Sequence record: PP496441.1
Length of the DNA: 64,000 bases
Reading direction: 5' to 3' (one strand)
Shown here one piece after another: positions 1 through 64,000 of this stretch. Positions within the stretch are counted from its first letter, which is position 1; the number at the start of each line of letters is the position of its first letter. Made by a program: the position numbers and the translations under genes. The notes beneath the pieces are model-generated. The model made no database searches. It had not been told where the DNA came from and saw only the letters and a list, made by a program, of their open reading frames with translations.

Positions 1-11
1 CCGGAGGCTAC

Positions 12-755
12 ATGTCATCCCCGTATGGAAAGACAAGTGGCGGGTCAGACCAACCCGCCACCGCAGGATTCACCGACGAACAGGTGATGGACAGTTTGTT
101 CAACTCGTTCCGACCTGTTCCGGTCAAATACACGGTGGAAGTAATCTCACCCATATGGCTGCGCACCGAACCGGCTCACCCCTGTCTAGTTCCATGCGTG
201 CCCGTGATCCCGGCGCAGCCACTGGTGGGGGAGTACGAGGAAGCCCCCACAAGCTCGCAGGCGGACGATGATGAGGATGACCCCGATGATGACCGGTTCA
301 AGCGGCTAGCGCTCGCCTATCCGGGGCTGACGCGCTCGGAACTGGAAGCCATTGAAGGTGAAATCGTTGACGTTCTGGATATCGATGAGGACTTCAGAGA
401 TGAGTTCCTTCGCGATACCCAAGACATGGCGACCAGTATCCGGGAATTCCTCTTCAAGCAAATCGCGCCGATGGCTGTAGGTTCCAGTATTGCGTTCGAC
501 GAATTCAATCAGGAACTGTCTGCCGTCCTCGGGGACAAGAACGCCACTTCCAATTTCTCCACCGTCAAGCAGATGCTGGAGGACGCCATGACCATGAAGA
601 CTTTCGAGTTCCTGACCGAGCAGCTCAGCCTGTCGCCGGAAAGCTCGCGCCACGTTCTGTCGGTCTTCATGGCGAAGCGCATCTCCCCCGGAGGTAAGGG
701 CCGAAACACGGAGTCCTTGCTCAAGGATCTGCTTAACGCTACCAAAGGCGCATAA
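12..755 (+). CDS. hypothetical protein directly upstream of terL (possible terminase small subunit)
   Basis: GGAGG RBS at 3-7; acidic, helical 247 aa; stop 1 nt before the terL start. Function inferred from position only. Confidence 0.5.
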   Translation: MSSPYGKTSGGSDQPATAGFTDEQVMDSLFNSFRPVPVKYTVEVISPIWLRTEPAHPCLVPCVPVIPAQPLVGEYEEAPTSSQADDDEDDPDDDRFKRLALAYPGLTRSELEAIEGEIVDVLDIDEDFRDEFLRDTQDMATSIREFLFKQIAPMAVGSSIAFDEFNQELSAVLGDKNATSNFSTVKQMLEDAMTMKTFEFLTEQLSLSPESSRHVLSVFMAKRISPGGKGRNTESLLKDLLNATKGA

Positions 756-756
756 C

Positions 757-3138
757 ATGGCAGCCAAACCACCTGACAAGATCTCACGACGTAAGCTACA
801 GGAACTTCTGGATCGGAAGGAGGATCAACTCAAGTCTGATCACCGCTCCAAGAAGATCATCACCAAGCTCACGTCGTTCGAGAAGGCGAAAGCCGAAGCC
901 AGAGACATCACTAAGCCCTATCACAAGGAAGTGACTCTGGACGACATCATGGACCTTCGCGGAATGCTGGGCGGCAATCGCGCCATGGCCCCGTTGGAAG
1001 GTCAGTTCCTGATGACACCGGAGGAAGAACAGATCTCGGAACTGGGACTGTCGGAAACGCTGGATGAGATTTTCTCCAGTGGTATCGGCTTGCCTCCCGA
1101 CCTGAAGATCGATGACCGGGATCTGAAAGCGCTGCCCAACGTATTCGAGTGGACTACTTCGAAGATGGGCGCTAAGATGAAGCCGTACGCCCGGCAATAT
1201 GAGGTGATGATCAAGTCCTGCTCTGAGTGGTGCCCACCGTGCACTAAGAAGCGCTGGCCGAAACACAAGATGGGTTTCGCGAAATCGTTTCACTACTCGC
1301 CCGCTCTCCCCGTGGATTTTGACGTAGCCAACATTGATGACTACGTTCAGCACTTGGAGAACGGGCGTTGTCCGTGTTGCAAGAAAAGAAAATCGGAGTT
1401 GGTGCGCAGCGGGCAGTTGCCTCTGGTTACCGAACTGGACATGTGTCTGGGTCAGCGGGCGGGTAAGTCTGCAACGATCTATTCCCTGATCCCCTACCTC
1501 ATTCACCGCTGGCTCAAGGTTCCTTCGCCGGTACAGGCGCTGGGACTGCTGGACAACACCCTGCTGTCCGGGGTAGTAGTAGCATTGACCTATGCCAAGG
1601 CCACATCCCTTCTCTGGCAGCCGATCCACAACGCTATCTCGAACACCGGCTGGTTCAAAGAGTACAACGCGCTGTTGAACCACTACCAAGAGTTCTACGG
1701 CGAGGAATTCTTCAAGCTGAAAGACTCGTTCGTGCAGTACGGCCACCGGAATATGATCTTCAGCCCCTCCGGCCCGAACAAGCGTACACTCCGGGGTGAG
1801 ACCCGTATCTGGACCGGCACGGACGAAATCGGTTTCTTCTACCATGGCGACGACGGCGACGACAAGGAACGTGCATCGGCCAACGAGGTATACGTATCGC
1901 TGGGTAACTCCCTGTTCACGGTTAAGAAGGCAGCGGAAACTGCCTTACTGTCCGGCATGGACGGTATCCCTATGACCCTGATGGCGAACATCTCCTCGCC
2001 ATCTAGCTACAAAGACAAGATCATGTCGCTGATCCGTGAGTTCGAGAACGAGCCCACCGTCGTGACCATGCACTTGCCTACCTGGGAGTTCAACCCCAAG
2101 ACCAGTAAGGGTGACTTCAAGAAGGAATATGCGGCTGATCCTGTCAAGGCAGACCGTGACTTCGGGGCTAACCCTCCAATGTCCGAGAACCCCTACCTTC
2201 CTGACCTCGAACCCATGAAGCGTCAGGTGCTCAAGTCCCAGCGCAACATGGTAGAGTACGAATATAAGCTGATCAAGGCTACCAACGGTGCACCACAGCG
2301 CTATGCCAAGATCAAGCGACTCCGTGAGTTCATGGACAAGGTGCCGAAGCACGTGATGACCATCGACGCCGGGCACAGCAACAACTCCTTCGCCTTGACC
2401 GTTGGTTATCCAGAGATGTACCGAGGGAAGCTTCGTCTGGTGTGCACGGGTGTGGTGGAAGTGGCACCGACACATGGCCAGAACACTATAAACTTCACCA
2501 AGATCGCCAAGGAAATGATCTACCCGCTGATCGAGCACTTCAACGTTGGTCTGGTGGTGACTGACCGCTGGAACTCTTTGAAGCTGCTGCATGACATCGA
2601 AGACGAGTACGGTATCTTCACGTTGCAGTACAGTCTGCGACCAGATGACTTCAACTTTATCTACGACTACTACATGGATGAAGACTTCGCCTATGCCCGT
2701 ATTCCGGTGCCTGAGATTCCCATTGATCAGATCATGGACGTCGATATCGATGAGTACCCGAAGTGCTTCGGTCCCGGCAACAAGACCACGGGCAGGCCAA
2801 TGCCTGTAGCGCACATGATCCATCAGTCGCAAACGGTTCAGGTGAATAGCCGGGGCAGTGTGGACAAAGGCTTGGGTCTGACCGATGACATATTCCGTGC
2901 GTTCAACTTGCTCACCTATGTCTGCGTGGATGAGGAATACGTGGAAGAGTACATGCTGCTAACGGGTTCGGTCGCCGGTGAGAAGCGTGCCATTGGCGCC
3001 ATGGCAAGAGGTGGCATAACTCCGGGTAGTCGGGGCAGTGGTGGCAAGGCCATGACTACCTCCGTCGGTGCGGTCGCGGGGGCGAGCACAGCCTCCGGCA
3101 GCGGCGGGAACGGTGTATTCAGCCGTACGTCCCGCTAA
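757..3138 (+). CDS. terL: terminase large subunit
   Basis: Walker A GQRAGKS, Walker B TGTDEIG, RNase H-like nuclease motif TIDAG; followed by a portal-like gene. Confidence 0.88.
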   Translation: MAAKPPDKISRRKLQELLDRKEDQLKSDHRSKKIITKLTSFEKAKAEARDITKPYHKEVTLDDIMDLRGMLGGNRAMAPLEGQFLMTPEEEQISELGLSETLDEIFSSGIGLPPDLKIDDRDLKALPNVFEWTTSKMGAKMKPYARQYEVMIKSCSEWCPPCTKKRWPKHKMGFAKSFHYSPALPVDFDVANIDDYVQHLENGRCPCCKKRKSELVRSGQLPLVTELDMCLGQRAGKSATIYSLIPYLIHRWLKVPSPVQALGLLDNTLLSGVVVALTYAKATSLLWQPIHNAISNTGWFKEYNALLNHYQEFYGEEFFKLKDSFVQYGHRNMIFSPSGPNKRTLRGETRIWTGTDEIGFFYHGDDGDDKERASANEVYVSLGNSLFTVKKAAETALLSGMDGIPMTLMANISSPSSYKDKIMSLIREFENEPTVVTMHLPTWEFNPKTSKGDFKKEYAADPVKADRDFGANPPMSENPYLPDLEPMKRQVLKSQRNMVEYEYKLIKATNGAPQRYAKIKRLREFMDKVPKHVMTIDAGHSNNSFALTVGYPEMYRGKLRLVCTGVVEVAPTHGQNTINFTKIAKEMIYPLIEHFNVGLVVTDRWNSLKLLHDIEDEYGIFTLQYSLRPDDFNFIYDYYMDEDFAYARIPVPEIPIDQIMDVDIDEYPKCFGPGNKTTGRPMPVAHMIHQSQTVQVNSRGSVDKGLGLTDDIFRAFNLLTYVCVDEEYVEEYMLLTGSVAGEKRAIGAMARGGITPGSRGSGGKAMTTSVGAVAGASTASGSGGNGVFSRTSR

Positions 3139-3191
3139 TTCAGACCCTAATTAAAGCCATTAAACGGATAACCCGAGTCGGGAGACCTGAA

Positions 3192-3419
3192 ATGCTGAAC
3201 GTATTCGATTTGATCAAGAGTAAGATGCCTAACGTCCACATCGAAGAAGCCCGCGTGGCTGAGGAACGTGAGATGGCTACGGCAGGGCTGAGCAACGATG
3301 ACCCTCTGGTGTGCCCCGTGTGCAAAGAGCGGACCCAACCGATCATGGGGGGCAATAACGTACCCATGCTCATCTGCGAGAAAGACCGCGTAGCCATGCC
3401 TGTCCCTGAAGGGGTCTAA
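3192..3419 (+). CDS. small Cys-rich (CPVC...C) head-module protein
   Basis: GGGAG RBS; sits between terL and portal; contains the REMATA motif. Confidence 0.7.
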   Translation: MLNVFDLIKSKMPNVHIEEARVAEEREMATAGLSNDDPLVCPVCKERTQPIMGGNNVPMLICEKDRVAMPVPEGV

Positions 3420-3420
3420 C

Positions 3421-5235
3421 ATGATCCGAATGAACAACCGCATGCGGTTATCAGACAAGAATGGTCGCATGACGACCATCGCGTCACCGCAGAGCATGAG
3501 TGGCAGCATGGGTGCAGGGGGTCACCCCATGACTCGCGCCATGGGTGGCAACGCGTCCACCCGAGACAGCCTGCTCGACGGCATCCTGAAGCTCGACCCG
3601 GATGTCATGCGTCAGATCTACATGGATATGTACCTGTTCGATCCGACCATCGGCGGTGCCACTGACTTGCTGGCCCAGAGCCCGTGGTCGGACTACGATC
3701 TAGTAGACGCTGAGCCGGATCAACTGGACATCTTCTACCGGTCGATGGAACTGCTGAACTACCGAGAGCTGATGCCGGAGTTCACCATCGACTACCTGAC
3801 GCTGGGCGCTGCCGTAGGTACTCCGCTGTACAGCGTGTCGGAAAAGGCATTCACCGACATCATTCCGCACTCCATCGCCAGTATTCAGGTTCAGGAAGTT
3901 CCACTGTATTCCCAAGACCCTGTGCTGACGCTGCTGGTGCCGGAAGAGATGCGCACGTTCGCGACCAGTCAAGACCCTTATGTGGTTAAGATGCGGCAGC
4001 GCATGACACCGAAGATGGTGGAAGCATTCCGAGCGCAGGAGGTTGCACTTGATCCGGTGACCACGCTGTACGTACCCCGCACTTCGTTCTCGACAGTGCA
4101 GCAAGGCGTATCGCTGTACACCCGCTTGATCCCGATCTACTTGCTCGAACGTCTGCTGTACCGTGGCACGTTGACCGAGGCTACTCGCCGCCAGCGCTCG
4201 ACGTTGCACATTCAAGCCGGTGACGATCTGTGGAACCCGGACGACAACGAGCTGAACAGTCTGGTGCAGCTGTTCCTGCAAGCCGAGCAAGATCCAGTGT
4301 CGGCCATCGTCGCTACCCAGATGAACGTGCAGACTCAGGAGATTCGAGCTGCCGGTGACTTCTGGAAGTGGACGGATAACCTGGAGCAGTTCAACGACAT
4401 CAAGCTGCGAGGCATGGGGATCAACGAATCCTACATGTCAGGTGATGTGACCTACGACAACCTGAGTACCAGTGTTACCATGTTCCAAGAGCAGCAGGAC
4501 TCGCTCCGGGAAATGATGGTACGTAAGACTCTATATACCAAGGTGTTCCCGGTCCTGTCGATCACCCACGACTTCCGCCGCAAGGAAGAGTCGAGTCATG
4601 CTCGCCGCGAGATGGCTACGGCCAAGGCTGCACAGAAGCGTACCCTGAACGATTCGTTCGCGTTCCAGGTGAACGACAAATCGTCGCTGGTCATCCCCAA
4701 AGTGGTGTGGCACAAGAAGCTACGTTCCATGTACACCGAAGGTTCGTTCGACATCCTTGAGAAGCTGTCGGAAGCTGGTCTGCCGGTTACACTCCGGGCA
4801 TGGGCCGCTGCCGGGGGTTACGACCTGGATAGCGCCATGCAGGCAATGGCCGACGACGCCAAGCTGCGTAAAGAAGTGTCGGACTTCAAAGCCAAGAATG
4901 GTATTGACGCCGGTACGGAAAACGACTTCAACCTCGATGGTGATACCGAGCTGTCGATGGTCAGGTCCGCGTCCGCGTTGCTGGACAAGGCAATGGGTGG
5001 CCGGGGTATGAAGCCACTGGGTCTGCTGGGTCGTGAGTTCAGTGAGGCGGATTCCGAAGTGGTGCGCCATGACCATTCCGGCAAGCGCGTCTGGGTAGTT
5101 GACCAGCACCGAGCCAAGCGGGAAGAGAACGACAAAGCGATGAAGGCTTTGAAGCAAGCTTCCGATCCAAACTTCCGTGCCAAGACGGTAGCCGCCGTTA
5201 ACCGTAGACAAGGCGCGAGAAAGACTCGCGGCTGA
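3421..5235 (+). CDS. portal protein (putative)
   Basis: 604 aa after terL, helical N-terminus (MYLFDPTIGGATDLL) and portal-like layout; canonical terL-portal-protease order. Confidence 0.75.
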   Translation: MIRMNNRMRLSDKNGRMTTIASPQSMSGSMGAGGHPMTRAMGGNASTRDSLLDGILKLDPDVMRQIYMDMYLFDPTIGGATDLLAQSPWSDYDLVDAEPDQLDIFYRSMELLNYRELMPEFTIDYLTLGAAVGTPLYSVSEKAFTDIIPHSIASIQVQEVPLYSQDPVLTLLVPEEMRTFATSQDPYVVKMRQRMTPKMVEAFRAQEVALDPVTTLYVPRTSFSTVQQGVSLYTRLIPIYLLERLLYRGTLTEATRRQRSTLHIQAGDDLWNPDDNELNSLVQLFLQAEQDPVSAIVATQMNVQTQEIRAAGDFWKWTDNLEQFNDIKLRGMGINESYMSGDVTYDNLSTSVTMFQEQQDSLREMMVRKTLYTKVFPVLSITHDFRRKEESSHARREMATAKAAQKRTLNDSFAFQVNDKSSLVIPKVVWHKKLRSMYTEGSFDILEKLSEAGLPVTLRAWAAAGGYDLDSAMQAMADDAKLRKEVSDFKAKNGIDAGTENDFNLDGDTELSMVRSASALLDKAMGGRGMKPLGLLGREFSEADSEVVRHDHSGKRVWVVDQHRAKREENDKAMKALKQASDPNFRAKTVAAVNRRQGARKTRG

Positions 5236-5259
5236 CAATTATATAACTGGAGAGCATAC

Positions 5260-7452
5260 ATGAAACACAATCCACAAGTCACGCGCCTTTCCGCCTTGGC
5301 TGCTGCCGGTATCAACGTCAAGTCAGGCTCGCCGGTCGATGTTGTGCACCAGCACACTCGCACTCTGGGCAACAACATCGACAAGTTGAGCACGCCTCGT
5401 CAGTGGGCCATTGCTCATCTGATGAACGAAGCGGCCGACCTGCTGGTTGTAGAAACTGGCAGCCTTCAAGACGACTACATCGACTACTTCAAAGGTGCAC
5501 TGGAGAAGTTCGGTGTGTCCTCCCCGGCGGAATTGACCCAAGAGAAGGCTTCCGAGTTCTTCAACTGGATCAGCGACAACTGGAAGAAAGGTGAAGGCCC
5601 GAAAGAAACGGCAGGCGCCTTCAACTCCGACAAGTCTCGTCGTATCCTTCGTGATCAGCTTACGGCGGTATTGAGTCTCCCCGGCTCGAAACGTAAGTCT
5701 TTTGTGGCGCAAGTACTAAAGACGGCCAAAGCTGAAGGCACTACTATCCCCGAGCCTCAGATGTATGATGATCGCGGGCTCACTGCGTGGATGAACTCGA
5801 AAGTAACTGATCTTCAGCTCACTCAAGATGTACTCACCGACATGGGTGTACTGAAGTGGGCAGAAGAGTCGGAAGCCAGTGTCGAAACTGCCGCCCCTAC
5901 TGAGCTGCGCAAGGCGTTGGACAAACTCCTGCCAGTACTCAAGAAAGCATGGCCCGCTGGCGTGGACATGGATGAGATGGAAGGCTATATCGCGCTGTCC
6001 GAACTGGATGGGGATAGCCCTGATGAAGCTGGCGCCGACGCTTTCAGCAAGCTCAAGGGTGTGTCTAAGTGGAAGAAGATGAAGGGCAGTGGTCACTCTT
6101 ATGATCGCTGGTCGTTCACTCTGGCCGGTGTTGATGCCGAAGTCGAGTTCGACGAAGACGGTATCGGTTACGTCTGGTTGCCAGCGTCGTTCTATCCGGA
6201 GCAGGCCAGCGTAGAAACTGCCCGCACCCAGATGGATATCTTGGCCACCCGTGTGAGCGACGCCAAGTACGCTCTGTCCATCGCCAAAACGCCGGAAGCC
6301 AAGGCTAAGGCTAAAGACCGACTGACCAAGGCTAAAGCTGCCCAGTTGGCTTTCCGTAGAAAGAGCAAGGCTACGGCGGAAGTCGAAACCGCCAGTCAGT
6401 TCTCCTTCGTCAAAGTCACCCAGAACGGTAACACGTATCGTCTGGAAGCGTCGGACACCGGTAACTTCAAATCCGTCATGATCTGGAAAGGCGGCATGTG
6501 GACGAAGCCAGGTCCGGACGAAGCGTTCAAGGATAAAGAGCCACACCGCATGCTGGGTGCCCTGCGCACGCCCAACGGTGCAGAACTGGCTACCCTCAAC
6601 CTGCCGGAAACCCCAGTGGCAAGCATGGAAGAGATGGCCGAGCTGTTCGGCGCCATGGGTATCGAAGAGAGCGAGATCCGTCGCTTCTACGGCGGTGGCC
6701 CAGAGTGGAATGATCGCAGCGTCTACGATGGCAACATCCCGAGCGTATCCCCCGCTAATCTGGGTGTGAACCCAACTTATGCCTACACCGACATGCACCC
6801 GCTGCGTGCCTATGAGGCGGAAGACACCATCCGTATCAACGGCCTTGACGCCACGTTGCAATCCATCGACAACGGGCAGGCTGTGTTCACAGTTGACGGC
6901 GTAGATACCACCACGGTGCCGCTGGACAACATCGTGGTCGCTGAAGGTGAAGCCTCGGTAGTAGCCACTGCCATGGTATCTCATCGCGTACTGGTCACTG
7001 CTGGTCACGAAGACCTGACTCAGTACAAGTCGCTGCGTCACGACTTCGAGGCTGTTACTGCGAACCACCAAGAGCTGTCACAAGTCAAGGTAGGCCCGGC
7101 GCTGCAAACCCTCGCCAAGGCGGGTAACCGTCGCGCTCTGGTACTGGCCCACGCCGGTGTGCAGCGTATCAACGAAGGTCATGCACTGCTCAAAGCCTCC
7201 ATCGGCTATGGCAAGGAAGCGGCGACCGCCAGTGTCATCACAGAGCTGGCTGATCTGAACAACCTGTGTGGCAAGGATCAAGTATCGCCGCAAGACGTTA
7301 TCGACTCCGCGCCGGTGGTCACCCATCTGAAACAGGGGGAGTTCAAGGCAGACATGCCGGACGTGGTTGACTCTTCGGACTTCGAGCTGAACGACCCGCA
7401 AGCCGAACAGGCGTCCACGCGCAAGAGCCGCTTCCCAAGCCGCAAGCGCTAA
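5260..7452 (+). CDS. mosaic head-associated protein (putative polyprotein with xETA linkers)
   Basis: 730 aa between portal and protease; repeated KETA/SVETA/EVETA/VVATA/AATA motifs; one module shared with 11250..13268. Confidence 0.7.
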   Translation: MKHNPQVTRLSALAAAGINVKSGSPVDVVHQHTRTLGNNIDKLSTPRQWAIAHLMNEAADLLVVETGSLQDDYIDYFKGALEKFGVSSPAELTQEKASEFFNWISDNWKKGEGPKETAGAFNSDKSRRILRDQLTAVLSLPGSKRKSFVAQVLKTAKAEGTTIPEPQMYDDRGLTAWMNSKVTDLQLTQDVLTDMGVLKWAEESEASVETAAPTELRKALDKLLPVLKKAWPAGVDMDEMEGYIALSELDGDSPDEAGADAFSKLKGVSKWKKMKGSGHSYDRWSFTLAGVDAEVEFDEDGIGYVWLPASFYPEQASVETARTQMDILATRVSDAKYALSIAKTPEAKAKAKDRLTKAKAAQLAFRRKSKATAEVETASQFSFVKVTQNGNTYRLEASDTGNFKSVMIWKGGMWTKPGPDEAFKDKEPHRMLGALRTPNGAELATLNLPETPVASMEEMAELFGAMGIEESEIRRFYGGGPEWNDRSVYDGNIPSVSPANLGVNPTYAYTDMHPLRAYEAEDTIRINGLDATLQSIDNGQAVFTVDGVDTTTVPLDNIVVAEGEASVVATAMVSHRVLVTAGHEDLTQYKSLRHDFEAVTANHQELSQVKVGPALQTLAKAGNRRALVLAHAGVQRINEGHALLKASIGYGKEAATASVITELADLNNLCGKDQVSPQDVIDSAPVVTHLKQGEFKADMPDVVDSSDFELNDPQAEQASTRKSRFPSRKR

Positions 7453-7464
7453 TAATCTGGACAG

Positions 7465-7482
7465 GGGGATCGCAAGGTCCCC
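7465..7482 (+). repeat. GNRA-loop hairpin GGGGATC-GCAA-GGTCCCC, copy 1
   Basis: Near-identical copies at 14498 and 48985; no U-tract. Confidence 0.8.
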
Positions 7483-7499
7483 TCATCAGGAACTTGACT

Positions 7500-8894
7500 A
7501 TGACAATCAAGAGTGCTACATTTGCGGTGGCTGAATCTCAAGCTCAAGGCCTAGCCAACTCCATGGGATGGCCGGGTGAGGTAATGGACAACGGTGACGG
7601 CACTGTCACTCTGTCGCCACCCGACGCATGGGACGATGAAGAGAACCCCGGCAAGGTGGCAGCGTCCAAGCTGACCGGTAACAAGGACTGTCACGTCTTC
7701 GCCAGTATGGCGGTACCCAGTGAAGGTGAGTGGATGGCTGTAGTCATTCAAGGTACCCCAGCGCTGGTACTCATCGACCAAGGATCTGGTGAAGGCTGGT
7801 TGACCCTACAGGCCCCTGCGGACTTCGATGTTCCAGAGAGCGTGTTGATTCCTTTCCAACAACGCCTGACCCAAACGGAAACCGCTTCAATGAAGAAGAC
7901 TATCGTGCTGGCTAACGTCTCCAGCGACCCGGCCACTCCTGATTATCAGGAAGCCTCGATCACTGGTGTTACGCCGGAAGGTCACATCTCAGTAGCGTTC
8001 GCTGACGGTGACATCGGTGTGTACCAAGGTAAGTTCGACCCTGCTGGTCTGATGCCAATCGCGGAAGCGGCAGGCGTCGAAGTTGCCAGCTTCAAACACC
8101 ACACCATGGTTCTGGCCAACGTTGGCACTGCGGCAGCACCTGAATACGCCGAAGCTGAGGTGGTTGGTTCCACCGAGGAAGGCCATTTGGAAGTCGCGTT
8201 CGCTGATGGTGACGTGGGCATCTACCGTTCCTTGTTCCACCCTACCGGTATCTTGCCACTGGGTGTGACTGCCGAGACGGCCAGTGTGCTCATCGAGGTA
8301 GCTGCACGTACGGCGATGAGCCCGGAGCAGAAGCTCAAGCGTGCACAGGACCTGCTCAAGCTGCGCATCCTGCACGACAAGTACGAGACCAACACCGACG
8401 CCCTGAAAGGCAAGAAGGGTCCGGACAATAAAGCCAAGCGCGACAAGAACAACGCTGACAAGGTGAAGCTTCGTGCCAAGCTGGACAAGATGGGTGTCAC
8501 GACGCTGCCGAGCAAAGCTCACCTGCAGCGTACCATCAAGCAGCACAGCGACCTGCCGACCCGTATGCGTGCATCGGACAAGAAGCCAGCCGTCAAGCCT
8601 GGGGCTAAACCCGCTGCTAAGAAGCCAGCGGCTAAGAAAACTATCGTAAGCCTCAATGACGATATCAAGCTTGCCAAGTCACGGTTGAAGTCTGCCAAGT
8701 TAAGGGGGGATGAAAGTACCATCAAGCATGCAGAGGCTCAGATTGAAAAGTGGACCGACGAGCTGAATGATCTGCTCAGGGCCAAAGGGCATGATATCCC
8801 TGTTCGCAAGAAACCAGCTGCAAAGGACGCACCTGCCTCTAACACTCGGGAAGTTAACCGAATGGCCAAAATGATGAAGAAGTACAAAGGCTAA
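7500..8894 (+). CDS. head-associated protein with tandem Tudor/SH3-like repeats and Lys/Ala-rich basic tail
   Basis: Two internal repeats VLANV...P.Y.EA.....EGH..VAFADGD.G.Y; TETA/AETA linkers; ATG at 7500 (track uses TTG at 7494). Confidence 0.7.
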   Translation: MTIKSATFAVAESQAQGLANSMGWPGEVMDNGDGTVTLSPPDAWDDEENPGKVAASKLTGNKDCHVFASMAVPSEGEWMAVVIQGTPALVLIDQGSGEGWLTLQAPADFDVPESVLIPFQQRLTQTETASMKKTIVLANVSSDPATPDYQEASITGVTPEGHISVAFADGDIGVYQGKFDPAGLMPIAEAAGVEVASFKHHTMVLANVGTAAAPEYAEAEVVGSTEEGHLEVAFADGDVGIYRSLFHPTGILPLGVTAETASVLIEVAARTAMSPEQKLKRAQDLLKLRILHDKYETNTDALKGKKGPDNKAKRDKNNADKVKLRAKLDKMGVTTLPSKAHLQRTIKQHSDLPTRMRASDKKPAVKPGAKPAAKKPAAKKTIVSLNDDIKLAKSRLKSAKLRGDESTIKHAEAQIEKWTDELNDLLRAKGHDIPVRKKPAAKDAPASNTREVNRMAKMMKKYKG

Positions 8895-8915
8895 TCCCTC
8901 TGACTGGAGCAAGAC

Positions 8916-9674
8916 ATGAACGTGTTTGAAATGATTGCCCAGCAGAACGCCGCGATGAAACCCATCGACGTGCACAAGCTGGTTAAAGGCAAGGATGTAG
9001 ATCCAAAGCTCAAGGAGATGACCACGGCCAAAGTCGGTATGCCCGGCTTGGCCCAGGCCATTACGTTCGCGGAGTGGTTGCCGTTCGCGGCCAAGACGTA
9101 TCACTGCTCGCCGGATCCGAAGGATTACATTCTGGTCCCGAACATCGTGATGCCGTCGGAGATCCCCAACCGGAATGGCGTGGGCTTCCCCTTGCAGCAA
9201 CTGGTACGATTCAACCCAGAGACTGGTTGCCAAGGCTTCCGTACGGCAGTCGGCAAGGGTACGTACGCGGACCACCAGAACAACACCGTCGCCCCGCTGG
9301 CGAAAGGCGTTATCGTGGATTCGTTCATGCGTCCGCTGGAAGGCTTCAAGGGCGGCGTGTGGAAGTTGCTGTTCCTCTTGGCGTACGACCGGTCCAAAGA
9401 CCAAGCGCTCACCAACGCCATCTTGGCAGGCACTCGTACTAACTACAGCATGGGCGCGTACCTGACCAAGTACACGTGCTCAGTCTGTGGCCGGGACCGG
9501 GGCCAGTGTGTGCACTTGAGCGCGCAGAAAGGTTCGGTGAACTTCCGCAAGGTAGGGAACCAGCTGGCGTACTCGCAGGCATACGAACCTATTTTCTTCG
9601 AGACGTCCTCGGTAGAAGATCCGGCATTCGTATCGTCGATTACTGGCGCTGACCACCTGCTTATCACTCGATAA
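8916..9674 (+). CDS. prohead (maturation) protease, putative
   Basis: PNRNG, ADHQN (His), YSMG (Ser), CSVCG/CxH Zn insert, VEDPA; pattern typical of phage prohead proteases. Confidence 0.75.
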   Translation: MNVFEMIAQQNAAMKPIDVHKLVKGKDVDPKLKEMTTAKVGMPGLAQAITFAEWLPFAAKTYHCSPDPKDYILVPNIVMPSEIPNRNGVGFPLQQLVRFNPETGCQGFRTAVGKGTYADHQNNTVAPLAKGVIVDSFMRPLEGFKGGVWKLLFLLAYDRSKDQALTNAILAGTRTNYSMGAYLTKYTCSVCGRDRGQCVHLSAQKGSVNFRKVGNQLAYSQAYEPIFFETSSVEDPAFVSSITGADHLLITR

Positions 9675-9706
9675 GCAGGAACTCCGTAAGAAGTAGAGGT
9701 AACATC

Positions 9707-9865
9707 ATGGGTATCACTACCATTCTCCTGATCGTGTTGATAGTTCTGCTCGTCTGCGGCTTGCCCGTGTTCCCGTACTCCGCAGGTTGGGGTTACGGCC
9801 CGTCTGGACTGCTCACGGTTATCGTCGTTATCCTGCTTATCCTCGTCTTGACCGGACGACTGTGA
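9707..9865 (+). CDS. DUF3309-like small membrane protein (52 aa, not in ORF track)
   Basis: MGITTILLIVLIVLLVCGLPVFPYSAGWGYGPSGLLTVIVVILLILVLTGRL; GAGGT RBS; WGYGPSG signature. Confidence 0.8.
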   Translation: MGITTILLIVLIVLLVCGLPVFPYSAGWGYGPSGLLTVIVVILLILVLTGRL

Positions 9866-9870
9866 CAACC

Positions 9871-9903
9871 GCCCGCTCTGGCAAACGCTGGGGCGGGCTT
9901 TTT
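9871..9903 (+). terminator. rho-independent terminator
   Basis: GCCCGC...GCGGGC stem followed by TTTTT. Confidence 0.8.
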
Positions 9904-9951
9904 CGTATCTGCTAATTACAAAACATGGATAAATAAATTGGAAGATGGGAC

Positions 9952-11163
9952 ATGATCAAATTCGTGGAGATATCCGCACCTAGTTCGGACTTCGCCAAGA
10001 CCCTCAAGAAAGGCATACGGGTCGTGGTCAACATGGGATCTACTAAGGAACCGTCCTATTGGATGGCTACTGTAGCAAAGAACAATGCAGCGAAGGGCAC
10101 CGTCAACCTGAACTTCGATGATGGAGACGTGGCCGAGTACAAAGCTATCAAGTCCAAGGTGGGTATTGTCGGGATCGGAGTTGCCAAAGTCCGCAAGACT
10201 GAAATCCCATTGTCTCAGGTTGGCAAGTGGCTTACTAGTGAGGAAACTAAATCACCGTCCTCCAACCTGTCTGACCCTGTCCAGAAGTTTTTAGCTAAGT
10301 GGGTAGACTCCTTTGATAAGGACGGGGCCAATCCTTCAAATAAGAAATATTTGTTAAAGACAATGAAGGACTTATTACCTAGCATACCCGAAGAGTATAG
10401 AAAACATACGGGTAGCCTTTTCCGAGGGGTTAGGCTACCCGTAGAAGCTGTAACTTCTATCCTCGCGGGTTCTCGACTAAAATTTAAAGATGAATTCATT
10501 TCGTATTCCTCCGATAGAGATGCTGCTGTAAAATTTGCGGCCTATGTAGACTATGATAAAGGAAAAGAACAAATAGGGATAGTAATAAAAGAGGCTAGTA
10601 ACTCTGTTGCGGTTAATATCTTTGAGGTATGGGATAACATCTCGTCAAAGTACAAAGATATACATTCTCAATCATTTGTAGACGAGGAAAAAGAAGTAGT
10701 ACTTCAAAACTCCAACCTGGGACTAGCTACTTCACAGATTGATATGCTACTTATATCTAAAGGTAAAATAAAATCATTAGGGAAGCAGGAGCCTCCCGGC
10801 TGGAATAAGTTTCTTAAATCAAGTGGAATACTTAAAGACATATATTGCATTCCCAACACTAAAGATAATATTAAGGGTGTACAAGAAGTCCTTAGTTTGA
10901 ACACGACAACTCTTATGAATCCGCAGAAGGTGTCGGCTGTACTAACCAAACTAGGATTTCCTAAATCTAACGGGGAAACATTTAGGACGTTGTACCTTCC
11001 TGACCTAGAGCTTTCTATAAAAGCGTCTATGGTTCCTCAAGGAATACTGTTCGAGACTGGTAAGGGCTGGCGATTTGCCAAGTTTGAGTATAAACAGGTA
11101 GGGATAGCAGAGGATGAAGCATCCGCTATCAATTTATTTAATAGGATAGCCAAACAAAGATAA
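9952..11163 (+). CDS. Tudor-like module fused to R-S-E ADP-ribosyltransferase-like domain
   Basis: LFRGV, FISYSSD and EEKEVVL motifs; core about 35% GC; N- and C-terminal modules paralogous to 11250..13268. Confidence 0.7.
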   Translation: MIKFVEISAPSSDFAKTLKKGIRVVVNMGSTKEPSYWMATVAKNNAAKGTVNLNFDDGDVAEYKAIKSKVGIVGIGVAKVRKTEIPLSQVGKWLTSEETKSPSSNLSDPVQKFLAKWVDSFDKDGANPSNKKYLLKTMKDLLPSIPEEYRKHTGSLFRGVRLPVEAVTSILAGSRLKFKDEFISYSSDRDAAVKFAAYVDYDKGKEQIGIVIKEASNSVAVNIFEVWDNISSKYKDIHSQSFVDEEKEVVLQNSNLGLATSQIDMLLISKGKIKSLGKQEPPGWNKFLKSSGILKDIYCIPNTKDNIKGVQEVLSLNTTTLMNPQKVSAVLTKLGFPKSNGETFRTLYLPDLELSIKASMVPQGILFETGKGWRFAKFEYKQVGIAEDEASAINLFNRIAKQR

Positions 11164-11166
11164 TAG

Positions 11167-11196
11167 TTGCACGGGCTGTTTTGGGTGTGATATAAT
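11167..11196 (+). promoter_or_regulatory. sigma70 extended -10 early promoter
   Basis: TTGCAC-18-TATAAT with TGn; near-duplicate at 48392. Confidence 0.8.
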
Positions 11197-11249
11197 AGCA
11201 CCATGGCACTATTCAAGCGCCGCCCACTGTCCCAATGAGGAAAGCAACC

Positions 11250-13268
11250 ATGACCAGATTGACCCTAGCAACCGTCAACGCCGAGATCGCAAAGTCCGGT
11301 GGCAAAGAAACTCTGGTCAAGGGTAAGGACTACTTCTACTGGATCGGTGGCCGTGCCGATGCCGATCCTCAAATCTGGATTTCCATTTACGTTGCTGCGC
11401 TAAACCAGATGACACTGGCCCAGTGGCTGGAAGACTGGAAGCGCAATGACGACCAATACAACAAACCTACTCCCGACAAGGAAACCCGCAAAATGGCTAT
11501 CAGACACGTTCAGACCCTCGCAGCTCCTGCCAAATCCGGTAAGACGGCATCTGCCAACCCAGCACTGGAAGCAGCCGAAGCTGAACTTAAAAAGGTTCAG
11601 AGCATCATTCAGGGTTTCAAAGCCCGTGGCCTGGTCCCTACTTCCCCGTGGGAAAGGAAACTCAAGGACGCTAAGGCAGCTGTGTCCGCCGCCAAGAAAA
11701 AGAAGACCACTGCTACTGCTGCTCCTGCACAGGAGACCGCTTCCCCGGCTACCGACTTCGCCAAGTCGTTGAAGAAGGGCGTTCGTGTACTGGTCAATCT
11801 CGGCAACACCAAAGAACCGTCCTACTTCCTCGGCGCCATCACCAAGAACAACGCCAGCAAGGGTTCGGTCAACGTGCTGTTTGACGACGGCGACGTTGCA
11901 GAGGTACGTGCGATCAAATCCAAGGTCGGCATCGTGGGCATCGCCATCGACAAGGTACGCAAGTCGGAAGTTCCTGCTGCCCAGATCAGCAAGTGGCTGG
12001 CCGGTGCAACGCCAGCGACCAAGGTACCCGTAGAATTCATTCCGGTACCTACTCCGGTAGCTGAAATCCCCGACGCAGGTCTGGAACAGGTTATTCAAGC
12101 CATACTCAAGCGTAGTGTCTCGGGTGCCCTGTCAGTGGAGAAGACGCATAAAATGGACTTTACCAAAGAGGCCATGCCTAAAGCTATGCGTACTAACTAC
12201 CTGAGCGTAGCGAAAAAAGCAGGGGTGAAGACTGCTACCTTCGATAATAAATCCCAGAAGTGGGTACCAGATGGACTTGCAACGGTTCCGGTTATCCCAA
12301 AAGCAGGTCAGGACATCCGCGGCCCGAAGAAAGGCTTCATTGGTGCTAAAGATGATGCGTCTTTAAAAGTCGCGGTGAATGCGTTGAAAGATGCAGGCTT
12401 CCCAAGCCCAGCTAAAGGTAAGGGCGTTACCTACAAGCAACTGACGCCGCAGCTGGCACTGTGCGCCACCATCCTGCCTGAAGGTATCCTGATCGAGTAC
12501 GGGCTGGGCAAAGTCACTGGCCTGCTGTCCTACACCGAGGTGGGTACGGCTACCACACTAGCCGAGTTGAAGTCGATGATCGCCGACGCCAAAGAGATTC
12601 CGGTGAAGGAACCAAAGAAGCGTAACCCGGCGAACAATGCGCTGGAGAACTTCCTTGAGGATGCAAAAGATTCAAAGAAAGGCGTTAAGGCCAAGCCGTA
12701 CAGCCCGGCAGAAGCCAGAAAGATCATTGGCGCAATCAGCGGCTGGAAGGCGTCCAGCGTGAAGAACAAAGCGTCGGCCACGTTCACCAAAGATTACCCG
12801 AACGGTGTCACTGCTACTGCTTACGTCTTCCCGCAGTACGTGTCGTTTGAATACCCACAAGGTGAGAACGATCACATCAGCGACTTGTCCAAGATCGCAG
12901 CTTACATCAAGCAGATCGACGATGATCAAGCAGTAACACCCGACCAAGGTAAAGCACTGGATGCTCTGGCCAAAGCGTTGAAGGGCTGGCCGAACAAGGT
13001 AATCCAACGGGATGCTGACGAAGACAACTTCCTGCTGCGCGGGTTTGAAGATGATGATCTTCCGGCTGATGTGGAGCCAACTGCTGACGCCATTGAAGCG
13101 CATGCAATCTCAATCTTCAAGAAGATGAAAAGCGTTGACAACTTCAAGAAAAGCAAGATGTACCACGGCGACAACACGTACTCCTTCTCGGCGGCTGGCA
13201 CCGTGGGTTACGTGTACTTCGATGAAGATGGCGTCGGCATGGTCCGTGCAACCCCGTTCCAAGAGTAA
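11250..13268 (+). CDS. chimaeric multi-module protein
   Basis: GAGG RBS supports ATG 11250; contains a Tudor-like module, a module shared with 9952 and a C-terminal module shared with 5260. Confidence 0.75.
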   Translation: MTRLTLATVNAEIAKSGGKETLVKGKDYFYWIGGRADADPQIWISIYVAALNQMTLAQWLEDWKRNDDQYNKPTPDKETRKMAIRHVQTLAAPAKSGKTASANPALEAAEAELKKVQSIIQGFKARGLVPTSPWERKLKDAKAAVSAAKKKKTTATAAPAQETASPATDFAKSLKKGVRVLVNLGNTKEPSYFLGAITKNNASKGSVNVLFDDGDVAEVRAIKSKVGIVGIAIDKVRKSEVPAAQISKWLAGATPATKVPVEFIPVPTPVAEIPDAGLEQVIQAILKRSVSGALSVEKTHKMDFTKEAMPKAMRTNYLSVAKKAGVKTATFDNKSQKWVPDGLATVPVIPKAGQDIRGPKKGFIGAKDDASLKVAVNALKDAGFPSPAKGKGVTYKQLTPQLALCATILPEGILIEYGLGKVTGLLSYTEVGTATTLAELKSMIADAKEIPVKEPKKRNPANNALENFLEDAKDSKKGVKAKPYSPAEARKIIGAISGWKASSVKNKASATFTKDYPNGVTATAYVFPQYVSFEYPQGENDHISDLSKIAAYIKQIDDDQAVTPDQGKALDALAKALKGWPNKVIQRDADEDNFLLRGFEDDDLPADVEPTADAIEAHAISIFKKMKSVDNFKKSKMYHGDNTYSFSAAGTVGYVYFDEDGVGMVRATPFQE

Positions 13269-13328
13269 GCGGTAAATGAGCAATAGCTAAGACACGTGTC
13301 CTGCTCCGGTAAGTGTGTCCTAGATTTA

Positions 13329-13364
13329 GCCCGCACTTTCCTCCCCGATTGTGCGGGCTTTTTT
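13329..13364 (+). terminator. rho-independent terminator
   Basis: GCCCGCAC...GTGCGGGC followed by T6. Confidence 0.85.
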
Positions 13365-13391
13365 ACCTGCAAAATATATTTGAAAATAAAT

Positions 13392-13420
13392 TTTACACAA
13401 TGCTGCCCATGTGCTATACT
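13392..13420 (+). promoter_or_regulatory. sigma70 extended -10 early promoter with UP element
   Basis: TTTACA-17-TATACT, TGn, AT-rich upstream AAAATATATTTGAAAAT. Confidence 0.75.
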
Positions 13421-13491
13421 GGAATCACGGGGGCGTGATACCCCACCAATACCGGCCCGAACGGCCACCACTATCCCAAGAGGAATTCACC

Positions 13492-13986
13492 ATGCCAGCG
13501 ATGAAGCCTAAGACCACCCCGAGAAAATCCGATATCCAGGTTGCTATCAGCCAACTGGAAAATTTGAAGACAGTAGCAGACGGTGATATGGATTCGGTAT
13601 ATCGTGGTGATCTGCAGTCGTGGTTGGCTGACTGGTATCCAGACTTTTCGTGGAACCCCAACCAGTCAAGCGTTCAGATTCAAGCAATGGTTGACCTTCC
13701 AGAGTTTGCGGAAGTCGAGTCCAAGATAAATGCCCGCTTCGACGTTGACTTCTACAAGGAGTTGGCTGACGGTGTAGCAGACGCCTGTGACTACCCACTG
13801 GTTCGCAACACGCTGAATGAGATGGGAAGAGACTCAATCCGTAACGCTTCAAAACGCGGCATGCGGTTTCACGTATTCGTTGACGGCATCTGGCAAACAA
13901 GCTGGAACAGCTACGAGGTGGCCAAGTCGATCGAAGCCAAAGAGAAGAACGCCGCGACTTATAACTCCCAGTTCGAGATCGTTTGA
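13492..13986 (+). CDS. hypothetical early protein
   Basis: AAGAGGA RBS supports ATG 13492. Confidence 0.7.
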   Translation: MPAMKPKTTPRKSDIQVAISQLENLKTVADGDMDSVYRGDLQSWLADWYPDFSWNPNQSSVQIQAMVDLPEFAEVESKINARFDVDFYKELADGVADACDYPLVRNTLNEMGRDSIRNASKRGMRFHVFVDGIWQTSWNSYEVAKSIEAKEKNAATYNSQFEIV

Positions 13987-14014
13987 TCAACCATATCCCA
14001 AAGAGGAATGCACC

Positions 14015-14488
14015 ATGACTTTCAAGTACACTCCAGACTTCGACGTTGCCAGCCGCACTTACCGTATCGAGTCTGACTTCGCTAACAAGGTGTTGACGTT
14101 CATTGAAACACTGTGGGGCCTGCCGGGCGCTGGTGGTACGCCGATCATGGAACGTTCCATTCAGATGTCCATGCAGAAGACCGAAAGCCACGAGATTCGT
14201 GTTACCAACTACTTCCAAGACAGCACGCTGCTGAAGACTGTCGTGGCCGTCCGTGCTTTCATGGACATGCGAGATGCTCCTAGCGCCGTGACCAATCACG
14301 TGTTCGTAGACGGGTTTGTCCCGAGCGAATCGTGGGGCTCAGACATCATGAGGACCTTCAACTCGATCATCATGGACGCCAACAAGTGGATGCGGGTAGC
14401 CGCTGAGATTGGTGTGGATCAGAGCATCCACTTGAATGAACTCCAGATGGACATGCAGGACAAGATGAACAAGGCCACTGGGCTCTGA
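14015..14488 (+). CDS. hypothetical protein
   Basis: AAGAGGA RBS supports ATG 14015. Confidence 0.7.
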   Translation: MTFKYTPDFDVASRTYRIESDFANKVLTFIETLWGLPGAGGTPIMERSIQMSMQKTESHEIRVTNYFQDSTLLKTVVAVRAFMDMRDAPSAVTNHVFVDGFVPSESWGSDIMRTFNSIIMDANKWMRVAAEIGVDQSIHLNELQMDMQDKMNKATGL

Positions 14489-14497
14489 TCCACAACC

Positions 14498-14513
14498 GGG
14501 ACCGTAAGGTCCC
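14498..14513 (+). repeat. GNRA-loop hairpin GGGACC-GTAA-GGTCCC, copy 2
   Basis: Perfect 6-bp stem; see 7465 and 48985. Confidence 0.8.
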
Positions 14514-14547
14514 ACTCCAACCTAATATCCCTAAGAGGAACGCAATA

Positions 14548-15033
14548 ATGAACAAGCACAATCTCGCAACTGGCTCCCTGATCCTTCTCGTCACCGGCTT
14601 TCTGATGGCAGGTGTTGTAACTCAAGCAAGCGCCGCAATGATCGCTCCCCCGGTCCTTCAGACGAATGGTAATGGTCCGGCACCGTCCGCCAACTTCGCC
14701 CGCAACGAAGAGATGTTCTGCAAGAAGCTGGGCCGCGTGTCGTTCACCGCTGCACAGATGCGTGATGTGGACGCAACACCGGAAGAGACGACTTCCGCCG
14801 TGGACATGATGACCACCACGCTGCGTCCAGACACCCGTGAGATGATGCGCTCCGTGGTCACAGCGGTATACGGTGACGCCAAGGGGCTCAAGCCGGAAGA
14901 GATATCGCTGAATTTGTTCTCTAATTGTATGGGACGCGTTGACCCCGCAACCACGTACACCCAGAACGGACGCCCACCGGCACAGCAAGCGCCGACAGAG
15001 GTTTCCACTACGCCCAGACCAATCACCCATTAA
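14548..15033 (+). CDS. exported hypothetical protein
   Basis: N-terminal hydrophobic signal ending ASA; two Cys. Confidence 0.7.
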   Translation: MNKHNLATGSLILLVTGFLMAGVVTQASAAMIAPPVLQTNGNGPAPSANFARNEEMFCKKLGRVSFTAAQMRDVDATPEETTSAVDMMTTTLRPDTREMMRSVVTAVYGDAKGLKPEEISLNLFSNCMGRVDPATTYTQNGRPPAQQAPTEVSTTPRPITH

Positions 15034-15062
15034 CCCACGCTGACCGCGTAAGGTAGACTACC

Positions 15063-15371
15063 GTGAAAGACAAAATCGCCCTCGTAATTTTTGCTGTGTA
15101 TCTGATGTTCGTGCCCATCGCGCAGGCAGCAGACACCAACGTTATCGGCACTCAATACGAAACGTGGGAGAAAGGCGTAGCCGCTTGCCTACGTACCCAG
15201 GTGGTTGGTGGGTACGGATGTGACAACGGCGATGGCGTCAAGCTGTTCTCCCAGTACGTGCAAGCGATCTTGGATAGTAACGGTAGGGAATCCTACAAGA
15301 GTAGAGTGGTCGCACTCGACTACCGAGGTGATGGCGCGATCATCATTCATTACGTGTTCACCCGCAAGTAA
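15063..15371 (+). CDS. small exported protein, paralogue of 19524..19880
   Basis: Signal peptide ending AQA; G.YE...GV..C...G.GC pattern. Confidence 0.65.
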   Translation: MKDKIALVIFAVYLMFVPIAQAADTNVIGTQYETWEKGVAACLRTQVVGGYGCDNGDGVKLFSQYVQAILDSNGRESYKSRVVALDYRGDGAIIIHYVFTRK

Positions 15372-15377
15372 CGTCAA

Positions 15378-15408
15378 GCCCGCCCGGATAGCCCCGAGGT
15401 GGGCTTTT
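15378..15408 (+). terminator. terminator, duplicated at 30317
   Basis: GCCCGCC...GGTGGGC followed by T-tract; TAGCCCCGAGGTGGGCTTT identical in both copies. Confidence 0.8.
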
Positions 15409-15450
15409 TCGTTTCCGGCGCACCATCGATGCTGGGATATCGGCATCGCA

Positions 15451-15472
15451 CCGCCTGCGTGATCCTACGCGG
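15451..15472. repeat. 22-nt exact repeat CCGCCTGCGTGATCCTACGCGG, copy 1
   Basis: Identical to 55905..55926. Confidence 0.9.
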
Positions 15473-15639
15473 TCGGGTACACTGCCAGTCGGGCACTGAT
15501 CAACGTGGCTAAGGGCTAATTTAATCGGTAAATGATTGACAGTCCCACCAAGAACCATCCTACCTAAATGCATCTTGCAGGTAAGCACCGCCATTAATTC
15601 AAGGGGTCTGCGGCCCCACCGTTTCGGAGCACAAACAGA

Positions 15640-16818
15640 ATGACGAAGAAGATTGGTACAGCACTGGCCGTATTGGTGTGCATGTTGACACTACAAGGTC
15701 AGGCCCATGCCGACTACGACACCAAGGCTTGCAACGTGTCGTTCACGGAAGAGCAGGAACGAATACTGGGGAGTGCCCATCAGGTAGGTTCCCCGGTTAA
15801 CTTCGGAGTGACTCTCCAAGCCATCGCGTGGAAAGAGTCCTTCGTGGGTGATAAGGTAGTTCGTGCCAACCCAACCGACGGGCGTTACGGTTCTTACGGC
15901 ATCACTCACGTGCAGCTCTCGACGGGCGCATGGATGCTGGACCAGAAGCCCACCAAACCATTCCGAACAGGTCTTCGTAACGATCTAGTCACCGACGACA
16001 GCTATGCGCTCCAGTTCGCTGCGGCCTATCTGGTGCACACGGAAACCATCGCCAAGAAGATCACCCGTGACGGTAACCGCCAATGGCGAGCCACGGTGGC
16101 GTCTTACAACGGATCAGGTGCCCAAGCGCGCCGCTACGTGGAAGACGTTGCCGACAAAGTATCCTACCTTAAATCATGTGGGTTGACCAAGACCATGAAA
16201 CGAATCAGTACGCCGCTGGTTGCTGCAGACAGCACCGCCAAGAAGTCCGCCAAGGAAAAGCTGCGTGATCGACTTGCCGAGAAGCGTGTGGCTACGGCAG
16301 TGGCCGAGACCAAATCCAAGCGCCCCAACACCAAGTCTCGCAAAGTGGCGGATGAACCCGTCAAGGTGAAGCGTGCCCGTGACGTACTGGCCGCCGCCGG
16401 TGCACTCCCGCGCAAGTCTCCGAAGTCAGTATTGCGTAACGCTGACCCTCTGACCAAAGAGTACATCCAGAAGAAGACGATGGACATCTACACCCGTGCA
16501 CTCAAGCGCGCCAAAGGTGATCCTACCGTAATCGCATGGGCCAAGGGGATGGCGGTCAAGCACATCAAAGATCCACTGGATCAACAATTCATGTTCTCAG
16601 TGCACACACTGGCGGCATGCTGTGTTGCCGGTGGGCAGACGAAGTTTCAAGCCGATCTGGACTTCCTCAACTTGATGCTGGCAACCTATCTGAACCCGAG
16701 CGTGGCACTGGTGTTCAAGAACGGCAAGTTCGACGCCGCACTGGTCAGTAAGGAAGAAGCCGCCGAGCGCATGCACAACGAAGACGGCATCAGCGTCATC
16801 TACAGCGTTATCGTATAA
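15640..16818 (+). CDS. SLT-family lytic transglycosylase with signal peptide and C-terminal extension
   Basis: AIAWKES (catalytic Glu), SYGITHV, AAAYL and ASYNG motifs; signal peptide ending AHA. Confidence 0.8.
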   Translation: MTKKIGTALAVLVCMLTLQGQAHADYDTKACNVSFTEEQERILGSAHQVGSPVNFGVTLQAIAWKESFVGDKVVRANPTDGRYGSYGITHVQLSTGAWMLDQKPTKPFRTGLRNDLVTDDSYALQFAAAYLVHTETIAKKITRDGNRQWRATVASYNGSGAQARRYVEDVADKVSYLKSCGLTKTMKRISTPLVAADSTAKKSAKEKLRDRLAEKRVATAVAETKSKRPNTKSRKVADEPVKVKRARDVLAAAGALPRKSPKSVLRNADPLTKEYIQKKTMDIYTRALKRAKGDPTVIAWAKGMAVKHIKDPLDQQFMFSVHTLAACCVAGGQTKFQADLDFLNLMLATYLNPSVALVFKNGKFDAALVSKEEAAERMHNEDGISVIYSVIV

Positions 16819-16828
16819 GGAGAGCATC

Positions 16829-16999
16829 ATGGCAAGTTCCGCTAAGAAAGACAAGTACCAAGACATTGACGTGGAACTTGCCATTCTCACCACGGTCAAG
16901 ACGGTAACGACGGGGAAGCAGCTGACGGACAAAGTGCGAGAGGCGTTCCCTGACCTCTCTGCCGAACAACTCAAACGTTGCCTGAACAAGTTCTGCTGA
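16829..16999 (+). CDS. small hypothetical protein (56 aa, not in track)
   Basis: AAGGAG RBS; fills the gap in the operon. Confidence 0.6.
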   Translation: MASSAKKDKYQDIDVELAILTTVKTVTTGKQLTDKVREAFPDLSAEQLKRCLNKFC

Positions 17000-17008
17000 G
17001 AATATCCT

Positions 17009-17284
17009 ATGATGACCCCTATCCCTGCTAATCAGGTAACTGCACATTGCACGTGCAACCGTGACTGGATCTTCAGGCATACCAGCCACGCCCCAGATGG
17101 TGATCCGTTGGGCGGCAAGCTTACCTGCTACACGTGTGGGTTGACCACAAGGTTTGACTACTCCTTCCGGGAGTCAAGGCGTATAATATGGAAGCATGAG
17201 AGCCTTGGCAACGGTGTATGGCCGATACCTGATGATGTGTGGGTGGAATTGCAAAAGATGAATGCCCAGCGCGGGAAGAAGTAA
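17009..17284 (+). CDS. hypothetical zinc-ribbon protein
   Basis: CTC...CYTC motifs. Confidence 0.6.
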   Translation: MMTPIPANQVTAHCTCNRDWIFRHTSHAPDGDPLGGKLTCYTCGLTTRFDYSFRESRRIIWKHESLGNGVWPIPDDVWVELQKMNAQRGKK

Positions 17285-17309
17285 CTACCCTAATCCGAGA
17301 TACCCTACC

Positions 17310-18290
17310 ATGAAATACATCATCTTCGACGTGACGGTGAGCAAAGGGGTAAAGAAGAAGGTTCCTGTGATCTTCGATGAGTTCCTTGTGCACGCGGATG
17401 TCGCCCGTAAGCTTCAAGATGTATCCAAGCCGCTGAAGCTGCGCCCGGCCACGGCAGGCTTTATCGACTTCGATGTCAAGCAGACGTACGGGAAGTCTAC
17501 GTCATTGGGTATCGGTATCGGCATTGATGATTGCGAGATCATCGAGCGTATGTATCTCACCAAGGGATATCAGAGCCCGGAAATGGATGATTTGATATCC
17601 AGTCTGGTCAGCAAAGCGGAAGCGGTCGCCAGTAAGATGGTAGGTAAGGTAGCCAACGACAACGGCCCGTTGATTTGCCCGGTGTGCACGCGCCCAGACA
17701 ATCGTCCGCATGAAGGTTGGCACACTATCTACAACTGCCACTTCGACTGCATCGAAGGTTATGAAGCACTGGCGGAAGGCCAAACGCTCGCGCCACCAGC
17801 CAGCGTACCCAATCTCATGGCTGCCGCACGGCAAGCTCTTGACCAGTCCCGTGCGGCGAAGCAAGAGCCTACGCTGGCCCATGCGTTCACCCATACCTGC
17901 CAACTCCCCAGCGTGGTGCCGAACGTCCAGATGGACACACGCACCGCCAAGCCGCTGCTATTCACATGCCAGCGAGCCGTCCAGGCGCTCATTGCAGCGC
18001 GTCCGGCCAGCCCCCTATTCAAACGGGCGCACTGGCACTCCAAACAAGCCCTGATGGCTTCACAGCGCTTCACACAAGCATACCTGTTCCATGCGTACCA
18101 GCTCGCGGCGATGTCGGCGTGGGAGGATAACGCGGAGAAGATCGAGTGCATGACCTTGATCAACTTGGTGCAGACCATGGACCCGCACAATGAATTACGT
18201 GACAAGGTTTTCACGGTAAATACTCAACATGGAACAGTGACTACTCACTCTCTATCCCAAGCTAAATCCTTTGCTAGCAGGCAGGTTTAA
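17310..18290 (+). CDS. mosaic hypothetical protein
   Basis: N-terminal VPVIF..F..HAD module plus CPVC..HFDC module; start chosen at ATG 17310. Confidence 0.65.
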   Translation: MKYIIFDVTVSKGVKKKVPVIFDEFLVHADVARKLQDVSKPLKLRPATAGFIDFDVKQTYGKSTSLGIGIGIDDCEIIERMYLTKGYQSPEMDDLISSLVSKAEAVASKMVGKVANDNGPLICPVCTRPDNRPHEGWHTIYNCHFDCIEGYEALAEGQTLAPPASVPNLMAAARQALDQSRAAKQEPTLAHAFTHTCQLPSVVPNVQMDTRTAKPLLFTCQRAVQALIAARPASPLFKRAHWHSKQALMASQRFTQAYLFHAYQLAAMSAWEDNAEKIECMTLINLVQTMDPHNELRDKVFTVNTQHGTVTTHSLSQAKSFASRQV

Positions 18291-18291
18291 A

Positions 18292-19494
18292 ATGACCACC
18301 AAGACAATGCTGTTGAACAACGTCACCGCCATCGATGTAGGCTTCCTGACCGCCCAAGGCGTGTTCGGGGCCAGCGTACGCCCTTCGTTCCTTATCACCG
18401 GCGAGATGTCCGGGGACGAACAGGTGGTTGTGGATTTCTCCACGATCAAGAAGTCCATCAAGGAACTGATCGACCACAAAGAGCTGGGCATCGATCACAA
18501 GACCATCGTCATCGGTCCAGCGTTTCCAAAACCTGAAGATGACGATAACTTCACCGTCACTATGGGCGGTCCTGTGGGTGGTTCCGTTCGCATGACTGCC
18601 CCGGAAGACGCTTTCGTGTTCTTGTCCGAACGTTGCCCCAACGCACTCAGCGAAGACTGGAACACCAAGGGTAAGCTGCTGTCCGATTGCGTTGTCGTAG
18701 ATCGTCACGGCGGGTTGGTATCCCCAGAGCGCTTCGTCATTCCGTTGGTGCAAGAACTGCTGAGCCGCGAACTGCCAAAGCTCTTCCCGACCCTGACCGA
18801 CATCAAGGTGTTCTACAGCAAAGACGTCACGGCGGCGCTGCAACCTAGCCACATCCGTGTGGGCGCCATGTTCAGGGGTGCAGACCATGATCCGATGATG
18901 GACACGCTGGTGGAAGACAACATCCGCCTCACCTATTCCCACGGCTTGCCCCGTTCCACCAGCTGGGGTTGCCAGAACATCCTGCACGGTCACGTCAGCG
19001 TCGTGACACTGGCTATGCCTCATTCCCGAGCGGACCACACCCAGGCTATCCTGCTGGAAATTCGCCACGATCTGGCGGGCAAGTACCTGGTGGCCGAACG
19101 CGACGTACTCCCGGCGGATGATGAACCGTCTGTACTGGACGACGAAGATGCCGTATTGGAAGGCACCGACGAAGATCAGGACGCTAACTCCGACGATCTG
19201 ATGGACGCACACACCATGTCTGAAGACGATGCGCCGGACGAAGTTGACGACGTAGCTATCCAAGGTACGAACATCGAGTTCGAGTCCATGTCTCGCGGCT
19301 CGTTCAGCCTGTTCCTGCCACACGGCAGCACCCAGATCAAAGTGATGCCGACGGACACCACCGTTGAAAACATCGCCCAGTACATCTGGGACACTCACGT
19401 CCAGCCCGCCATCGAAGCCTACGAACTGACCGACGTATCCATGTACGTCTCGGAAGGCTTGGACAAAGGCGCATTCATCCGTCAGCAGGTATGA
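18292..19494 (+). CDS. queD: two-domain QueD/6-carboxytetrahydropterin synthase-like protein
   Basis: VDFSTIKK...IDHK, SHGL......CQNILHGH and TTVENIA T-fold motifs; acidic insertion. Confidence 0.78.
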   Translation: MTTKTMLLNNVTAIDVGFLTAQGVFGASVRPSFLITGEMSGDEQVVVDFSTIKKSIKELIDHKELGIDHKTIVIGPAFPKPEDDDNFTVTMGGPVGGSVRMTAPEDAFVFLSERCPNALSEDWNTKGKLLSDCVVVDRHGGLVSPERFVIPLVQELLSRELPKLFPTLTDIKVFYSKDVTAALQPSHIRVGAMFRGADHDPMMDTLVEDNIRLTYSHGLPRSTSWGCQNILHGHVSVVTLAMPHSRADHTQAILLEIRHDLAGKYLVAERDVLPADDEPSVLDDEDAVLEGTDEDQDANSDDLMDAHTMSEDDAPDEVDDVAIQGTNIEFESMSRGSFSLFLPHGSTQIKVMPTDTTVENIAQYIWDTHVQPAIEAYELTDVSMYVSEGLDKGAFIRQQV

Positions 19495-19523
19495 GCATGC
19501 TTGCACAACTCCGAGGTAACACC

Positions 19524-19880
19524 ATGATCAAGTTGGCGCTGGCCCTGCTGATGACAATGGGGGCCATGTACGGCCTTCCGATGGCACAAGCTTCCGAACC
19601 GTTACAAGGTAAGTACGAAGGTTATCAGTTCGGTGTTACTCGGTGCGACGCCCGCAACATGTCTGATCTCGGTCAGGGTTGCATCATGCGTGAGAGCATG
19701 TTTGAAGCGCGTGCCTTCAACTGGTCCGACTGGATCGTTCGGCTGACCCAGAACCGAACGGCTATCGTCACCGACATCCGGTATCAAGACGGTAAGTCTG
19801 GGGCTGATCCTTTCATCAACGTCTATTACATCTACGACCCGCACGCTCGGTACGATGAGTTGGCACCCAAGAAGGAGTAG
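19524..19880 (+). CDS. small exported protein, paralogue of 15063
   Basis: GAGGT RBS; signal peptide ending AQA. Confidence 0.65.
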   Translation: MIKLALALLMTMGAMYGLPMAQASEPLQGKYEGYQFGVTRCDARNMSDLGQGCIMRESMFEARAFNWSDWIVRLTQNRTAIVTDIRYQDGKSGADPFINVYYIYDPHARYDELAPKKE

Positions 19881-19884
19881 TACC

Positions 19885-20457
19885 ATGATCATCTTTCCGC
19901 CGGGACTGGACGTAACCCAACGAGACAGCGCCGAGTGCGCCTATAATCGTCTGATGTTGCAGCTGGACTTAATGGAAGACGACAACGATCATACGCTCGA
20001 AATGGAGCAGATGCTGGCCGAACACCGTCAGCAATTGGAACTGTGGATCTGCATGTTCATGGAGAAGATTGCACTGGGGTTGCACTCCAGCCCGGTGTGG
20101 CAAGAGGCCGCAGTGCTGAACATGCAACAGATCCAATCCATCCTCGACATTATGGTCGTCTTGGTTGGTAGCCTTGATCCCAAGGAGAAGATGGAGGGTG
20201 AGTTCCCGGAACGGCGGACAAGATCATTAGCGTTGGCTCAATCCTTCGAGAAACAACGCCGGTACAAGAACTACTTCGTTAGCACGGTAGAGAGTTTCTT
20301 TTGCTCTTTGTTCCTCGCCGTGTACCGATACAACTGGCCTTACGTGGGCAAGCTGTCCCCCGAAGATGTGCGGCTGGACTTCCTACTAGAAGAGGGAAAA
20401 CGCTACATACGTGCGTTGGAGATCAATCAAAGTCAGATGAATAATGCTCGGGTCTGA
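19885..20457 (+). CDS. hypothetical protein
   Basis: AAGGAG RBS; all-helical composition. Confidence 0.65.
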   Translation: MIIFPPGLDVTQRDSAECAYNRLMLQLDLMEDDNDHTLEMEQMLAEHRQQLELWICMFMEKIALGLHSSPVWQEAAVLNMQQIQSILDIMVVLVGSLDPKEKMEGEFPERRTRSLALAQSFEKQRRYKNYFVSTVESFFCSLFLAVYRYNWPYVGKLSPEDVRLDFLLEEGKRYIRALEINQSQMNNARV

Positions 20458-20558
20458 CTGAACTTTCCTACCTTTTCCTCCCGACTTACTACCCCTTGGG
20501 CAAGCTAATTCCAAGCATGTCCAACGAAATATATAACCTGCTTTAGGAGTGCTACCAG

Positions 20559-23432
20559 ATGTATGTAATCCGCCGAGACGGAAGTCGTTCCTTGTTCCAG
20601 AGCGAAAAAATCCGGGCTGCTATTGAGCGAGCCTTCTTCGCGGTACACGGTCGTGATGCTGATATTCCCACACAGACTGGCCGTGTCACTCAGGCAGTAG
20701 AGTCTGGCTTATCCAGTCAAGAATCTGTCCACATCGAAGTCATTCAGGAAGGCGTACTCGCTGCGCTGATCGCGGAAGGCCACCCTCGCGTCGAGCATGC
20801 CTACCGCGTGTATCGAGACGCCCGCACTGCCCAGCGTGAGCTGCCCCAGGCTTACACTGACGAGAACGGTACTGCTATCAGCATCCCGGCTCTCACCGAC
20901 ATCCTCGCCCGCGTATCCTTCCGCCTGCCCTACGACGTGACGGTTCACTTGGACCTGGTGGCCGTGGCGCGCTCGGCGTTCCTGCAGATGTTCAACGGGA
21001 TCAAGGCAGCTGACGTGCACAACGCACTGATCTTGGCAACCCGTGCGTTCATCGAGCGTGCCCCGGAGTACAGCAATCTGGCAGCGCAACTGCTGCTGGC
21101 CCAGACGGCGCGTGAAGTGTGGGACCTTGACGCCACCACGTACCCCACCGCCGATACCTACGCCAAGTGCTACAAGCAGGATACCGTAAGGCTTCTGATT
21201 GTCGGCGTGAAAGACGGCATCTACGATCCCAAGCTGACCACTGGTGGCAGATTAGGATTTGACTTGGACCTCCTCCGGTCAGCAATCAAACCGGAACGTG
21301 ACCTGCAGTTCGACTACTTGGGTTTGCAGACCCTGTACGACCGTTACTTCATCCGCCGCGCGGGCGAAGGCGTTCGTATCGAAATGCCACAGACGTTCTT
21401 CATGCGGGTGGCCATGGGTCTGGCGATCCTTGAAAGCGATCCAACGTCAGCGGCGCTTGAGTTCTACGATGTGCTATCCACGTTCGACTACATGGCCTCA
21501 ACCCCCACCCTGTTCAACGCAGGCACCACGCACAGTCAGATGTCGAGTTGCTACTTGACTACGGTGCCGGACGACCTGCTGGGCATCTACGGCGCCATCC
21601 AAGACAACGCTATGCTGTCCAAGTACGCAGGTGGTCTGGGCAACGACTGGACGCCGGTACGTGCGCTGGGTAGCCTGATCAAGGGCACCAACGGCAGGTC
21701 GCAAGGCGTGGTCCCGTTCCTCAAGGTGGTTAACGACACCGCCGTCGCTGTGAACCAAGGCGGAAAGCGCAAGGGTGCCGTGTGTGCATACCTTGAAACG
21801 TGGCACATGGACATCGAAGAGTTCACCGAGCTGCGCAAGAACACAGGTGATGATCGTCGTCGTACCCACGACATGAACACCGCCAACTGGGTTCCTGACC
21901 TGTTCATGGATCGCCAGATGAAGGACATGGATTGGACCTTGTTCACTCCGTCGGAATGCCCTGACCTCCATGAGCTGTACGGCGAGGCTTTCAAAAACCG
22001 TTACGAGTTCTACGAGGCGGAAGCTGCCGCTGGCCGTATCCAGACCTTCAAGACCGTGCGCGCCAAGGACTTGTACCGCAAGATCCTGTCCATGATCTTC
22101 GAAACCGGCCACCCGTGGATCACGTTCAAAGATCCGTGCAACATCCGCAGCCCGCAGCAACACGTCGGCGTCGTTCACAGCTCCAACCTGTGTACTGAGA
22201 TCACCCTGAACACGAAGTCCTCCATGCCTGAACTTAAGGACGGCGAGACGGCAGTGTGCAACTTGGGTTCGATCAACCTGCCGCGCCACTTGAAATACGT
22301 GGGCGAAGGTGGGCAGTCTCTGGACATCGACCACGAGAAGCTGAAACGCACCGTGACTCTGGCCGTGCGTATGTTGGACAACGTGATCGACATCAACTTC
22401 TACCCGACCAAGGAAGCGAAGAACAGCAACATGCGCCACCGTCCGATCGGTCTGGGTGTCATGGGCTTCCAAGACGTGTTGTACGCCAACAACGTCGGCT
22501 ATGACAGCGAGCTGGCTACGTTCTGGGCGGGCTACTTCCAGCGGTCCATCGCCTTGTACGCTATCAACGCATCATGTGATCTGGCCCAACTACGCGGTGC
22601 GTACGAATCATTCCAAGGTTCGGATTGGTCGCTGGGTGTTCTTCCAGTTCACACGTTCCAAACCCAGATCGATATCCGTCGTCGTCAGGGCTTCAAGGTG
22701 GAAGCAGCGCAGAAAGCCCAAGATCATGCGTACTTTATCGGCAAAACCAAGATCAACGGCAAGACGCTGAACGAGTTGGAAAGCCAATTGGCGAACAAGG
22801 TAACTCACGGCATGCGTAACAGCAACGTGATGGCGATTGCGCCGACGGCTACCATCTCGAACATCGTGGGTGTGACTCAGAGCATCGAGCCTACGTACGA
22901 GCAGGTGTTCGTCAAGGACAACCTGAGCGGCAAGTTCACCGTGATCAACCGCTTCTTGGTTGAGCAGCTGCGTAATTGCGGTCTGTGGGACTCGGACATG
23001 CTCGACCAGCTCAAGATGAAAAACGGATCCATTCAGGGCATCCCTGAAATCCCGGAAGGCATCAAGGACGTGTATCGCACTGCGTTCGAGTATGAGCCTG
23101 AGGTGCTGATCAACTGTGCCATCCAGCGTCAGATCCCTATTGATCAGGCACAGTCGCTCAATCTGTACATGGCGAACCCGTCGGGTAAGAAGCTGGCGAA
23201 CACGTACGACTACGGCTTCGAGATTGGGTTGAAGACCACGTATTACCTCCGCGCCAAGGCTGCGTCGTCCATCGAGAAGTCCACCAGTCGTACCGGCGGC
23301 GAGTTGAACAGCGTCAAGAACGCTGCGAAGGTAGAAGCCCCCGTTGCTGCTCCAATGCCGGAAGCTGAAGGTGCTGCATGCTTCCTGCGTCCAGGTGATC
23401 CGGGCTTTGCAGAGTGCGAAAGCTGCCAGTAG
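20559..23432 (+). CDS. nrdA: class Ia ribonucleotide reductase alpha subunit
   Basis: ATP cone VIRRDG, SPTLFNAG-like STPTLFNAG, SSCYL, SNLCTEI, AVCNLGS, APTATIS, TTYYLR, C-terminal CESCQ. Confidence 0.97.
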   Translation: MYVIRRDGSRSLFQSEKIRAAIERAFFAVHGRDADIPTQTGRVTQAVESGLSSQESVHIEVIQEGVLAALIAEGHPRVEHAYRVYRDARTAQRELPQAYTDENGTAISIPALTDILARVSFRLPYDVTVHLDLVAVARSAFLQMFNGIKAADVHNALILATRAFIERAPEYSNLAAQLLLAQTAREVWDLDATTYPTADTYAKCYKQDTVRLLIVGVKDGIYDPKLTTGGRLGFDLDLLRSAIKPERDLQFDYLGLQTLYDRYFIRRAGEGVRIEMPQTFFMRVAMGLAILESDPTSAALEFYDVLSTFDYMASTPTLFNAGTTHSQMSSCYLTTVPDDLLGIYGAIQDNAMLSKYAGGLGNDWTPVRALGSLIKGTNGRSQGVVPFLKVVNDTAVAVNQGGKRKGAVCAYLETWHMDIEEFTELRKNTGDDRRRTHDMNTANWVPDLFMDRQMKDMDWTLFTPSECPDLHELYGEAFKNRYEFYEAEAAAGRIQTFKTVRAKDLYRKILSMIFETGHPWITFKDPCNIRSPQQHVGVVHSSNLCTEITLNTKSSMPELKDGETAVCNLGSINLPRHLKYVGEGGQSLDIDHEKLKRTVTLAVRMLDNVIDINFYPTKEAKNSNMRHRPIGLGVMGFQDVLYANNVGYDSELATFWAGYFQRSIALYAINASCDLAQLRGAYESFQGSDWSLGVLPVHTFQTQIDIRRRQGFKVEAAQKAQDHAYFIGKTKINGKTLNELESQLANKVTHGMRNSNVMAIAPTATISNIVGVTQSIEPTYEQVFVKDNLSGKFTVINRFLVEQLRNCGLWDSDMLDQLKMKNGSIQGIPEIPEGIKDVYRTAFEYEPEVLINCAIQRQIPIDQAQSLNLYMANPSGKKLANTYDYGFEIGLKTTYYLRAKAASSIEKSTSRTGGELNSVKNAAKVEAPVAAPMPEAEGAACFLRPGDPGFAECESCQ

Positions 23433-23456
23433 TCTGATCCAGCTGTAATGTAAATG

Positions 23457-23490
23457 ATAGGGCGGGCAGGCAACTGTTTCCGCCCTATTT
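23457..23490 (+). promoter_or_regulatory. strong hairpin between nrdA and nrdB-like gene (terminator or processing site)
   Basis: ATAGGGCGG/CCGCCCTAT stem with CAG-GCAA-CTG cap. Confidence 0.6.
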
Positions 23491-23516
23491 CATCTGTTGC
23501 ACATGGGGCTTACCTT

Positions 23517-24302
23517 ATGAGTGCTGTACCTAATCGTGTGTCCCTAGTGGACAAGCGCATCTTCAACGGAAAGGCTGATGTCAACGCCTTGCTACCGCTT
23601 CGGTATCCGTGGGCCTATGACGCCTACGTGAACGCGAACAAGAACCACTGGCTTCCCGGCGACATCCACCTCGATCTGGATCGAGTCAACCATGAACATC
23701 AGTCGTACTGGCCTGCTGTCAGCCGGTTCCTGATCAGCGTAGCCCAGCGCGCCGAGATCGATCGACAGCACATGCTCTTCGTGTATCGGGCCACCACGGC
23801 GCCCGAGGTTCGTCAGCGCTTCCTCCGCATGGGGCAGGAAGACACCATTGCCATCATGCTGGCGCAAGACATGGGGCTGGCACTGGAAGACTTCATCCCG
23901 TCTCCAGAGGTGGTGTTGTACAAGACGGAGAAAGCCTATCTGGCCGGGCTCATGGAACTGATCGAGCGTAAGCTCTTGTCCGTGGCCGAAGGCAAGTACA
24001 TCCTCGAAGAAGTGCCGGGGGTGCACCAGAATATACGCAAAGCAGTTGAGAACATCCACCGCGACGTGGACTCTCAGTTGGACTTCCTGTTCACCCTGCT
24101 GCGCACCTTCCTTGGCGAATGCGAGGTCAGCTCCTACCGGGGTTGCAACACGCAAGCGTTCTGGCAGAGCAGCAACCAGTACCACGCCCACCTGAACTCG
24201 ATTGTTCTGAACGTTTTGACGGGGGCGCCGGTTACCCCTACGCCGTATCAGACACAGGTGGTCGCAGACAACCAAACCAAAGACACACTGACCTGGGACT
24301 GA
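23517..24302 (+). CDS. degenerate NrdB paralogue lacking metal ligands and radical Tyr
   Basis: KRIFNGKAD..LLPLRYPWAY...NHWLP N-terminus; EEAxH replaced by EDTIA; RDESxH replaced by RDVDSQ; ends LTWD. Confidence 0.8.
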   Translation: MSAVPNRVSLVDKRIFNGKADVNALLPLRYPWAYDAYVNANKNHWLPGDIHLDLDRVNHEHQSYWPAVSRFLISVAQRAEIDRQHMLFVYRATTAPEVRQRFLRMGQEDTIAIMLAQDMGLALEDFIPSPEVVLYKTEKAYLAGLMELIERKLLSVAEGKYILEEVPGVHQNIRKAVENIHRDVDSQLDFLFTLLRTFLGECEVSSYRGCNTQAFWQSSNQYHAHLNSIVLNVLTGAPVTPTPYQTQVVADNQTKDTLTWD

Positions 24303-24304
24303 CT

Positions 24305-25279
24305 ATGACCGTTCTTACTCACGTAAACCCGCACGAACATGAGTGGGCGTTGGAAAAGACCTTGGCGTCAAACTCGAACCATTGGTTGCCCCAAGAGATT
24401 GGACTGTCCACCGACATCCTGCAATGGAAGACCGGACAGTTGAGCGACGACGAGATGCGCATGGTCAAGCGTAACCTCGGGTTCTTCTCCACCGCTGACT
24501 CGCTGGCCGCGAACAACATCATCCTCGGCACTATACGCCACATAAAGAACCGTAACTGTCGCCACTACCTGTTCCGACAAGCGTATGAAGAGGCATTCCA
24601 CACGGAGTCCTACGCGTACGTGATCGAGAGCCTTGGTTTGGATCAGGGTGAGATCTTCAACGCGTACAACGAGATCGACTCGATCCGGGCCAAGGACGAA
24701 TTCCTTCTGCCGTACATCGAGGTGCTGACCGATCCGGCGTTCCAAGCGGACACCATCGAGAACGTCCAGATCCTGCTCAAGTCACTTTTCGCTTTCGCGT
24801 GCATTATGGAAGGTCTGTTCTTCTACGTCGGCTTCGTCCAGATGCTGTCGCTGGGCCGTCGCAACAAGCTGCCCGGCTCCTCGCAAGAGTTCCAGTACAT
24901 CCTGCGCGATGAGAGCGGCCACTGCAACTTCGGCATCGACCTGATCAACACGATCAAGCGCGAGTACCCAGGCGTGTGGACTGCGGAACTCCAGAAGGAG
25001 TGCACCGACATGTTGCGCACCGGCGTTGACCTGGAGCAAGCCTATGCGGTAGATACCCTGCCCAACGGTGTGCTGGGTCTGAACGCGGACAACACACGCC
25101 AGTACCTGGAGTTCATCGCGGACCGCCGCTGCATTCAGGTGGAGCTGCCAGTACAGTACAACCAGAACGACAACCCGTTCCCGTGGATGTCGGAGATGGT
25201 TGACTTGAACAACGAGGAGAACTTCTTCGAGAAGAAGGTGCTTGCGTACCAGCAAGCCGCCGGACTGGAGTGGGACTAA
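24305..25279 (+). CDS. nrdB: class Ia ribonucleotide reductase beta subunit
   Basis: NHWLPQE, FFSTADS, EEAFHTESY, MEGLFFY, RDESGH, NFFE..V.AYQ...WD; start at ATG 24305. Confidence 0.95.
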   Translation: MTVLTHVNPHEHEWALEKTLASNSNHWLPQEIGLSTDILQWKTGQLSDDEMRMVKRNLGFFSTADSLAANNIILGTIRHIKNRNCRHYLFRQAYEEAFHTESYAYVIESLGLDQGEIFNAYNEIDSIRAKDEFLLPYIEVLTDPAFQADTIENVQILLKSLFAFACIMEGLFFYVGFVQMLSLGRRNKLPGSSQEFQYILRDESGHCNFGIDLINTIKREYPGVWTAELQKECTDMLRTGVDLEQAYAVDTLPNGVLGLNADNTRQYLEFIADRRCIQVELPVQYNQNDNPFPWMSEMVDLNNEENFFEKKVLAYQQAAGLEWD

Positions 25280-25280
25280 C

Positions 25281-25382
25281 ATGATCTATACGTGTCCGAA
25301 GTGTAACCGGTTGCATTCAGATGGGACAAGCAATTTCGAGCTAGTCGTTCTGTGCCGGTATTGCAACCCACTGAAGGGGTAA
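25281..25382 (+). CDS. 33-aa CxxC-CxxC microprotein (not in track)
   Basis: MIYTCPKCNRLHSDGTSNFELVVLCRYCNPLKG; GGAG RBS inside the nrdB end; followed by a terminator. Confidence 0.5.
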   Translation: MIYTCPKCNRLHSDGTSNFELVVLCRYCNPLKG

Positions 25383-25393
25383 TACGGTCCGGT

Positions 25394-25427
25394 AAATAGG
25401 GGAGTGAGCAATCGCTTCCCTATTTTT
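25394..25427 (+). terminator. rho-independent terminator
   Basis: AAATAGGGGAG...CTTCCCTATTTTT. Confidence 0.75.
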
Positions 25428-25444
25428 ATGTCTGGAGTTTGATA

Positions 25445-25687
25445 ATGGCTACCGAGACTAACGACATCTTCGTTGTAATGGCAGACGTGCAGTATGAATC
25501 GTCCACACCGGTTAAAGCCTTCCGGGTAAAGCGTACCGCCGAAGCCTTCCGCAAGAAATGCGAGAAGTATCAGGAGGGTTATTCCGCTGGATTCAATGAT
25601 CAGAAGTGGAAGGACAAACACCCGGCAGGTATCAACAACTACAACGCCGACAGCTACTCACTGGAAGTTATCCCCTTCGTGGGCTAG
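25445..25687 (+). CDS. hypothetical protein, paralogue of 26543
   Basis: FVV.A...YE...P.K.FR and HPAG shared. Confidence 0.7.
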   Translation: MATETNDIFVVMADVQYESSTPVKAFRVKRTAEAFRKKCEKYQEGYSAGFNDQKWKDKHPAGINNYNADSYSLEVIPFVG

Positions 25688-25696
25688 GAGTCTTCT

Positions 25697-26131
25697 ATGA
25701 AGCGGCCAGTGTGGATCACTTTGACCGGTAAGACCAAGAAGCACAACGTCCCCTACCTGATTGATCAGCGCTACGTGCGTGAGTGGATGCACTGGGGACT
25801 GAAGATGTATCCCACGCAATTCCCACCTCCACCGGATACACTGGTAGGTTCCCAATCTACTTCGTGGAAGTTCTGGGACATTCGCAAGTTCTACCTGTGG
25901 AGCGTTAAGTGCACTTGCATCTACACCGGTGAAGTGCACCACCTTGGCGGCGGTTCGTGGCTGACCAAATCTCAAGCGAAAGTCCTGCAAGACGATGGGA
26001 TCGAGCTGGGCATCTTGTTGAATACCATTCCAGAGTGGGTGGTAGATATGGGACTGCTCAAGACTTGGTGCTTCGTACAGGACCTGTTCGCGTTCCGTAA
26101 TCCCTTCCCTCAACGGGAGAAGAACAAATGA
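25697..26131 (+). CDS. hypothetical Trp-rich protein
   Basis: AGGAG RBS; stop overlaps next start. Confidence 0.7.
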   Translation: MKRPVWITLTGKTKKHNVPYLIDQRYVREWMHWGLKMYPTQFPPPPDTLVGSQSTSWKFWDIRKFYLWSVKCTCIYTGEVHHLGGGSWLTKSQAKVLQDDGIELGILLNTIPEWVVDMGLLKTWCFVQDLFAFRNPFPQREKNK

Positions 26132-26358
26132 CTGCTCGTTCAGGCATTACCCATTCCTACAAGGAAACCAAGACGGTAGACATCACTAATCTGGAGTCCC
26201 CCGGTCGTGCCATGTCCAACGGCAAGATCGTGATCAGTGTGACGGATAAGGGAGAGTCCACCATCGAGTGTACCTTTGGTGGGCATCAGTGTGGTATGGT
26301 GACTGATAAGTCTTCACTCTACCAACTGCGAGACGCCCTTACTGATCTTCTGGACTAG
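26128..26358 (+). CDS. hypothetical protein
   Basis: ATGA coupling to upstream gene. Confidence 0.65.
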   Translation: MTARSGITHSYKETKTVDITNLESPGRAMSNGKIVISVTDKGESTIECTFGGHQCGMVTDKSSLYQLRDALTDLLD

Positions 26359-26365
26359 GTGATCT

Positions 26366-26539
26366 ATGACCAACATAGTCAACTTCCCGAAGAAGGATAC
26401 CACTGAGCCGGAGAGTACTGAGCTTGTGCTGAACGATCAGCAGATGGATGAGTTCGAACGTAATCTGGAGCAGCGGCCTCCCGAAACCAATCTGTCACTT
26501 CAGCGCTTGCTAAGGCGCCCTACCCGCTGGAAGGAGTAG
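26366..26539 (+). CDS. 57-aa protein resembling the C-terminal half of DUF1778/TacA antitoxins (not in track)
   Basis: AGGTGA RBS; LVLNDQQMDEFERNLEQRPPETNLSLQRLLRRPTRW. Confidence 0.65.
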   Translation: MTNIVNFPKKDTTEPESTELVLNDQQMDEFERNLEQRPPETNLSLQRLLRRPTRWKE

Positions 26540-26542
26540 ATT

Positions 26543-26842
26543 ATGCCGGACTGCTTTGTGGTACATGCCGAAGCGATGTACGAAGCCCCTGTACCCATCA
26601 AGGTGTTCCGGCGCAAGTACAAAGCCAAACTCTTCATCAAAGAACTACGCGCGTATCATGCGCAGCGTCCCGTCTTACCCTCCACGTTCAACGAGTTAGG
26701 TGTGGGGTATCCCGAAAGCATCTACGCCGCGCACATGGATGCGTACCACATGGATCACATGGACTGGTCTAGTTCCCATCCGGCGGGTATGGCCGGAGAA
26801 GGTGCTGACGACTTCACATTCACCCAATTACCTTTGGAATAG
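26543..26842 (+). CDS. hypothetical protein, paralogue of 25445
   Basis: Shared motifs; AAGGAG RBS. Confidence 0.7.
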   Translation: MPDCFVVHAEAMYEAPVPIKVFRRKYKAKLFIKELRAYHAQRPVLPSTFNELGVGYPESIYAAHMDAYHMDHMDWSSSHPAGMAGEGADDFTFTQLPLE

Positions 26843-26845
26843 AAA

Positions 26846-28012
26846 ATGAACGATGATCTGAAAATCACAGAGGTTAACTCTGTGAAGGAATACGATGAAC
26901 ACGTAAGAAACCTGCTGGTTACCTTGTTGGGGCTCGGTTCTTCCGCCACCCGCAACGATCAAGGTACCCGCAAGCTCGGCGCCACGTCGATCAGCTTCAA
27001 CCTGCTGTCGATGTACCCCTCGATCCCGATGACCACGCTACGCCCGATCTCGTGGGCCAGTATCCTCGGCGAGATGCTGGGTTTCATCCGTGGCGAGACC
27101 AACGTCCAAGCGTTCAAGGAACTGGGCACCAACGTCTGGAACGCCAACGCCAAGGAACCCGCGTGGAAGAACAACGCACTGGCGCCGAATGAGGGTGACC
27201 TCGGGCCGATCTACGGCAAGCAGTGGCGCAAGTGGACGGACACCAAATTGCTACACGAAAGGTCCAGCCTTCGAGAACTTGGCTACACACGCATGGGACA
27301 CGTGAGCCGGTTGACTGGTGATCTTCCCCATGAAGGTCCAACAGGTGACGGCCCTCTGTATGTGTGGGTGAAGGAGGTTGACCAGTTGATGGAAGCCCTG
27401 AACCGCATCAAGGCCAACCCCAACGACCGTCGCGCTGTCATCTCGGCGTGGAATCCCGGTGACATGGACTTCATGGCTCTGCCGCCGTGCCACGTTATGA
27501 TGCAGCTGACCACGGTGCCTTACGCCCAGCACAAGTACGGCTCTTACACAGATGGTGCCAGCGACTTCGAGATCGACTTCAACGAGAACTACCCGGAGCA
27601 GGTGGTTTCGGATACCGTCGAGCCGAATAGCAGCGGAGAGACTGTTCCCCGGTACGCGCTCAATCTGGTCGTGACTCAGCGCAGCCAAGACACCCTGCTC
27701 GGTCGGGCGTATAACATCCCGGCGTATGCCACCTTGCTTCGCCTGTTCGCTCACCTGTTGGAAATGGCGCCGGGCAATCTGGAGTTCAACGTCGGCGACC
27801 AGCACCTGTACAGCAACCATGGGGCAGCCGCCGACGAGGTAACTTGCCGAGAAAGTCTGGACAAGGATGAGGAAGGCGAAAAGCTATTCCAACTCTCTAT
27901 CGTCGGCGTGGACAAGTTCGAAGATCTGGACACCCTCACCGCCGACAACTTCATTCTGACTAATCAGGTTACGCATGATAAGTTGGAATCCGACACCAAG
28001 ATGACTGTGTAA
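26846..28012 (+). CDS. thyA: thymidylate synthase with two insertions
   Basis: DLGPIYGKQWR, NPNDRR, SAWNP, ALPPCH, QRSQD..LG..YN, GDQHLYSNH. Confidence 0.93.
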   Translation: MNDDLKITEVNSVKEYDEHVRNLLVTLLGLGSSATRNDQGTRKLGATSISFNLLSMYPSIPMTTLRPISWASILGEMLGFIRGETNVQAFKELGTNVWNANAKEPAWKNNALAPNEGDLGPIYGKQWRKWTDTKLLHERSSLRELGYTRMGHVSRLTGDLPHEGPTGDGPLYVWVKEVDQLMEALNRIKANPNDRRAVISAWNPGDMDFMALPPCHVMMQLTTVPYAQHKYGSYTDGASDFEIDFNENYPEQVVSDTVEPNSSGETVPRYALNLVVTQRSQDTLLGRAYNIPAYATLLRLFAHLLEMAPGNLEFNVGDQHLYSNHGAAADEVTCRESLDKDEEGEKLFQLSIVGVDKFEDLDTLTADNFILTNQVTHDKLESDTKMTV

Positions 28013-28023
28013 GGGGAATCGCC

Positions 28024-28755
28024 ATGAGCACCAATCCACCAATCAACGCCCGCATCCTCAACCTGAAACCCCGTTCCGTTCAAGTCTACGACTTGATCTT
28101 GGACGACACGGATGATCGCACACTGCCCGAACAGATGCGAAGCGTGCTTCAAGGCATCTTCGACGACCATCCTGTAACCGAATATGGTGAGAAGAGTACG
28201 GTCATCGACACCGAACACCTGACCAAAGCAACCATCGTCGCTGTCATCTACGACCCGAGCATTCGCGTTGCCTATCTGGTCGGGCAGGAACGTCGGGACG
28301 ATATGATCTCCGGCGCTTTCCCCGGCAAGCCGATGAACCCCGACTTCTACCTGAGTACTGATGCTCAAGAGTGGACGTCGGCGTTCTTCAACATCAACGG
28401 CAACTGTCTTAAAGACCTGACCGAAGATACGTTGTTCGGCTGGTTCGCCAACGCCATCGAGCGCGGCAAGTCTGACGGCACCAGTGATACCTACAATACG
28501 CTGGGTATCGTGCAGCCCGGTCTGCAAGGCATCAAGAAGGGAATTCCGCTGATGTCCCTGATCGAGGCAGGTATCCTCCCGCACACTGCGTACTGGTCCG
28601 ATCCTCAGGCACCCGAATACGTCAGGTGGCTGGCGAAACAAGGCCAAGCTGCTCAGCGTAGTATTGGGATCAGGGCTACGGAAGATGTGGCAGCCCTGCT
28701 CGACGAGAAGCAGTCGTACGAATCTATCAACCCAAAGGAAGAGAAGGAGTCCTGA
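28024..28755 (+). CDS. hypothetical protein
   Basis: AAGGGG RBS; typical codon usage. Confidence 0.7.
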   Translation: MSTNPPINARILNLKPRSVQVYDLILDDTDDRTLPEQMRSVLQGIFDDHPVTEYGEKSTVIDTEHLTKATIVAVIYDPSIRVAYLVGQERRDDMISGAFPGKPMNPDFYLSTDAQEWTSAFFNINGNCLKDLTEDTLFGWFANAIERGKSDGTSDTYNTLGIVQPGLQGIKKGIPLMSLIEAGILPHTAYWSDPQAPEYVRWLAKQGQAAQRSIGIRATEDVAALLDEKQSYESINPKEEKES

Positions 28756-28757
28756 TC

Positions 28758-29834
28758 ATGCAACAGTCATCTGGCCGTCAAGAGTTGTTCTTGACCCGCC
28801 CTGAAGAAGTCCGGGTTCATTACATCGCCAACGGTGAGTCGGTAGACGAAGCCATGGTCGAAGTCCGGAAGATGTACCCCGGCATTCGGTCCCCGGACTA
28901 CTGGGTCAACCCCGGCGAAGACGCCACCGTCATCCTGATCTATATGCGCAGTGGTCAGGTAATCGTGGTGGACAACGAACACCTGCCGCGCTTCGTCATT
29001 CAGGTTCCGCTGCGCGCAGACGGGTGCTTCGCCGTATCCCCGGATCATATCAACGGTATCGTCGAAGACCACGGAATCATGTTCGGTGCCTTCGAGAACA
29101 ACACCGTCGCCAGCCTCAAGGTGAAAGGCACCGCGTTCCGAGTCCAAGGTGAATCCGGCTGCATTGATCCTGCTGCGTTCCGACATGACCTCGGTGAAAC
29201 GTACGCCATCGAGAATGCCAAGGACAAGATGTATGCGCTGGAAGGTTATGCGCTGGCACGTATGCTGGGGCTGGCCGGGTTGACCACGGTGGATACCACT
29301 GCCGAGTATCAGACGGGCTTCACCCTCGACGGCAAGCAACAGATCATGTTCCCGGACTATGCTCACCGCGAGCCAGACGGAGGCGTGGACACGGATGAAG
29401 TGGAAGAAGGTGTAGAGGATAGCACCACCCGTGTAGACGAACTACTCGAAGGTTTGGTCAGTGGCGAACCCTACAAGGAGCATGACTACTACATTCTGGC
29501 ACTTGATCTTCTCACTCGCGCTGCCGAGAAGTGCTGGAATGAAACCGTTGAGAACGGTGGGGACCGCATGACCAGCGCCATTGTGTTTCCCGGCGTGCAC
29601 GATACGCTGCGGATGCGCGACATGGGGACTTACCTGCTGGACATCAATGCCAAGGTGCAAGAGGTAACGGAAAACAAGGCCATGTTCTTCCAGTGCACGA
29701 TGCCCGGCGTCCATGGAGTTAACCTTGTCCTGATGAACAAGGAGATCGGTGCGACGATGTACCCAGGCGATGACGGTTACTTCCAGTTGCCTCGGAACTT
29801 CCCGATGACCAACTACTTCGTCGATCTGACGTAA
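28758..29834 (+). CDS. multidomain protein with central N4 gp49/Sf6 gp66-like domain
   Basis: F.V.GESGCIDPAAF...LGETYAIENAKDKMYALEGY motif. Confidence 0.72.
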   Translation: MQQSSGRQELFLTRPEEVRVHYIANGESVDEAMVEVRKMYPGIRSPDYWVNPGEDATVILIYMRSGQVIVVDNEHLPRFVIQVPLRADGCFAVSPDHINGIVEDHGIMFGAFENNTVASLKVKGTAFRVQGESGCIDPAAFRHDLGETYAIENAKDKMYALEGYALARMLGLAGLTTVDTTAEYQTGFTLDGKQQIMFPDYAHREPDGGVDTDEVEEGVEDSTTRVDELLEGLVSGEPYKEHDYYILALDLLTRAAEKCWNETVENGGDRMTSAIVFPGVHDTLRMRDMGTYLLDINAKVQEVTENKAMFFQCTMPGVHGVNLVLMNKEIGATMYPGDDGYFQLPRNFPMTNYFVDLT

Positions 29835-29893
29835 TAGGCCTGGTTTAGCTACTTCCAAGTATCGAACGAATAGTTTTGCACTTGGAGGTAGTT

Positions 29894-30304
29894 ATGAAAA
29901 GCCGGGTAGGGATTCCGGTCGGGGAAACCTTGGTTTTCGAAGATAGGACCAATGCTAACAATCTTGGTCAGCTCTATAAGATCACCGTTAAGAACGTGGT
30001 GTTCCATCACATTCAAGGTGAACTCGCCCGGACCGTAGAATTGTGTATGGAGATCGTGGATGGGAACGGTGTTGTCGCTCGGCAACAGACTTTCTTCACC
30101 CAGCAGAACAGTCCTTTCCCGTTTGGTAAGCTCTCGCTAACCGTGGGGATGGTCAGCAAGTCAAGAGTCAGCAAGTCCATGGTAATCCTGGCCTGCATTC
30201 ACCCGCACTGGATGAAAGTGTACCCGGAGAACCAAAGCTTCCCGCTCACCACGCGGGACGTGATCAATCATGAGCCTGAGTTGAAAGCCCAAGCATGTGT
30301 ATAA
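29894..30304 (+). CDS. hypothetical protein
   Basis: GGAGGT RBS supports ATG 29894. Confidence 0.65.
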   Translation: MKSRVGIPVGETLVFEDRTNANNLGQLYKITVKNVVFHHIQGELARTVELCMEIVDGNGVVARQQTFFTQQNSPFPFGKLSLTVGMVSKSRVSKSMVILACIHPHWMKVYPENQSFPLTTRDVINHEPELKAQACV

Positions 30305-30316
30305 GCAGCGCCCCAC

Positions 30317-30346
30317 GCCCGCCCCGGTAGCCCCGAGGTGGGCTTT
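30317..30346 (+). terminator. terminator, duplicate of 15378
   Basis: 27 of 30 nt match the 15378 copy. Confidence 0.75.
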
Positions 30347-30385
30347 CCCGTTTTAGGGTCTTGGAAAATATTTTATACTGCCCAC

Positions 30386-30414
30386 TTGACACTATGAAAT
30401 ATACCTGACATAAT
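30386..30414 (+). promoter_or_regulatory. sigma70 extended -10 early promoter with UP element
   Basis: TTGACA-17-CATAAT, TGn, AAAATATTTT upstream. Confidence 0.85.
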
Positions 30415-30503
30415 GGTGCCATGCTGGGGCTTCATGGGCTGGTAAACAATGATGCCAGCAACCCCACCATCACCACTACCGATGTCCTTTAGGAGATGCA
30501 CCG

Positions 30504-32399
30504 ATGTCCAATACTTCCAAGGTTACCGCGCTGTCCACCTTCAAGATTTCCAAACTGACCCAATCGATTTTGGATATCCTGAAGAAAGATGGCTCGATGT
30601 CGCTCAGCGAATACGGCGAGCTGCCGTTGCAGGTGGGTTTGGCAACCGAGGTATTGCTTCACGCTGATTGCCCCGCCAATACAGTGTTCAGCATCAAGGG
30701 CCGTTCCGTCGGTCGCTACGTTGAACTGACTCATCTCGATGTGGCCGACAAGATCAAGCCGGACCCACTCGCCAGCATCGGTGCCACCAGCGCCGCTCAG
30801 GTACCCGCAGCATTCGACGGCGAAATCAAACTGATGTATCTCGCCATCCCTACTACCACCGAAATGGATGCAGACGGCCTGCTCGAATACGTCGAAGAGA
30901 TGATCGACACCATTCGCGAATCGCTCGTTTCCGAAGGCTACTCCCCCGAGGAGCGTGAGACGCTGATCGGCGTGCACAAAGACTTCGTCGAGCATACCAG
31001 TGAAGTGCACGTGTTCATCGATCTGGACATCCTCGAAGATGCGAAGTACAGCGTCACTCTCGATGAGTACTTCGAAGCCGATGCCTACGAGAAGTTCGAT
31101 AGCGACGAGTACGACGAGAAGTATCGCTTGCCGGAACTGCTGCGCGGCCTGCCAGACGACGTCATGCTGCAACTGGCGGCGAAGCTCGACATCAAGAAGG
31201 GCACCACCAAGAAGTCGAAGCTGACCACGGCCAGCATCACCGAGGCCATCCTCAAGCTCGACACCGAAGTCGTCAAAGCGGCCATCTCCGAGCTGATCGA
31301 TCCGGCTGCTGTCGAAACCCCGGAAGGCGCTGACGCCGACTTGGCCGAGACCCTCAGCGCCTTGACGGCCAAGCAACTGCGTGAGGTGGCAGATCACATG
31401 GAGCTGGAAGTCGGCAAGAAGGACAAGTCCGAAGCCATCACCGCGCTGATCCTCGCTGAAGATGAGGGTGACGTGATCGACGCACTGGACGCATTGGGCT
31501 TGCTGGAAGACGAAACCCCGGACGGCACCCCCGAGGAAGAATCACTGGAGGACATCCTGAAAGGGCTGGACGACGCCGACGTTCGTGCCACGGCCAAAGC
31601 GCTGAAGGTCACCGTGCCGAAGAAGACGGCGCTGGAAGGTGTGATCGCCCTGTTGCTGGAAGAGGATGCGAACGACGTAGCGGAAGCTCTGGTTGATCTG
31701 GGCTTCGTCGAAGCGGAGGAAGAAGAGGAGCAACCGGAAACCCCACCGGCTGACGACGAGGAAGAAGAGGAGCAGGAAGAAGAAGAAGAACTCGACACCG
31801 TGGAGCTGGAGAACGCACTGGCCGAGCTGGACGTTGACCAGATGACCGTCGTGATCGAAACGCTGGAACTGGAGCTGCCGAAGAAGTCGACGCTGGCAAC
31901 CCTGACCAAGGTGATCATGGACTCCGTGACCGACGCCGAAACGCTGGAAGCGGCAACAGACGCCGTGGCAGAGGAAGCTGGCGAGGGCGAGGAAGGTGAG
32001 TCGCTGGAAACGCTGTACAGCGTGCTGGTCGATCTGAAGGCAACCCGTGGCAATGCGGCAACCCGCAAGGAAGCACTGGCCGAGATGTCGGAAACCGACT
32101 TGACCGAAGCCAAGCGTAAAGACGTGGTCGCCCTGTTCGCCATCGCCGAGATGACCGAGCTGGACGAAGACGCTCAGGAGTTGATCGCTCGACTGGCCGG
32201 TGAAGAGTCGGAGCTGAACGAAACCGTGCTGGGTTACTTCACCAAGGTGTTCGCCAAGCTGATCGCTGACGACGCCCCGGAAGAAGTGGCAACGCCGAAG
32301 CCGACTGGCAAAGGTAAATTGGCAGGCACTGTCACTGCCAACGCAGCCAAACCGGCGGGCAAGGGTCCAACCACCCGCAAGCCAGCCAGCAAGAAGTAA
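30504..32399 (+). CDS. very acidic protein with helix-extended-helix (Rho-N/SAP-like) repeats
   Basis: 4-5 repeats L..L....l...A..L.....KK......I..IL; poly-Glu linkers; basic tail. Confidence 0.75.
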   Translation: MSNTSKVTALSTFKISKLTQSILDILKKDGSMSLSEYGELPLQVGLATEVLLHADCPANTVFSIKGRSVGRYVELTHLDVADKIKPDPLASIGATSAAQVPAAFDGEIKLMYLAIPTTTEMDADGLLEYVEEMIDTIRESLVSEGYSPEERETLIGVHKDFVEHTSEVHVFIDLDILEDAKYSVTLDEYFEADAYEKFDSDEYDEKYRLPELLRGLPDDVMLQLAAKLDIKKGTTKKSKLTTASITEAILKLDTEVVKAAISELIDPAAVETPEGADADLAETLSALTAKQLREVADHMELEVGKKDKSEAITALILAEDEGDVIDALDALGLLEDETPDGTPEEESLEDILKGLDDADVRATAKALKVTVPKKTALEGVIALLLEEDANDVAEALVDLGFVEAEEEEEQPETPPADDEEEEEQEEEEELDTVELENALAELDVDQMTVVIETLELELPKKSTLATLTKVIMDSVTDAETLEAATDAVAEEAGEGEEGESLETLYSVLVDLKATRGNAATRKEALAEMSETDLTEAKRKDVVALFAIAEMTELDEDAQELIARLAGEESELNETVLGYFTKVFAKLIADDAPEEVATPKPTGKGKLAGTVTANAAKPAGKGPTTRKPASKK

Positions 32400-32419
32400 C
32401 TGACTGACCCGCAGCAACG

Positions 32420-32446
32420 TGCCCCGGTTTCGACTGGGGCATTTTT
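32420..32446 (+). terminator. rho-independent terminator
   Basis: TGCCCCGG-TTTCGA-CTGGGGCA-TTTTT. Confidence 0.85.
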
Positions 32447-32479
32447 CTCTCAAGCCCAACTGTCCCATTGAGGTGATCC

Positions 32480-32893
32480 ATGTTCAAGCATTATGTGTCT
32501 GGTCCTAGCAGCCTCGACTCCGCCGATCTTCCCCCGCATCTGGCACACTGGTATAAGCACTCGATCAAGGTGCTGCGCATGCTGTGGACGGTTAAGTCAA
32601 CCCCCGAGCAGATGAAGGAGCGTCGGGTAGCTCATGGATCTATCGAGCTGACGGAACTGAAATCTCAGGAAGGCGAAGAGGTAGGCATCCACGGGTACAC
32701 GTACCCGATGCCAGACCGCTACCTGATTCACATAGGTAACTGGGCGGTGTATCGCGGCAAGCATCCGAGCAACGAGATCAGGGATTGGCTGCACCCGGAC
32801 CATTCCCATGAGGTGTACGAGTTCACCACGATCAACGAAGCATTCGCCTTCCTCGCCCTTTTCACCGCCGACAAGATCTGCGTCCAACGCTGA
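32480..32893 (+). CDS. hypothetical protein
   Basis: CTGTCCCATTGAGGT leader. Confidence 0.7.
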   Translation: MFKHYVSGPSSLDSADLPPHLAHWYKHSIKVLRMLWTVKSTPEQMKERRVAHGSIELTELKSQEGEEVGIHGYTYPMPDRYLIHIGNWAVYRGKHPSNEIRDWLHPDHSHEVYEFTTINEAFAFLALFTADKICVQR

Positions 32894-32922
32894 TCCACTC
32901 CCTGTCCCAATGAGGTGTCACC

Positions 32923-33159
32923 ATGCCAATGTCATTCCCAGATATGCAGTCCCTGATCAACCGTGCCGAACAACGAGGCTTCCGTCGCCCGCTCAAAGCG
33001 GAAACCGAAGAGGAGTTCCGTAACGCGCTGGCAGACCACATGCTTCACATCGACCGTGTGGAATCCGCCGAGATCCGTTCGGGCAAAGGCTGGGACAAGC
33101 AAGACCCTCGCGCCATGCTGTCGGCCATGGGAATCGATCTCAAGGATTTTGAGTTTTGA
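32923..33159 (+). CDS. small hypothetical protein
   Basis: CTGTCCCAATGAGGT leader. Confidence 0.7.
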   Translation: MPMSFPDMQSLINRAEQRGFRRPLKAETEEEFRNALADHMLHIDRVESAEIRSGKGWDKQDPRAMLSAMGIDLKDFEF

Positions 33160-33449
33160 TCCGGGTGCTGCTGGTGCTGGCACTGGCAAGCGTACTGGCG
33201 GGCTGTGCGGGCAACCAATACGAGCCGTCGCAGGCGGCCGTTTACGGGGATTGCCGGACCCAAACCATACCAACGGTGGGCCATGGGCGGTACGAAGCGC
33301 CTGCGACGGCTCAGGAGCCCGTGGGCGGCGTGTACTATGACCCGGAACTGGTCGCCATGCGCCCCAGCTTCGGCACTTCCGAGACCATGCGGCGTGTCCT
33401 GCCACTGATCCGCATCTTGATCGGTCCGACTTCCGACATCTATTTTTGA
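33156..33449 (+). CDS. putative lipoprotein
   Basis: Lipobox LAGC after hydrophobic stretch. Confidence 0.65.
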   Translation: MIRVLLVLALASVLAGCAGNQYEPSQAAVYGDCRTQTIPTVGHGRYEAPATAQEPVGGVYYDPELVAMRPSFGTSETMRRVLPLIRILIGPTSDIYF

Positions 33450-33457
33450 GGTGACAC

Positions 33458-34687
33458 ATGAACAACAATTCTGAATCTTTCGCTTTCGCGGAAGGCGGTG
33501 CAGACGAGCTGGCTAGGCTGATCAACCAAGAGATCACGGAATGCCAGTCCATGGGCGCTGATGAAGGTTCGTTCGCCATTCACACGGTGGGACGCTATCA
33601 GGTACAGATTCGTGTCACCCGCGAATACGACAACAAGCTCGACACTCTGATGTCGGGTGTGGCAGTCCCCGCGTCGGACGAAGCCGAAGAATCGGATGAC
33701 GACGAGGAAGAAGATGACGATGCGGACAACGAGGAAGAGCTGGCCGCATTCATCAAGGACGACGAAGATCGGGAGGAACGTGAAGAGGAGGAAGCGTTCG
33801 ACCGGGAAGTGCATGACGAGATCATGGCCGGTCAGGACAGTCGGAACGTGGAAGAGCTGCGCACACCGCTGCTGGAACTGTCCATGCTAGGTCTGGTGAC
33901 GTTGCGTAACCATCTGGAAAAATCTGTAGGGAAACAATCCACTGCCGGGCTCTTCTTCACCCTCATGGGCAAGGAAGACCGGGTGGATGCAATTCTTGAC
34001 TCCTACACGTCCGAGCAGATCACCGCAGCACTCGAAGCCGTTGGGCTGACTAAACCTCACCCTGACCGTGAAGTAGAAGAACTGTTCGGGGAGACGGAAG
34101 ACCTGGCGGCTGGAATCCAGAGCGAGGAAGAACTGGAGCGTCTGGAGGAAGCCCAGTACAGAGAGTTCCCTTCGCCCGAGGGTTACAACAAGGAGCAGAC
34201 CGAGATTGCTGACATGCTGGTCAATAAGTCGGGTTCTACCTTGAACTTGATCCACCGTGGCCTGAAGACGATGAGTCTGGATGAGTCGCCGTTTGACCCC
34301 ATGACCAAGGTGAAGCGGATTCGTGCCATCCTTGCATATCCAGTAGGTCATATCCGGGCTGTGATTAGATCTATCAATCTGGATACGCGGACCGACTTCG
34401 AACGCCACGACCCGGACCACGCTCTGGTCACCAGTGCCACCCGCACCAAAGAGCGGTGTGTCCAGTTGGCTAAGCTATCCCGTGAAGACCTGATTCGACT
34501 GATCGAACTGATCGAGCAAGGTGAAGGTAAGGCAGGTATTGTAACGACGGCGAGCACGCATATCTCCACGCTCATCGATCATCTGGTGGACTACTACACC
34601 CACGCCCAGGTACAGTCTGCGGCTAAGGAACTGGGCATCAAACTGGCCGCAGCAAACGTAGAAGGGAAAGCTGATGGAAAGCCCTGA
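33458..34687 (+). CDS. acidic protein with three ~70-aa helical repeats
   Basis: D/E-rich N-half; repeats L..LS...L..l...L...I..il..Y....I..a....gl. Confidence 0.7.
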   Translation: MNNNSESFAFAEGGADELARLINQEITECQSMGADEGSFAIHTVGRYQVQIRVTREYDNKLDTLMSGVAVPASDEAEESDDDEEEDDDADNEEELAAFIKDDEDREEREEEEAFDREVHDEIMAGQDSRNVEELRTPLLELSMLGLVTLRNHLEKSVGKQSTAGLFFTLMGKEDRVDAILDSYTSEQITAALEAVGLTKPHPDREVEELFGETEDLAAGIQSEEELERLEEAQYREFPSPEGYNKEQTEIADMLVNKSGSTLNLIHRGLKTMSLDESPFDPMTKVKRIRAILAYPVGHIRAVIRSINLDTRTDFERHDPDHALVTSATRTKERCVQLAKLSREDLIRLIELIEQGEGKAGIVTTASTHISTLIDHLVDYYTHAQVQSAAKELGIKLAAANVEGKADGKP

Positions 34688-34877
34688 CCTTATCTTCCCC
34701 GACGGAATGCCCACCACGCCGCAAGGTTGGGACTGCTACATTCTGATGCTTAGGATGTTGATGACCCGACAAGAGGTGGAGCTGGAAAAGAAGATGAATG
34801 CGTTGCGCCGCCATCGGGCATTGACGTACAGCGAAGGTCCGATGTTCCCCGTTTATGATCCTGCTGATCACTATTGA
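34674..34877 (+). CDS. hypothetical protein
   Basis: Overlaps upstream stop; followed by a terminator. Confidence 0.6.
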   Translation: MESPDLIFPDGMPTTPQGWDCYILMLRMLMTRQEVELEKKMNALRRHRALTYSEGPMFPVYDPADHY

Positions 34878-34886
34878 TCGAACCTG

Positions 34887-34918
34887 AACCCGCCGGTCCC
34901 AAGCCGTGCGGGTTTTTT
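34887..34918 (+). terminator. rho-independent terminator
   Basis: AACCCGC...GCGGGTT followed by T-tract. Confidence 0.75.
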
Positions 34919-34971
34919 CGTCTCCAGCGTCCGGTAAATGAGACGTATAAATCCACACTGGAGTCAATACA

Positions 34972-35166
34972 ATGAGACGTCCTTGGCGATTCATCGGTGC
35001 CTTATTTTTCACCTTCTGCTTTCTCCTCTTTGCCATGGGCATGGGGTCTGCCATCACAACAGCGGGTTCTGAATACCCCAAACTGATAGGGATTACCTTT
35101 TCCCTTTTAACGACAACCCTGATTGCCATCTTGTGGCAGTACGTCCGTGACGGGGAGGACTTATGA
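34972..35166 (+). CDS. small two-TM membrane protein
   Basis: Two hydrophobic segments; GGAG RBS. Confidence 0.65.
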   Translation: MRRPWRFIGALFFTFCFLLFAMGMGSAITTAGSEYPKLIGITFSLLTTTLIAILWQYVRDGEDL

Positions 35167-35354
35167 AGCGCTTTCTAGTCATCATGATCTTTACGATAGG
35201 CTACCCTCTGTTCCTCGAAGCATTAGTGGAAGCAGACGGGACTGTCGTGCACGTACCCTTTCTCTTGAAGCTGGTACTGCAAGTTGTTGTGTTCTTCCAC
35301 GCGGCTAGTTCTTATGACATGCTGTTTCCAGAGGGTAGAGTCCGTGGCCGTTAA
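35163..35354 (+). CDS. small two-TM membrane protein
   Basis: ATGA coupling; hydrophobic. Confidence 0.6.
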   Translation: MKRFLVIMIFTIGYPLFLEALVEADGTVVHVPFLLKLVLQVVVFFHAASSYDMLFPEGRVRGR

Positions 35355-36414
35355 AGAGACCAGTGTCGTACATATCGGTGACCTTCACCTGAACAAGCTG
35401 GACCGGGTGTTCGGCGACAAGGCACTGGACTACCAGTTCGCCGAGATCAGGAAGCCGCTCGACTACGCCGTGGAGAAGGGCATCAAGCATGTCATCTTCC
35501 TCGGCGACATCGCCGACAAGCCCCGCATGACAGAGGAAGCCTTGATCCGGCTGGTGCTCCTGCTCCGAGAATACACCGACAAGGATCGCGTCCTCCATCT
35601 GATCAAGGGCAACCATGATGTTGAGAACAAGGAACGTCACTCGCTACGCGGGCTGGAAGACCTGTGCAAAGCGGGCATGCTCCCCAATGTTCACATCTAC
35701 ACCGACCCCGCGCTGGTATGGATCGATGGCTGCCCGATCAACTTCGCCCCGTTCCCGTCCACAAGCGCGCAGGCGGACGCTTTGAACATCGGCCACTTCG
35801 ATACCCCCGGCACCATCCGGGATAACGGCCACGTGGCGCCTGGGGACTTGCCGCCCGCACGTGATCAATGGGTGATAGGCCATCTGCACACGCCGCAGGA
35901 AGGGAACCGCAGGCACTACGCGGGGACCTTGTACCAACTCAGCCGGGCCGAGCAGCGGATCAAGAGCTTCACCGTCAGTCGTCTGAAGTACGACACCAAA
36001 GCCAAGGTGGGTAGCCGACTGACCGTACGCCACCAGCGCGTACCTGTTACTCCCGAATTCCAGTTCGTCAACGTTGAGGTTGTTCGCCTACGTGACCTCG
36101 AACAAGTGACGGACAACCCTTTGCATCTGCACACGGTGTGGGTAAAATCCAAGGTGGAACTTCCAGCCACGTGGTTGCAGCAACACCCCAACGTTATTGA
36201 CCTGATCCCGTACAGCAACAAGAAGCAGCTCAAGGAACTCCAGAGTACGGGCATCGAGAAAGTAGACCTTGAGCTGGACAAGATGTTCGATCAATACGTC
36301 ACCGATAAGTTCTCCCTGACTCCCCAAGAGTTGAAATTCGCTCAGTACACGGTGAACAGGTACCATGGTCAGATTACAAAGAGTACCCTATCTGATATTT
36401 CATCAGAAGGTTAA
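35344..36414 (+). CDS. sbcD: SbcD/Mre11-family nuclease
   Basis: GDLH, LGDIAD, GNHD and GHLH metallophosphoesterase motifs, YAGT; GTG start. Confidence 0.88.
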   Translation: MAVKETSVVHIGDLHLNKLDRVFGDKALDYQFAEIRKPLDYAVEKGIKHVIFLGDIADKPRMTEEALIRLVLLLREYTDKDRVLHLIKGNHDVENKERHSLRGLEDLCKAGMLPNVHIYTDPALVWIDGCPINFAPFPSTSAQADALNIGHFDTPGTIRDNGHVAPGDLPPARDQWVIGHLHTPQEGNRRHYAGTLYQLSRAEQRIKSFTVSRLKYDTKAKVGSRLTVRHQRVPVTPEFQFVNVEVVRLRDLEQVTDNPLHLHTVWVKSKVELPATWLQQHPNVIDLIPYSNKKQLKELQSTGIEKVDLELDKMFDQYVTDKFSLTPQELKFAQYTVNRYHGQITKSTLSDISSEG

Positions 36415-36542
36415 GGCTTGCAAGGTACAGCGTCCGGTGCCAATGGGCCGGGAATACGTCAACAAGAAAGGTGAGGTTGTTGGGCTGGCTGAATACCATC
36501 GCCATGACAGACCCATCTACTACATACCAATTGAGGTTAGCG

Positions 36543-37124
36543 ATGAACAGAACAGTAGTCAAGCTCGGGATTCGGGCGCTCAAGCTGCGAGAGATGTATA
36601 CGTCGAGTGACTGGCACGTCTCGTTCGACTTGAAACTCGCCAAAGATTTCCTTGATAAGCAGGCTACGGAAACCTACATCAAGCTGGCGCAGTCCGTAGA
36701 AGGTTGCTACTTCCTCGACGTAGCGGAAGACGGGAACCCTATCAAGCAGGTTGATCCGGTGTACGTAGAGCTTAGTCTGGCAATTAAGTCTACAGCAATC
36801 ATTTCGTTCGCCAAGGCACTGATGGCTACGGAAGGTAATCTGTTCAGTGGGATACTGGCCGAGCTTCAGAACATGGGGTTGATTGCGTTCGGGATGGTAC
36901 AGATTCCTGATCCTAGGTTCCTCATCACCCGGCCCACGCTGGACGAAGGTGAAGTGCCGGAAGGTAAGGTGTACTTGCTTCAAGGTCACGGGACGAAGCT
37001 GTTCAAGAAGCTTAGTATCGCCACCACGATCCCTGTAGACCCACAAGGTAATCCGATAGGTCTAGCAGAACCCGTGCACGTGGCATGGCCCGCCCAACTA
37101 CTTGAGGTGCACTTCGATGACTGA
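36543..37124 (+). CDS. hypothetical protein
   Basis: GAGGT RBS supports ATG 36543. Confidence 0.65.
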   Translation: MNRTVVKLGIRALKLREMYTSSDWHVSFDLKLAKDFLDKQATETYIKLAQSVEGCYFLDVAEDGNPIKQVDPVYVELSLAIKSTAIISFAKALMATEGNLFSGILAELQNMGLIAFGMVQIPDPRFLITRPTLDEGEVPEGKVYLLQGHGTKLFKKLSIATTIPVDPQGNPIGLAEPVHVAWPAQLLEVHFDD

Positions 37125-38097
37125 GACATGGGACCAGCGCCGCCGCCGAATCATGGCGGAGATCAATGCGGAGGAATCTGCCAAAGAGCAGGACCGCCAG
37201 AAGGTGACCGTCAAGCATACGAAGTGGTTGCCGCCAGCAGGTATGATTCGGGGTAGTCTGGCCAATCATACATTGTCGCCGCAACCGTTCAATCCCCAGG
37301 CCAACGTGCACAAGCTGATCCACGTCTTGACTCATGCCAAGGAAGAGATCAAGCGCTCGGATCGACTGGTAACCCTGTTCCTACCCGGCGACAACACGAC
37401 CCGAATGCTGGAGCGGGATGCCGCACTTACCTGCCTGCGTAGCAATGAGGAAGGTTTCCCTTTCGTACGAGGTCTGGTGCACAGTACGCCCGAGTTCGAG
37501 ATTGACTTCTTATCCCTTCGGCTTGACGAATCTAGTCAGCAAGCGGCTTACGATAAAGGTGTGATCACTCCCGTATATCATCTCAGCCTAAAGGACAAGG
37601 CTAGTGTGTCGGGGTATTCGATCTACTCCGATGAGGATGTGATCACACCGTCGGTAGAGATTATCTACTGCATGGCTCGCTGTGTGTCGGCGATGTTCCG
37701 CAAGATCGTGGAACCTATCCTGACCGTGGATATGAAAACACTGATGCTGGCTATCAATGCCTTCACGGATGAGTTCAACAGGCTGATAGCCCATCGGTAC
37801 ATGCAAGGCTGGGCGGCGCGCTACGAATTGAAAGGGTATGAGATAGTTATTCGACTGGTGCACGAAAAGTCATTCAAGTCGTACACGCTCAATCTGGCGT
37901 TCGAACGGTCGGGTGTCCTGCTCCATCTGGTCACGCCCAACGACATCCTGACGGTCAACACCTACCGGTTGTTACTGGCGCTGCTCTATCCCGAGGTAAA
38001 GATGCCAGCGATCCTGCGCCGGGATCAGACCACGGCGGGAGTCATGCCCTACTACTTCAACATCTTGCCCAGCGCCGGTTTCGAGCTGGATCTGTAA
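37117..38097 (+). CDS. hypothetical protein
   Basis: GAGGTG RBS supports ATG 37117. Confidence 0.7.
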   Translation: MTETWDQRRRRIMAEINAEESAKEQDRQKVTVKHTKWLPPAGMIRGSLANHTLSPQPFNPQANVHKLIHVLTHAKEEIKRSDRLVTLFLPGDNTTRMLERDAALTCLRSNEEGFPFVRGLVHSTPEFEIDFLSLRLDESSQQAAYDKGVITPVYHLSLKDKASVSGYSIYSDEDVITPSVEIIYCMARCVSAMFRKIVEPILTVDMKTLMLAINAFTDEFNRLIAHRYMQGWAARYELKGYEIVIRLVHEKSFKSYTLNLAFERSGVLLHLVTPNDILTVNTYRLLLALLYPEVKMPAILRRDQTTAGVMPYYFNILPSAGFELDL

Positions 38098-38143
38098 ATA
38101 ACCAGCAGCAAGCTTACACACCTACCGAATAAGGATCAGACAG

Positions 38144-39343
38144 ATGGCTCGCAGTAGCGAAGTAACCGTACCCAAGAAAGCAACGATCAAGGAGCGCCAG
38201 CTCGATCTCAAGTACCGCCCATGGCAGTGGTCTGACGTCGTTGGGCATGCACCCGTTCTCAACGAACTTAAGACCATCGTCAAGAATTCAGGCAAGCAGT
38301 TGCCAGCGGTACTGGGGTTCTTCGGTGAATCCGGTCGCGGTAAGACCACACTGGCCCGCATGATGGCTACCTACCTGAACTGCGCGACAGATGACGCGTG
38401 TGGGGAGTGTGAGTCGTGCACCTTGATGATCGACAACCGGCATCCCGACTACAAAGAAATCAACATGGCCGAGATCGGCACTGACGAAGTGGGCGCCATC
38501 GTCAACAACGCCAACTTCAAGCCTCGGTTCAAAACCCGCATCATCTTCCTCGACGAAATCCACAAGATCAAGTCTCAGGCCGCGATGGATAAGCTGCTCA
38601 AGCCGATGGAAGAACCGCCGGTTGGCACCATGTGGATCATCGCGACCAACCTGCCGGAAAAGATCCCGAACAACAAGGCAGTGATCGGTCGTGCACTGTC
38701 CCTCTGGCTGAATGCCCCGACGCCGGAAGAAATCTCCAAGCGCTTGCTGGCGATTGCCAAGCTGGAGAAGGTGGCGTGGATCACCAGTGAAATGACCAAC
38801 ACGCTGGCGCAGAATTGCAACGCCCAGGTACGTAACTCGGTCAAGTCGCTGGAACGTCTGATCAACGCCGGTACGGAGTTCTTCTCCAATGATCGCAAGG
38901 CCAAGCGTACCGGGAAGATCGACAAGAAGTCGCTGGATGTCATGCTCAGCAGCATCACGTCTGCGGGTATCGGTGAGGACGCCGAGGTCAACCAGCTGGC
39001 ATCCGATCTGTTGATGGCGTTGTACACCAGTGATCCGGGCAAGGCCATGGTCGCCATCATGTCCAGCAAGGATCAGGTGAAGCTGGTCAACTCCATGATG
39101 TACCTGAACCAGTACGTGATGGCCGTGCAGTTCACGCAGCGCTGCCCCGGCATCTGGCATTCGGACACCAACAAGGCGTTCGCGGTACTGGTCAAGAAAG
39201 TATGCAAGGCAATCCCGGCCAACGAGCTGGGCATGCTGCACAAGGCAATCATTGACCTGCGCATGGCAGTGGTCAGCGGCAACGTAGACGCCACCCAGCA
39301 TATGATCGCCGGTTGCATGAACCTGATGCTTCCACCGGAGTGA
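38144..39343 (+). CDS. dnaX: DNA polymerase III gamma/tau-like clamp loader ATPase
   Basis: KYRP..W.DVVGH, GESGRGKTT, Zn motif C....ACGECESC, FLDEIH, LLKPMEEPP. Confidence 0.9.
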   Translation: MARSSEVTVPKKATIKERQLDLKYRPWQWSDVVGHAPVLNELKTIVKNSGKQLPAVLGFFGESGRGKTTLARMMATYLNCATDDACGECESCTLMIDNRHPDYKEINMAEIGTDEVGAIVNNANFKPRFKTRIIFLDEIHKIKSQAAMDKLLKPMEEPPVGTMWIIATNLPEKIPNNKAVIGRALSLWLNAPTPEEISKRLLAIAKLEKVAWITSEMTNTLAQNCNAQVRNSVKSLERLINAGTEFFSNDRKAKRTGKIDKKSLDVMLSSITSAGIGEDAEVNQLASDLLMALYTSDPGKAMVAIMSSKDQVKLVNSMMYLNQYVMAVQFTQRCPGIWHSDTNKAFAVLVKKVCKAIPANELGMLHKAIIDLRMAVVSGNVDATQHMIAGCMNLMLPPE

Positions 39344-39347
39344 GGCC

Positions 39348-39431
39348 ATGGATTGGTTATACCTAATAGGTATGCTTGCGGTAATTCTTGCCGGTTGCTA
39401 CCTTCACGCCAACTGGTATCCGGGTGACTGA
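39348..39431 (+). CDS. 27-aa membrane or lipo-peptide (not in track)
   Basis: GAGG RBS; hydrophobic with LAGC. Confidence 0.4.
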   Translation: MDWLYLIGMLAVILAGCYLHANWYPGD

Positions 39432-39432
39432 C

Positions 39433-39933
39433 ATGATCGCCGCACTGCATGTAAGTAAAGACGGGAATAATGCGATCCCAAAGGATGACGATGACTTCGG
39501 TTTGGTAAATCTCCAACACACTCATCCGAAGACAGGCCGAAGTGTTGCGTTCACTATCTCACGGGATGTGAACTACTTCTGGGTTAACATCCTGCCTTGC
39601 AGGCATAACGATCCGGGATTGATTCACCGGTTGACCGACTATCTGCGTTGCCGATTGAACGGAATGCAGACGTACCGTTGGCTATCAGGGTTCAAGATTC
39701 ACACCTTCGATAGCTACCGCATCAAGCGGCATGGCCCTCTGCGTGCTGACATCGAGTACACTTGTTCGGGAACGGGATTGACAGTAGCCAAGCCTTTCTT
39801 TGCCAGCACCGGGCGGCTGTTGAACTCTGTGGCAGCTCATGCAATCGCCCGAGGTTACACCGTGATCGAATTCAGCCGGGACTATGAACTAGACCGGCAC
39901 TTCGTTCACCTCAACTTGATCGGGGAACTGTAA
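39433..39933 (+). CDS. hypothetical protein
   Basis: Operon continuity. Confidence 0.6.
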   Translation: MIAALHVSKDGNNAIPKDDDDFGLVNLQHTHPKTGRSVAFTISRDVNYFWVNILPCRHNDPGLIHRLTDYLRCRLNGMQTYRWLSGFKIHTFDSYRIKRHGPLRADIEYTCSGTGLTVAKPFFASTGRLLNSVAAHAIARGYTVIEFSRDYELDRHFVHLNLIGEL

Positions 39934-40403
39934 TGGCAGATGAATTGAAACGTGAGATGGTGCCAGCGTACAAGTTCGATACGCTGGTGGCTCACTCTCA
40001 GGCGCAGGAAGAGATGATCGCCAAGCTGACGGCGCGCAACAACCACCTGGAGCTGTACGCCCGCAACGACGTGTGGCATTGGCAGAAGGACGGAGGTAAC
40101 TTCCTCGAGAGCTTGACGTGCCCGGTCGTGATCGACCCCGCTGACCTGCGGGCATTCCTGCTTGAGAACAATCACGTTGCGCGCTTGAAGACTGTAGCTG
40201 ACCAGTTCGAAGCATTTCTGGCAGATGAGAATATTAAAAAGGATGACCTTCAAGGGCGACTGACCCGACTGGCTACTCTGGCCAATACTTTGGTGGAATC
40301 AGGTGAGCCCCATGCCCACCCGGACTTTCCAAAGTTGGTGGACGCCATCGAAGAGGCGATCCCGAGTAAACTGGTCCCTAAGAATCCACCGAAGGGGAGA
40401 TGA
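39933..40403 (+). CDS. hypothetical protein
   Basis: TAATG coupling; VWHWQ.DG.N.LESL.CPV.I motif. Confidence 0.7.
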   Translation: MADELKREMVPAYKFDTLVAHSQAQEEMIAKLTARNNHLELYARNDVWHWQKDGGNFLESLTCPVVIDPADLRAFLLENNHVARLKTVADQFEAFLADENIKKDDLQGRLTRLATLANTLVESGEPHAHPDFPKLVDAIEEAIPSKLVPKNPPKGR

Positions 40404-40404
40404 C

Positions 40405-40608
40405 ATGAGCAATCAAAAGATCTTCGAAGCTGCACAGGAATCTGCAGCTCAGCACCAACGTAACCGTCCGGCGCCAGAATCAAAGCTGGATCGTGTTCGG
40501 CAGGCTATGAGTTGGTGGAACGCCCAGACAATGGACGTACGTGAGGTATTGCGGGCTCACTCCAATCTGATCACATCCACCGATATAACCAGCTTCTACT
40601 GGGGATAA
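40405..40608 (+). CDS. hypothetical protein
   Basis: GGGGAG RBS. Confidence 0.6.
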   Translation: MSNQKIFEAAQESAAQHQRNRPAPESKLDRVRQAMSWWNAQTMDVREVLRAHSNLITSTDITSFYWG

Positions 40609-40610
40609 GC

Positions 40611-41072
40611 ATGACCATCAAGATTGGAGAATTCGAGGTACGATCCAACCAATGGGTGTGCCATCCGGAGACGTGTAACCACGACAGCCACCCGGCGTAT
40701 ATGATCACCTACCGGGGTAAGTCGTATCGGAACGCTGACTCGGAGGAAGAGGCCCGGAAGCTCATAGAGTCTGACATCGCGAGTGGTGCTGAGAAGGTGT
40801 TGGACAGCCTATTCCATAAGGGTGTTCATATCTACCCGCAGGAAGACCTCAAAGGGTTCGTGTGGGAGTCAGTAGCCCCACCGGAGTCTACTCACCTGAA
40901 ACCGACTCCACTATCCTTTTACGAGCAGGAGGTGGTTAGTCTGCTGGCGGAGTCGTGGAACAAGTTCATCTTGCTCCCGGAGGAACATCCCAATGACCGG
41001 GAGACTTTCTGCAACCGGATCAATGAACTCCAGAACATGGTCATGTGCCGCCCCGTGCGCCGCAACCGATGA
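40611..41072 (+). CDS. mosaic hypothetical protein
   Basis: C-terminal small helical module WNKF..LP.EHP.D...F...I..LQ. Confidence 0.65.
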   Translation: MTIKIGEFEVRSNQWVCHPETCNHDSHPAYMITYRGKSYRNADSEEEARKLIESDIASGAEKVLDSLFHKGVHIYPQEDLKGFVWESVAPPESTHLKPTPLSFYEQEVVSLLAESWNKFILLPEEHPNDRETFCNRINELQNMVMCRPVRRNR

Positions 41073-41085
41073 GTAAGGAAGACGT

Positions 41086-41601
41086 ATGAAGATCAGCATC
41101 ATTGCAGCAATGGGTAAGAACCGCGTCATCGGCAAGGACAACACGCTGCCGTGGCACGTACCCGCCGACCTGAAACGCTTCAAAGAACTGACCATGGGCA
41201 AGCCGGTGGTAATGGGGCGCAACACCTGGGACTCCCTGCCGGACAAGGTACGCCCACTTCCCGGACGTCTCAACATCATCCTGTCCAACACCCTCCCAGC
41301 GGGAACAGACGTACATGGCACACTGGTGTGTACTAACGTCTCCGAAGCCCTGAACGCCTTGCATGCGATGGAACTCGTACCGGAAGAGGTATTCATCATC
41401 GGCGGTGCTCAGGTGTACAGCCACCTACTGGAATACGATCTGGTGGACAAGATGTACTTGACGTTCGTGGAACAGGACGTGCCTGACGGTGACGCTTTCT
41501 TCCCTGAGTTCAACCGGATGGACTGGCGCGTCACGGAGTCCGATGTGGACTACTCTGACCGCACCCTGTTCAAGGTGTTCGAACGCCGAGGTGAGCGATG
41601 A
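41086..41601 (+). CDS. folA: dihydrofolate reductase
   Basis: IAAMGKNRVIG..N.LPW..PADL.RFK.LT.GKPVVMGR.TW, LPGR, FIIGGA.VY, GDAFFP. Confidence 0.97.
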   Translation: MKISIIAAMGKNRVIGKDNTLPWHVPADLKRFKELTMGKPVVMGRNTWDSLPDKVRPLPGRLNIILSNTLPAGTDVHGTLVCTNVSEALNALHAMELVPEEVFIIGGAQVYSHLLEYDLVDKMYLTFVEQDVPDGDAFFPEFNRMDWRVTESDVDYSDRTLFKVFERRGER

Positions 41602-41909
41602 ACCGGGACACCATTGATCGAGTGCTGGCTAAGACTTCCATGTTCCAGCACGCTCAAGAGATGGATCGGTTGAATGCTACCATCGAGCACAACGGTCTGA
41701 AGTTCCTGTTCAACTTCAAGACCAAGGAACTCAAGGTTGTCAACGAGGACGAACTGGGCTACATCTTCGCCAGCCGTAAGCATTCATGGCTCGTCTTGCA
41801 CAGTTTCCCAGAATACCTGAGGCTGCTACGGGACCACGGCAAGTTCGAAACCGTCTGGATGGTGATAAAGCCTATCCTTGACCACTACCCACCGCCACCT
41901 AAGAGTTAA
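41598..41909 (+). CDS. hypothetical protein
   Basis: ATGA coupling to folA. Confidence 0.65.
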   Translation: MNRDTIDRVLAKTSMFQHAQEMDRLNATIEHNGLKFLFNFKTKELKVVNEDELGYIFASRKHSWLVLHSFPEYLRLLRDHGKFETVWMVIKPILDHYPPPPKS

Positions 41910-41913
41910 CCTC

Positions 41914-42477
41914 ATGATCAACGACTGGATCATCACGCACTCTGGCAAGCGCTTCGAACTGGCTGACCCCAAGCCGGAGATGGTGTGCATCGAAGATATC
42001 GCCATCGCGCTGTCCCGTCAGACGCGCTTCAATGGGCACTGCGACCGGTTCTATTCCGTGGCCTATCATTCCTACCTGATTGCCGAGCAGTTGCCCGACC
42101 GTCTGAAGCTGGAAGGTTTGTTGCATGATGCGGCGGAAGCCTACATCGGCGACATCAGCAGCCCGCTCAAAAGGATCATCAAGGCACATTGGCCGGGATT
42201 CAAGGCATTCGAAACCCGTATCGAGGAAGTCGTCTTCGAAGCGCTGGGTGTCCCTCTGACCAATGATCCTCTCATCAAGGAAGCTGATCTTCGCATACTG
42301 GCGAACGAGCATGATCTCCTGATGCCGCAGACGGAACACGAATGGTCGATGTTGAAGGGTGTCGTACCCTTCGAGTGGATCCACTTCGACGACCCGTGTG
42401 ACACACCTGGTCATATGGAAGAGATGGCCCGGAAGTTTATGAGCGCCTTCCACGTGTACAAAGGGAACTGGGGATAA
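41914..42477 (+). CDS. HD-domain 5'-deoxynucleotidase (YfbR-like)
   Basis: IEDIAIALS...RFNGH, YSVAYHS, LLHDAAEAYIGD, EADL..LA.E. Confidence 0.88.
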   Translation: MINDWIITHSGKRFELADPKPEMVCIEDIAIALSRQTRFNGHCDRFYSVAYHSYLIAEQLPDRLKLEGLLHDAAEAYIGDISSPLKRIIKAHWPGFKAFETRIEEVVFEALGVPLTNDPLIKEADLRILANEHDLLMPQTEHEWSMLKGVVPFEWIHFDDPCDTPGHMEEMARKFMSAFHVYKGNWG

Positions 42478-42686
42478 TGTGGCGCAAGATCCTAGTCGTG
42501 ATAGGCCTGCTGCTGGTTATGAGCGGGCTTGTCTACGCCAACACCATCTTCGGTGGGGCATCCAGCATCGGGACCGTGATAGTCTCCCTACTGTTCACCA
42601 TTGCCGCCGTCTCAGCCATCCTCGTTACGGAAAAGGTATGGATGGATATTGACAAGAGTAAGGATAAGCGTAATGGGAAAAGCTAA
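42477..42686 (+). CDS. small two-TM membrane protein
   Basis: Hydrophobic; coupled to upstream gene. Confidence 0.6.
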   Translation: MWRKILVVIGLLLVMSGLVYANTIFGGASSIGTVIVSLLFTIAAVSAILVTEKVWMDIDKSKDKRNGKS

Positions 42687-42867
42687 GTGGATTATCTGTT
42701 CGATTGGGGTGCTAGTCGTTTGTCTCATCCTGTACCTTGTCCACGTAAAGGTTGATCTTGACACGAATAGAGGTCAGGTGGCTAGCTTGTTCTTCCTGAT
42801 AGCCATAGCCATGACCCTTATCTCCACGTTGAAGGCACTGGAACTGGTTGACGAAATGCGCCGGTAA
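42673..42867 (+). CDS. small two-TM membrane protein
   Basis: Hydrophobic; start at ATG 42673. Confidence 0.6.
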   Translation: MGKAKWIICSIGVLVVCLILYLVHVKVDLDTNRGQVASLFFLIAIAMTLISTLKALELVDEMRR

Positions 42868-42901
42868 ATAAGCCGTATATGATTCATCTTAGGATAGTGC
42901 C

Positions 42902-45367
42902 GTGAACACTCTTCATTCGCTCGAACTCAATAACGTCATCTACATCGAGGAAGCCACGCTCGATCTGGATTACGAAGGCATCACTTGGATCACCGGTAAG
43001 AACCTGAACGCCAAGCTCAAAGGCCGTAACAACGGTGCGGGCAAATCCCTGCTCGTATCTCCGTTGGCCCAGCTGATGGCTAACAGCCTGCCGACGCAGG
43101 AAAAGGGCCAGCGGTCCTCCAAGAACGCCTTCTACCAAAACGGCACATCGACCGTCCTGACTCAGACCGTCAAAGGAATCACCTATCGTTCCACGAAGTC
43201 CATGGCCAAGAACAAGGTGTCGTGGACCGTGGCGCGGAAGAACGGTGCCGGTAAGTTCGTAGACATGGAGTTCGCAACCCCAAGCAAGGCGGAAGCTTTC
43301 GCGTTGGGGCTTTGTGCGTTGTCCAATGAAGAAGTGTTCAGCACTGTATACCTGGATAGTCGTAAGCCCTTCGTGATGGTCACCGGCACACCGACCGAGC
43401 GCTTTAACTACATCTCCAACTTGTTCCGGTTGGAAGACTATGATCGGGTTCGCCAGATGGCACTGGACGACTTGGCCGCAGTCAACAAGCAAGAGGTGGA
43501 GCTTACCGCCCTGCGTGAGACGTACGAAGGCACCGTTGTCAACCCCGCTGACCTGCGCAAGTGGAGGAAGCTGCATACCCGCAAGCTGTCCGAGGCAACA
43601 GCAGCCCGTACCGAAGCCAACACCCTGCGCACACATGTGGACGCGATTAAGGTGTACCTCAAGTACAAGGACGACATCGAACTGCTCGACGTTGACCTGA
43701 AAGCGTTGAAACGTCAGTGGGCCAGCCATACGAAGCAGAAGCGCGCGTACGAAGACTACCAGTCCGTCATGGCCGAGGGCAAGACCGCCAAGCGCTCGCT
43801 AGAAAAGCTGGAGCGTAAGGAAGGTGAGTTCCTCATTCGTCTGAAGGAACTGTGCAACCGGGTGTCAGTACCCTTCTCGTTGAAGGATGACCCGCAGGAG
43901 GTAATGAACGCACTGGTCAAGGTGTTGGATACCGCCCACAACCTGATGTGCGATCAGGAAGAGTTGGTTGGGACGCTGGACGACGAACGGCTGAGGATGG
44001 AAGCAGGCTACCTCAAAGTGCAGGACGCCGACAAGGCTCTGCGCATTGCCAAGCGCAAGCTGAAAGGTAAGCCTACACAGAAAGAGGTGTATGGCGAGCA
44101 ACGGGTGACAGAGCATCGTATCGTGGAGCTGCGCAAGCATCTCGATGCCCACAACGATGGCAAGTGCACCACCTGCGGACACTCGTACCCGGCCCGTAAA
44201 GCCAAGAAGGACCTGCTGGTGCTGGAGGATCGACTGGCCGAACTGGATCTGTTGGCACGTCAGCACGACAAGTACGAGAAGGCAAGCAAGGAACGCGACA
44301 AGCTGTACGAAGGTACCGCCAAGCAGCTAGATTTTGAACTGGACAAGCTGGTTGAGAGTCTGGTAGTGGCTCAGAGTGTGCTGAACAAGATGAAGGATGA
44401 GCTGGCCGCTTCCGGCTGGGAATCCTTTGCAGTCGCCGCAGACACAGTCAACGCCGACTGGCAGGATGACTGGGAAGACATTGCCAAGGACAAGTCCGCG
44501 CTGACCAAGCAGGCACGTGCTGCGCGTAAAGCGACCAAAGTGGAGAAGCCTTCCACGGACCGCAAGCTGAAAGACACAATGATCCGTGCCGATAAGGTGC
44601 AGGATCACGCTGACCTCATTCGCTCCGGTGCGTCAATCGCCCAAGAGTACGAAGTGTCCGGCAAACCAATCTCCAGTATCCTGCGTAGTCTTGAGCGCGG
44701 CGTCAAACTGGCTGAGAACAAAGTCGCCAGTGCCAGCGTCAACGCGGGTAAATACGAAACGAAAGTGATGGAAGGTCAGCGCACCATCCGTCAGCTCGCC
44801 AAGGTCAAGCACCGCATCCGTGAACTCCGTGAGAACGTGAAGTTCAAGCGTAGTTATGAAGCAGTGGCAGACGCCTATGGCAAGAATGGGGTGAAGATGT
44901 CCCACGTGGATATCCTCTGCCAACGTATCAGTTCCAATCTGAACAAGTACTCCCATCTGTTGTTCCCGGAGAAATTCGAGTTCCAGATCGTGGTTGCTCC
45001 TAACACCTTCGACGTATTGGTCAAGCGCCCTACAGGTGAGGGACCAGCCAAGGTGTCGGACGCACTGCACTTATCCGGGTCGGAAGGTCGTTCGTTCCAG
45101 CTGCTATGGCTTATCTCCGTGTTGCCGTTCCTGCCCGCCGAGCGTAGGTACAACGTAGCCATCCTCGACGAGATGGAAGCGACCATGGATGAACCGAGCC
45201 GAGAGCTGATGATCCGTGACTTCCTGCCGGTGTTGAACAAGATCATTCCGCATATCGTCTTCATTAGTCCCAACTCTGACAACACGCCGGGTCACAACTA
45301 CCGTCATCTGGAAGTGGTCAAGAAGGGTAAAACTTCCACCGTACACCTTATCAACGAGGTAGCCTGA
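42902..45367 (+). CDS. sbcC: SbcC/Rad50-family SMC ATPase
   Basis: Walker A NGAGKS, coiled coils, zinc hook CTTC, signature LSGSE, Walker B ILDE. Confidence 0.92.
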   Translation: MNTLHSLELNNVIYIEEATLDLDYEGITWITGKNLNAKLKGRNNGAGKSLLVSPLAQLMANSLPTQEKGQRSSKNAFYQNGTSTVLTQTVKGITYRSTKSMAKNKVSWTVARKNGAGKFVDMEFATPSKAEAFALGLCALSNEEVFSTVYLDSRKPFVMVTGTPTERFNYISNLFRLEDYDRVRQMALDDLAAVNKQEVELTALRETYEGTVVNPADLRKWRKLHTRKLSEATAARTEANTLRTHVDAIKVYLKYKDDIELLDVDLKALKRQWASHTKQKRAYEDYQSVMAEGKTAKRSLEKLERKEGEFLIRLKELCNRVSVPFSLKDDPQEVMNALVKVLDTAHNLMCDQEELVGTLDDERLRMEAGYLKVQDADKALRIAKRKLKGKPTQKEVYGEQRVTEHRIVELRKHLDAHNDGKCTTCGHSYPARKAKKDLLVLEDRLAELDLLARQHDKYEKASKERDKLYEGTAKQLDFELDKLVESLVVAQSVLNKMKDELAASGWESFAVAADTVNADWQDDWEDIAKDKSALTKQARAARKATKVEKPSTDRKLKDTMIRADKVQDHADLIRSGASIAQEYEVSGKPISSILRSLERGVKLAENKVASASVNAGKYETKVMEGQRTIRQLAKVKHRIRELRENVKFKRSYEAVADAYGKNGVKMSHVDILCQRISSNLNKYSHLLFPEKFEFQIVVAPNTFDVLVKRPTGEGPAKVSDALHLSGSEGRSFQLLWLISVLPFLPAERRYNVAILDEMEATMDEPSRELMIRDFLPVLNKIIPHIVFISPNSDNTPGHNYRHLEVVKKGKTSTVHLINEVA

Positions 45368-45368
45368 T

Positions 45369-45665
45369 ATGGCCCACCCCAAAGAAACAAAACCGGATCC
45401 ACGGTTAGTGGATGATCTGGCCCGTCACTTGATCGCATTCTCACGGGAACACAAGAACCCGGTGCGGCTGGTCGGCAACCTGCACGGTCGTAACTTCGTG
45501 TGGACGCCGGGTGGAACCTTGTTCTGGCTGCGTACTCCCGGTGCTACCATGCCGCGAGGAGAGTCCAAACTGATCGTGGATGGTGATACCCTCGACGGCT
45601 GGATGCGCATGAAGGTATGCAAGGACGGACACGCCACCGTGGATCAGGAGTCTCTTCATGGCTAG
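45369..45665 (+). CDS. hypothetical protein
   Basis: Operon continuity. Confidence 0.6.
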   Translation: MAHPKETKPDPRLVDDLARHLIAFSREHKNPVRLVGNLHGRNFVWTPGGTLFWLRTPGATMPRGESKLIVDGDTLDGWMRMKVCKDGHATVDQESLHG

Positions 45666-45814
45666 ACATCGCGGTCGTGCACAACCTGAACCCCGCCGCC
45701 CCGCGTCCCCCAAGATGAGTGAACTGCTCACCTTGAGCTACGCACGTCCGGGCAGCATCACCCTCATCTGCCGTTTCCGTGAGATCTTCGGCATGAACTA
45801 CAAGGAGGTAAAAG

Positions 45815-46258
45815 ATGACCAACGCAAACGCTGAAGCTCCAGACGGGTGCGGTGTCCTTCTTCTGGATGTCACTAACCCGGACTTCTTCAAGTTTATGAG
45901 CTGCGGCCTGCGCTTCCTACGCGAAGCCCGCCAGATCACGTTTCCCACTAAAGCGCTGTGGGAACATTTCTGCTTGGGTGAAGGGAAGCCTTTCACTCCG
46001 TGGGTTTCGTGGTTGCCGGAACCAATGGCCGAGATTCAGAAACTGGTCACGGGTAAGGTGGTAGCCACCGGTATCTTCGATACTCGATCCTTTGTCGAGG
46101 TGCGTAAAGTCCCCGGCCTGAAAGATAACTGGATGCGTGTCATGTACTCCGAGAGTAAAGCCCGCACGTTCAACAGCCGGGTCGAAGCTCTGCGGGAGTG
46201 CGGCACCACACGGGATGACTGGTGGGATGAGGTTGTTGTCGGCTGGAAGGAGGCGTAA
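45815..46258 (+). CDS. hypothetical protein
   Basis: AAGGAGG RBS. Confidence 0.7.
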   Translation: MTNANAEAPDGCGVLLLDVTNPDFFKFMSCGLRFLREARQITFPTKALWEHFCLGEGKPFTPWVSWLPEPMAEIQKLVTGKVVATGIFDTRSFVEVRKVPGLKDNWMRVMYSESKARTFNSRVEALRECGTTRDDWWDEVVVGWKEA

Positions 46259-46260
46259 CC

Positions 46261-46791
46261 ATGGCTAAGGGAAAGACTGTCAAGTTCTACTTGGCCACCT
46301 CGTACGAGCTGCATGCCTCCGCCGAACTGTATGTGGACTGGATTCAGAACCACACGGATACCCAGCTCAAGAACACAGCGCGATGGATCTGGGATGAAAA
46401 CGATACCGACCACGTGGCGCAGAAAGCCAAGATGGACTTCGAGGACATCGACAAGGCAGATGCCCTGATAGCCTTCTGGCCGTTCGGCAAGGGGACCAGC
46501 GCCGAGATTGCCTACGCGTACGCCAAGGGTTTGCAGATCATCATGTACATCCCGGAGGATTTCTACGACGAAGGGAAGATTGCGTGCATGCCGGTTGGCC
46601 TTGGTATCCCACTGGAATACGCGGAGTGGCATACAGGTGACGGTGGACCGGATGAAAGCTCAGAGCCGTGGGCGTCCGCTCGATACCACCCCTGTCACTA
46701 CAGCAAGAAACTCCTACCCACCGAGCCGGTGATCGTCCACAACCTGAAGGGGCTGTCGTTCGCTCTAACGCTCCTTACCAAGAGACAGTAG
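46261..46791 (+). CDS. nucleoside 2-deoxyribosyltransferase/N-glycosidase-like protein
   Basis: FYLA, D...I..AD..IA, GTSAEIAYAYAKG (catalytic Glu motif). Confidence 0.75.
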   Translation: MAKGKTVKFYLATSYELHASAELYVDWIQNHTDTQLKNTARWIWDENDTDHVAQKAKMDFEDIDKADALIAFWPFGKGTSAEIAYAYAKGLQIIMYIPEDFYDEGKIACMPVGLGIPLEYAEWHTGDGGPDESSEPWASARYHPCHYSKKLLPTEPVIVHNLKGLSFALTLLTKRQ

Positions 46792-46793
46792 CC

Positions 46794-47264
46794 ATGACCA
46801 CCCGAGTCCGGCCACAAGGTACAGACATTCCGTTGTCCATTCGCTTCGGCGTGCGGGCAACCCTCTTGATGAACAACGTTGCAGCCGCTCTGGTTAAGTA
46901 CCGCAACAATGTCGTAGCTCTAGCCTTCGCCGGACTACTCGCGACGTGTACTTACCTTTATCTGGATAACAGCTGCATGCGCCGCTGGGAAGGTGTACCG
47001 GTACAGACCCGCTGGGCATGGGGTGAGTGCCAAGTCAAGGTAGATGAGCTGTGGCGTGAAGAAGGGTTCGCCGTCAACTACCTGAAAAGCAAGTTCGCAA
47101 GGGACGGGTTCTTCATCCTGTCCAGTAGTGCCATCTACTCCGAGGAATTCCAAGAGCTGGATGTGCACAGCCGGGGAAAACACCTGGCACCCGATGTAAC
47201 CCCGGAACACTCACCTACCGATAAACCCGCAAAGGAACAGACCAATGCTTCTTCAAAACACTGA
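46794..47264 (+). CDS. membrane-anchored hypothetical protein
   Basis: One TM, then C..RW...T.W..GECQV. Confidence 0.65.
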   Translation: MTTRVRPQGTDIPLSIRFGVRATLLMNNVAAALVKYRNNVVALAFAGLLATCTYLYLDNSCMRRWEGVPVQTRWAWGECQVKVDELWREEGFAVNYLKSKFARDGFFILSSSAIYSEEFQELDVHSRGKHLAPDVTPEHSPTDKPAKEQTNASSKH

Positions 47265-48333
47265 TAGCATTCACGAACAGATGGGCGAGACTGCTGAATC
47301 TCGCGTCCAGCACCTGATCACAATGCTGACCATGCAGTACGCTAATAACCAGATCCAGCACGACCCTTGCTGGGCGCACTTCGACAACTCGGTTCGCGCC
47401 GATTACCGCATGGCTCTTATCGAACTGGGTGAAGTGTGGGATCACCTGCCGTCCGGCCAATGGTGGAAGAAGGGCGACCAGACCGAAGCTTTCCTCAATC
47501 TGGAGCAACGTGATCAAGCGGCGCTGGAGATCGTGGATGCGATGCACTTTGCTCTAAGCCACACCATCCGCAACTACATCGACGACCCAGACCACACCGT
47601 GATGGCCGAGGTCATCCCTGACATCGCCTCGTTGATCGCCAGCGTCAGCATGCAGGCATCGGTCGTGTACGAAGACTTCCTGCGCGGTGACTTCACCGTT
47701 GAACAGATCATGGGTGAGTTCAACTCTCTGATCGACACGGCCATCATCAATACCAACTTCGAGGTGTTCCCGCTGGACTCGGCTACCGTGCCATCCAATC
47801 TGCTGAGTAGCGGCCCGCACCAGAGCTTTACCAACTTCTGGTCGAGCGTGTTCCTCGCACTGCATCTGCTGGACTATAGCTTCGAGCAGGTAGTCGCGCT
47901 GTACGTCACCAAGAACCGCCTCAACACCTTCCGCGTTAAAAACGGTTACACCAAGAAGGCCGGTGAAGACCGTTATATCAAGTTGGCGTATGATGGCGGT
48001 TCTGATACCGTCCCAGTCGAAGACAACCATCACGTCCCGGCCATGGCCCGTTCGGCGGCAGAGGCTACTGCGCTGCGCGGCAGTGACTTGACGATGGAGA
48101 TCGACAACGCCATCATTGCGATGTACCGTAACCGTCTGGCGCAAGTGTGGGGCGTGATCGACGCTATCTCTAGTCGCTCAATTGCTGCGACTCAGGATGC
48201 CTTCCCCGCTCATTGGCTGTTGCCAGTCGGTGGCTGGAACCTGGTTAACACCCAAGACGGTTTGGGGTATCACAATACTGATACGGAAGAGACGATCGTG
48301 TACCAAGGCGTGCACCCGCACTTCGTCAAGTAA
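47245..48333 (+). CDS. dut: dimeric (all-alpha) dUTPase
   Basis: ELGE, WWKK, LEIVDAMHF, Y..KN.LN.FR..NGY and EDN motifs. Confidence 0.88.
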   Translation: MLLQNTDSIHEQMGETAESRVQHLITMLTMQYANNQIQHDPCWAHFDNSVRADYRMALIELGEVWDHLPSGQWWKKGDQTEAFLNLEQRDQAALEIVDAMHFALSHTIRNYIDDPDHTVMAEVIPDIASLIASVSMQASVVYEDFLRGDFTVEQIMGEFNSLIDTAIINTNFEVFPLDSATVPSNLLSSGPHQSFTNFWSSVFLALHLLDYSFEQVVALYVTKNRLNTFRVKNGYTKKAGEDRYIKLAYDGGSDTVPVEDNHHVPAMARSAAEATALRGSDLTMEIDNAIIAMYRNRLAQVWGVIDAISSRSIAATQDAFPAHWLLPVGGWNLVNTQDGLGYHNTDTEETIVYQGVHPHFVK

Positions 48334-48359
48334 GCTCTGATCCACCGAAGCGACAAAGG

Positions 48360-48407
48360 AACCCCGTGTAAAACTATCTGTCAAATGGTAGTTGCACGGG
48401 GTTTTTT
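48360..48407 (+). terminator. terminator overlapping the -35 box of the next promoter
   Basis: AACCCCGTG/CACGGGGTT plus AACTA/TAGTT stems, T-tract. Confidence 0.7.
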
Positions 48408-48420
48408 CGTGTGCTATAAT
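48392..48420 (+). promoter_or_regulatory. sigma70 extended -10 early promoter
   Basis: TTGCAC-17-TATAAT, TGn; near-duplicate of 11167. Confidence 0.85.
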
Positions 48421-48487
48421 GGCACCATGGCACCAGCCATGCCCGGAAACATTGAACTTCCGGCCACTGTCCCAAGAGGAACGCACC

Positions 48488-48976
48488 ATGATCAATCAAG
48501 ACTTGCAAGTAACTGGCACCACTCCAGCCGTGGACGGGTATCAGGTTGAAGTGAACGACACCAAACATGGTTTCCGCTTTCGTCTGCGCCACATCCCTAC
48601 TGACCGGGTAACTCACTGGGCAGGTTACCAGAGCATCGTCATGCTGGACGACATCGCCGCGACCACCGGCTATTATGGCGGCGCCGGTGAAGATCTGGTC
48701 CCCCGTTCCGCTGCAGACATCCTGCGTCAGTTCGCTGTGCAAGACGTCACCATCAAGTTCGGCGATGAGTTCACCGAAGCAGGTGATGCGGTTGCCGACG
48801 CCAAAGTGTCTCTGTTGGACACTGACGAAGTGGAAGAGATGCAACAGTCGTTCACCGAGTCACTGGCAGGCGCCCTTCGTGGTTCCGGTGACTTGCTGGA
48901 GAACATGTCTGACGACGACTTCGCCGCTGGCATGAAGGCTTTCGACGCAGCTACCCCGCTGACGAAGAAGAACTGA
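48488..48976 (+). CDS. acidic early protein
   Basis: CACTGTCCCAAGAGGA leader; ATG 48488. Confidence 0.7.
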   Translation: MINQDLQVTGTTPAVDGYQVEVNDTKHGFRFRLRHIPTDRVTHWAGYQSIVMLDDIAATTGYYGGAGEDLVPRSAADILRQFAVQDVTIKFGDEFTEAGDAVADAKVSLLDTDEVEEMQQSFTESLAGALRGSGDLLENMSDDDFAAGMKAFDAATPLTKKN

Positions 48977-48984
48977 CACCCACT

Positions 48985-49002
48985 GGGGATCGTAAGGTCC
49001 CC
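48985..49002 (+). repeat. GNRA-loop hairpin GGGGATC-GTAA-GGTCCCC, copy 3
   Basis: One base different from the 7465 copy. Confidence 0.8.
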
Positions 49003-49021
49003 AACCCTAAGAGGGTGTATC

Positions 49022-49381
49022 ATGAAGCCTGAGTATTGCGACTACTGCGATTTAGACACCAGCTCGGAGGAACTCGAGACCATTGTGGGTGGTAAGCACA
49101 CTGTCTTCCCCGTGACGGGTAGCAAGAGCAGACAGTTCCCGGATGCACAGCCCGTTGAAGTTGTCTCCGGTCTGGAACTTCATTACCGCAGCTGGTCGAT
49201 CATCCGCAACAGCAGAAATGACGTATGGGAGATATTTCACCCGGATACGCCAGACAGTACTGAAGATGAGTATCCACGTGTCTGGGACTGCATGCGGTGC
49301 ATAGACAAAGAGATTGAAGACGGTCGCCATCTTGGCGATGCCATCACCCCCGAAACTGAAGACTGCGTACTCCGAGCCTAA
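49022..49381 (+). CDS. hypothetical protein
   Basis: AAGAGG RBS; CDYC N-terminus. Confidence 0.65.
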   Translation: MKPEYCDYCDLDTSSEELETIVGGKHTVFPVTGSKSRQFPDAQPVEVVSGLELHYRSWSIIRNSRNDVWEIFHPDTPDSTEDEYPRVWDCMRCIDKEIEDGRHLGDAITPETEDCVLRA

Positions 49382-49425
49382 GCTACTTCTTGAGAGTTCG
49401 CCCCTACCCCAAAGAGGATTGTACC

Positions 49426-50622
49426 ATGGCCCGAGTCAATACCGCCCGCTACGCTTCCCAACTCCTTAATCTGGAAGGCGTCACTATCAAGATCATTCCA
49501 TTGGGCGAGGCAGGGGATAAAGCCCCCGTCAGTCCGATGATGGAAGCTTACTTCTGGACCCGCAAGCTGCCGGACAATGCCACGCTGCGCCAGTTGATCA
49601 ACCGCATTCGTACTTCGTCTGGTCACGTCAAACAAGGCGACGAAGCACAGGGTGCACCAGGTAATGTGTTGTTGGTCGGTAAGCATACCTGCCAGCTGCA
49701 AGTGTTCACGGCCAAAGGATCGCCGTTGACCAAGAAGGAGATGTCGGTCGCCACTATCACCATGGGGCAACTGCGCAAGCAGACTGTTCCGGCCAAGCCT
49801 ACCCAGTCCCAAAAGCTGGACAAGTATCAAGGCAAGGTCGTTCGTAAGGATCACGTTGCTTCGGCCAAAGGATCGATGGAACAGATAAAGAAAGACGATC
49901 CAGAGCTGTATGCAGCAGCGACCGGCAAGACGTTCGATCCGACCAAAGCCCAGACGGCAGCGAAAGCTTCGACGATGGACGCCATCACCGGCATGCTCGC
50001 CCAGTTCTCTAACAAGCCCCGCAAGGGTGAGAAGAAAGCGGACACGCTGCCTATCGACCCTAAAGAAGCCGTGCAGTTCCTGCTCCAGCACTGGCACAAC
50101 ACCGGTGGCCCGAAAGAAGTGAGCACCACGGTGTCGAAGGAAGGTGCCCAGTTTGTCGATGACATGTACAACAGCTCGTATCCCGAGATGATGCAGGATG
50201 TAGGCCACCCGCCTACTGATTACCTTCTCAAGTTCTGGGAAGTGAACCGCTACCGCTTCGGCATCGGCCACCCGGTTAAGATTCCACCCGCTGATCTGCC
50301 GGTCAAGTCCACGATGACGGGTAAGGTGTTGTGGCTGGGTGGTAAGCAGAAGAGCGTGATCAAGAAAGTCGTATCGCGTCAGCTACCGGGTCGTCCAGAG
50401 GGTGAGCGTACCGAGTTCGCCATTACGGTGTCGGGTGAAGAGGTGCAAACCCGCCATCTGATCAAGCACAAGGGCGACTCGTACCAGATCAATGACTTGG
50501 CAATCATCTCGGATGGCATCCTTCGTCCTGAGACGTCAACGGTCACTCCGAAGCCCGGCCCTACCAAACCGAAGAAGCCCGCGCTGGAAATCAAAGCCAA
50601 GAAGAAAGGTAAGACGAAATGA
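49426..50622 (+). CDS. basic hypothetical protein
   Basis: AAGAGGA RBS supports ATG 49426. Confidence 0.7.
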   Translation: MARVNTARYASQLLNLEGVTIKIIPLGEAGDKAPVSPMMEAYFWTRKLPDNATLRQLINRIRTSSGHVKQGDEAQGAPGNVLLVGKHTCQLQVFTAKGSPLTKKEMSVATITMGQLRKQTVPAKPTQSQKLDKYQGKVVRKDHVASAKGSMEQIKKDDPELYAAATGKTFDPTKAQTAAKASTMDAITGMLAQFSNKPRKGEKKADTLPIDPKEAVQFLLQHWHNTGGPKEVSTTVSKEGAQFVDDMYNSSYPEMMQDVGHPPTDYLLKFWEVNRYRFGIGHPVKIPPADLPVKSTMTGKVLWLGGKQKSVIKKVVSRQLPGRPEGERTEFAITVSGEEVQTRHLIKHKGDSYQINDLAIISDGILRPETSTVTPKPGPTKPKKPALEIKAKKKGKTK

Positions 50623-50735
50623 GTCGGTTCAAGATGATGTACGGTAACGTCAAGGTGTGGGGCATGTTCATTCTGGCTATCCTCCTTGCCGTGATCGCCG
50701 CCGTCATATGGCTGATTGGGGTATGGTGCTCGTAG
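50619..50735 (+). CDS. 38-aa single-TM peptide (not in track)
   Basis: ATGA coupling; hydrophobic helix. Confidence 0.5.
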   Translation: MSRFKMMYGNVKVWGMFILAILLAVIAAVIWLIGVWCS

Positions 50736-50918
50736 GACGCGCAGGCCGGGTTTTGCAGCGCATCGGTGCCGGGAGTTGGGGCGCGAGCGCTAATGCCAGT
50801 GAGCACAGCCTCAGCATATACAACCGCATCCGGCCTAAGAAGCCTAACGACCCGTCTTGACCCCATCCACTAAGACACCGGTAAATGAGCCGGTGTCCTA
50901 CCGCTTACCGAGGTAACC

Positions 50919-51242
50919 ATGAGTACGCCAGACACTGACCAAACCACTGCGGATGTCGAGGCAGTTGTTGTTCGACTTGAACGTGGGAATGATAAAGACG
51001 GAAACCCCGTTCATTACTTCCTGACGTACCGAGGCAAGGATGTTCCGATGGGTGAACGTGAGGTTCGTACCACGGCCAACATCAAGCACGCCTTCCGCTT
51101 CAACACGGAAGATGAGGCAGTCGCTGCCACGCAGTCGGAAGGCTTCCAGCAGTTGGTAGCCAAGATCAACCGGTCCGGCCCCGGTGTCACCAACGTGACA
51201 ACGCCGAAGATGAGCATTCGTTACGCTCTGCTTCCTGAATAA
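50919..51242 (+). CDS. hypothetical protein
   Basis: GAGGT RBS. Confidence 0.7.
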   Translation: MSTPDTDQTTADVEAVVVRLERGNDKDGNPVHYFLTYRGKDVPMGEREVRTTANIKHAFRFNTEDEAVAATQSEGFQQLVAKINRSGPGVTNVTTPKMSIRYALLPE

Positions 51243-51292
51243 CCAAACCCAATCTCAATAGCAACATCTAAAGTCCCGATAGGAGTTACACC

Positions 51293-52948
51293 ATGACCGT
51301 TCCAGCACGATTCGCAGCAGCAGAAGCAAAACTTTACGTCGGCAACAAGGCTGACAACATCCGCATCCAGCTGAAAGGCAACGTTGCCTTGATTCAAGGC
51401 TGGAAGGACGACAAGGAAGATACCGAAGTTGCCCGCGAGGAATTCAAGACCGCCAAGGATTTGACTGACCTGATCCAGTCGGCCCGCAACGAAGTCAATG
51501 CCCCAGACGGCCAGATTCGTGTGGTCAGTGACGACGCCAGCATCATCGTCATCAATCTGGACACGGAAGCGGAAGAGATCAAGGGCTTCGGAAAGTCTGG
51601 CGCCAAGCTGTTGGACGCTCTGATCACGCTGGCTAAAGCGGAAGAAATCGAAGGTGAAGCGGCTCGCGGTCAACTTGCAGATAAATTGGCCGAAGCGTTG
51701 GCTAAGCCTGAATCGGACCAAGACGAAGCCGCCGTGGAAACCGTAGCAGGCAAGTTGACTACGGCCCCCGCCACTGGCACTGACCTTGTCGGAACTCCGC
51801 TCAACTCCCCGGTACAAGGCGCGGGTATCGATCTGAAGCAGGAAGCTGACGCACAGGGCGACGAACTCGGTTTGGTCGAAACCATGGAAGAGCAATTCCA
51901 GCACCCCGGTCTGGTGCATCGCTTCGGCTTCCCGGCTGGCATCACTCTGGGTGGCGCCGTGGATGTGACCCTGCCAGATGGTAGCGTTACCGAGCACTAC
52001 ACTTTCTCTGACATGGACGGTGACCCCGCCGACGACAGCGCTGAAGGTACCGTGTTCGTCGAAGTGCGTACCTACGCCACGGATGCAGACGAGGAAGCGG
52101 AAGACGATCGCATCTCGCTGGAACTGCCGACCCTCACCGCGATCAATCGTCTGCTCAACCTGATCGAGACGTACGGCGACGAACTGAAATTCAACATGGT
52201 GTCTGTGCTGACACTGGACGTGCCCGCTCTGGAACTGGAATATCGCTACACCCCCGAGAAGGGCAAGCTGACCAGCAAGATCCGTGTCGAGTTCGCCGAG
52301 GCATTCATCGCAGACCTTAGTGCCATCGCGGTGCCGACGTACACCCCGTTCGATCTGCGTATGCACGGCGAGTTCAGCTACGAAGACTTCGCCCACGTAA
52401 CCAGCAACTACGCAGCCTCGTTGAGCGCTCGCTGCCGCAACTCTTCCCCGGCGTCTGTCCTGACTGGCAAGATCGAACTTATCGGCTGGGCCAGCCTCAC
52501 GGATGATGCAGGGGAGTCTTCTACCCTGATGTTCGACGGTGCATCCGCCAGCAACTCCCAAGGCGATGAAGTGACCATGCAGGTAGCAGTGGCCCAACTG
52601 CTCGCCGCCGACAAGATCACGTTCTTCCCCGACACCCGCTTGATGAAGATCGCCAAAGCGTCCACCGCCAAGGACAAGTCTTTCGGCCCGGAAGCACTGA
52701 CAGGTATGGCGGTCAAGCTTAACGGCAAGGATGAAGGAATCATCTACACCACCAAAGGCTTGGGCACCCTGCTCAACAACTTCCATCAGACCCAAGTGGC
52801 CGCAGTCACCGAGGAAGTGAAGAAGGTGAACGAGCTGGTTGATACCGAACTCAGCATCGTCTTGAGCGAGCTGATGGTTGATCTGCCGCAGGACGTCCCT
52901 GAGAAGAAGATCAAGTCGGTCCAAACCAAGCCTCGCATCATTAAGTAA
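51293..52948 (+). CDS. large acidic hypothetical protein
   Basis: AGGAG RBS; highly expressed-type codon bias. Confidence 0.75.
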   Translation: MTVPARFAAAEAKLYVGNKADNIRIQLKGNVALIQGWKDDKEDTEVAREEFKTAKDLTDLIQSARNEVNAPDGQIRVVSDDASIIVINLDTEAEEIKGFGKSGAKLLDALITLAKAEEIEGEAARGQLADKLAEALAKPESDQDEAAVETVAGKLTTAPATGTDLVGTPLNSPVQGAGIDLKQEADAQGDELGLVETMEEQFQHPGLVHRFGFPAGITLGGAVDVTLPDGSVTEHYTFSDMDGDPADDSAEGTVFVEVRTYATDADEEAEDDRISLELPTLTAINRLLNLIETYGDELKFNMVSVLTLDVPALELEYRYTPEKGKLTSKIRVEFAEAFIADLSAIAVPTYTPFDLRMHGEFSYEDFAHVTSNYAASLSARCRNSSPASVLTGKIELIGWASLTDDAGESSTLMFDGASASNSQGDEVTMQVAVAQLLAADKITFFPDTRLMKIAKASTAKDKSFGPEALTGMAVKLNGKDEGIIYTTKGLGTLLNNFHQTQVAAVTEEVKKVNELVDTELSIVLSELMVDLPQDVPEKKIKSVQTKPRIIK

Positions 52949-53006
52949 TTCAAGCAAGGACAATCAGGCCATGGATGGCACTCACGGACAACGCAGGGTT
53001 AGTAAA

Positions 53007-53759
53007 ATGAAGGTTTCTACGAAACGACGTATTCTCTACTGGGCACCATCGGTACTGGTTCTGCTGGCGTCAATGTCACTGGTCGGTCTCGCTGCCCACG
53101 CCAACACCGCGCGAGCTGATGAGATGGCGCCACCTATGAACTCTGAAGTTCACCGGGCAGCAATGTCGGTACAAGCGGCGCAGGGGTTCAATGGTAATGC
53201 CAGCCCACTGACGCTGGATCGCCAGGCCTATCCGTCGGATGTCAAAGCCAAGATGGACGAAGTGATGCGTCAGTGTCCAGTGGACGGCTCGCTGAAACAG
53301 GTGCGACTGTTCCGCTATTCGGAAGGTGAAGTCCCCTCCCCGAGTATGTTCGACGCCATCTGTAGTTTGCTGGTTCTGCCACCCGACGTGTACCACAAGA
53401 CTGATCCGATGCAGTGGCGCAAGTTCACGCAGAAGGTTACCCCGGTCAGCGCCGAGATCCTGATCGAAGTGGATTCGAGCAAGCCTCAGGATGAGAAGGC
53501 GCGCTTCCTGTTTCAGCAGGTGCTGAACAATCCCGACTGGTTCCAACTGGTCGAAGTGAAAACCATGAAGGTGAAGGGCACTGCGCTGGAGCGTACAGTG
53601 ATCTTCCAGATCCAGCAATCGGTAGGTGTGTATTACGACATGCTGGCGGCGTACGTTAGCCAACAAGGTAAGCCTGTCGTCGAACCCATCCCGACTATCC
53701 AGAGTGGGAGCCGCAGCACGGACAACCGACCCATCACCATGTTGACCGAACAGAAGTAA
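53007..53759 (+). CDS. exported hypothetical protein
   Basis: Signal peptide-like N-terminus; start at ATG 53007. Confidence 0.65.
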   Translation: MKVSTKRRILYWAPSVLVLLASMSLVGLAAHANTARADEMAPPMNSEVHRAAMSVQAAQGFNGNASPLTLDRQAYPSDVKAKMDEVMRQCPVDGSLKQVRLFRYSEGEVPSPSMFDAICSLLVLPPDVYHKTDPMQWRKFTQKVTPVSAEILIEVDSSKPQDEKARFLFQQVLNNPDWFQLVEVKTMKVKGTALERTVIFQIQQSVGVYYDMLAAYVSQQGKPVVEPIPTIQSGSRSTDNRPITMLTEQK

Positions 53760-53794
53760 CATGAAACACCCACTGTCCCAATGAGGTATCTACC

Positions 53795-54157
53795 GTGAAT
53801 AAGTTTACCGATTTCAAAAAGGAAGGCCAGACAGTACGTATGCTCCCCGACTGGCCTGCTAAGCCTGCGTTCGTTCGTCTAAAGGAAAGACCGGATACAG
53901 ATGATCTAATCCCTGTTGACTTCTCCTGTACACTGATGTCACTGCCTAAGTCTTTCACCCTCCCGATTGTGACTGAAGATGGTAGCCACCACGTACTACG
54001 AACGGGCATCAAGGCCTACGCTCGCATCGCTGCTTTCATTCAGATGAGTGGCCCCTTCAAGGGTAAGGATGTGGGCTTCCGTGCGCAGGCTGATCAAGCC
54101 CGTGCTTTCAAGCTGGCCGACCTGGTACAGCGCAACATGATCAAGTACGGGAAATAA
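53795..54157 (+). CDS. hypothetical protein
   Basis: CCCACTGTCCCAATGAGG leader; GTG start. Confidence 0.65.
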   Translation: MNKFTDFKKEGQTVRMLPDWPAKPAFVRLKERPDTDDLIPVDFSCTLMSLPKSFTLPIVTEDGSHHVLRTGIKAYARIAAFIQMSGPFKGKDVGFRAQADQARAFKLADLVQRNMIKYGK

Positions 54158-54160
54158 GAC

Positions 54161-55192
54161 ATGCGCAATCAAGACATGGACAAAGTGGAACTGCACGTAG
54201 CAGTGACCGATGAGATTCAAGGTGCTTTCACCGACGGCACAAAAGATTACCGGGGTTGCACACGCGAACGTATCGAAGATACCCGTGCCCTGATCAAACG
54301 GTCTTACGTGTCGCTGCGTGAGGTTGGTTACTGGCTGGTCAAAGCGTTCGGTGTGGAGACTGCCCATGACAAGAAGGAGCGTGTCTACCGCTTCACCGAG
54401 GAAGCTCTGGAGCTGGGGCAAGCCACGGGACTGACAAAGGAAGAAGCACTGGCGCTGGTGGACTACGTATTCGAACGTGAAGTGGGTGAGATCAAGCAGG
54501 AGGTAGGCGGCGTGATGACCACTCTTGCGGCACTGTGCTTCGCTCATGAGATCGATCACCATGAATGCGGGCGCATCGAGCTGGACCGTGTGCAAGATCC
54601 TGCCGTGCTGGAGAAGATCAGGATCAAGCAAGCCAACAAGAAGATTCGCAGTCCGCTGCCGGGCATCGTGAAAGAAGAGTGTCAAGCGGAACCGGCACTC
54701 AAAGGTTTCGACCCTGTGTGTTCCTGCAAGGAATGTGAGGTTATTCGATACGGCCATCGACACCCTAAGCCGCAGAAACAAGCGGTGTCCTATGTGGAAG
54801 ACGTGATCGACAAGTTGAAAGCCGATCAGGCGGCTGGGCACACCGGGGTTACTCTGGTGGTCGTCCGCACCCTGATGGCGATTAACCGGATCAGGGAAGC
54901 CATGGAAGATAAGGGCACCGTGTGCGTCGTAAGAAAGATGGGGGACTTTGAAGGCGCAATGGGCAGTGTTGAAGGGTTAAGGGAAGGAGAGCAACTGTAC
55001 ATTGTAGGCACCAAGGGCATACTGTGTGCCGGATGGTCGCTGATCACCCCCTTCGATGTTCGCGTGTACAGCACCTGCCCGCTAGGGGATGACCACTACG
55101 TCCAGCTGATGGCGCGCTGGTTCAAAGACGGAGTGCGGACACTTCCGGTCTACCACTATGTTCCGGGCCGCACAGACAATCCCGGACTGTAG
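54161..55192 (+). CDS. MazG-like NTP pyrophosphohydrolase domain fused to C-terminal domain
   Basis: RF.EEALEL...QEVGG helical acidic motif. Confidence 0.6.
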   Translation: MRNQDMDKVELHVAVTDEIQGAFTDGTKDYRGCTRERIEDTRALIKRSYVSLREVGYWLVKAFGVETAHDKKERVYRFTEEALELGQATGLTKEEALALVDYVFEREVGEIKQEVGGVMTTLAALCFAHEIDHHECGRIELDRVQDPAVLEKIRIKQANKKIRSPLPGIVKEECQAEPALKGFDPVCSCKECEVIRYGHRHPKPQKQAVSYVEDVIDKLKADQAAGHTGVTLVVVRTLMAINRIREAMEDKGTVCVVRKMGDFEGAMGSVEGLREGEQLYIVGTKGILCAGWSLITPFDVRVYSTCPLGDDHYVQLMARWFKDGVRTLPVYHYVPGRTDNPGL

Positions 55193-55247
55193 TTCTTAAT
55201 TACAGCGGTCCACTACGGGCTTTATACAATCCGATGGAGATAAGATC

Positions 55248-55766
55248 ATGGCTTCGAAAAAGCGTGGCAACACCCCCGTTGCAGAATCCACTGGCGCGGG
55301 TACGCCGGTCACCGAAAACGAAAAGACTTCACCTAACCTGATTCAGACCCAGATTCCTTCGGCTGAGTCCAGTGCGGAGAAGATCGCTGAGTCCGATGTT
55401 GCGCCGACCGGTGAACCCGTTCAAGAGCGACACGAAGGCCAGCACGAAGATTCGGTCAGCTCGGAACAAGTTGGTGATCTGGCTTCCATCATGGGCAACG
55501 GAGACACCGCCAAGCAAGACGCCCCAGTGGAACAGGATCAGTCCGAGGACACCCAATCGGAACCGCGTCAAGAAGCTACCGAAGCCGGTATCGCACTGGC
55601 CGACAAGATCTCGGAACTGGAAACCAACGGTGACACCGCTGAAGAGCTGCGCCACAAAGTCAGCGGCGAAGGTGGCATCATGGATCAGTTGAACAAGCTG
55701 GCTGAAGGTAGCGAGCGTGAAGAGCTGACCCAGCGTGCACAAGCAATTCTGGTTAACCGCGTCTAA
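55248..55766 (+). CDS. acidic, largely disordered protein
   Basis: GGAG RBS; E/S/Q-rich. Confidence 0.7.
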   Translation: MASKKRGNTPVAESTGAGTPVTENEKTSPNLIQTQIPSAESSAEKIAESDVAPTGEPVQERHEGQHEDSVSSEQVGDLASIMGNGDTAKQDAPVEQDQSEDTQSEPRQEATEAGIALADKISELETNGDTAEELRHKVSGEGGIMDQLNKLAEGSEREELTQRAQAILVNRV

Positions 55767-55779
55767 ATCTTCGGCGCGC

Positions 55780-55821
55780 AAAAAACCCCACTCGCGTACA
55801 TCACGGGTGGGGTTTTGTTTT
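55780..55821. terminator. bidirectional terminator between convergent genes
   Basis: A-tract-CCCCAC...GTGGGG-T-tract. Confidence 0.8.
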
Positions 55822-55904
55822 ATCTGCAGTACGGCTTCGCAGGCTAGCGCGGGGGCGCGTTGGCTATCCCAGCCCGGTCGATATGGCCCCAAGCCGGGGT
55901 AAAC

Positions 55905-55926
55905 CCGCCTGCGTGATCCTACGCGG
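55905..55926. repeat. 22-nt exact repeat, copy 2, spanning the GH19 stop codon
   Basis: Identical to 15451..15472. Confidence 0.9.
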
Positions 55927-56593
55927 CCAGTGCGGCAGCGGCGATATCCCACAAACGCTTCCGGTCGTCCGCGCCGATCTGACCGCCGTTGATGGCCTGG
56001 GTCACATCGAAGAAGCGCCCGGCATCAGCCAGCTTGTTGCAGTTGTTCTCATCCCAGTAGTCGGCAGCTGCCATGAAGCCTGCTTCGGGCAACGCCAGCA
56101 GATCAGGGTTGTTGATGAGTGGGATACCCAGCTTGTTCTGCAACTTGAGGTACTCCGCTTTGCCGGTACGCATGATCGGGCAACGACCTCGGTACTTCCA
56201 CCCGTCACCACTCGCCTCGTCGCCGTTACCCATGCGGTTCGCATAACAGTTGTTGGCGATGGCCTGGGGTTTGCGCGCCAGCTTGATCGCCAGTGCGTTA
56301 GGTGCAACGCGTACTTGCCCTTTGTCGTTGGTGATCTTGACGCGCTTGCCATTATCGTCTACCAACCCGTAGCGAGTCGGCCAGGTGTTTGCCAATCCGT
56401 CGGCACTGTAGTTCAAGCCTTCCTCGAACTTGGCAAGGTCACCCGACTCATGGTCGATCTGGCCGAGGAACATCGCCATGCGTTGCTTGTTAAGGCTGAT
56501 CAGGTACTTGTCCATGGCAGCTTGCAGTGGCTTAAGATAAGCCATGGGCGCCGAGGGAAAGATTTTCTTGAATTGCAATTCAGTGAGTAGCAT
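55919..56593 (-). CDS. GH19-family endolysin/chitinase-like muramidase
   Basis: FLGQIDHESG, EEGLNYS, GDGWKYRGR, INGGQIG..DR; GGAGGAG RBS supports ATG 56593. Confidence 0.9.
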   Translation of the reverse strand: MLLTELQFKKIFPSAPMAYLKPLQAAMDKYLISLNKQRMAMFLGQIDHESGDLAKFEEGLNYSADGLANTWPTRYGLVDDNGKRVKITNDKGQVRVAPNALAIKLARKPQAIANNCYANRMGNGDEASGDGWKYRGRCPIMRTGKAEYLKLQNKLGIPLINNPDLLALPEAGFMAAADYWDENNCNKLADAGRFFDVTQAINGGQIGADDRKRLWDIAAAALAA

Positions 56594-56924
56594 GGGAGAT
56601 ATCTCCTCCATTGTTCAGGGTAGACAACATTGCCTGCCAGTCTCCGGTGTTGGGCATTCCATCTTCATGGAACCGGAGGGGCACGACGGGGTGAATGGAT
56701 AAGGCGTGGTCACGCATTCGCAGCAGAATGGTATCGATGGCCGTGTCAACGGACTCACCTCGGTATTCCATTCGTTGCAGTATCTCTTCCCGGAACATAC
56801 GGAACTGCTCCGGTGGGAAGTTGTACTCAAGACATCGGGCGTGGATGTCAGCCTTATTCCTCTGGTAGTACGTGACCATTGCGGTAACCCTCGGACATCT
56901 GGGGGTGTTGCGTGTTTTGCTCAT
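56580..56924 (-). CDS. hypothetical protein upstream of GH19
   Basis: GGAGAGGGAG RBS; overlaps the GH19 start. Confidence 0.6.
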   Translation of the reverse strand: MSKTRNTPRCPRVTAMVTYYQRNKADIHARCLEYNFPPEQFRMFREEILQRMEYRGESVDTAIDTILLRMRDHALSIHPVVPLRFHEDGMPNTGDWQAMLSTLNNGGDISHATH

Positions 56925-57056
56925 TGCTCCCTCTCCATGAGGTGTGCTAAGTGGATGACGGACAGATTAATAATTATTTTGATGTCGCTCGGAATTACGC
57001 AAATGGCAGGCTGTAAATAGCTGTAAAATCCAACCACCAATAGCAAGGACCTTAGC

Positions 57057-57677
57057 ATGGGCTCTATTCTCTATACCCACCGTCAGATCGTCAATACCCC
57101 CAACCTCCGTAAGGAAGCCCGTGAAAGCAAGAGCTTCAAGGAGTACAGCAAGACCGTCGCGAAGAAAGCCAAGCGCTTGCCGATTCCGGTTCTGTATGTA
57201 GACGGCACCCCGACCACCGAACAATTCAGCCGCCTGCTGAATGACCGCTTGATCTTTCTGGTGTGCTTGTTCCCCCCGACCGCCAGCATCGAGAAGCTTA
57301 CCGAGCTGTCCAAGGTGTTCAGCAGCCAGCCGTGGTATCTGAACATCAACAAGATCAAGGTGTACCAGCTGGACGGCTGCATGGTGACGCGCACCAACCA
57401 GACCACCAAAGAAACCACCGAAGAGTTCGACTTCCGTACTGCGCAGATGTACGCCGTGCAAGAGATCGACAAACTGCTCAACACGCAGGAAGGCCAGATT
57501 CTGGCGGCAGCGCAATGCCGTATCGTACCGGAAGGTCAGCCAGACACGTGGAAGATCGGGGCTAAGGGTTTTACTACTAGCCTTCAAGGTGTGCCCGCTG
57601 ATCAGCAAACCAGCCTGGGCATCGGTGGGAAGTCGGCGGCTGAGATCATGGCCGGGCAGAAGGAGGACGGGGAATGA
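57057..57677 (+). CDS. hypothetical protein
   Basis: AAGGA RBS. Confidence 0.7.
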   Translation: MGSILYTHRQIVNTPNLRKEARESKSFKEYSKTVAKKAKRLPIPVLYVDGTPTTEQFSRLLNDRLIFLVCLFPPTASIEKLTELSKVFSSQPWYLNINKIKVYQLDGCMVTRTNQTTKETTEEFDFRTAQMYAVQEIDKLLNTQEGQILAAAQCRIVPEGQPDTWKIGAKGFTTSLQGVPADQQTSLGIGGKSAAEIMAGQKEDGE

Positions 57678-58087
57678 GCCTGAGTTACCGTCCCGGCATT
57701 ACCCAAGCGCTCAACCTGCTGGATACGTACCCGGCGGACCGTGACCCACTGGAGGTACTGACCGAATACCGCGAGATGTTGGTAAAGGAATTGGACGATA
57801 ACCTGCCGACCCTGAAAGAGGTACAGGATTGGATGACTCGGGTGTTGTATCAGAACCATGGCAATCCGTCGCGCTCAGAATTGGAGCGCCGGGCTAAAGA
57901 AGAACTGGGTATGGACTTCAGGTTCACTCATGCAGATCGTACGGGCGCGGGTAAGCTCATCGCCGCCCTCACCTGCAAACGCCGCACGGTAAATATCACA
58001 CTGGAACCTACCAAGGTACTTCCACGCGGTCAGATGTCCGAGGGCCGGGAACGGCTCCAGATTACCGCAATCAATGTAGAGGAATGA
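57674..58087 (+). CDS. hypothetical protein
   Basis: ATGA coupling. Confidence 0.7.
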   Translation: MSLSYRPGITQALNLLDTYPADRDPLEVLTEYREMLVKELDDNLPTLKEVQDWMTRVLYQNHGNPSRSELERRAKEELGMDFRFTHADRTGAGKLIAALTCKRRTVNITLEPTKVLPRGQMSEGRERLQITAINVEE

Positions 58088-59031
58088 CCATGGCCTTAGC
58101 AGCCAAGAAAAAGATCCGTCTGAAACGGCGGGATCGGGACAAGGCGGAGCAGCCACCGGTCGAGTCCACCAAGGCCTCGGTGCGCAACATCGTTGGCATC
58201 TGCAACCACAACCCGTATCAGGTAGGCCAGCTGTTGCCTAGCGAGCCTGCGGTTATGGGAATGGACGGGAAGATCACGGGTGCACGTCGCGCCCAATACC
58301 TGTTTGTGCCCTATGTCGCCACTCTGCTCCAGTTCCGGGATACCGTGCTGGCGTTCAAAGGGACCGTGATCGTCTTCGATGATCCGGTCAAGCTGGACCA
58401 CGTGCTTCAGATTGGTAACGTGCTGGACATCGTGACCAAGAACCATAGCTACCAGTACACTTTCGGCCCGCTTACTTCGGCCAAGCTGGTAGCCGCAGAT
58501 GAGCCCCGGCGCCCAATTATGATCGATCAGGAACGGGTCAACGTTCTGCCGAACATGATCAATGCGGTGCAGGGCAGTATCGCTCAAGTTATCATGGAAG
58601 CCACTCAGAGCTTGATCCCGACCGTCAAGTCGGATGTGCTCAAGACCATCTTCTCGTGGATCAGCGAGTCCGACTTGTCCCCCGATCTGTTGTTGCAGGA
58701 ACTGGAAAGGCTCAACGTCGAGGATCCTGAGGTAATGATGGCGCCGCTGCTGGCGTTCCTCGGAACCGAGCAGGGTCAGAAGACATGCAAAGCTTTCGCA
58801 ATGGTGGCAGATTACAAGGCCAAAGGGAAAAGCGTTCCGTATCCGAAGATTGAAAAGGCGACCGGTGTTCCGTCATTCGATCTGCAGTTTGCCATTCGCT
58901 ACATTCGCCGGACAACCTCTGTGCGTCGGCCAGGTATGACGTTGAGTCAGATCCATGCGGCGCGTAAACTCAAATCCAACAATGATGTTCTGGGCGGGAT
59001 CGATGATCCCGAGGACGAAGAAGATGTTTGA
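58084..59031 (+). CDS. hypothetical protein with possible C-terminal HTH
   Basis: ATGA coupling; PYPKIEKATGVPSFDLQFAI. Confidence 0.65.
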   Translation: MTMALAAKKKIRLKRRDRDKAEQPPVESTKASVRNIVGICNHNPYQVGQLLPSEPAVMGMDGKITGARRAQYLFVPYVATLLQFRDTVLAFKGTVIVFDDPVKLDHVLQIGNVLDIVTKNHSYQYTFGPLTSAKLVAADEPRRPIMIDQERVNVLPNMINAVQGSIAQVIMEATQSLIPTVKSDVLKTIFSWISESDLSPDLLLQELERLNVEDPEVMMAPLLAFLGTEQGQKTCKAFAMVADYKAKGKSVPYPKIEKATGVPSFDLQFAIRYIRRTTSVRRPGMTLSQIHAARKLKSNNDVLGGIDDPEDEEDV

Positions 59032-59938
59032 GACAATTATGCGAGGGGGCTTAGCATCCTTCATCTACATCGCGATTATCATCGTGGTTATCGTCTGGGT
59101 GGTCAACTCGATATACCGACAGAAAAAGATTGCCCAGATCCGGCAGCACGAACGGCAAGTCAAGCAGACGGAGCAGGACCGCAAGGACGTAATCTCCGAC
59201 GCCGAAGACGCCCGTCCCATCGAATACGTGACGGAAGACACGGGCATGTCGGTGCCCAACTTCTTCCTGTCCAAGTTCATCGAAGAGCTGGCGCTGGTCA
59301 CCAGTGCGTCGGTGCGCAGGCTCAGCCCGGTGGCCGGTGCAGAAAGTCTGGAGGACTTGCGAGTTGAGTTCTCCCGGCTGCAAGCGTTGCTCCACCTTCA
59401 GTTCGAGCAAGTCGTTGGTCCCGTTCTTGAAGAAGAGATGCGGTCCACGTACGAACGGGTTGAAGCAGCGTTGGCCGACGCCAAGGCGAAAGGCATGGTG
59501 CGAGGCGAACGTGAATTCGGTAGCCTACCGCATACGCAACCGCCGCGTGAGTATCGCACCTACACCAATGAACGCCTGGGTATTCGTGTGCACAGCACCA
59601 TGTCGGACATCGAGGTTGCGGAAGCAGTAAAGTGGGCGGAAGGATTGGTCATCTCGCCTGCTTCGGAAGCTGACAGGGTGGATAAGTTCCGTGAACTCTT
59701 GCAGCAGGGTCAGGTCAACGAAGTAAAGGTTGAACTGATCAATTCCCCGGAACCGCAGATCTATCGTCATCGGTTCGAAGGCTTGAACGTAACCACTACG
59801 CTGCCCCGTGAAGAGGTGGCCGCTGTGGTAAAACCCTATCTGGGGATGGCGGTCACCGAGTCGGTACTGGAAGAGATTAAGTTCATCCTCCAGCAGAAGA
59901 CCAGTGACGCAGTAATCGTCGATACAGACGCTACGTAA
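59024..59938 (+). CDS. membrane-anchored multidomain protein
   Basis: N-terminal TM; start at ATG 59024. Confidence 0.65.
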   Translation: MFETIMRGGLASFIYIAIIIVVIVWVVNSIYRQKKIAQIRQHERQVKQTEQDRKDVISDAEDARPIEYVTEDTGMSVPNFFLSKFIEELALVTSASVRRLSPVAGAESLEDLRVEFSRLQALLHLQFEQVVGPVLEEEMRSTYERVEAALADAKAKGMVRGEREFGSLPHTQPPREYRTYTNERLGIRVHSTMSDIEVAEAVKWAEGLVISPASEADRVDKFRELLQQGQVNEVKVELINSPEPQIYRHRFEGLNVTTTLPREEVAAVVKPYLGMAVTESVLEEIKFILQQKTSDAVIVDTDAT

Positions 59939-59943
59939 TACTC

Positions 59944-59972
59944 AGGGTGTTCCTTTCTGGAACACCCTTTTT
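59944..59972 (+). terminator. rho-independent terminator
   Basis: AGGGTGTTCC-TTTCT-GGAACACCCT-TTTT. Confidence 0.85.
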
Positions 59973-59987
59973 CATTTGGAGATCGTA

Positions 59988-60224
59988 ATGGCTAAAGCAA
60001 CCTGCTACGGAATCTGCCCACAATGCGGCAGCGATGTCACCAAGGTGAACTTCCGCGATGACACCATGACCTGTTTAGGTGGGCACCAGTGCACCTTCGA
60101 GCGTATGATCAGTCTGGTGGGTGTAGTGGACGAACCACCTACGGCGGAACTGATTGACATGGCACAGAACGCCCACGTGTTGCGACCACCCTCTTGCTAC
60201 GCACGACTGCTTACTCGGGATTGA
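59988..60224 (+). CDS. zinc-ribbon protein
   Basis: CPQCG...C..GH; GGAG RBS. Confidence 0.6.
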   Translation: MAKATCYGICPQCGSDVTKVNFRDDTMTCLGGHQCTFERMISLVGVVDEPPTAELIDMAQNAHVLRPPSCYARLLTRD

Positions 60225-60249
60225 CAGCTCTGGTAAATGATGTCATACT
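60221..60249 (+). promoter_or_regulatory. sigma70 extended -10 promoter
   Basis: TTGACA-17-CATACT with TGn; spacer contains GGTAAATGA. Confidence 0.7.
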
Positions 60250-60286
60250 AGTGGCAAAGCCACGTACTGCGCGGGAGCAGTGAGCC

Positions 60287-60685
60287 ATGAGTAAGCAACG
60301 CACCACCAAGAAGCAACGCGAAGAACAGCAGGCACGACAGCGGGAGGAAGCCCGCCTGAAGAAGGAACGGGATCACGCATTCCGTCCACTCTTTGGGACT
60401 GGCGGTTCCGGGCGTAAGACACCTAACCGGGTGCCTACGCTGGAGACTCCGGTGTACGCCAAAGACAGCAAGCATGTACCTTCGCTTATTACGGCCAAGC
60501 CGTTCAACAAGCAGGTGCCGGTCCAGTACGATGAAGAGATGTCGGTACGGGAAGCTGCGGCGCAAGTCGAGATCGCACACAAGCGTAAGCGGGTCGCGGT
60601 CGTCTGCCACAAGTCCGGCTATCAGTACGTCGGTGAAGTGGAAGATCCGAAAACTTTCGGTAAGAAATCTCAAGCACTGGAGTAA
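60287..60685 (+). CDS. basic hypothetical protein
   Basis: C-terminal KRVA..HKSGYQYV motif. Confidence 0.7.
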   Translation: MSKQRTTKKQREEQQARQREEARLKKERDHAFRPLFGTGGSGRKTPNRVPTLETPVYAKDSKHVPSLITAKPFNKQVPVQYDEEMSVREAAAQVEIAHKRKRVAVVCHKSGYQYVGEVEDPKTFGKKSQALE

Positions 60686-60686
60686 G

Positions 60687-60848
60687 ATGATGGACAGTGA
60701 AGACAGGCCACCGTGCCCTAACAGAGAGTGTCAGCACAAGACTTACGAGTCACACACCTGCCCGTACAAGGAAAGTGTGAATGACGATACAGAGTCCCTG
60801 TGCCATTGCTGTGAGAACTGCAAACAACAATGTGCGGAGGACATCTGA
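60687..60848 (+). CDS. 53-aa Cys-rich protein
   Basis: GGAG RBS; H.CPY......CHCC..C..C. Confidence 0.6.
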   Translation: MMDSEDRPPCPNRECQHKTYESHTCPYKESVNDDTESLCHCCENCKQQCAEDI

Positions 60849-61264
60849 TGCTAGAAGTTCTTATGTGGGTCGTGGGAATAGTCGCATCTGTATGCGCGTT
60901 CCCCTTCGTGTTCATCTGGACTCATGATCTGTTAGTCAAGCCCACGACGAACAATAGAACCATCGACGGAGGGCATAGCTGTCCGTACGCGAACATGACG
61001 GATGAAGAGTTGTACGACTTCGAAGCAGATTCCTTTCATGGTATCAAGCCAGAGAATCGTACATGGCCGACACTGGCAGCCTTCCTGATGTATCAAGACC
61101 GTAAGTCTGCATCGAAGGAGCTAGCAGTGGCGACGGAACCGCTGGAAGGTGAGTTGCTTTATCCCGAGATGGAAGTCAGGGAGAACACTGCGGTTATTGC
61201 TAATGATGCCTGGCTAGCTACCAAAGGAATATACCGGGGTCGAGATCCCAAGTGGCCCCACTAA
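60848..61264 (+). CDS. single-TM hypothetical protein
   Basis: TGATG coupling; N-terminal TM. Confidence 0.65.
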   Translation: MLEVLMWVVGIVASVCAFPFVFIWTHDLLVKPTTNNRTIDGGHSCPYANMTDEELYDFEADSFHGIKPENRTWPTLAAFLMYQDRKSASKELAVATEPLEGELLYPEMEVRENTAVIANDAWLATKGIYRGRDPKWPH

Positions 61265-61296
61265 TCCTCTACACGCTGTCCTGATAGGAGATCCAC

Positions 61297-61773
61297 GTGA
61301 ACAAGATTGATGATGACATGCGACTGGCTCACGAACTGGCCGAGGTAATAGCGTCAGTTCCTTCCAGCTGCGAAAGAGTGGTTGTCTTGGTCCCTGACCA
61401 CTATGAAGCTCTGGGTAAGTCCAGCGGGCTGCTGGACACTGTGGACCGGCTACGGAATGCAGGTATCGTGGTGGACGTTATGAGCCCCGGAGATGTCCGT
61501 AAGCTGGAGGGGGTGGAGTCCCACCCCTTGGATGGTGTTCATCTTCCAATGGATTTCTCCGCCCTAGAGGAACGGGCAGCTCGGTCTATGTTCTTCGACT
61601 CCTATCAGGATCTGTCGGGTACGGATACCGGTTCAGACAGGAATCAGTTCAGACATACGCCGACCGCCCGCATCACCTCGCATCCGTTGAGAGCTCTGGA
61701 CTACATCCAGAAGGGCAGCGGCAAACTTTCCAAGGGCATGAAACTCATGCTGAAAAAGCAAAGGGGTTGGTAA
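61297..61773 (+). CDS. hypothetical protein
   Basis: AGGAG RBS; GTG start. Confidence 0.65.
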   Translation: MNKIDDDMRLAHELAEVIASVPSSCERVVVLVPDHYEALGKSSGLLDTVDRLRNAGIVVDVMSPGDVRKLEGVESHPLDGVHLPMDFSALEERAARSMFFDSYQDLSGTDTGSDRNQFRHTPTARITSHPLRALDYIQKGSGKLSKGMKLMLKKQRGW

Positions 61774-61774
61774 C

Positions 61775-62407
61775 ATGATCATCAATACTGCGAAGAAGAT
61801 ACTGGAGCAGGAAGTGCAGCCTGCTTTGTGTAAGATCACCCTGTCAGACCGTACCGACATCGGATGCTTCCTCCTGAATGATCTGGGAAGGAACAACGCC
61901 AATCACGACATGATCATTGGTGGCCTGTTCAACCAAGAACTGTGTCTGGCTTTCTACATGTTGCTGAATTCAGATGTGGCGACTTCGCTGGAACAGGCTG
62001 TCAGTGCTGACGTGATCAAAGAAATAAATGCCATGAAGGCTTATATCTATCACCAGAAGGGTTTGATCGGCGGGCGACTTCCCGAACCAACCTTGCTGTT
62101 ACGGGCACTGACCAACACTCTGGTATCCCATGCCGTGCGTGATCCATTCTTCAGTGGGCAGCGACATGATCAGACGTGTAGTGATACCCGGTTGCGCTTC
62201 AATGCCCAACATGCCAAGGCACCGGAAGGGTCAGTAAAAGAACTGGCTGCGAAGTACGGGGTGTCGATCAGTGAGGTACGCCGTTTGAAAGCTGCGGGCC
62301 AACTGCATACCCTCGGCCAGCCCACCGAACCCCAAACAGACAACACTGCTGCCGACGAACAGAAGGTAGCCCAAACCAAAGCCTTGCTTGAGAGCTTACT
62401 GCCATGA
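61775..62407 (+). CDS. hypothetical protein with C-terminal HTH
   Basis: SVKELAAKYGVSISEVRRLK. Confidence 0.7.
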   Translation: MIINTAKKILEQEVQPALCKITLSDRTDIGCFLLNDLGRNNANHDMIIGGLFNQELCLAFYMLLNSDVATSLEQAVSADVIKEINAMKAYIYHQKGLIGGRLPEPTLLLRALTNTLVSHAVRDPFFSGQRHDQTCSDTRLRFNAQHAKAPEGSVKELAAKYGVSISEVRRLKAAGQLHTLGQPTEPQTDNTAADEQKVAQTKALLESLLP

Positions 62408-63426
62408 CAGATGCAACGTTGGACACGTACGGTGACCTGCTGGTTGAAAACGCCACCAAGATCGTTGCTGATTTCTTGGAGAACGTGATCACTCCGGTTA
62501 CACTGGCGTTGGAGAAAGACTACCCGGCCAAGTTCAAAATCCTCAAGACCCGGTTGGCTCAAATGGCGGGCAGCGCAATGAGCCTTCCCGTAGCCGTTGT
62601 GGCAATGCGTAACCTTCCGTTCTACGTGTTGCTGAGTTCACCGCGTCAGGTCAGTCACATCATCACTCTTGCCAAAGCCATGATGCCCGAAGGATTGCCG
62701 TTGAAGGCTCTCGGGGCCAAGTACCACGAAGACGTTATTACCGCTCTGACTAGGGTACTGGTTGAACGTGGTGTAGGTGATATGTTTCTCGGCAATCGAA
62801 TAGCTGATCTGCCCAAGTCGCCGGTAACGGAAGCCGAACGGAAGGAAGATCCATTCGCCAACGTAGATCACGACTCCGATCACGTGCATGAATTGAGCGA
62901 GATGCTGTCTCCGGCTGGCGTCCCATGGTACATCTCCAACGACCGGATCAAAGCCGACCGCAAGGACGCAGGCGGTGCGATGGACGCTGCCATGGTGATG
63001 GTTAGCGAGCGCCACGCCAAACGACACCTGGTCGAGCTGGTGAACGCTGCGCTGCTATTCAAGCCGCCGGTCAAGCACCCGTACCCTATCTCGGAGTATT
63101 CCGCCGAAGATTGGTGGGTGAAAGAGATTGAGGGCATTGCGTCGTCTCTGGTGCCGTTGACTGCAGATCAGTACCGCGCTATCCACATCGCCCGGAACTT
63201 CGCCCGTCTGGTGTTCGACACCGTAGCGGCACCTAGCGATGACCAGATCGTTTATCAGTTCCGCTCGCGCTGGGAAAAGGAAGGAGAGTGGACTGACTGG
63301 ATGACCGCCCGGAAGGAAGATTTCGATACGCTAAAGAAGAAGTTCGCCGAAGACCTAGCCCTAAAGCTGTACGAGTTCCGTCTCCTGCGCGTTATTCCTG
63401 AGGTGATCAATGCCGACTCCAACTGA
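62404..63426 (+). CDS. mosaic hypothetical protein
   Basis: ATGA coupling. Confidence 0.7.
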   Translation: MTDATLDTYGDLLVENATKIVADFLENVITPVTLALEKDYPAKFKILKTRLAQMAGSAMSLPVAVVAMRNLPFYVLLSSPRQVSHIITLAKAMMPEGLPLKALGAKYHEDVITALTRVLVERGVGDMFLGNRIADLPKSPVTEAERKEDPFANVDHDSDHVHELSEMLSPAGVPWYISNDRIKADRKDAGGAMDAAMVMVSERHAKRHLVELVNAALLFKPPVKHPYPISEYSAEDWWVKEIEGIASSLVPLTADQYRAIHIARNFARLVFDTVAAPSDDQIVYQFRSRWEKEGEWTDWMTARKEDFDTLKKKFAEDLALKLYEFRLLRVIPEVINADSN

Positions 63427-63694
63427 ACAGACACTACCCACGGTCGCATCACTGGACGATATATCATCTAGTGGCACCTACCGGGTGGACTACACCATCG
63501 TTATGCAGATGAATTTCACCCCTGATTTCATGTCCCGCGTCAAGTTCATACGGGACATCATGGACTCGGAAACCAAGAAGCTGGTCTCTCAGCAGGTGGG
63601 ATTCGAAGACGGTAGCATCTTCACTCGTACCCACGGGGAAGATGGGGACTGGACGTATGGGCCGTGGGTGAAGGAGGTGTCAGATGTATCGTAG
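63410..63694 (+). CDS. hypothetical protein
   Basis: GAGGTG RBS. Confidence 0.65.
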   Translation: MPTPTEQTLPTVASLDDISSSGTYRVDYTIVMQMNFTPDFMSRVKFIRDIMDSETKKLVSQQVGFEDGSIFTRTHGEDGDWTYGPWVKEVSDVS

Positions 63695-63854
63695 CGCAGT
63701 GAAGTATAAAGACCACGGCTATCTTGCTCCGGGTAGCCGTGCGTTCGAACTCTACCACGACAAGTCTGACAAAGGCCACAAGTTGCTGGATCAGCACATG
63801 GCCGAGGTGGACGCCGCGTGGCGCAAACTGGAGGGACGCAAGAATGGAAAGTAA
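63684..63854 (+). CDS. 56-aa hypothetical protein (not in track)
   Basis: AAGGAGGT RBS; Y....LAPGS.AFEL motif. Confidence 0.6.
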   Translation: MYRSAVKYKDHGYLAPGSRAFELYHDKSDKGHKLLDQHMAEVDAAWRKLEGRKNGK

Positions 63855-64000
63855 CAAGTTAAAGTCCCTCCTTCTTACGCAGCTGGTTGTCGTGTTGCTC
63901 ATCTCAGGCTACTATATGTTCACGGTCGGCCAGCACCGAAGTGAAGAGGTGATGCGATATGCCTCTATGGTGGATACCAGTGCCGACTCTGCTCGCCATA
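63844..64000 (+). CDS. membrane protein, truncated by window end
   Basis: GGAGG RBS; open to 64000; one TM. Confidence 0.55.
   Translation, partial: MESNKLKSLLLTQLVVVLLISGYYMFTVGQHRSEEVMRYASMVDTSADSARH

Follow-up and report, generated by a model that had tools for sequence, protein, structure and literature searches.

The window analysed here is nucleotides 1-64000 (64,000 nucleotides) of PP496441.1, Pseudomonas phage vB_PpuM-Pori-4 (Pori-4), a jumbo phage whose host is P. putida. The head maturation protease gene gp7 is flanked by gp6, gp9 and gp10, and the portal gene lies upstream of these three (Table 1). The N-terminal half of gp6 is acidic (net -26) and contains two copies of a small module, and its C-terminal half is basic (net +28) and rich in Lys, Ala and Glu; by inference gp6 is scaffold-like. 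In gp10 the phrog_9154 domain is followed by a cleavage-type site, one module, a variable middle and conserved C-terminal modules. A second, different module is common to gp5, gp6 and gp10. A sigma-70-like promoter suspected 5' of gp10 was not called by the promoter scan.

Table 1. Features of the gp5-gp10 region of Pori-4 (positions in the window)
Feature	Position	Strand	Basis or annotation
gp5, 730 aa, module-free	5260..7452	+	
gp6	7500..8894	+	scaffold-like by inference
QTE/TAS Glu codon, candidate prohead-protease site before gp6 copy a	7878..7880	+	
gp6 module copy a, short acidic form, pI 4.2	7881..8078	+	alignments, HMM
GVE/VAS Glu codon, candidate prohead-protease site, gp6	8079-8081	+	
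gp6 module copy b, short acidic form, pI 4.8	8082..8273	+	alignments, HMM
TAE/TAS Glu codon, candidate prohead-protease site, gp6	8274-8276	+	
gp7, head maturation protease	8916..9674	+	phrog_18299, E 1.7e-61
gp9 6-aa leader ending FVE and long-form basic module	9952..10257	+	alignment, structure model
gp9 passenger, candidate R-S-E ADP-ribosyltransferase	10258..10938	+	motifs
gp9 LFRGV (Arg motif), residue 156	10417-10431	+	
gp9 SYSS (Ser motif), residue 184	10501-10512	+	
gp9 EEKEVV (Glu motif), residue 245	10684-10701	+	
gp10, mosaic protein	11250..13268	+	phrog_9154 N-terminal domain
AQE/TAS Glu codon, candidate protease site before gp10 module	11733..11735	+	
gp10 long-form basic module, immediately 3' of AQE/TAS	11736..12029	+	alignments

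The preliminary description of this DNA had claimed four copies of one module in three genes. We found that the four copies align significantly: gp6 holds two, gp9 starts with one and gp10 has one in its interior. A six-frame scan of the window found the F-x-D-G-D core at these four sites only. The gp9 and gp10 copies, which had been called close, share 62% identity over 96 aa (E 3e-36), and gp6 copy b matches gp9 pairwise at E 1e-5. The search pattern first given for the module failed: taken literally it matched none of the four copies because it was one column out, and a loosened form matched one of the four, so homology rests on the alignments. The HMM check that had been proposed was run with an independent model made from metagenomic homologues and gp9. 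It recovered exactly the four window copies and three elsewhere in the genome, with domain E-values of 1e-29 for gp9 and 3e-7 and 0.01 for the two gp6 copies (3.7e-12 for the whole gp6 protein). The genome total is seven copies in six proteins (gp6, gp9, gp10, gp128, gp141 and gp148). The copies of gp128, gp141 and gp148 lie outside the window, and these three proteins were left out of the profile search and the fold jobs. A further copy in gp5, hinted at by BLAST (E 0.09), received no support from the HMM. The gp10 module is unvarying across seven G3 orthologues, whose flanks differ.

The fold of the module, described earlier as Tudor/SH3-like, is supported by a structure model of gp9 built on a 55-sequence alignment, by a fold search, and by sub-threshold Pfam Tudor matches in homologues. 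The module (gp9 residues 10-98) was modelled with pLDDT 88-98 in the order helix, five strands, C-terminal helix, giving a five-stranded barrel of about 60 residues, or about 90 when the helices on its flanks are included. The best match in the fold search was the Tudor domain of PHF19 (Z 7.3, rmsd 2.2 A, 56 residues), followed by RDM15 (Z 6.7, 2.0 A over 58 residues), SMN (Z 6.6), LBR and MTF2. The PHF19, RDM15 and SMN matches each span the whole target domain, and the Tudor superpositions overall have an rmsd of about 2 A over 51-58 residues. All Z values are below 8, which is middling for this tool, and therefore show the fold class and not a specific family. In Pfam the homologues are matched by Tudor_5 (best E-value 8.5e-7), Tudor_3 (best E-value 3e-6) and BAHCC1 Tudor, but gp9 (14.6 bits) and gp10 (15.3 bits), both against a cut-off of 28, stay below the Pfam Tudor cut-offs, as do the homologues inspected (16-19 bits against 27-31). 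A PDB sequence search with the four-copy profile returned non-significant Tudor matches only (PHF20, E 0.4), and NodB deacetylase matches of this profile were spurious, lying on the D-G-D stretch. Foldseek against the PDB found nothing for the gp9 model at E <= 0.001, a result probably owed to the low confidence of two thirds of that model; single-sequence AlphaFold of gp9 gave a mean pLDDT of 36.

Tudor domains that read methyl-lysine or methyl-arginine do so with an aromatic cage of about four aromatic residues. The module alignment has an invariant Asn27, and also a Tyr following Pro34, Phe55 and an Asp56/Asp57-Gly58 loop. The invariant Asn probably occupies a site that is aromatic in canonical Tudor cages, mapping through SMN and 53BP1, and methyl-lysine reading by the module seems unlikely. 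The module shares with the eukaryotic Tudor/royal family (PHF19, SMN, 53BP1/Crb2 type) the five-stranded barrel and F-D-D-G on strand 3, but differs in its invariant Asn, its Asp-rich loop and its extra N- and C-terminal helices. It is an undescribed Tudor-fold domain family and one of few clear phage Tudor-fold families.

We asked whether the copies could be a chance resemblance or a low-complexity artefact. The profile does also pick up giant repeat proteins, in which the F-D-D-G-D stretch alone is matched; however, those proteins are Tudor-like tandem repeats themselves. Pairwise E-values reaching 3e-36, HMM domain E-values from 1e-29 to 0.01 and a barrel modelled with high confidence have already refuted this explanation, to which we assign a negligible probability.

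The gp6 and gp10 copies had been described as starting right after an ETA/EVA-type linker, and these junctions were borne out: QTE/TAS and GVE/VAS precede the gp6 copies and AQE/TAS precedes the gp10 copy. In addition TAE/TAS stands after the gp6 copies, and the 6-residue gp9 leader, whose last residue is Glu, aligns with the AQE/TAS site of gp10. In all six frames of the whole genome E-T-[AS]-[ASM] occurs 10 times, and eight of the ten fall in gp5, gp6, the gp7 C-terminus, gp10, gp128 and at residue 67 of the capsid protein, a concentration with a binomial probability of 4.7e-10. In gp5 there are four E-T-A sites (residues 116, 209, 319 and 376), and in gp7 FFE/TSS lies 23 residues ahead of the C-terminus. 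The motif that precedes the modules is also found at the propeptide junction of the capsid protein and in the protease tail. The protease of SPN3US cuts after A-x-E, its substrates losing N-terminal propeptides and the protease itself a C-terminal one (PMC10052503). We read xxE/T-A/S as a putative prohead-protease site.

Among cultured phages the module was confined to two groups of jumbo phages, the nine G3 phages of P. putida and two Vibrio phages; five of the G3 phages lack gp9. When protease DNA is compared, phiRSL1 is the closest relative with a name, but it contains zero copies, so its published virion data do not bear on the module. The family is confined to a single clade of jumbo myophages of roughly 200 kb. 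In 46 of the 55 clusters of metagenomic homologues the module begins within the first 40 residues, and the 51 passengers fall into 36 groups unrelated by BLAST, which strongly supports the proposal that it is interchangeable. This is a constant-handle, variable-effector (polymorphic) architecture. The passengers above Pfam cut-offs are ADPrib_exo_Tox, SprT-like and BRCT; the metagenomic ADPrib_exo_Tox passenger is a true ADP-ribosyltransferase (ART) and the SprT-like ones are peptidases. Two layouts occur in Pori-4: a very short leader and then the module (gp9, gp141), or a longer N-terminal segment ending in xxE/T-A/S and then the module (gp6, gp10, gp128). Modules of the cargo type have a basic pI of 9-10, and Lys-rich linkers stand behind them.

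The passenger of gp9 contains Arg, Ser-x-Ser and Glu-x-Glu motifs in R-S-E order, and Arg158, Ser184 and Ala192 are invariant among 12 members of its family. Alignment by hhalign against four true ARTs placed the Arg and Ser motifs in register (probability 13%, E 0.0022). The passenger has no Pfam match, no PDB match by sequence or profile and no significant ART family model or ART fold match; this part of the structure model has pLDDT <50. A language-model search returned DRAT, ADPrib_exo_Tox and Mod_ADP_RT at 0.89-0.90, values that are a lead only.

Taken together, the sequence data suggest that the Tudor-fold module may be an N-terminal handle on head proteins that are trimmed and delivered to the host, a reading that we judge equally apt to prove right or wrong as a whole. 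The module is the constant part of otherwise unrelated proteins. Carriers would be built into the prohead core next to the scaffold-like gp6 with its two acidic copies and would then be trimmed by the gp7 protease. The trimmed carriers, with the module as their new N-terminus, would remain in the filled head and exit with the DNA as effectors, the ART-like gp9 being an example. The earlier idea that the module takes passengers into the head finds support that is indirect, from gene position and from the protease-type motif common to the carriers, the capsid protein and the protease tail. The data establish the homology of the copies, their number, fold and N-terminal position, the diversity of the passengers and a motif distribution that is not random; cleavage, virion presence, ejection and module-mediated incorporation or retention are inferred. 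Phage ARTs are often packaged in the head (PMC9503650). The fold-search Z values below 8 count against this reading.

Alternatively, the address could be the short leader or a removed propeptide, as in T4 and SPN3US, with the retained Tudor module acting later as a tether to packaged DNA, in exit through the tail or in binding a host target. On the metagenomic contig L013 five ART paralogues have one common short leader and one of the five has the module, so the address could lie in the leader. There are precedents for targeting by a propeptide (PMC10052503, PMC3012670), and the basic cargo-type modules with their Lys-rich linkers would suit a later role, as would the DNA-binding small barrels among the structural neighbours (Shuguo PWWP with ssDNA, MTF2 with DNA). 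The L013 paralogues count against the module being the address, as does the propeptide thought to target in T4 and SPN3US, which is removed where the module would stay. However, the gp6 copies are acidic (pI 4.2-4.8) with cleavage-type sites on both sides, and an assembly role therefore fits them better than DNA binding. We regard a leader or propeptide address as possible but somewhat doubtful.

The module could also serve cytoplasmic phage proteins as a domain for interactions in general or for nucleic-acid binding, in which case most carriers would not be virion components and E-T-A would be a mere linker feature. The genes gp141 and gp148 sit among replication-type genes (NUDIX, DNA ligase, RNA ligase) and have no E-T-A site, and BRCT and SprT-like passengers are DNA-metabolism domains. 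A promoter-like motif of gp9, gp128 and gp141 is common to the RNR and helicase genes, and therefore late expression is not indicated. Both the position of gp141 and gp148 and this promoter-like motif count against delivery from the head. However, the E-T-A motif also stands at the canonical propeptide junction of the capsid protein and at the protease C-terminus, three carriers lie inside the portal-protease block, and the N-terminal position behind a leader is strongly conserved. We consider a cytoplasmic role improbable.

A more specific form of head loading would make the module a universal tag with which this clade loads its cargo, a proposal that we hold as tentative and rather unlikely. 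Its degenerate, Asp-rich cage would grip Lys-rich tails, both on the scaffold-like gp6 and on other cargo proteins, and would in this way pull any protein fused behind the module into the prohead core. The fused protein would be retained once proteolysis is over and would be injected into the host. Such a tag would match the T4 capsid targeting sequence (CTS) in the form of a folded domain and be reusable for loading foreign proteins into capsids. If the broader reading of a head-protein handle is true, the module would be a new handle for loading or retention, one that is easy to test, in front of at least 36 unrelated passengers, ART and metallopeptidase effectors included, and it would mark injected effectors in uncultured jumbo phages.

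How phages choose the proteins that are loaded into the head and injected is understood in few systems, namely the T4 CTS, MuF fusions and giant-phage propeptides. The T4 CTS is a peptide of about 10 residues that is cut off, whereas here the shared element is a folded domain (60-90 residues) that the mature protein would retain, and a separate short leader is present too. The two are alike in placing a conserved N-terminal element on diverse proteins; in T4 the packaged one of several ART paralogues is Alt, and packaging of one such paralogue would be a further likeness. The head-internal proteins of T4, which are diverse and evolve fast, have only this element in common; the prohead protease cuts them after Glu, and they are injected along with the DNA (PMC3012670, PMC5512222). 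MuF fusions and phage polyvalent proteins likewise couple an unvarying N-terminal domain associated with the head to a range of C-terminal effectors, ARTs among them (PMC9503650, PMC5512222), but the module is a Tudor-fold barrel of one jumbo-phage clade only, and the terms Tudor and SH3 appear in neither of these two papers; Pfam found no MuF domain in gp5, gp6, gp9 and gp10 (E up to 1) or in the list of 22 families that match the 55 homologues. In giant phages of the phiKZ/SPN3US type, paralogous head proteins lose N-terminal propeptides of 20-254 aa by cleavage at x-x-E, and the protease shortens itself at the C-terminus (PMC10052503). The candidate x-x-E sites on the Pori-4 carriers, capsid protein and protease C-terminus would correspond to those of the phiKZ/SPN3US-like head and ejection proteins. 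However, the lineage is another one, the motif here has Thr at P1' and Ala or Ser at P2', and a small domain is shuffled among unrelated proteins where phiKZ/SPN3US show whole-protein paralogy.

Pseudomonas phage vB_PpuM-Pori-4 (PP496441.1), whose nt 1-64000 make up the window, is a 202.6-kb P. putida myophage of CEPEST cluster G3 (bioRxiv 10.1101/2024.03.26.586772), and its genes in this window run in the order terminase, portal, gp5, gp6, gp7, gp8, gp9, gp10. The preliminary description had placed four copies of one Tudor/SH3-like module in three of these genes, and alignments, a motif scan and an HMM bear this out. In a six-frame scan of the window the F-x-D-G-D core occurs only four times, each at a described place, and a model built from metagenomic homologues and gp9 recovers the same four copies. 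The regular expression originally given matches none of the four copies (0/4) because it is offset by one column. The gp9 and gp10 copies are indeed close (62% identity across 96 residues, E 3e-36); alignment of gp9 with the second copy in gp6 gives E 1e-5, and 12 columns are invariant in the four-copy alignment. Junctions of the ETA/EVA type are present as described, QTE|TAS, GVE|VAS and TAE|TAS in gp6 and AQE|TAS in gp10. The shared module is thus confirmed, and the observation can be considerably extended.

A search of the whole record found seven copies in six proteins, all annotated as hypothetical proteins. The copies take two forms, a short form in gp6, which is acidic (pI 4.2-4.8), and a long form with an additional C-terminal helix carrying a conserved R-K-x-E-I-P ... 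K-W-L motif. Long-form copies are basic in gp9, gp10 and gp128 (pI 9-10); those of gp141 (pI 5.3) and gp148 (pI 8.0) are not. Besides the module, gp148 has an acidic stretch some 130 residues long and, at its C-terminus, a C-x-x-C ... C-x-x-C zinc ribbon; the net charge of the whole protein is -53.

Coordinates of the features discussed (L006 and L016, stretches of the Pori-4 record outside the window)
Feature	Position	Description
portal	window 3421-5235	
gp5	window 5260-7452 (+)	second module 5911-6174; phrog_28651 5458-5589
gp6	window 7500-8894 (+)	module 7881-8078, 8082-8273; second module about 7569-7922
gp7	window 8916-9674 (+)	head maturation protease; phrog_18299, E 1.7e-61
terminator	window 9871-9898	12-bp stem
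gp9 cassette	window 9871-11163	module 9952-10257; third module 10939-11109
gp10	window 11250-13268 (+)	module 11736-12029; second module 12951-13244; third module 12381-12551; phrog_9154 11250-11460
CTAATT	window 3135, 3147, 9912, 20505	
gp106	record 83750-84328, outside window	K-E|T-A-A and S-E|T-S-A
gp128	outside window	273 aa; module carrier; adjoins baseplate hub
gp141	outside window	382 aa; module carrier; adjoins NUDIX gene
gp148	record 126827-127990 (L006:736-1899:-), outside window	387 aa; module carrier near head-tail connector
major capsid protein	record 139616-140704 (L016:7617-8705:-), outside window	K-Q-V-E|T-A-S at residue 67

Using AlphaFold2 with a 55-sequence alignment, gp9 residues 10-98 were modeled at pLDDT 88-98 as five strands with a helix at each end. 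Tudor domains dominated an exhaustive structural search, led by PHF19 (2.2 A over 56 residues) at Z 7.3, where values below 8 are evidence for fold class only; RDM15, SMN, LBR, MTF2, PHF20L1 and TDRD3 also matched, and KOW barrels, chromo barrels and the SH3-like translocation-signal domain of TraI ranked lower. In Pfam, the Tudor matches of gp9 and gp10 were sub-threshold, Tudor_5 matched 10 homologues (best E-value 8.5e-7), and none of the matches inspected reached a curated Tudor family cut-off. Together, the model, the structural search and the sub-threshold Pfam matches show that the label "Tudor/SH3-like" was therefore right. The phage profile also matches tandem Tudor-like repeats in giant proteins (P0010-P0021), which are probably eukaryotic; they are as long as 7637 aa and contain as many as 19 repeats, each about 65 residues long and retaining the F-D-D-G-[DE] motif.

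Among cultured phages (50,697 records) only the nine P. putida G3 phages and the Vibrio phages GR7B and GR11A, both of about 200 kb, carry the module; no copy was found in phiRSL1. In GR7B, four proteins hold five copies in all, at syntenic positions next to the DNA ligase, NudI and baseplate genes. When 1.84 billion representative proteins were searched with a profile, there were 110 matches; beyond the G3 phages, the HMM confirmed the full long form in 55 clusters. The module represents a new Tudor-fold family specific to one clade.

In 46/55 clusters the module starts within 40 residues of the N-terminus, after a short hydrophobic leader. Passengers, counted as C-terminal parts of at least 60 residues, are present in 51 clusters and fall into 36 groups without mutual BLAST similarity, which supports the earlier proposal of an interchangeable module with different passengers. 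Those exceeding Pfam cut-offs were ADPrib_exo_Tox (70.7 bits), SprT-like (41.7 and 29.2 bits) and BRCT (29.9 bits). Comparison across the G3 phages shows no variation in the gp10 module or its AQE|TAS junction, and the segments on either side are swapped among phages. This architecture, a shared N-terminal handle on polymorphic effectors, is already known in kind.

Several features suggest that gp9 is a self-contained accessory cassette. It is found in 4/9 G3 phages, its region has a G+C content of 47% versus about 55% elsewhere, and it is preceded by a strong terminator and a CTAATT motif. This motif is a candidate phage promoter class: 18 of its 27 genomic occurrences are intergenic and oriented toward the downstream gene, often followed 6-7 nt on by CATG or CATA, and it lies upstream of gp9, gp128, gp141, the RNR large subunit, a helicase and a resolvase. 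Across the gp9 passenger and 11 metagenomic relatives, the Arg of L-F-R-G-V and the Ser of S-Y-S-S or S-W-T-T never vary; then come a conserved Ala and E-K-E. In a profile-profile comparison the Arg and Ser motifs are weakly in register with four true ADP-ribosyltransferases (ARTs; E 0.0022, probability 13%), and among the clusters listed by a language-model search with residues 103-300 are DRAT, ADPrib_exo_Tox and Mod_ADP_RT (0.89-0.90), which is a lead only. Searches of Pfam and of the PDB, by sequence and by profile, gave no match for the passenger, and its structure model was poor. On balance an ART fold is more likely than not.

The junction motif E-T-[AS]-[ASM] occurs only 10 times in all six frames of the genome, and eight occurrences lie in gp5 (2), gp6 (2), the C-terminal tail of the protease, gp10, gp128 and the major capsid protein. 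Since these six proteins are only 4.3% of the proteome, the binomial probability is 4.7e-10. The other two lie in gp106, which adjoins a gene annotated as a peptidase. In the giant phage SPN3US, cleavage at the homologous step follows A-x-E; N-terminal propeptides 20-254 residues long are lost, and the protease shortens its own C-terminus (PMC10052503). From the motif distribution and this precedent we infer that xxE|T-A/S is a putative gp7 cleavage site; if so, gp5, gp6, gp10 and gp128 would be prohead-internal substrates. The capsid motif is likely the propeptide junction; T4 gp23 is cut at about the position of residue 67. At the aligned place the phiRSL1 capsid protein has L-K-A-E|A-A-A.

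The best-supported picture, plausible but unproven, has the module as a constant handle for proteins carried inside the head. Carriers would enter the prohead core, be trimmed just upstream of the module, remain in the head and then be delivered together with the DNA. Comparable arrangements are the T4 capsid targeting sequence and Alt (PMC3012670) and MuF-effector fusions (PMC9503650, PMC5512222). A Tudor or SH3 module is mentioned in neither of the last two papers. The earlier interpretation is partly supported: polymorphic effectors share the module, and delivery into the head is plausible but unproven. The weak step is to take the module itself for the address. It would stay on the protein, unlike known addresses, which are cut off. 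On L013, a metagenomic phage contig, a single leader is common to five tandem ART paralogues, of which one has the module. The five ADPrib_exo_Tox genes there (L013:5265-11216) are interrupted solely by a primase-like gene, and all five proteins follow the similar leader with a D-W-W-E ... E-E-Q ... Y-L-K motif. The acidic gp6 copies are flanked on both sides by cleavage-type sites, which suggests an assembly role for these copies at least.

Other segments are also shared. A second shuffled module links gp5 residues 218-305 with gp10 residues 568-665 (40% identity, E 1e-7) and, weakly, gp5 with the N-terminal region of gp6 (E 0.05-0.09); all copies open with a helix ending G-W-P or A-W-P, and by eye gp10 residues about 480-545 resemble an additional copy. 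The presumed propeptides of gp10 and gp5 match phrog_9154 (E 1e-15, at the N-terminus) and phrog_28651 (E 8e-9), small conserved phage domains of unknown function. A third module is common to gp9 and gp10 (38% identity, E 4e-5). The gp10 copy falls inside an insertion of about 120 residues unique to Pori-4 among seven G3 orthologues, which suggests that gp9 and gp10 exchanged it recently.

Follow-up and report, generated by a model that had tools for sequence, protein, structure and literature searches.

The window analysed here is a stretch of 64,000 nucleotides from sequence record PP496441.1, whose source is Pseudomonas phage vB_PpuM-Pori-4, a jumbo phage of Pseudomonas putida. The head gene module of this phage reads, in order, TerL, portal, gp5, gp6, protease, gp8, gp9 and gp10. 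The seventh of these genes, gp9 (Pori4_00009), is annotated as encoding a 'hypothetical protein'. Its open reading frame, 9952–11163, is a genuine gene, and the product is made up of a predicted ADP-ribosyltransferase (ART) domain with a further module on either side. Nine sister phages, Pori-4 included, were compared; in all four alleles of the gene found among them the frame is intact and the ART motifs are identical. A tRNA scan returned no hits. The features of the locus are as follows.

7500–8894, plus strand: gp6 (464 aa), with a copy of the N-module at nt 8088–8267; its length varies among the sister phages
8916–9674, plus strand: head maturation (prohead core) protease
9707–9865, plus strand: gp8 (52 aa), with two hydrophobic segments, separating the protease from gp9
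9871–9905, plus strand: intrinsic-terminator-like hairpin and T-run past gp8, directly upstream of gp9; kept in the ART-less phages
9919–11163 (about ±4 nt), plus strand: inserted segment, present in Pori-4, Amme-1, SKa-4 and Illi-2, not in KoPa-5, Voja-6, Aura, Lauda or Peetri
9952–11163, plus strand: gp9 (403 aa), ATG start, frame intact; N-module, predicted divergent ART domain and C-module
9952–10266, plus strand: N-module of gp9 (aa 1–105), beta-rich, native-like in GC, with paralogs in gp10, gp6 and Vibrio phage proteins
10267–10836, plus strand: predicted ART core (aa 106–295), with R158 at nt 10423–10425, S184-Y-S186 at nt 10501–10509 and E246-K-E248 at nt 10687–10695
10837–11160, plus strand: C-module of gp9 (aa 296–403), GC 0.404, with a remote likeness to gp10 over aa 330–386
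11167–11196, plus strand: promoter-like TTGCAC-N18-TATAAT upstream of gp10, beginning 4 nt past the gp9 stop; kept in the ART-less phages
11250–13268, plus strand: gp10 (672 aa), with a copy of the N-module at nt 11742–11999 and a C-module-like stretch at nt 12381–12551

Predicted fold and catalytic residues of the gp9 core

Searches of gp9 against Pfam and NCBIfam returned no ART family, even at E-values up to 10, nor did searches of the full-length protein against PHROGs, or phmmer and profile searches of PDB sequences. Below threshold, a match was seen to phrog_832, 'RNA polymerase ADP-ribosylase' (E 0.0021), a profile matched by three of the five members of the gp9 ART family. Three of the five likewise match phrog_27460, a profile of 167 residues, and three give a weak match to phrog_16619 ('minor head protein'), whilst relatives show sub-threshold matches to Exotox-A_cataly (E 0.044) and DRAT (E 0.092). 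The family comprises only five clusters, that of gp9 included, among 1.84 billion representative proteins. Word-indexed homologue searches recovered no relatives with the ART core as the query and no members beyond those already known with the family alignment, and a scan of IMG/VR with gp9 also returned no relatives. Judged from these searches, the family is rare and phage-borne.

A preliminary description of this DNA had assigned the core to the cholera-toxin-like ARTs on the strength of an arginine, an S-x-S and an E-x-E motif, and had proposed a structural comparison. The model and its structural neighbours, together with the conservation of the motifs, support that assignment. The AF2 model of residues 100–300 is of moderate confidence (pLDDT 67, pTM 0.64), its input alignment consisting of five sequences. 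When it was compared with the PDB using Foldseek, only two of the first 44 matches lacked the ART fold, a split beta-sheet core that binds NAD+. The best two were structures of Vis, an ART from Vibrio splendidus (E 5e-4, probability 1.0, TM 0.44), and the TM-scores against solved ART structures lie near 0.44. In BFVD the best match was a protein of Sinorhizobium phage phiN3, A0A0F6WCN0 (E 3.9e-9, TM 0.57/0.67), behind which came numerous phage proteins with the annotation Alt, ModA, ModB or ART-bearing minor capsid protein. The phiN3 protein and phrog_27460 are of equal length, at 167 residues, and it is this length only that suggests a link between them.

Two of the motifs, LFRGV (nt 10417, aa 156) and EEKEVVL (about nt 10684; E-K-E occupies aa 246–248), were confirmed at their described positions; the third, FISYSSD (aa 182–188), is present too, at about nt 10495 and not at about 10690 as first reported. 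F157-R158-G159 falls within modelled strand 54–64 in core numbering, in which R59, S85 and E149 correspond to R158, S184 and E248. S184-Y-S186 lies in strand 83–87, which is followed by helix 90–98, and E246-K-E248 is found at or immediately ahead of strand 149–153. These are the places expected in the R-S-E clade, where the Arg belongs to strand beta-1 in an aromatic-R-G setting, the S-x-S/T to strand beta-2 ahead of a helix, and the catalytic Glu of [Q/E]-x-E to the beginning of strand beta-5. The Arg and Gly of the first motif are invariant in all five family members, as is the first Ser of the S-x-S/T motif, the third position of which is Ser or Thr. The [E/Q/N]-x-E motif takes the form E-R-E, E-S-E or N-K-E in the relatives by alignment, and Q-N-E in P0004, where it was placed past an insertion by inspection only. 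Only six alignment columns are invariant, the Arg and Ser among them, and the catalytic Glu is kept. Taken alone, such motifs could have arisen by chance; they are meaningful because they are kept in relatives that are 23–29% identical. By modelled fold and motifs, gp9 is predicted to be a mono-ADP-ribosyltransferase of the R-S-E (cholera-toxin-like) clade.

Composition and distribution of the inserted segment

The low GC content of the core relative to its neighbours, remarked upon in the preliminary description, is borne out. The core (aa 106–295) has a GC of 0.384 and a GC3 of 0.347, against 0.54–0.575 and 0.62–0.76, respectively, in the genes adjoining gp9. Across the 64 kb the mean GC is 0.552 (sd 0.031, 570-nt windows), some 5.5 sd above that of the core; the lowest value on the same scale is 0.368, at 10471, and the last 300 codons of gp9 are the sole stretch of the 64 kb with a GC under 44%. 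The N-module has a GC of 0.498 and a GC3 of 0.619, and the compositional junction in gp9 is found solely at the boundary between N-module and core, at about nt 10230–10260. On other contigs, by comparison, the GC of the ART family members is in line with that of their host genome. The picture of a cassette plugged between two phage-native modules fails at its downstream edge, where the C-module (GC3 0.389) has a GC content on a par with that of the ART core and bears only a remote likeness to gp10. Since it combines low GC with weak gp10 likeness, the C-module appears to have come in with the ART and not to be phage-native; a native origin for it is ruled out by a GC3 of 0.39.

Invariance of the locus would have counted against a slotted-in effector; in fact the gene is carried by four of the nine sister phages and is missing from the other five, which have a short spacer in place of segment 9919–11163. 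Aura is without gp9 even though its species, 3A, also includes carriers (species per PMC7616413). Comparison with the ART-less phages further shows that the inserted unit is the whole gene, N-module included, extending from the gp8 terminator to the gp10 promoter-like site, and not the core alone as first proposed. No convincing direct repeats, a mark of mobile elements, flank this segment. Nor does an immunity gene lie beside gp9: the other open reading frames of the segment are short, overlapping, on either strand and unannotated. In this respect the locus departs from the polymorphic-toxin cassettes to which it was likened earlier, the segment amounting to gp9 alone.

Synonymous divergence (dS) between the ART alleles is 0.011–0.030, as against 0.07–0.12 for the protease gene. 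It follows from this lower divergence that acquisition or spread was recent, and the earlier suggestion of a recent acquisition of foreign composition thus finds support both in GC and GC3 and in the alleles. The corresponding dN/dS values of 0.2–0.8 derive from very few changes and so do not demonstrate constraint. We envisage that the low-GC segment encoding the ART and the C-module came from a related phage of lower GC, that it was joined in frame behind a native-type N-terminal module, and that the resulting gene would lately have been passed on, through recombination, between jumbo phages of P. putida that circulate together.

The N-module and a proposed mode of action of gp9

Residues 9–102 of the N-module are 63% identical to residues 165–260 of gp10 (E 8e-37); given no more than this level of identity, the idea that the module arose by recent duplication of gp10 was rejected. 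The copy in gp6 is distant (31% identity, E 0.002). The match of C-module residues 330–386 to gp10 residues 378–434 is weak (38% identity, E 1e-5) and confined to the gp10 of Pori-4 itself, those of the sister phages being without it. Of the statement that both flanking modules are paralogous to the gene at 11250, the N-terminal half therefore stands firmly and the C-terminal half only weakly, for a single gp10 allele.

The N-module also occurs outside the Pseudomonas phages. Vibrio phages GR7B and GR11A encode SprT-like peptidases with the N-module at their N-terminus (PF10263, E 2.5e-9 and 8.5e-7, respectively), and the genes concerned adjoin a gp5 homologue and connector genes; GR7B_00083 consists of two tandem N-modules and a domain of unknown kind. 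The idea of modular cargo is strengthened by these observations, the N-module being common to proteins of the head module and joined in the Vibrio phages to another enzyme. SprT-like domains often act on DNA–protein adducts. The cargo of the N-module identifiable so far is of two kinds only, ART and SprT-like; no other cargo domain was recognised when the variable alleles of gp5, gp6 and gp10 found in the sister phages were searched against Pfam. Among these phages gp10 is conserved at its ends and variable at its centre, and the proteins flanking the prohead protease (gp5, gp6 and gp10) constitute a hot spot of domain shuffling.

The structure model of the N-module is poor (pLDDT 52) and beta-rich. 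A Foldseek search with it gave no significant match, the weak ones being mostly to SH3/Tudor-like barrels, and both paralogs give weak Tudor matches in Pfam. Given the poor model and the insignificant structural matches, an SH3/Tudor-like fold is only a hint. A word-indexed homologue search with the N-module found the sister phages only, and scans of IMG/VR and of metagenomes with the N-module alignment found no relatives. It is possible, and we put it forward tentatively, that the N-module is an unrecognised head-loading adaptor, serving capsid targeting or ejection, of a clade of ~200-kb phages, whereby enzymatic cargo (ART or SprT-like) is swapped into the particle; gp9 would then be a fresh cargo that is still spreading.

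The reading we favour, with a probability of roughly 0.55, is that gp9 is an active R-S-E mono-ART, acquired from a low-GC source, which is packaged with the head, ejected with the DNA and modifies one or more host proteins. The protein would be synthesised alongside the head proteins and brought into the prohead by its N-module, where the protease may trim it after a Glu. Following ejection with the DNA it would ADP-ribosylate its host protein or proteins with host NAD+ right as infection begins, in the way that T4 Alt modifies RNA polymerase. An E-x-E motif usually denotes arginine specificity. In many phages the ART gene lies close to head genes, and such ARTs have been judged likely to be packaged (PMC9503650). 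The proteases of giant phages cleave after small-x-E, and T4 Alt loses a piece from each end, the N-terminal cut falling after residue 6 (PMC5694885). In gp9, E6 (F-V-E, aa 4–6) aligns with an A-Q-E ahead of the gp10 N-module; x-x-E is common by chance, and the Glu-6 site is not kept in the Vibrio N-module proteins. What the sequences show directly is the anatomy, composition, distribution and synteny of gp9, whose fold is a prediction. We infer its packaging, processing and injection from the position of the gene, the sharing of its module and the analogy with T4 Alt; catalysis and target are likewise inferred. On this footing gp9 is probably an enzyme of the Alt kind that would enter the host together with the phage DNA.

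Alternatively, gp9 might be an active ART that is not packaged at all, made in the infected cell and modifying host or phage proteins in the manner of T4 ModA and ModB, its place in the head module being accidental. The transcriptional setting is consistent with this: a terminator lies directly upstream of gp9, no promoter for it was recognised in the scan, and the cassette is inserted between genes, with a transcription signal on either side, in the kind of place where accessory genes typically land. (The second of these signals, the promoter-like site of gp10, scores under the threshold of the sigma-70 scan and is the only copy in the window by repeat-motif search.) Proteins annotated as ModA and ModB are among the BFVD neighbours, and one relative (P0005) is encoded among replication genes, adjoining topoisomerase genes and not head genes. 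However, two other head-module proteins, gp10 and gp6, contain the N-module as well, and two independent relatives also lie inside TerL–portal–protease modules, the one (P0002) directly past a protease homologue on a contig whose head genes are 32–37% identical, the other (P0003) on a different contig, flanked by homologues of TerL and portal. With the literature also tying head-gene context to packaging (PMC9503650), we consider a non-packaged enzyme doubtful.

A different substrate would be called for if the ART-fold domain acted on something other than protein, modifying DNA or RNA or hydrolysing NAD+, for instance in counter-defence or to mark the phage genome, with the N-module binding nucleic acid. 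KptA/Tpt1 and DarT do appear in the Foldseek list from the PDB (E 0.004–0.05), the weak and insignificant matches of the N-module model are mostly to SH3/Tudor-like barrels, and the N-module of the Vibrio phages is joined to SprT-like domains. Yet the structures that match best belong to protein-arginine ARTs (Vis and Alt-type), the R / S-x-S / E-x-E combination is a signature of protein ARTs, with DarT and KptA belonging to other clades, and the TM-scores of the latter two are only 0.2–0.3, all of which leaves this explanation improbable. Least credible is the reading of gp9 as a passenger that is decaying or has lost its catalytic activity, be it a head protein paralog with a leftover ART-like fold or a gene being lost, for although five of the nine sister phages manage without gp9, the dN/dS between alleles is relatively high and no profile matches, all four carriers have an intact frame and invariant catalytic motifs, and these three motifs are also retained by the distant relatives.

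Comparison with known systems

Some phages reprogramme their host through head-delivered ARTs ahead of any phage gene expression, and T4 Alt is, to our knowledge, almost the only such enzyme to have been studied. If gp9 is indeed packaged and ejected, as we favour, it would join this group with a family that is missed by curated profiles and bears a different putative carrier module. The nine P. putida phages, sequenced and cultivable, with and without gp9, form a natural comparison set that includes one presence/absence pair within a species; as both carriers and non-carriers exist, the effect of gp9 and its presence in the virion could be read from existing isolates.

In both sequence family and architecture gp9 is new, though it falls inside a known theme, that of head-associated phage ARTs. 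T4 Alt is an RNA polymerase ADP-ribosyltransferase of the Alt/VIP2 family that is packaged in the head, processed by the protease and injected. It is resembled by gp9 in the predicted phage R-S-E-type ART fold, in being encoded among head morphogenesis genes and in having its catalytic domain flanked on each side by additional modules, Alt being trimmed at both ends (PMC5694885). The link between the two is nevertheless weak (phrog_832, E 0.002; Alt-annotated BFVD models, E 1.6e-4 to 6e-3), with no significant sequence homology, and gp9 is much smaller (403 aa). Moreover, gp9 carries a folded N-module of ~100 aa in common with gp10 and gp6, where T4 Alt has instead a short targeting peptide. 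ModA and ModB of T4 are small phage R-S-E ARTs, as gp9 is predicted to be, and such annotations are found among its structural neighbours; they lie outside the head module, have no flanking modules and, unlike gp9 on the favoured reading, are expressed after infection and not packaged.

Two further proteins are close to the core in structure. Vis of Vibrio splendidus (PDB 4xzk, 4y1w) is the nearest solved structure, with 168–175 aligned columns, albeit at 15–17% identity and a TM-score of only 0.44, and it is a secreted bacterial toxin without phage context. The best structural neighbour overall, A0A0F6WCN0 of Sinorhizobium phage phiN3, is a stand-alone domain of 167 aa which lacks flanking modules. 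In architecture the closest parallel is provided by the MuF-ART fusions and polyvalent proteins, in which, as proposed for gp9, a head-associated module bears an enzymatic effector; ARTs are the commonest cargo of these phage proteins (Iyer, Aravind and colleagues; PMC9503650). The BFVD neighbours of gp9 include ART-bearing proteins annotated either 'minor capsid protein' or 'head morphogenesis domain'. In gp9, by contrast, the module is a different, small and beta-rich one, no MuF or portal-type head-anchoring domain was recognised by Pfam or PHROG, and a single effector is carried in place of several.

Predicted ADP-ribosyltransferase fold of the gp9 core

Positions 7400-13400 match Pseudomonas phage vB_PpuM-Pori-4 (PP496441.1) with 100% identity and unshifted coordinates. 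Pori-4 is a 202.6-kb myovirus infecting P. putida, originating from Estonian river water, and GenBank holds eight sister phages. The account of the CEPEST collection places it within the jumbo-phage genus cluster G3 (PMC7616413), and prophage P3 of P. putida is described as giving up to 1e5-fold protection that is specific to G3 jumbo phages (PMC12894663, PMC7616413). Pori4_00009 (gp9) comprises an N-module (aa 1-105), a core (aa 106-295) and a C-module (aa 296-403).

9952-11163, plus strand: gp9, an unbroken 403-codon frame annotated 'hypothetical protein'
10417, plus strand: LFRGV motif
about 10495, plus strand: FISYSSD motif
about 10684, plus strand: EEKEVVL motif

All three motifs quoted in the preliminary description are present, although FISYSSD had been misplaced at about 10690. 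The LFRGV codons are spanned by a perfect hairpin (10407-10443; 12-bp stem, 13-nt loop).

Curated profiles (Pfam, NCBIfam, PHROGs) run on full-length gp9 matched no ADP-ribosyltransferase (ART) family, and PDB sequence searches found no ART relative. When 1.84 billion representative proteins were searched exhaustively with HMMER, just four relatives of the core emerged, the metagenomic proteins P0002-P0005, at 27-29% identity. Only six columns of the family alignment are invariant, among them R and G in [Y/F]-R-G and the leading Ser in S-x-[S/T]. The [E/Q/N]-x-E motif likewise retains its Glu, as the alignment shows for three relatives; for P0004 it was recognised by inspection only. Modelled with AlphaFold2 from this alignment (aa 100-300; pLDDT 67, pTM 0.64), the core has R158 and S184 inside strands and E248 where a strand begins, and the strand bearing the Ser leads into a helix; this is the canonical arrangement. 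The ART fold proposed for the core emerged from the Foldseek comparison with the PDB: the top match was the Vis ART of Vibrio splendidus (E 5e-4, probability 1.0, TM 0.44), and the next 42 ranks were ART-fold proteins almost throughout. In BFVD a phiN3 protein was best (E 3.9e-9, TM 0.57/0.67), followed by phage proteins annotated as Alt, ModA, ModB or ART-bearing minor capsid proteins. The core alone also matched phrog_832, 'RNA polymerase ADP-ribosylase' (E 0.0021), as did three of the five family members independently. The predicted fold and the triad both agree with the R-S-E clade, a curated profile match being absent, and assignment of the core to this clade is a well-supported prediction.

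Composition and recent insertion of the gene

The low GC content previously noted for the core is confirmed (GC 0.384, GC3 0.347). It extends into the C-terminal part (GC 0.404, GC3 0.389), and only codons 1-105 (GC 0.498, GC3 0.619) resemble the neighbouring genes, at GC3 0.62-0.76. The C-module cannot therefore be called phage-native, as had been supposed; native composition is confined to the N-module. The shift falls at about nt 10230-10260, the same place as the end of N-terminal homology to gp10, and the low-GC part of gp9 is the sole stretch below 0.44 GC in the 64-kb window, some 5.5 sd under the mean. In the metagenomic relatives the GC content of the ART gene equals that of its own contig, so the deviation in Pori-4 points to transfer from a lower-GC phage rather than a property of the family.

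Gp9 is shared by Pori-4, Amme-1, SKa-4 and Illi-2 at 97.5-98.8% identity, and is absent genome-wide in KoPa-5, Voja-6, Aura, Lauda and Peetri, where a short spacer occupies the site. Aura, Illi-2 and SKa-4 are listed under one species cluster, 3A (PMC7616413). At synonymous sites the four gp9 alleles diverge by 0.011-0.030, compared with 0.07-0.12 for the protease gene next to it; gp10 is also more divergent in its conserved C-terminal part (86-93% at the protein level). The cassette is thus younger than the core genomes which carry it, or was spread by recombination, in keeping with the recent acquisition first suggested. It was not, however, plugged between native modules: the whole gene is the inserted unit. 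A search for flanking direct repeats gave none that was convincing. A perfect inverted repeat of 11 nt (9930-9940 and 11130-11140) lies about 20 nt inside each segment end, its arms preceding the gp9 start and stop codons, and could have arisen by chance in AT-rich DNA.

Head-gene surroundings and the N-module

The gene order is TerL (large terminase), portal, gp5, gp6, prohead protease, gp8, gp9, gp10.

757-3138: TerL
3421-5235: portal
5260-7452: gp5, conserved ends and variable centre
7500-8894: gp6, conserved ends and variable centre
8916-9674: prohead protease
9707-9865: gp8, 52 aa with two hydrophobic segments
9871-9898: terminator-like hairpin with T-run, preceding gp9
11250-13268: gp10, conserved ends and variable centre

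Relatives of the protease are named 'prohead core protease' in Erwinia, Dickeya, Ralstonia phiRSL1, Xanthomonas and Vibrio jumbo phages. Gp8, an unexpected neighbour for head genes, separates the protease from the ART slot in every sister phage. A sigma-70-like promoter for gp9 was sought and not found; a conserved promoter-like TTGCAC-N18-TATAAT starts 4 nt past its stop codon. P0002, the closest ART relative, comes from a 150-kb contig where it is encoded directly downstream of a protease homologue (37.5% identity); TerL (34%) and portal (32%) homologues are on this contig too, and the position is therefore syntenic with that of gp9. P0003 lies between TerL (33%) and portal (31%) homologues on another contig, and P0005 near topoisomerase genes on a phage-like contig.

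The termini of gp5, gp6 and gp10 are 86-100% identical among the nine phages, and their centres are swapped, inserted or deleted. In the seven of these phages examined the lengths are 475-730, 464-734 and 550-702 aa, respectively; Pfam recognised no domain in the variable parts. Residues 1-73 of gp10 (11250-11470) correspond to phrog_9154, a short common module, and the first 70 or so are 43-53% identical to stretches in Serratia phages of about 158-160 kb (phiMAM1 group) and Xanthomonas/Erwinia phages of about 227 kb.

Paralogy with gp10, claimed for both flanks of gp9, holds firmly for the N-module (aa 9-102 against gp10 aa 165-260, 63% identity, E 8e-37), of which gp6 has a third, distant copy (31%, E 0.002). 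For the C-module (aa 330-386 against gp10 aa 378-434, 38%, E 1e-5) the likeness is limited to Pori-4's own gp10, in a segment absent from other sister phages. The model of the N-module, with five strands, is of low confidence (pLDDT 52), and its Foldseek and weak Pfam/PDB profile matches are mostly Tudor/SH3-like barrels, none significant. Related phages do join this module to another enzyme: it opens SprT-like metallopeptidase proteins (PF10263, E 2.5e-9 and 8.5e-7) in Vibrio coralliilyticus phages GR7B and GR11A, whose protease comes nearest to that of Pori-4 outside the genus (54% in GR11A).

L008:5836-7782: GR7B_00088, N-module and SprT-like peptidase
L013:5001-6836: GR11A_00024, N-module and SprT-like peptidase
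L013:3468-4946: GR11A_00025, single N-module, directly upstream of the SprT-like gene
L016:18344-20149, minus strand: GR7B_00083, 602 aa, two tandem N-modules at its start, adjoining a Nudix gene

The GR7B SprT-like gene adjoins connector genes and the gp5 homologue, whose slot is that of GR11A_00025. GR7B_00088 probably begins further downstream than annotated (L008:5836-5952): from the annotated start it overlaps the preceding gene by about 59 nt, and Met at codon 40 aligns its N-terminus with those of gp9 and GR11A_00024. P0002 has an unrelated extension of about 130 aa (aa 1-133, L014:8001-8400) in place of the N-module, so the catalytic domain is joined to different N-terminal parts in different phages.

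Proposed function and known systems

According to published surveys, a phage ART encoded close to head genes is likely to be packaged, and about 44% of phage ARTs occur in such contexts (PMC9503650). The most likely reading, at a probability of roughly 0.55 for the whole chain, is that gp9 is an Alt-like effector which would be made together with the head proteins, loaded via its N-module, ejected with the DNA and then ADP-ribosylate arginines of a host protein. The putative packaging, taken by itself, stands at or slightly below an even chance. T4 Alt is trimmed at both ends by the prohead protease, the N-terminal cut following residue 6, and giant-phage proteases cleave after small-x-E (PMC5694885). 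Residue 6 of gp9 is Glu (F-V-E), and the module alignment pairs F-V-E with the A-Q-E preceding the gp10 N-module; since it has no counterpart in the Vibrio homologues, this is no more than a hint of a trimming site.

That gp9 is instead a Mod-like ART which is not packaged seems rather unlikely. Activity directed at nucleic acid or NAD is improbable. An inactive passenger, with the triad conserved in the family, is more improbable still.

For the Alt-like effector, the analogy with polymorphic toxins is apt in that one carrier module occurs with different enzymes, but MuF is absent and the cassette holds gp9 alone, hence no immunity partner. The significance of gp9 is moderate, since the association of phage ARTs with the head is already a familiar concept. 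What is new is its sequence family, its flanking architecture and the documented recent spread. The match to the Alt family proper is weak (phrog_832, E 0.0021); in its predicted function, gp9 resembles T4 Alt and the theme of MuF-ART and polyvalent proteins.

Follow-up and report, generated by a model that had tools for sequence, protein, structure and literature searches.

A candidate beta/beta-prime ribonucleotide reductase small subunit in Pseudomonas phage vB_PpuM-Pori-4

Downstream of nrdA, the Pseudomonas phage vB_PpuM-Pori-4 carries two adjacent genes of the nrdB type. The second (gene 2) encodes an active-type small subunit of a class I ribonucleotide reductase (RNR). The first (gene 1) is a homologue of gene 2 that has lost its cofactor site, is maintained by selection, is inherited together with gene 2, and shows losses that are complementary to those of its neighbor. 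From these features of the sequences, we infer that the two products, here denoted beta-prime (gene 1) and beta (gene 2), probably constitute an obligate small subunit of the beta/beta-prime type, with an origin independent of that of the yeast Rnr2/Rnr4 pair.

The window analyzed here is a stretch of 64,000 nucleotides, identical to bases 1–64000 of vB_PpuM-Pori-4 (PP496441.1, 202.6 kb, host P. putida). Within the CEPEST collection, Pori-4 is placed in the G3 cluster of jumbo myoviruses, and its reductase is not mentioned in the paper describing that collection (PMC7616413).

The reductase locus

The locus starts with nrdA (20559..23432, on the + strand, as are all other features of the Pori-4 reductase locus given below), which encodes a class I RNR large subunit of 957 aa, consisting of an N-terminal ATP-cone and the barrel (Pfam ATP-cone, Ribonuc_red_lgN and Ribonuc_red_lgC). 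The product scored 1224 bits against NCBIfam NF005544, and its top match in the PDB, over the full length, was 5im3 (E 1.2e-302), which we take to be a Pseudomonas protein. An 84-nt spacer that includes a perfect 9-bp hairpin (23457..23488) separates nrdA from gene 1 (23517..24302), the ligand-less NrdB paralogue of 261 aa, which is listed as “hypothetical” in GenBank (Pori4_00023). Gene 2 (24305..25279) is annotated as the small subunit and encodes an NrdB of 324 aa without the N-terminal arm, with a Pfam score of 263.8 bits. Downstream of nrdB is a hairpin with a T run after it (25394..25425), resembling a terminator. At the junction between the two genes, the stop codon TGA is followed by two bases and an ATG. 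The bounds in the GenBank record are the same, in agreement with a first-pass annotation made from the sequence alone, which had described two reading frames separated by 2 nt, with the dead copy uninterrupted. The tight spacing suggests coupled and roughly equimolar translation of the two proteins.

Several side observations were made on the flanking DNA. The arms of the two hairpins on either side of the beta-prime/beta pair are similar at their ends (ATAGGG...CCCTAT), and the hairpins may represent the same repeated intergenic element or terminator type in Pori-4. In KoPa-5 (L012, 3196–4044), the GenBank start of gene 1 is an upstream ATG within the hairpin, giving a protein of 282 aa; since this extension is absent from the other family members, the 261-aa start is more likely. 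The nrdA/beta-prime spacer holds an HNH endonuclease gene in three separate lineages (Peetri, L001 5984–6685; L014 7307–8011; L179 1265–1996), and looks like a recurrent homing site. The Peetri endonuclease has HNH_3 and helix-turn-helix domains, and the nrdA of L014 also bears an intein. When positions 20559–25279 of the window were compared with Lauda (L009), the synonymous divergence was 0.097 for nrdA, 0.063 for gene 1 and 0.296 for gene 2, an inequality within one operon that points to mosaic recombination among the sister phages. The thymidylate synthase at 26846–28012 is long, at 388 aa; its Pfam match extends over residues 33–382 on a profile of only 266 positions, showing that insertions are present.

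Gene 1 encodes an NrdB homologue with a destroyed metal site

Residues 6–112 of the gene 1 product, which include the arm, could be aligned to residues 4–116 of R2c-type NrdB structures (6y2n, E 5e-12). BLASTP aligned only 29 residues between gene 1 and gene 2. The two families were matched by hhalign with 99.7% probability (E 1.9e-26) over 266 columns, and the two overlapping, full-length homologues share only 21–25% identity. By these alignments, gene 1 encodes a full-length, degenerate NrdB rather than a fragment. A split (genes-in-pieces) RNR subunit was also ruled out, as gene 1 and gene 2 each span the whole domain. Gene 1 scored below the cut-offs of both Pfam PF00268 (21.6 bits, cut-off 33.6) and NCBIfam NF005550 (61.5 bits, cut-off 309), which gene 2 exceeded in both cases, and it had no match in PHROGs.

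The columns of the six metal ligands of gene 2 (D65, E96, H99, E169, E203 and H206) are occupied in gene 1 by R, D, A, M, V and Q, respectively, and the column of the radical Tyr103 is occupied by Ala. The E96 column alone stays acidic. At the E169 column, hhalign placed the adjacent Glu of Pori-4 gene 1, a residue that is missing in the relatives. In Pori-4, gene 1 has other residues in place of the radical Tyr and at least five of the six metal ligands, and the same pattern is seen throughout the family: in all 15 dead copies, five ligand positions and the Tyr are replaced, the sixth position being Glu or Asp in 13 of them. The radical Tyr column contains A, V, I, F or R, and no metal site is left. 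The first-pass annotation had noticed the loss of the His ligands, one Glu and the radical Tyr, all of which was borne out, but the damage was under-counted, since the Asp of the first ligand and a second Glu are gone as well.

Other residues are retained in all 15 dead copies, among them the N-H-W Trp, the Asp in the R-D pair and the terminal Trp. In the helix homologous to the RDExxH ligand helix (codons 181–201, 24057..24119), the Arg is kept in 12 of 15 dead copies and the Asp in every one, the Glu is replaced in every one, and the second ligand His has become Gln in 14. Gene 1 ends in L-T-W-D and gene 2 in L-E-W-D. In beta-prime, this NrdB-like tail is encoded by the final five codons (24285..24299), and its terminal motif is present in the entire family (15/15), with a terminal Trp that is shared with all ten active partners; at the column of the Tyr in the beta tail, the family has no Tyr. 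The arm and the L-T-W-D tail, both of which had been recognized at first reading, are thus retained.

The AlphaFold2 (AF2) model of beta-prime made from a 44-sequence alignment had a pLDDT of 88 and a pTM of 0.86, with the long helices of a ferritin-like bundle, although this alignment included canonical NrdBs and the model leans toward their fold. Its best PDB matches in Foldseek were the R2 proteins 1syy and 6y2n (TM 0.69). When only 5 sequences were used, the model was poor (pLDDT 64) and gave only weak ferritin-like matches. The 13 residues preceding the tail had a pLDDT below 50, and are predicted to be flexible. A BFVD fold search returned ordinary viral R2s only.

Gene 2 encodes an active-type NrdB without the arm

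The alignment of gene 2 with 6y2n starts at residue 23 of the latter and continues through its end (E 4e-111), showing that the arm is lacking; about 22 N-terminal residues are missing. Against NF005550, gene 2 scored 501 bits, matching profile positions 64–383 only. We considered whether an arm might be concealed 5′ of gene 2, in the same frame, and rejected this: the in-frame extension (from 24119) does not resemble NrdB. Gene 2 and its 9 orthologues have the radical Tyr and a complete set of six metal ligands, which agrees with the initial description of gene 2 as a copy with a full set of ligands and no arm.

Gene 2 and all other partners have Asp as the first ligand and Tyr at the radical site, compared to Glu and Phe in the R2c control, P0226. 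By its residues, gene 2 is therefore class Ia-like, and class Ic (R2c) was ruled out. The closest solved structures to both gene 1 and gene 2 are those of the class Ic R2c of Chlamydia trachomatis (1syy, 4d8f), which differs in having Glu and Phe at these two sites, whereas gene 1, lacking a metal site, has neither.

Overall, beta differs from canonical NrdBs at only three strongly conserved positions, and is so close to them that it may still homodimerize. Close to the metal/radical site, the paired active NrdBs have Tyr94 and Glu101 (24584–24586 and 24605–24607 of the window, in gene 2), in place of the Phe and His seen in 111 of 113 canonical relatives; these residues might give the cofactor altered properties. 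One canonical relative, P0233 (491 aa, from an ENA contig), contains an internal repeat of ≈100 residues in the middle of the protein, which may be a genuine duplication or may have been created during assembly.

Selection, family extent and gene order

The dN/dS ratio of gene 1 among seven sister phages was 0.04–0.12, compared to 0.02–0.17 for nrdA and 0.02–0.05 for gene 2. Between Pori-4 and Peetri, gene 1 has accumulated ≈40 synonymous and 18 non-synonymous changes (Fisher p 1e-14). These ratios indicate that gene 1 is under purifying selection and is not decaying; the paralogue neither evolves neutrally nor is absent from the relatives.

The gene 1 family is small. In searches that covered 5.8 billion proteins and 1.84 billion cluster representatives, nine clusters scored 298–423 bits and the next match scored 138, and eight representatives had E values below 1e-30. 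Scans of metagenomes and genomes returned almost exclusively canonical NrdBs that matched the arm region alone, and these were used as the negative set. A scan of IMG/VR with the family profile found no relative. Homologues with 30–60% identity to gene 1 were present on eleven metagenomic contigs, corresponding to ten distinct loci (the window is included among the loci, one protein is common to three contigs, and nine isolates were counted apart). The contigs are phage-like, with genes for DNA polymerase A, a clamp-loader-type AAA protein and topoisomerase I in the neighborhood. Literature searches returned no description of the family, nor of a role for the arm.

At every locus, the genes are found in the order nrdA (if the upstream DNA is present), dead copy and nrdB, with the last two −10 to +4 nt apart, and at every locus the reading frame of the dead copy is intact. 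Because the spacing varies in this way, a frameshift fusion of gene 1 and gene 2 was rejected. The dead copy has diverged faster than its partner in all 45 locus pairs (mean identity 42% versus 66%). The pairwise identities of the two proteins are correlated (r 0.90), although co-inheritance is expected of adjacent genes whatever their relation. Constraint on beta-prime is concentrated in residues 11–47, 88–112 and 181–201 and in the last residues. The first of these blocks (23547..23657), comprising the arm and first helix, is the best conserved, with 19 of 37 columns at least 80% identical among 13 family members, and aligns to the arm of canonical NrdBs. The second (23778..23852; 12 of 25 columns) ends at the would-be ExxH ligands, where the His and Tyr positions are replaced. 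Judged by these comparisons, the family is old and its position is fixed.

Gene 1 falls below the Pfam and NCBIfam cut-offs and is annotated as hypothetical, as might be expected of a decaying duplicate that by chance is still open. This reading is refuted by the dN/dS of ≈0.1, by the block-wise conservation, and by a reading frame that has stayed intact on all eleven contigs (ten distinct loci) at identities down to 30%. Pseudogene status was ruled out on the same grounds.

Two more degenerate NrdB-like reading frames, with the arm kept and the ligand motifs defective, were found on L053 (3754–4764) and L069 (4038–6005), one of them with an N-terminal extension of ≈320 aa. Neither is flanked by nrdA or nrdB (on L053, the DNA downstream of the reading frame is missing). 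They may represent other dead-NrdB families and, standing away from nrdA and nrdB, they suggest that dead NrdB folds may have other uses. By analogy, beta-prime itself could function outside nucleotide reduction, its adjacency to nrdB being inherited synteny. We find this very improbable, given that the adjacency is invariant across lineages in which the beta proteins are only 57–62% identical, and that beta-prime retains a tail of the putative NrdA-binding type.

Complementary losses

The arm is kept in 15 of 15 dead copies, in which no part of the protein is better conserved than the arm block, and is lost or degenerate in 10 of 10 partners, all of which retain the six ligands and the Tyr. 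It is deleted in the partners of the Pori-4 clade and L007, and shortened and degenerate in those of the other lineages. At the level of sequence, the losses in the two copies are complementary, with the arm only in the dead copy and the cofactor only in the partner.

Of the 120 relatives that matched gene 2 best, 114 had the arm motif and six did not, and all six follow a dead copy. Four of these had been recognized as partners before. The remaining pair (P0290 and P0287, on L178 and L179) was checked afterwards, and the prediction that an arm-less NrdB follows a dead copy held: each is located 2–3 nt downstream of a dead copy of 300–301 aa. Conversely, no beta-prime gene was found at 160 loci with an arm-bearing NrdB.

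We considered the possibility that beta-prime is a transient maturation factor that assists folding or metal loading of beta and stays outside the working holoenzyme. Yeast Rnr4 has been described as lacking the diiron residues and as a possible chaperone (PMC3824934), and beta looks self-sufficient in its ligands. However, a maturation factor would leave unexplained both the NrdB-type C-terminal tail in all 15 beta-primes and the fact that beta has lost its arm only beside beta-prime, and we regard this explanation as unlikely.

Alternatively, beta-prime could be a decoy or hijacker that binds host NrdA or NrdB through its arm, docking block and tail, silencing or redirecting the host enzyme. 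The conserved blocks of beta-prime resemble bacterial NrdB (35–38% identity over residues 6–111), and the idea gains plausibility from the phage alpha subunit, whose Pseudomonas-type sequence (5im3, E 1e-302) suggests that subunits of phage and host may be compatible. Arm loss in beta is strictly tied to beta-prime, and this points instead to a relation between beta-prime and the phage’s own beta, which makes a decoy quite unlikely. In its concrete form, the arm and docking block would pair with host NrdB, or the tail would cap host NrdA, while the arm-less beta escaped mixed dimers; the phage would then keep its own reductase apart from that of the host, or capture the host radical subunit. 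We give this version only a slim chance.

A proposed beta/beta-prime enzyme and its relation to known systems

The reading that we prefer is that of an obligate pair. The first-pass annotation had offered two options, a heterodimer produced by subfunctionalization and a decoy aimed at the host. Selection, conservation, adjacency, complementary losses and the prediction that held all argue for the former, as far as sequences can tell, while the latter found no direct support. We propose that beta-prime is a folded, catalytically inert NrdB paralogue that pairs with the arm-less beta, resulting in a phage class I enzyme of the form alpha2-beta-beta-prime. In this enzyme, the metal-radical cofactor would come from beta, whose tail would also provide the electron-transfer Tyr. 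The arm at the N-terminus, together with its docking surface, would come from beta-prime and would still be needed by the dimer. The NrdB-type tails of beta and beta-prime would engage the two alpha protomers. Such a pair could have evolved from an ancient tandem duplication, after which the two copies degenerated in complementary ways and became mutually dependent.

The yeast enzyme is also alpha2-beta-beta-prime, with an active R2 (Rnr2) and a paralogue (Rnr4) unable to build a metal site (PMC3824934). The comparison with Rnr4 made at the outset holds only as an analogy: in both cases, an active R2 occurs beside a ligand-deficient paralogue under selection, with a presumed pairing in the phage. 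The origin is nevertheless independent, since phage beta-prime is nearest to proteobacterial, R2c-group NrdB. Gene 1 matched R2c-group and bacterial NrdBs only, and yeast 1jk0_B appeared just as a weak match to gene 2. The phage genes also differ in being adjacent, and the direction of the N-terminal loss is reversed: in eukaryotes, it is the secondary R2s that are described as shorter at the N-terminus (PMC3824934), whereas in the phage it is the active copy that has lost its N-terminus and the dead copy that has kept it. The non-canonical R2 of apicomplexans (R2_e2 clade) is likewise lineage-restricted and coexists with a canonical R2 (PMC3824934), but is eukaryotic, belongs to another clade and is encoded by an unlinked gene.

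Among prokaryotic and phage systems, the split NrdA of Aeromonas phage Aeh1 resembles the present case in having extra polypeptides in a phage RNR and homing endonucleases at the locus (PMC3045599). There, however, one protein is divided into non-overlapping pieces, whereas Pori-4 has two overlapping, full-length homologues. Candidatus Liberibacter asiaticus has extra nrdB-derived reading frames that lack an active site and have been speculated to act in a heterodimer, but these are 125-aa 3′ fragments that are >99% identical to the long gene (PMC5154197), unlike the old, diverged and full-length phage family.

If our proposal is correct, beta-prime would be the first dedicated ligand-less R2 partner in a prokaryote or virus, independent of both Rnr4 and the apicomplexan non-canonical R2, and would argue that one radical-generating protomer per small-subunit dimer is enough for class I reductases. 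The complementary loss suggests that a single arm per dimer may suffice, which would make these phages a natural system for studying subunit asymmetry. A family now listed as “hypothetical” can be given a name, and surveys of phage RNRs that count NrdB genes should recognize beta-prime.

Follow-up and report, generated by a model that had tools for sequence, protein, structure and literature searches.

A short accessory protein of phage vB_PpuM-Pori-4 resembles the toxin-neutralising tail of DUF1778 antitoxins

[quoted passage not shown] In the DUF1778 antitoxins (TacA, AtaR and KacA; PF08681), the C-terminal segment folds onto the GNAT toxin while the N-terminal ribbon-helix-helix (RHH) binds the operator, and a TA antitoxin is generally specific to its own toxin. 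Host TA toxins are also inhibited by phage proteins: Dmd of phage T4 inhibits the RnlA/LsoA toxins and TifA inhibits ToxIN. Both are small early phage proteins and, to our knowledge, neither is a sequence relative of the cognate antitoxin.

The toxin-wrapping region of KacA has the order strand, helix, proline-rich linker and helix; lying over the surface of the toxin, it hampers acetyl-CoA binding and prevents dimerisation (PMC6698736). GNAT TA systems occur in Pseudomonas, an example being PacTA of P. aeruginosa (PMC9561280). Counter-defence by orphan antitoxin-like proteins of lytic phages has been established for DarTG, in the form of AdfN and other DarG-like proteins (PMC11257639, bioRxiv 10.1101/2023.12.14.571748, PMC13309987), and the DarTG paper describes type II orphan antitoxins as hard to detect by bioinformatics. 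Our literature search found no paper in which a GNAT/DUF1778 system defends against phage, nor one describing a phage inhibitor of such a system.

In this study, we report the computational analysis of gp28, a 57-residue protein of phage vB_PpuM-Pori-4, and propose that it may be an accessory mimic of an antitoxin, acting to neutralise GNAT toxins of the host, a reading to which we give about an even chance. gp28 combines the two marks of an orphan antitoxin, namely the lack of a cognate toxin in the phage and a likeness to the neutralising part of a host antitoxin. Like AdfN and the DarG-like proteins, it is a stand-alone relative of a host antitoxin in a lytic phage without the toxin, with a patchy occurrence among close relatives; unlike those proteins, which are enzymes that reverse the modification made by the toxin (type IV), it would be a stoichiometric type II binding peptide. 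The role proposed for it, direct neutralising of a host TA toxin during infection, is that of Dmd and TifA, from which it differs in having a tail that appears recognisably related to the neutralising segment of an antitoxin.

Genomic position of gp28 and its conservation among sister phages

Phage vB_PpuM-Pori-4 (PP496441.1) is a 202.6-kb lytic myovirus from Estonia, isolated on P. putida KT2440/PaW85. The window, by which we mean the whole stretch of DNA analysed, is 64 kb long and corresponds to the start of the Pori-4 genome (the first 64 kb of PP496441.1), with 100% identity at the same coordinates. A literature search under the names of this phage and its sisters found nothing on them.

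The gp28 gene (Pori4_00028) occupies positions 26366..26539 of the plus strand, including the stop codon, and encodes 57 aa between an ATG start and a TAG stop. An earlier note on this DNA, made from the letters alone, had described an unannotated 57-aa ORF with a good ribosome-binding site between two genes. The ORF is present as described, running from ATG to TAG with AGGTGATC before its start, and the note's reading of residues 20-55 is identical in translation; the word unannotated was mistaken, as the PP496441.1 record carries the ORF as hypothetical protein Pori4_00028. The Shine-Dalgarno-like sequence AGGTGATC (26357..26364, plus strand) lies immediately 5' of the ATG and overlaps the final two bases of the stop codon of gp27 (Pori4_00027; 26128..26358, plus strand, 76 aa). 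gp28 starts 7 nt past the gp27 stop and ends 3 nt ahead of the start of the next gene, gp29 (26543..26842, 99 aa, a member of phrog_37665), all three being on the plus strand. They belong to a plus-strand run of small genes between the genes for the ribonucleotide reductase (RNR) small subunit and thymidylate synthase.

Over this region, identity with the eight sister phages of the collection is 88-97%. By tblastn, gp28 was found in four of the nine phages; the Pori-4 and Amme-1 proteins are identical, and those of Voja-6 and KoPa-5 are 93% identical to them. The distribution is accordingly accessory and patchy, in a mosaic slot. In Voja-6 and KoPa-5, which lack gp26, gp27 and nearly all of gp29, the tail ORF stands directly after gp25 and AGGTGA is kept before its start, a sequence related to the Pori-4 signal despite the different upstream gene. 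The tail ORFs of Voja-6 (L003:2501-2689) and KoPa-5 (L024:1501-1689) each encode 62 aa, compared with 57 aa in Pori-4. Their added C-terminal residues are identical to the final residues of gp29, which suggests a deletion that fused the tail ORF and gp29 in these two phages.

Between Pori-4 and Voja-6, the gp28 ORF differs at 16 of 171 nt, the codon changes being 11 synonymous and 4 non-synonymous. Codons 17-57 hold 10 of the nucleotide differences, and there the encoded residue is altered solely at the last codon. gp28 is therefore under strong purifying selection with or without gp27 upstream and, because Voja-6 and KoPa-5 lack the neighbouring genes, this selection holds in two gene contexts. 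It is a real gene, more than a chance ORF.

The slot from 25445 to 26842 of the window, between the RNR small subunit and thymidylate synthase genes, is a hot spot of mosaicism. The order gp25-gp26-gp27-gp28-gp29 is found in Pori-4 and Amme-1, and Voja-6 and KoPa-5 have gp25 and the tail ORF only. In Aura and Peetri an unrelated 109-aa gene replaces gp27 and gp28 and no gp25-type gene is annotated; the same 109-aa gene is found in Illi-2, where neither a gp25-type nor a gp26-type gene is annotated. The mosaic junctions are gene boundaries with similar ribosome-binding-site sequence. The variable slot is flanked by paralogs, gp25 (25445..25687, 80 aa) and gp29, which have an N-terminal motif in common and both match phrog_37665 and phrog_10284 (unknown function).

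Several further features of the surroundings were recorded. A strong terminator-like hairpin with a 14-bp stem followed by a T run lies at 25394..25425 (plus strand), in the gap between the RNR small subunit gene and gp25, and given this hairpin the small-gene cluster that holds gp28 may be transcribed separately; a search of window positions 25200..28100 gave no sigma-70-like promoter. Pori4_00023 (23517..24302), a hypothetical protein gene between the RNR large and small subunit genes, encodes a short motif that, by eye, recurs near the N-terminus of the RNR small subunit, and its product may be a second, divergent R2-like protein. The thymidylate synthase gene (26846..28012) is unusually long (388 aa), and its length across the sister phages (1167, 1155 and 1098 nt) suggests a variable insertion. 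Past the window, PP496441.1 has annotated QueC-like, QueE-like and GTP cyclohydrolase genes, a set that suggests a 7-deazaguanine DNA modification pathway, as well as an annotated 'CRISPR/Cas system associated protein' and a phage sigma factor.

Comparison of the gp28 tail with DUF1778 antitoxins

Residues 20-57 of gp28 (26423..26536, plus strand) align with the C-terminal toxin-neutralising region of DUF1778/TacA antitoxins. The sole Pfam hit of gp28 was TacA1 (PF08681), with E 0.075 and 13.4 bits, short of the gathering threshold of 21 bits. The match joined gp28 residues 17-51 to the portion of the model that follows the RHH (positions 44-77 of 80), and in a default PF08681 scan of 10 family members only gp28 and its 93%-identical twin were returned. 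No signal for gp28 was obtained in PHROGs, NCBIfam, PADLOC or a single-sequence search of the PDB, a single-sequence search of 1.84 billion proteins returned no DUF1778 protein, and the full-length family profile had no antitoxin match in the PDB.

Profile comparisons were performed using two query profiles, of which A3 comprised the tail only (gp28, the Voja-6 form and the tails of four relatives) and A1 comprised ten relatives with gp28 left out. The target, alignment A4, consisted of 11 genuine DUF1778 proteins in 95 columns, with divergent examples from Lelliottia, Azotobacter, Pantoea, two Rhizobium, E. coli and Klebsiella together with four metagenomic members. The DUF1778 search for A4 was a tblastn of a plasmid collection with a 34-residue stretch of the TacA1 peptide as query. 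It returned annotated DUF1778/GNAT pairs by the thousand, with enterobacterial plasmids by themselves holding thousands, and an overlapping or adjacent GNAT gene accompanies every A4 comparator with complete annotation. A further antitoxin locus of 658 bases, from the E. coli invasion plasmid pINV (CP046677.1 8680-9337), contributed to none of the alignments, HMMs or comparisons.

Among 177,635 PDB sequences, the best match of A3 was 7ak8_G, a 39-residue 'TacA1 antitoxin peptide' (E 0.28), aligned collinearly over residues 5-38. Using hhalign, A3 matched A4 with a probability of 91.3% (P 9.7e-7, score 36.5, 37 columns) over A4 columns 58-94 of 95, thus reaching the DUF1778 C-terminus, and A1 matched the same region with a probability of 80% (P 1.4e-5, score 34.0). 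In 400 column shuffles per query the maximum scores were 20.0 for A3 and 25.6 for A1, compared with the observed 36.5 and 34.0, and the reversed profiles scored 8.8 and 11.4, respectively. Correction for the selection of the best among about 25,000 Pfam families raises the P-values to ~0.02 for A3 and ~0.35 for A1.

An HMM of our own was also built for DUF1778. With filters off, it gave all ten tail-bearing family members 11-15 bits at positions ~58-93, compared with about -1 bits for paralogs that have the N-terminal module only; gp27 did not match it. Among 853 ORF pieces of the window, gp28 was the sole outlier (E 0.004; next best 0.95). The invariant or near-invariant columns of the DUF1778 tail (a hydrophobic residue, Leu, Asp, Pro, Leu and Trp) correspond to L20, L34, E35, P38, L48 and W55 of gp28, among which E35, P38, L48 and W55 are invariant across the phage family and L20 and L34 are not.

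The earlier note had read a TacA/DUF1778 tail in residues 20-55, and this likeness is borne out at the profile level, for residues ~20-57, by the hhalign probabilities, by shuffles that score far lower and by 7ak8_G as the top PDB match. A profile match to DUF1778, which it had named as a check, was obtained in the comparison with A4, and the single-sequence Pfam match stayed below the gathering threshold. From these alignments, the gp28 tail is probably related to the DUF1778 neutralising segment; we rate the relationship as probable and not certain because of the P-values corrected for family choice.

What gp28 has in common with the DUF1778 antitoxins is the C-terminal ~37 residues, with the same order of elements (an extended stretch, a helix, a proline turn, a second helix and a near-terminal Trp), the near-invariant columns, and a spacing of 17 residues from Pro to Trp, as in most A4 comparators. 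It differs from them in that only ~19 residues precede the tail and there is no RHH, so that no operator binding is expected; in that it has no adjacent GNAT toxin gene, being followed by gp29; in its score below the Pfam threshold; in its occurrence in lytic phages only; and in having relatives with the tail fused to an unrelated module of three strands plus a helix. By the family's own measures of threshold, RHH and adjacent toxin, gp28 lies outside PF08681, and the neutralising segment is what the two have in common.

The main rival to an antitoxin mimic holds that the likeness of the tail is convergent, or ancestral but since repurposed, and that gp28 acts on another target (a host protein, nucleic acid or a gp27-type module) in a function unrelated to TA. 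We regard this explanation as unlikely, yet it is the one to be weighed most seriously. With a stretch of only ~37 residues of amphipathic helix, convergence with the DUF1778 tail is possible, and the very basic C-terminal end of gp28 could bind many partners. The sub-threshold PF08681 match and the failure of sequence searches to return a DUF1778 protein agree with such a reading, but the alignment is collinear, extends in each family as far as the C-terminus, covers all the near-invariant columns and far exceeds its controls, and the likeness is seen also in the profile that leaves gp28 out. A gp27-type module as the target sits poorly with the conservation of the tail in Voja-6 and KoPa-5, where gp27 is missing, which argues that gp27 is not an obligate partner. 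Two further points are on the side of another target: the N-terminal module of the relatives has no known fold or family, so nothing independent indicates TA biology, and no GNAT TA system has been described in the laboratory host.

The gp27/gp28 protein family

When 1.84 billion representative sequences were searched exhaustively with phmmer, one real relative of gp28 emerged, P0002 (115 aa, E 6e-5), and P0002 as query returned nine further clusters. All of these lie on metagenomic contigs, the largest of 278 kb, which we take to be phage, and one is in a viral contig collection; the related contigs were obtained from samples SRR23468717, SRR30726809, SRR19576320, SRR13512891 and ERZ27252475. 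No family member was found in 185,579 bacterial and archaeal species (one genome per species), and the family, which is small, was met only in phages and large phage-like contigs. Comparison of the window with the related contigs (136-278 kb, otherwise unrelated) showed only the module and one 28-residue match in common. Candidates rejected in these searches were P0003, a 2137-aa repeat protein with a low-complexity, repeat-driven match; a tblastn match of gp28 in Rhizobium phage P9VFCI, which is antisense and due to chance; and tblastn matches in plasmids, which are likewise chance and lie only inside MFS transporter genes.

Most relatives carry the tail at the C-terminal end of a protein of ~115 aa, and eight such fused relatives were found. 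gp27 and gp28 were each compared with P0002 as separate pieces: gp28 residues 11-55 are 56% identical to P0002 residues 66-113 (E 3e-15), and gp27 residues 31-76 are 37% identical to P0002 residues 21-66 (BLASTP, E 4e-10), which makes gp27 a homolog of the N-terminal module of the ~115-aa relatives. Since gp27 and gp28 match the two halves of P0002, Pori-4 has a two-gene form of the fused family. In the family alignments, gp28 residues 1-19 (26366..26422, plus strand) consist of a short N-terminal extension followed by an acidic linker, of which the extension (~10 residues) has no counterpart in the fused relatives and the linker aligns with their inter-module linker.

The N-terminal module also occurs without the tail. 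Two N-module-only genes, P0006 and P0008, each lie directly upstream of a full-length paralog, and gp193 of the P. aeruginosa jumbo phage PaBG (L029:2887-3144; 85 aa) belongs to the gp27 family, with 41 bits on the family HMM, and consists of the N-module only, with neither a tail nor an adjacent tail ORF. The tail, for its part, is found fused in the ~115-aa proteins, as a separate gene after gp27 in Pori-4 and Amme-1, and alone in Voja-6 and KoPa-5; both modules thus occur fused, side by side and alone. The description of gp28 as an orphan half in the earlier note consequently fits Voja-6 and KoPa-5, where the tail stands alone, and does not strictly fit Pori-4, where gp27, the homolog of the relatives' N-terminal part, adjoins it. 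Taken together, the patchy slot, the sharing with unrelated large contigs and the absence from cellular genomes form the usual pattern of a counter-defence gene.

The structure of P0002 was predicted with AlphaFold2 on the family alignment (mean pLDDT 71, pTM 0.45). The model of the N-terminal module, with block-mean pLDDT of 80-89 over residues 21-70, has strands at 22-28, 34-40 and 43-49 and a long helix at 51-68, so that its predicted fold is three strands plus a helix and not a ribbon-helix-helix. In agreement with this, the N-terminal part of the fused relatives did not align with the RHH columns of DUF1778 in the comparison of A1 with A4. The tail was modelled at lower confidence as a linker followed by helices 82-94 and 97-108, parted at the proline; this order of helix, proline and helix is that described for the wrapping region of KacA. 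Foldseek searches of the model in the PDB and BFVD gave nothing significant, the best matches having E 0.12 (TM ~0.33) and, to uncharacterised phage proteins, E 0.002.

The modular relationship raises the alternative that gp27 and gp28 together are one two-subunit protein, like the fused 115-aa relatives, and that the tail of Voja-6 and KoPa-5 is a leftover; on this view the working unit would be the N-module with the tail, whatever it does. The end-to-end alignment of gp27 and gp28 with the P0002 halves, the eight fused relatives and the adjacent, translationally close position of the two genes are what such a protein would predict. A leftover is harder to reconcile with the Voja-6 and KoPa-5 ORF, in which the start and the ribosome-binding site are preserved and nine synonymous changes in the tail stand against one conservative replacement, and the N-module-only genes (P0006, P0008 and PaBG gp193) show that the modules circulate separately. 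We therefore judge this alternative improbable, and it is compatible with an anti-toxin reading of the tail.

Partner toxin search and proposed function

Neither the window nor the other 138 kb of the Pori-4 genome contained a GNAT-toxin-like ORF. The statement of the earlier note that neither an RHH nor a GNAT toxin is seen here holds in the DUF1778 and GNAT HMM scans and in the P0002 model. The genome does encode a GNAT-domain acetyltransferase, Pori4_00176 (PP496441.1 150998..151822, minus strand, L027:36998-37822; 274 aa), which matches Acetyltransf_1 with E 1.6e-13 and is unlike the toxins partnered with DUF1778 proteins. It scored -2 bits on the GNAT-toxin HMM, lies ~125 kb from gp28 and is conserved in full in eight of the nine phages, four of which lack gp28; Peetri matches its first ~100 residues only. 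It was rejected as a partner toxin on these grounds. In the relatives, an unannotated gene of 172-183 aa is found directly downstream of the family gene. This neighbour gave no GNAT signal (hhalign probability 0.2%) and was rejected as a partner toxin for that reason; it has no homolog in the window, and it matched no Pfam family in two of three cases, the third having an unrelated sub-threshold match to DUF5648.

It could be supposed that gp28 counteracts or regulates an enzyme that the phage itself encodes, as one half of a TA-like pair, whether Pori4_00176, which does have a GNAT domain, or the 172-183-aa protein, whose gene directly follows the family gene in relatives. The distance of Pori4_00176, its HMM score and its intact state in four phages without gp28, together with the downstream neighbour's lack of a GNAT signal and of a window homolog, render this very improbable, and gp28 is not part of a phage-borne TA pair. 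Least probable of all is that gp28 is a non-functional fragment of a broken 115-aa gene. Fused relatives do exist, the ORF is very short and five of the nine sister phages lack it, but gp28 begins at a start codon of its own behind a strong ribosome-binding site, carries an additional N-terminal extension and shows a clear synonymous excess between two lineages in two gene contexts.

An accessory antitoxin mimic directed at host toxins is the reading that we prefer. The earlier note had likewise proposed an antitoxin mimic, one that would disarm a GNAT TA abortive defence. According to this proposal, the phage family would have retained a DUF1778-type tail, without the RHH, in the predicted shape of a short extended stretch, a helix, a proline turn, a second helix and a basic end with an invariant Trp. 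Early in infection, host shut-off would mean that the labile host antitoxin is no longer supplied, and the phage-made tail would settle on a host GNAT tRNA-acetylating toxin at the surface that binds the antitoxin. The toxin would be neutralised stoichiometrically and translation would continue, with the TA operator unaffected. We infer the binding of gp28 to a GNAT toxin, the timing of this binding and the role of such TA systems as phage defence in natural hosts. A survey of the chromosomal TA systems of P. putida (KT2440/PaW85) makes no mention of GNAT, acetyltransferase, DUF1778 or RHH (PMC7280312), and the laboratory host may thus lack the target of gp28.

More broadly, and tentatively, with somewhat greater doubt than belief on our part, phages may have taken from a type II antitoxin the disordered tail with which it grips its toxin and used it, as a free 57-residue peptide or on a new scaffold, to silence host GNAT tRNA-acetylating toxins. 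If the proposed function of gp28 is true, it would be the first phage inhibitor of the GNAT/DUF1778 TA family and would extend orphan-antitoxin counter-defence beyond the enzymatic DarG-like proteins. It would also be indirect but pointed evidence that GNAT toxins are a barrier to phages, and the first direct sign of DUF1778/GNAT systems as anti-phage abortive-infection modules. As a natural minimal inhibitor, gp28 would mark the segment that is sufficient for neutralising, and its case suggests that comparing profiles of the tail alone may be a way to recognise proteins of this kind.
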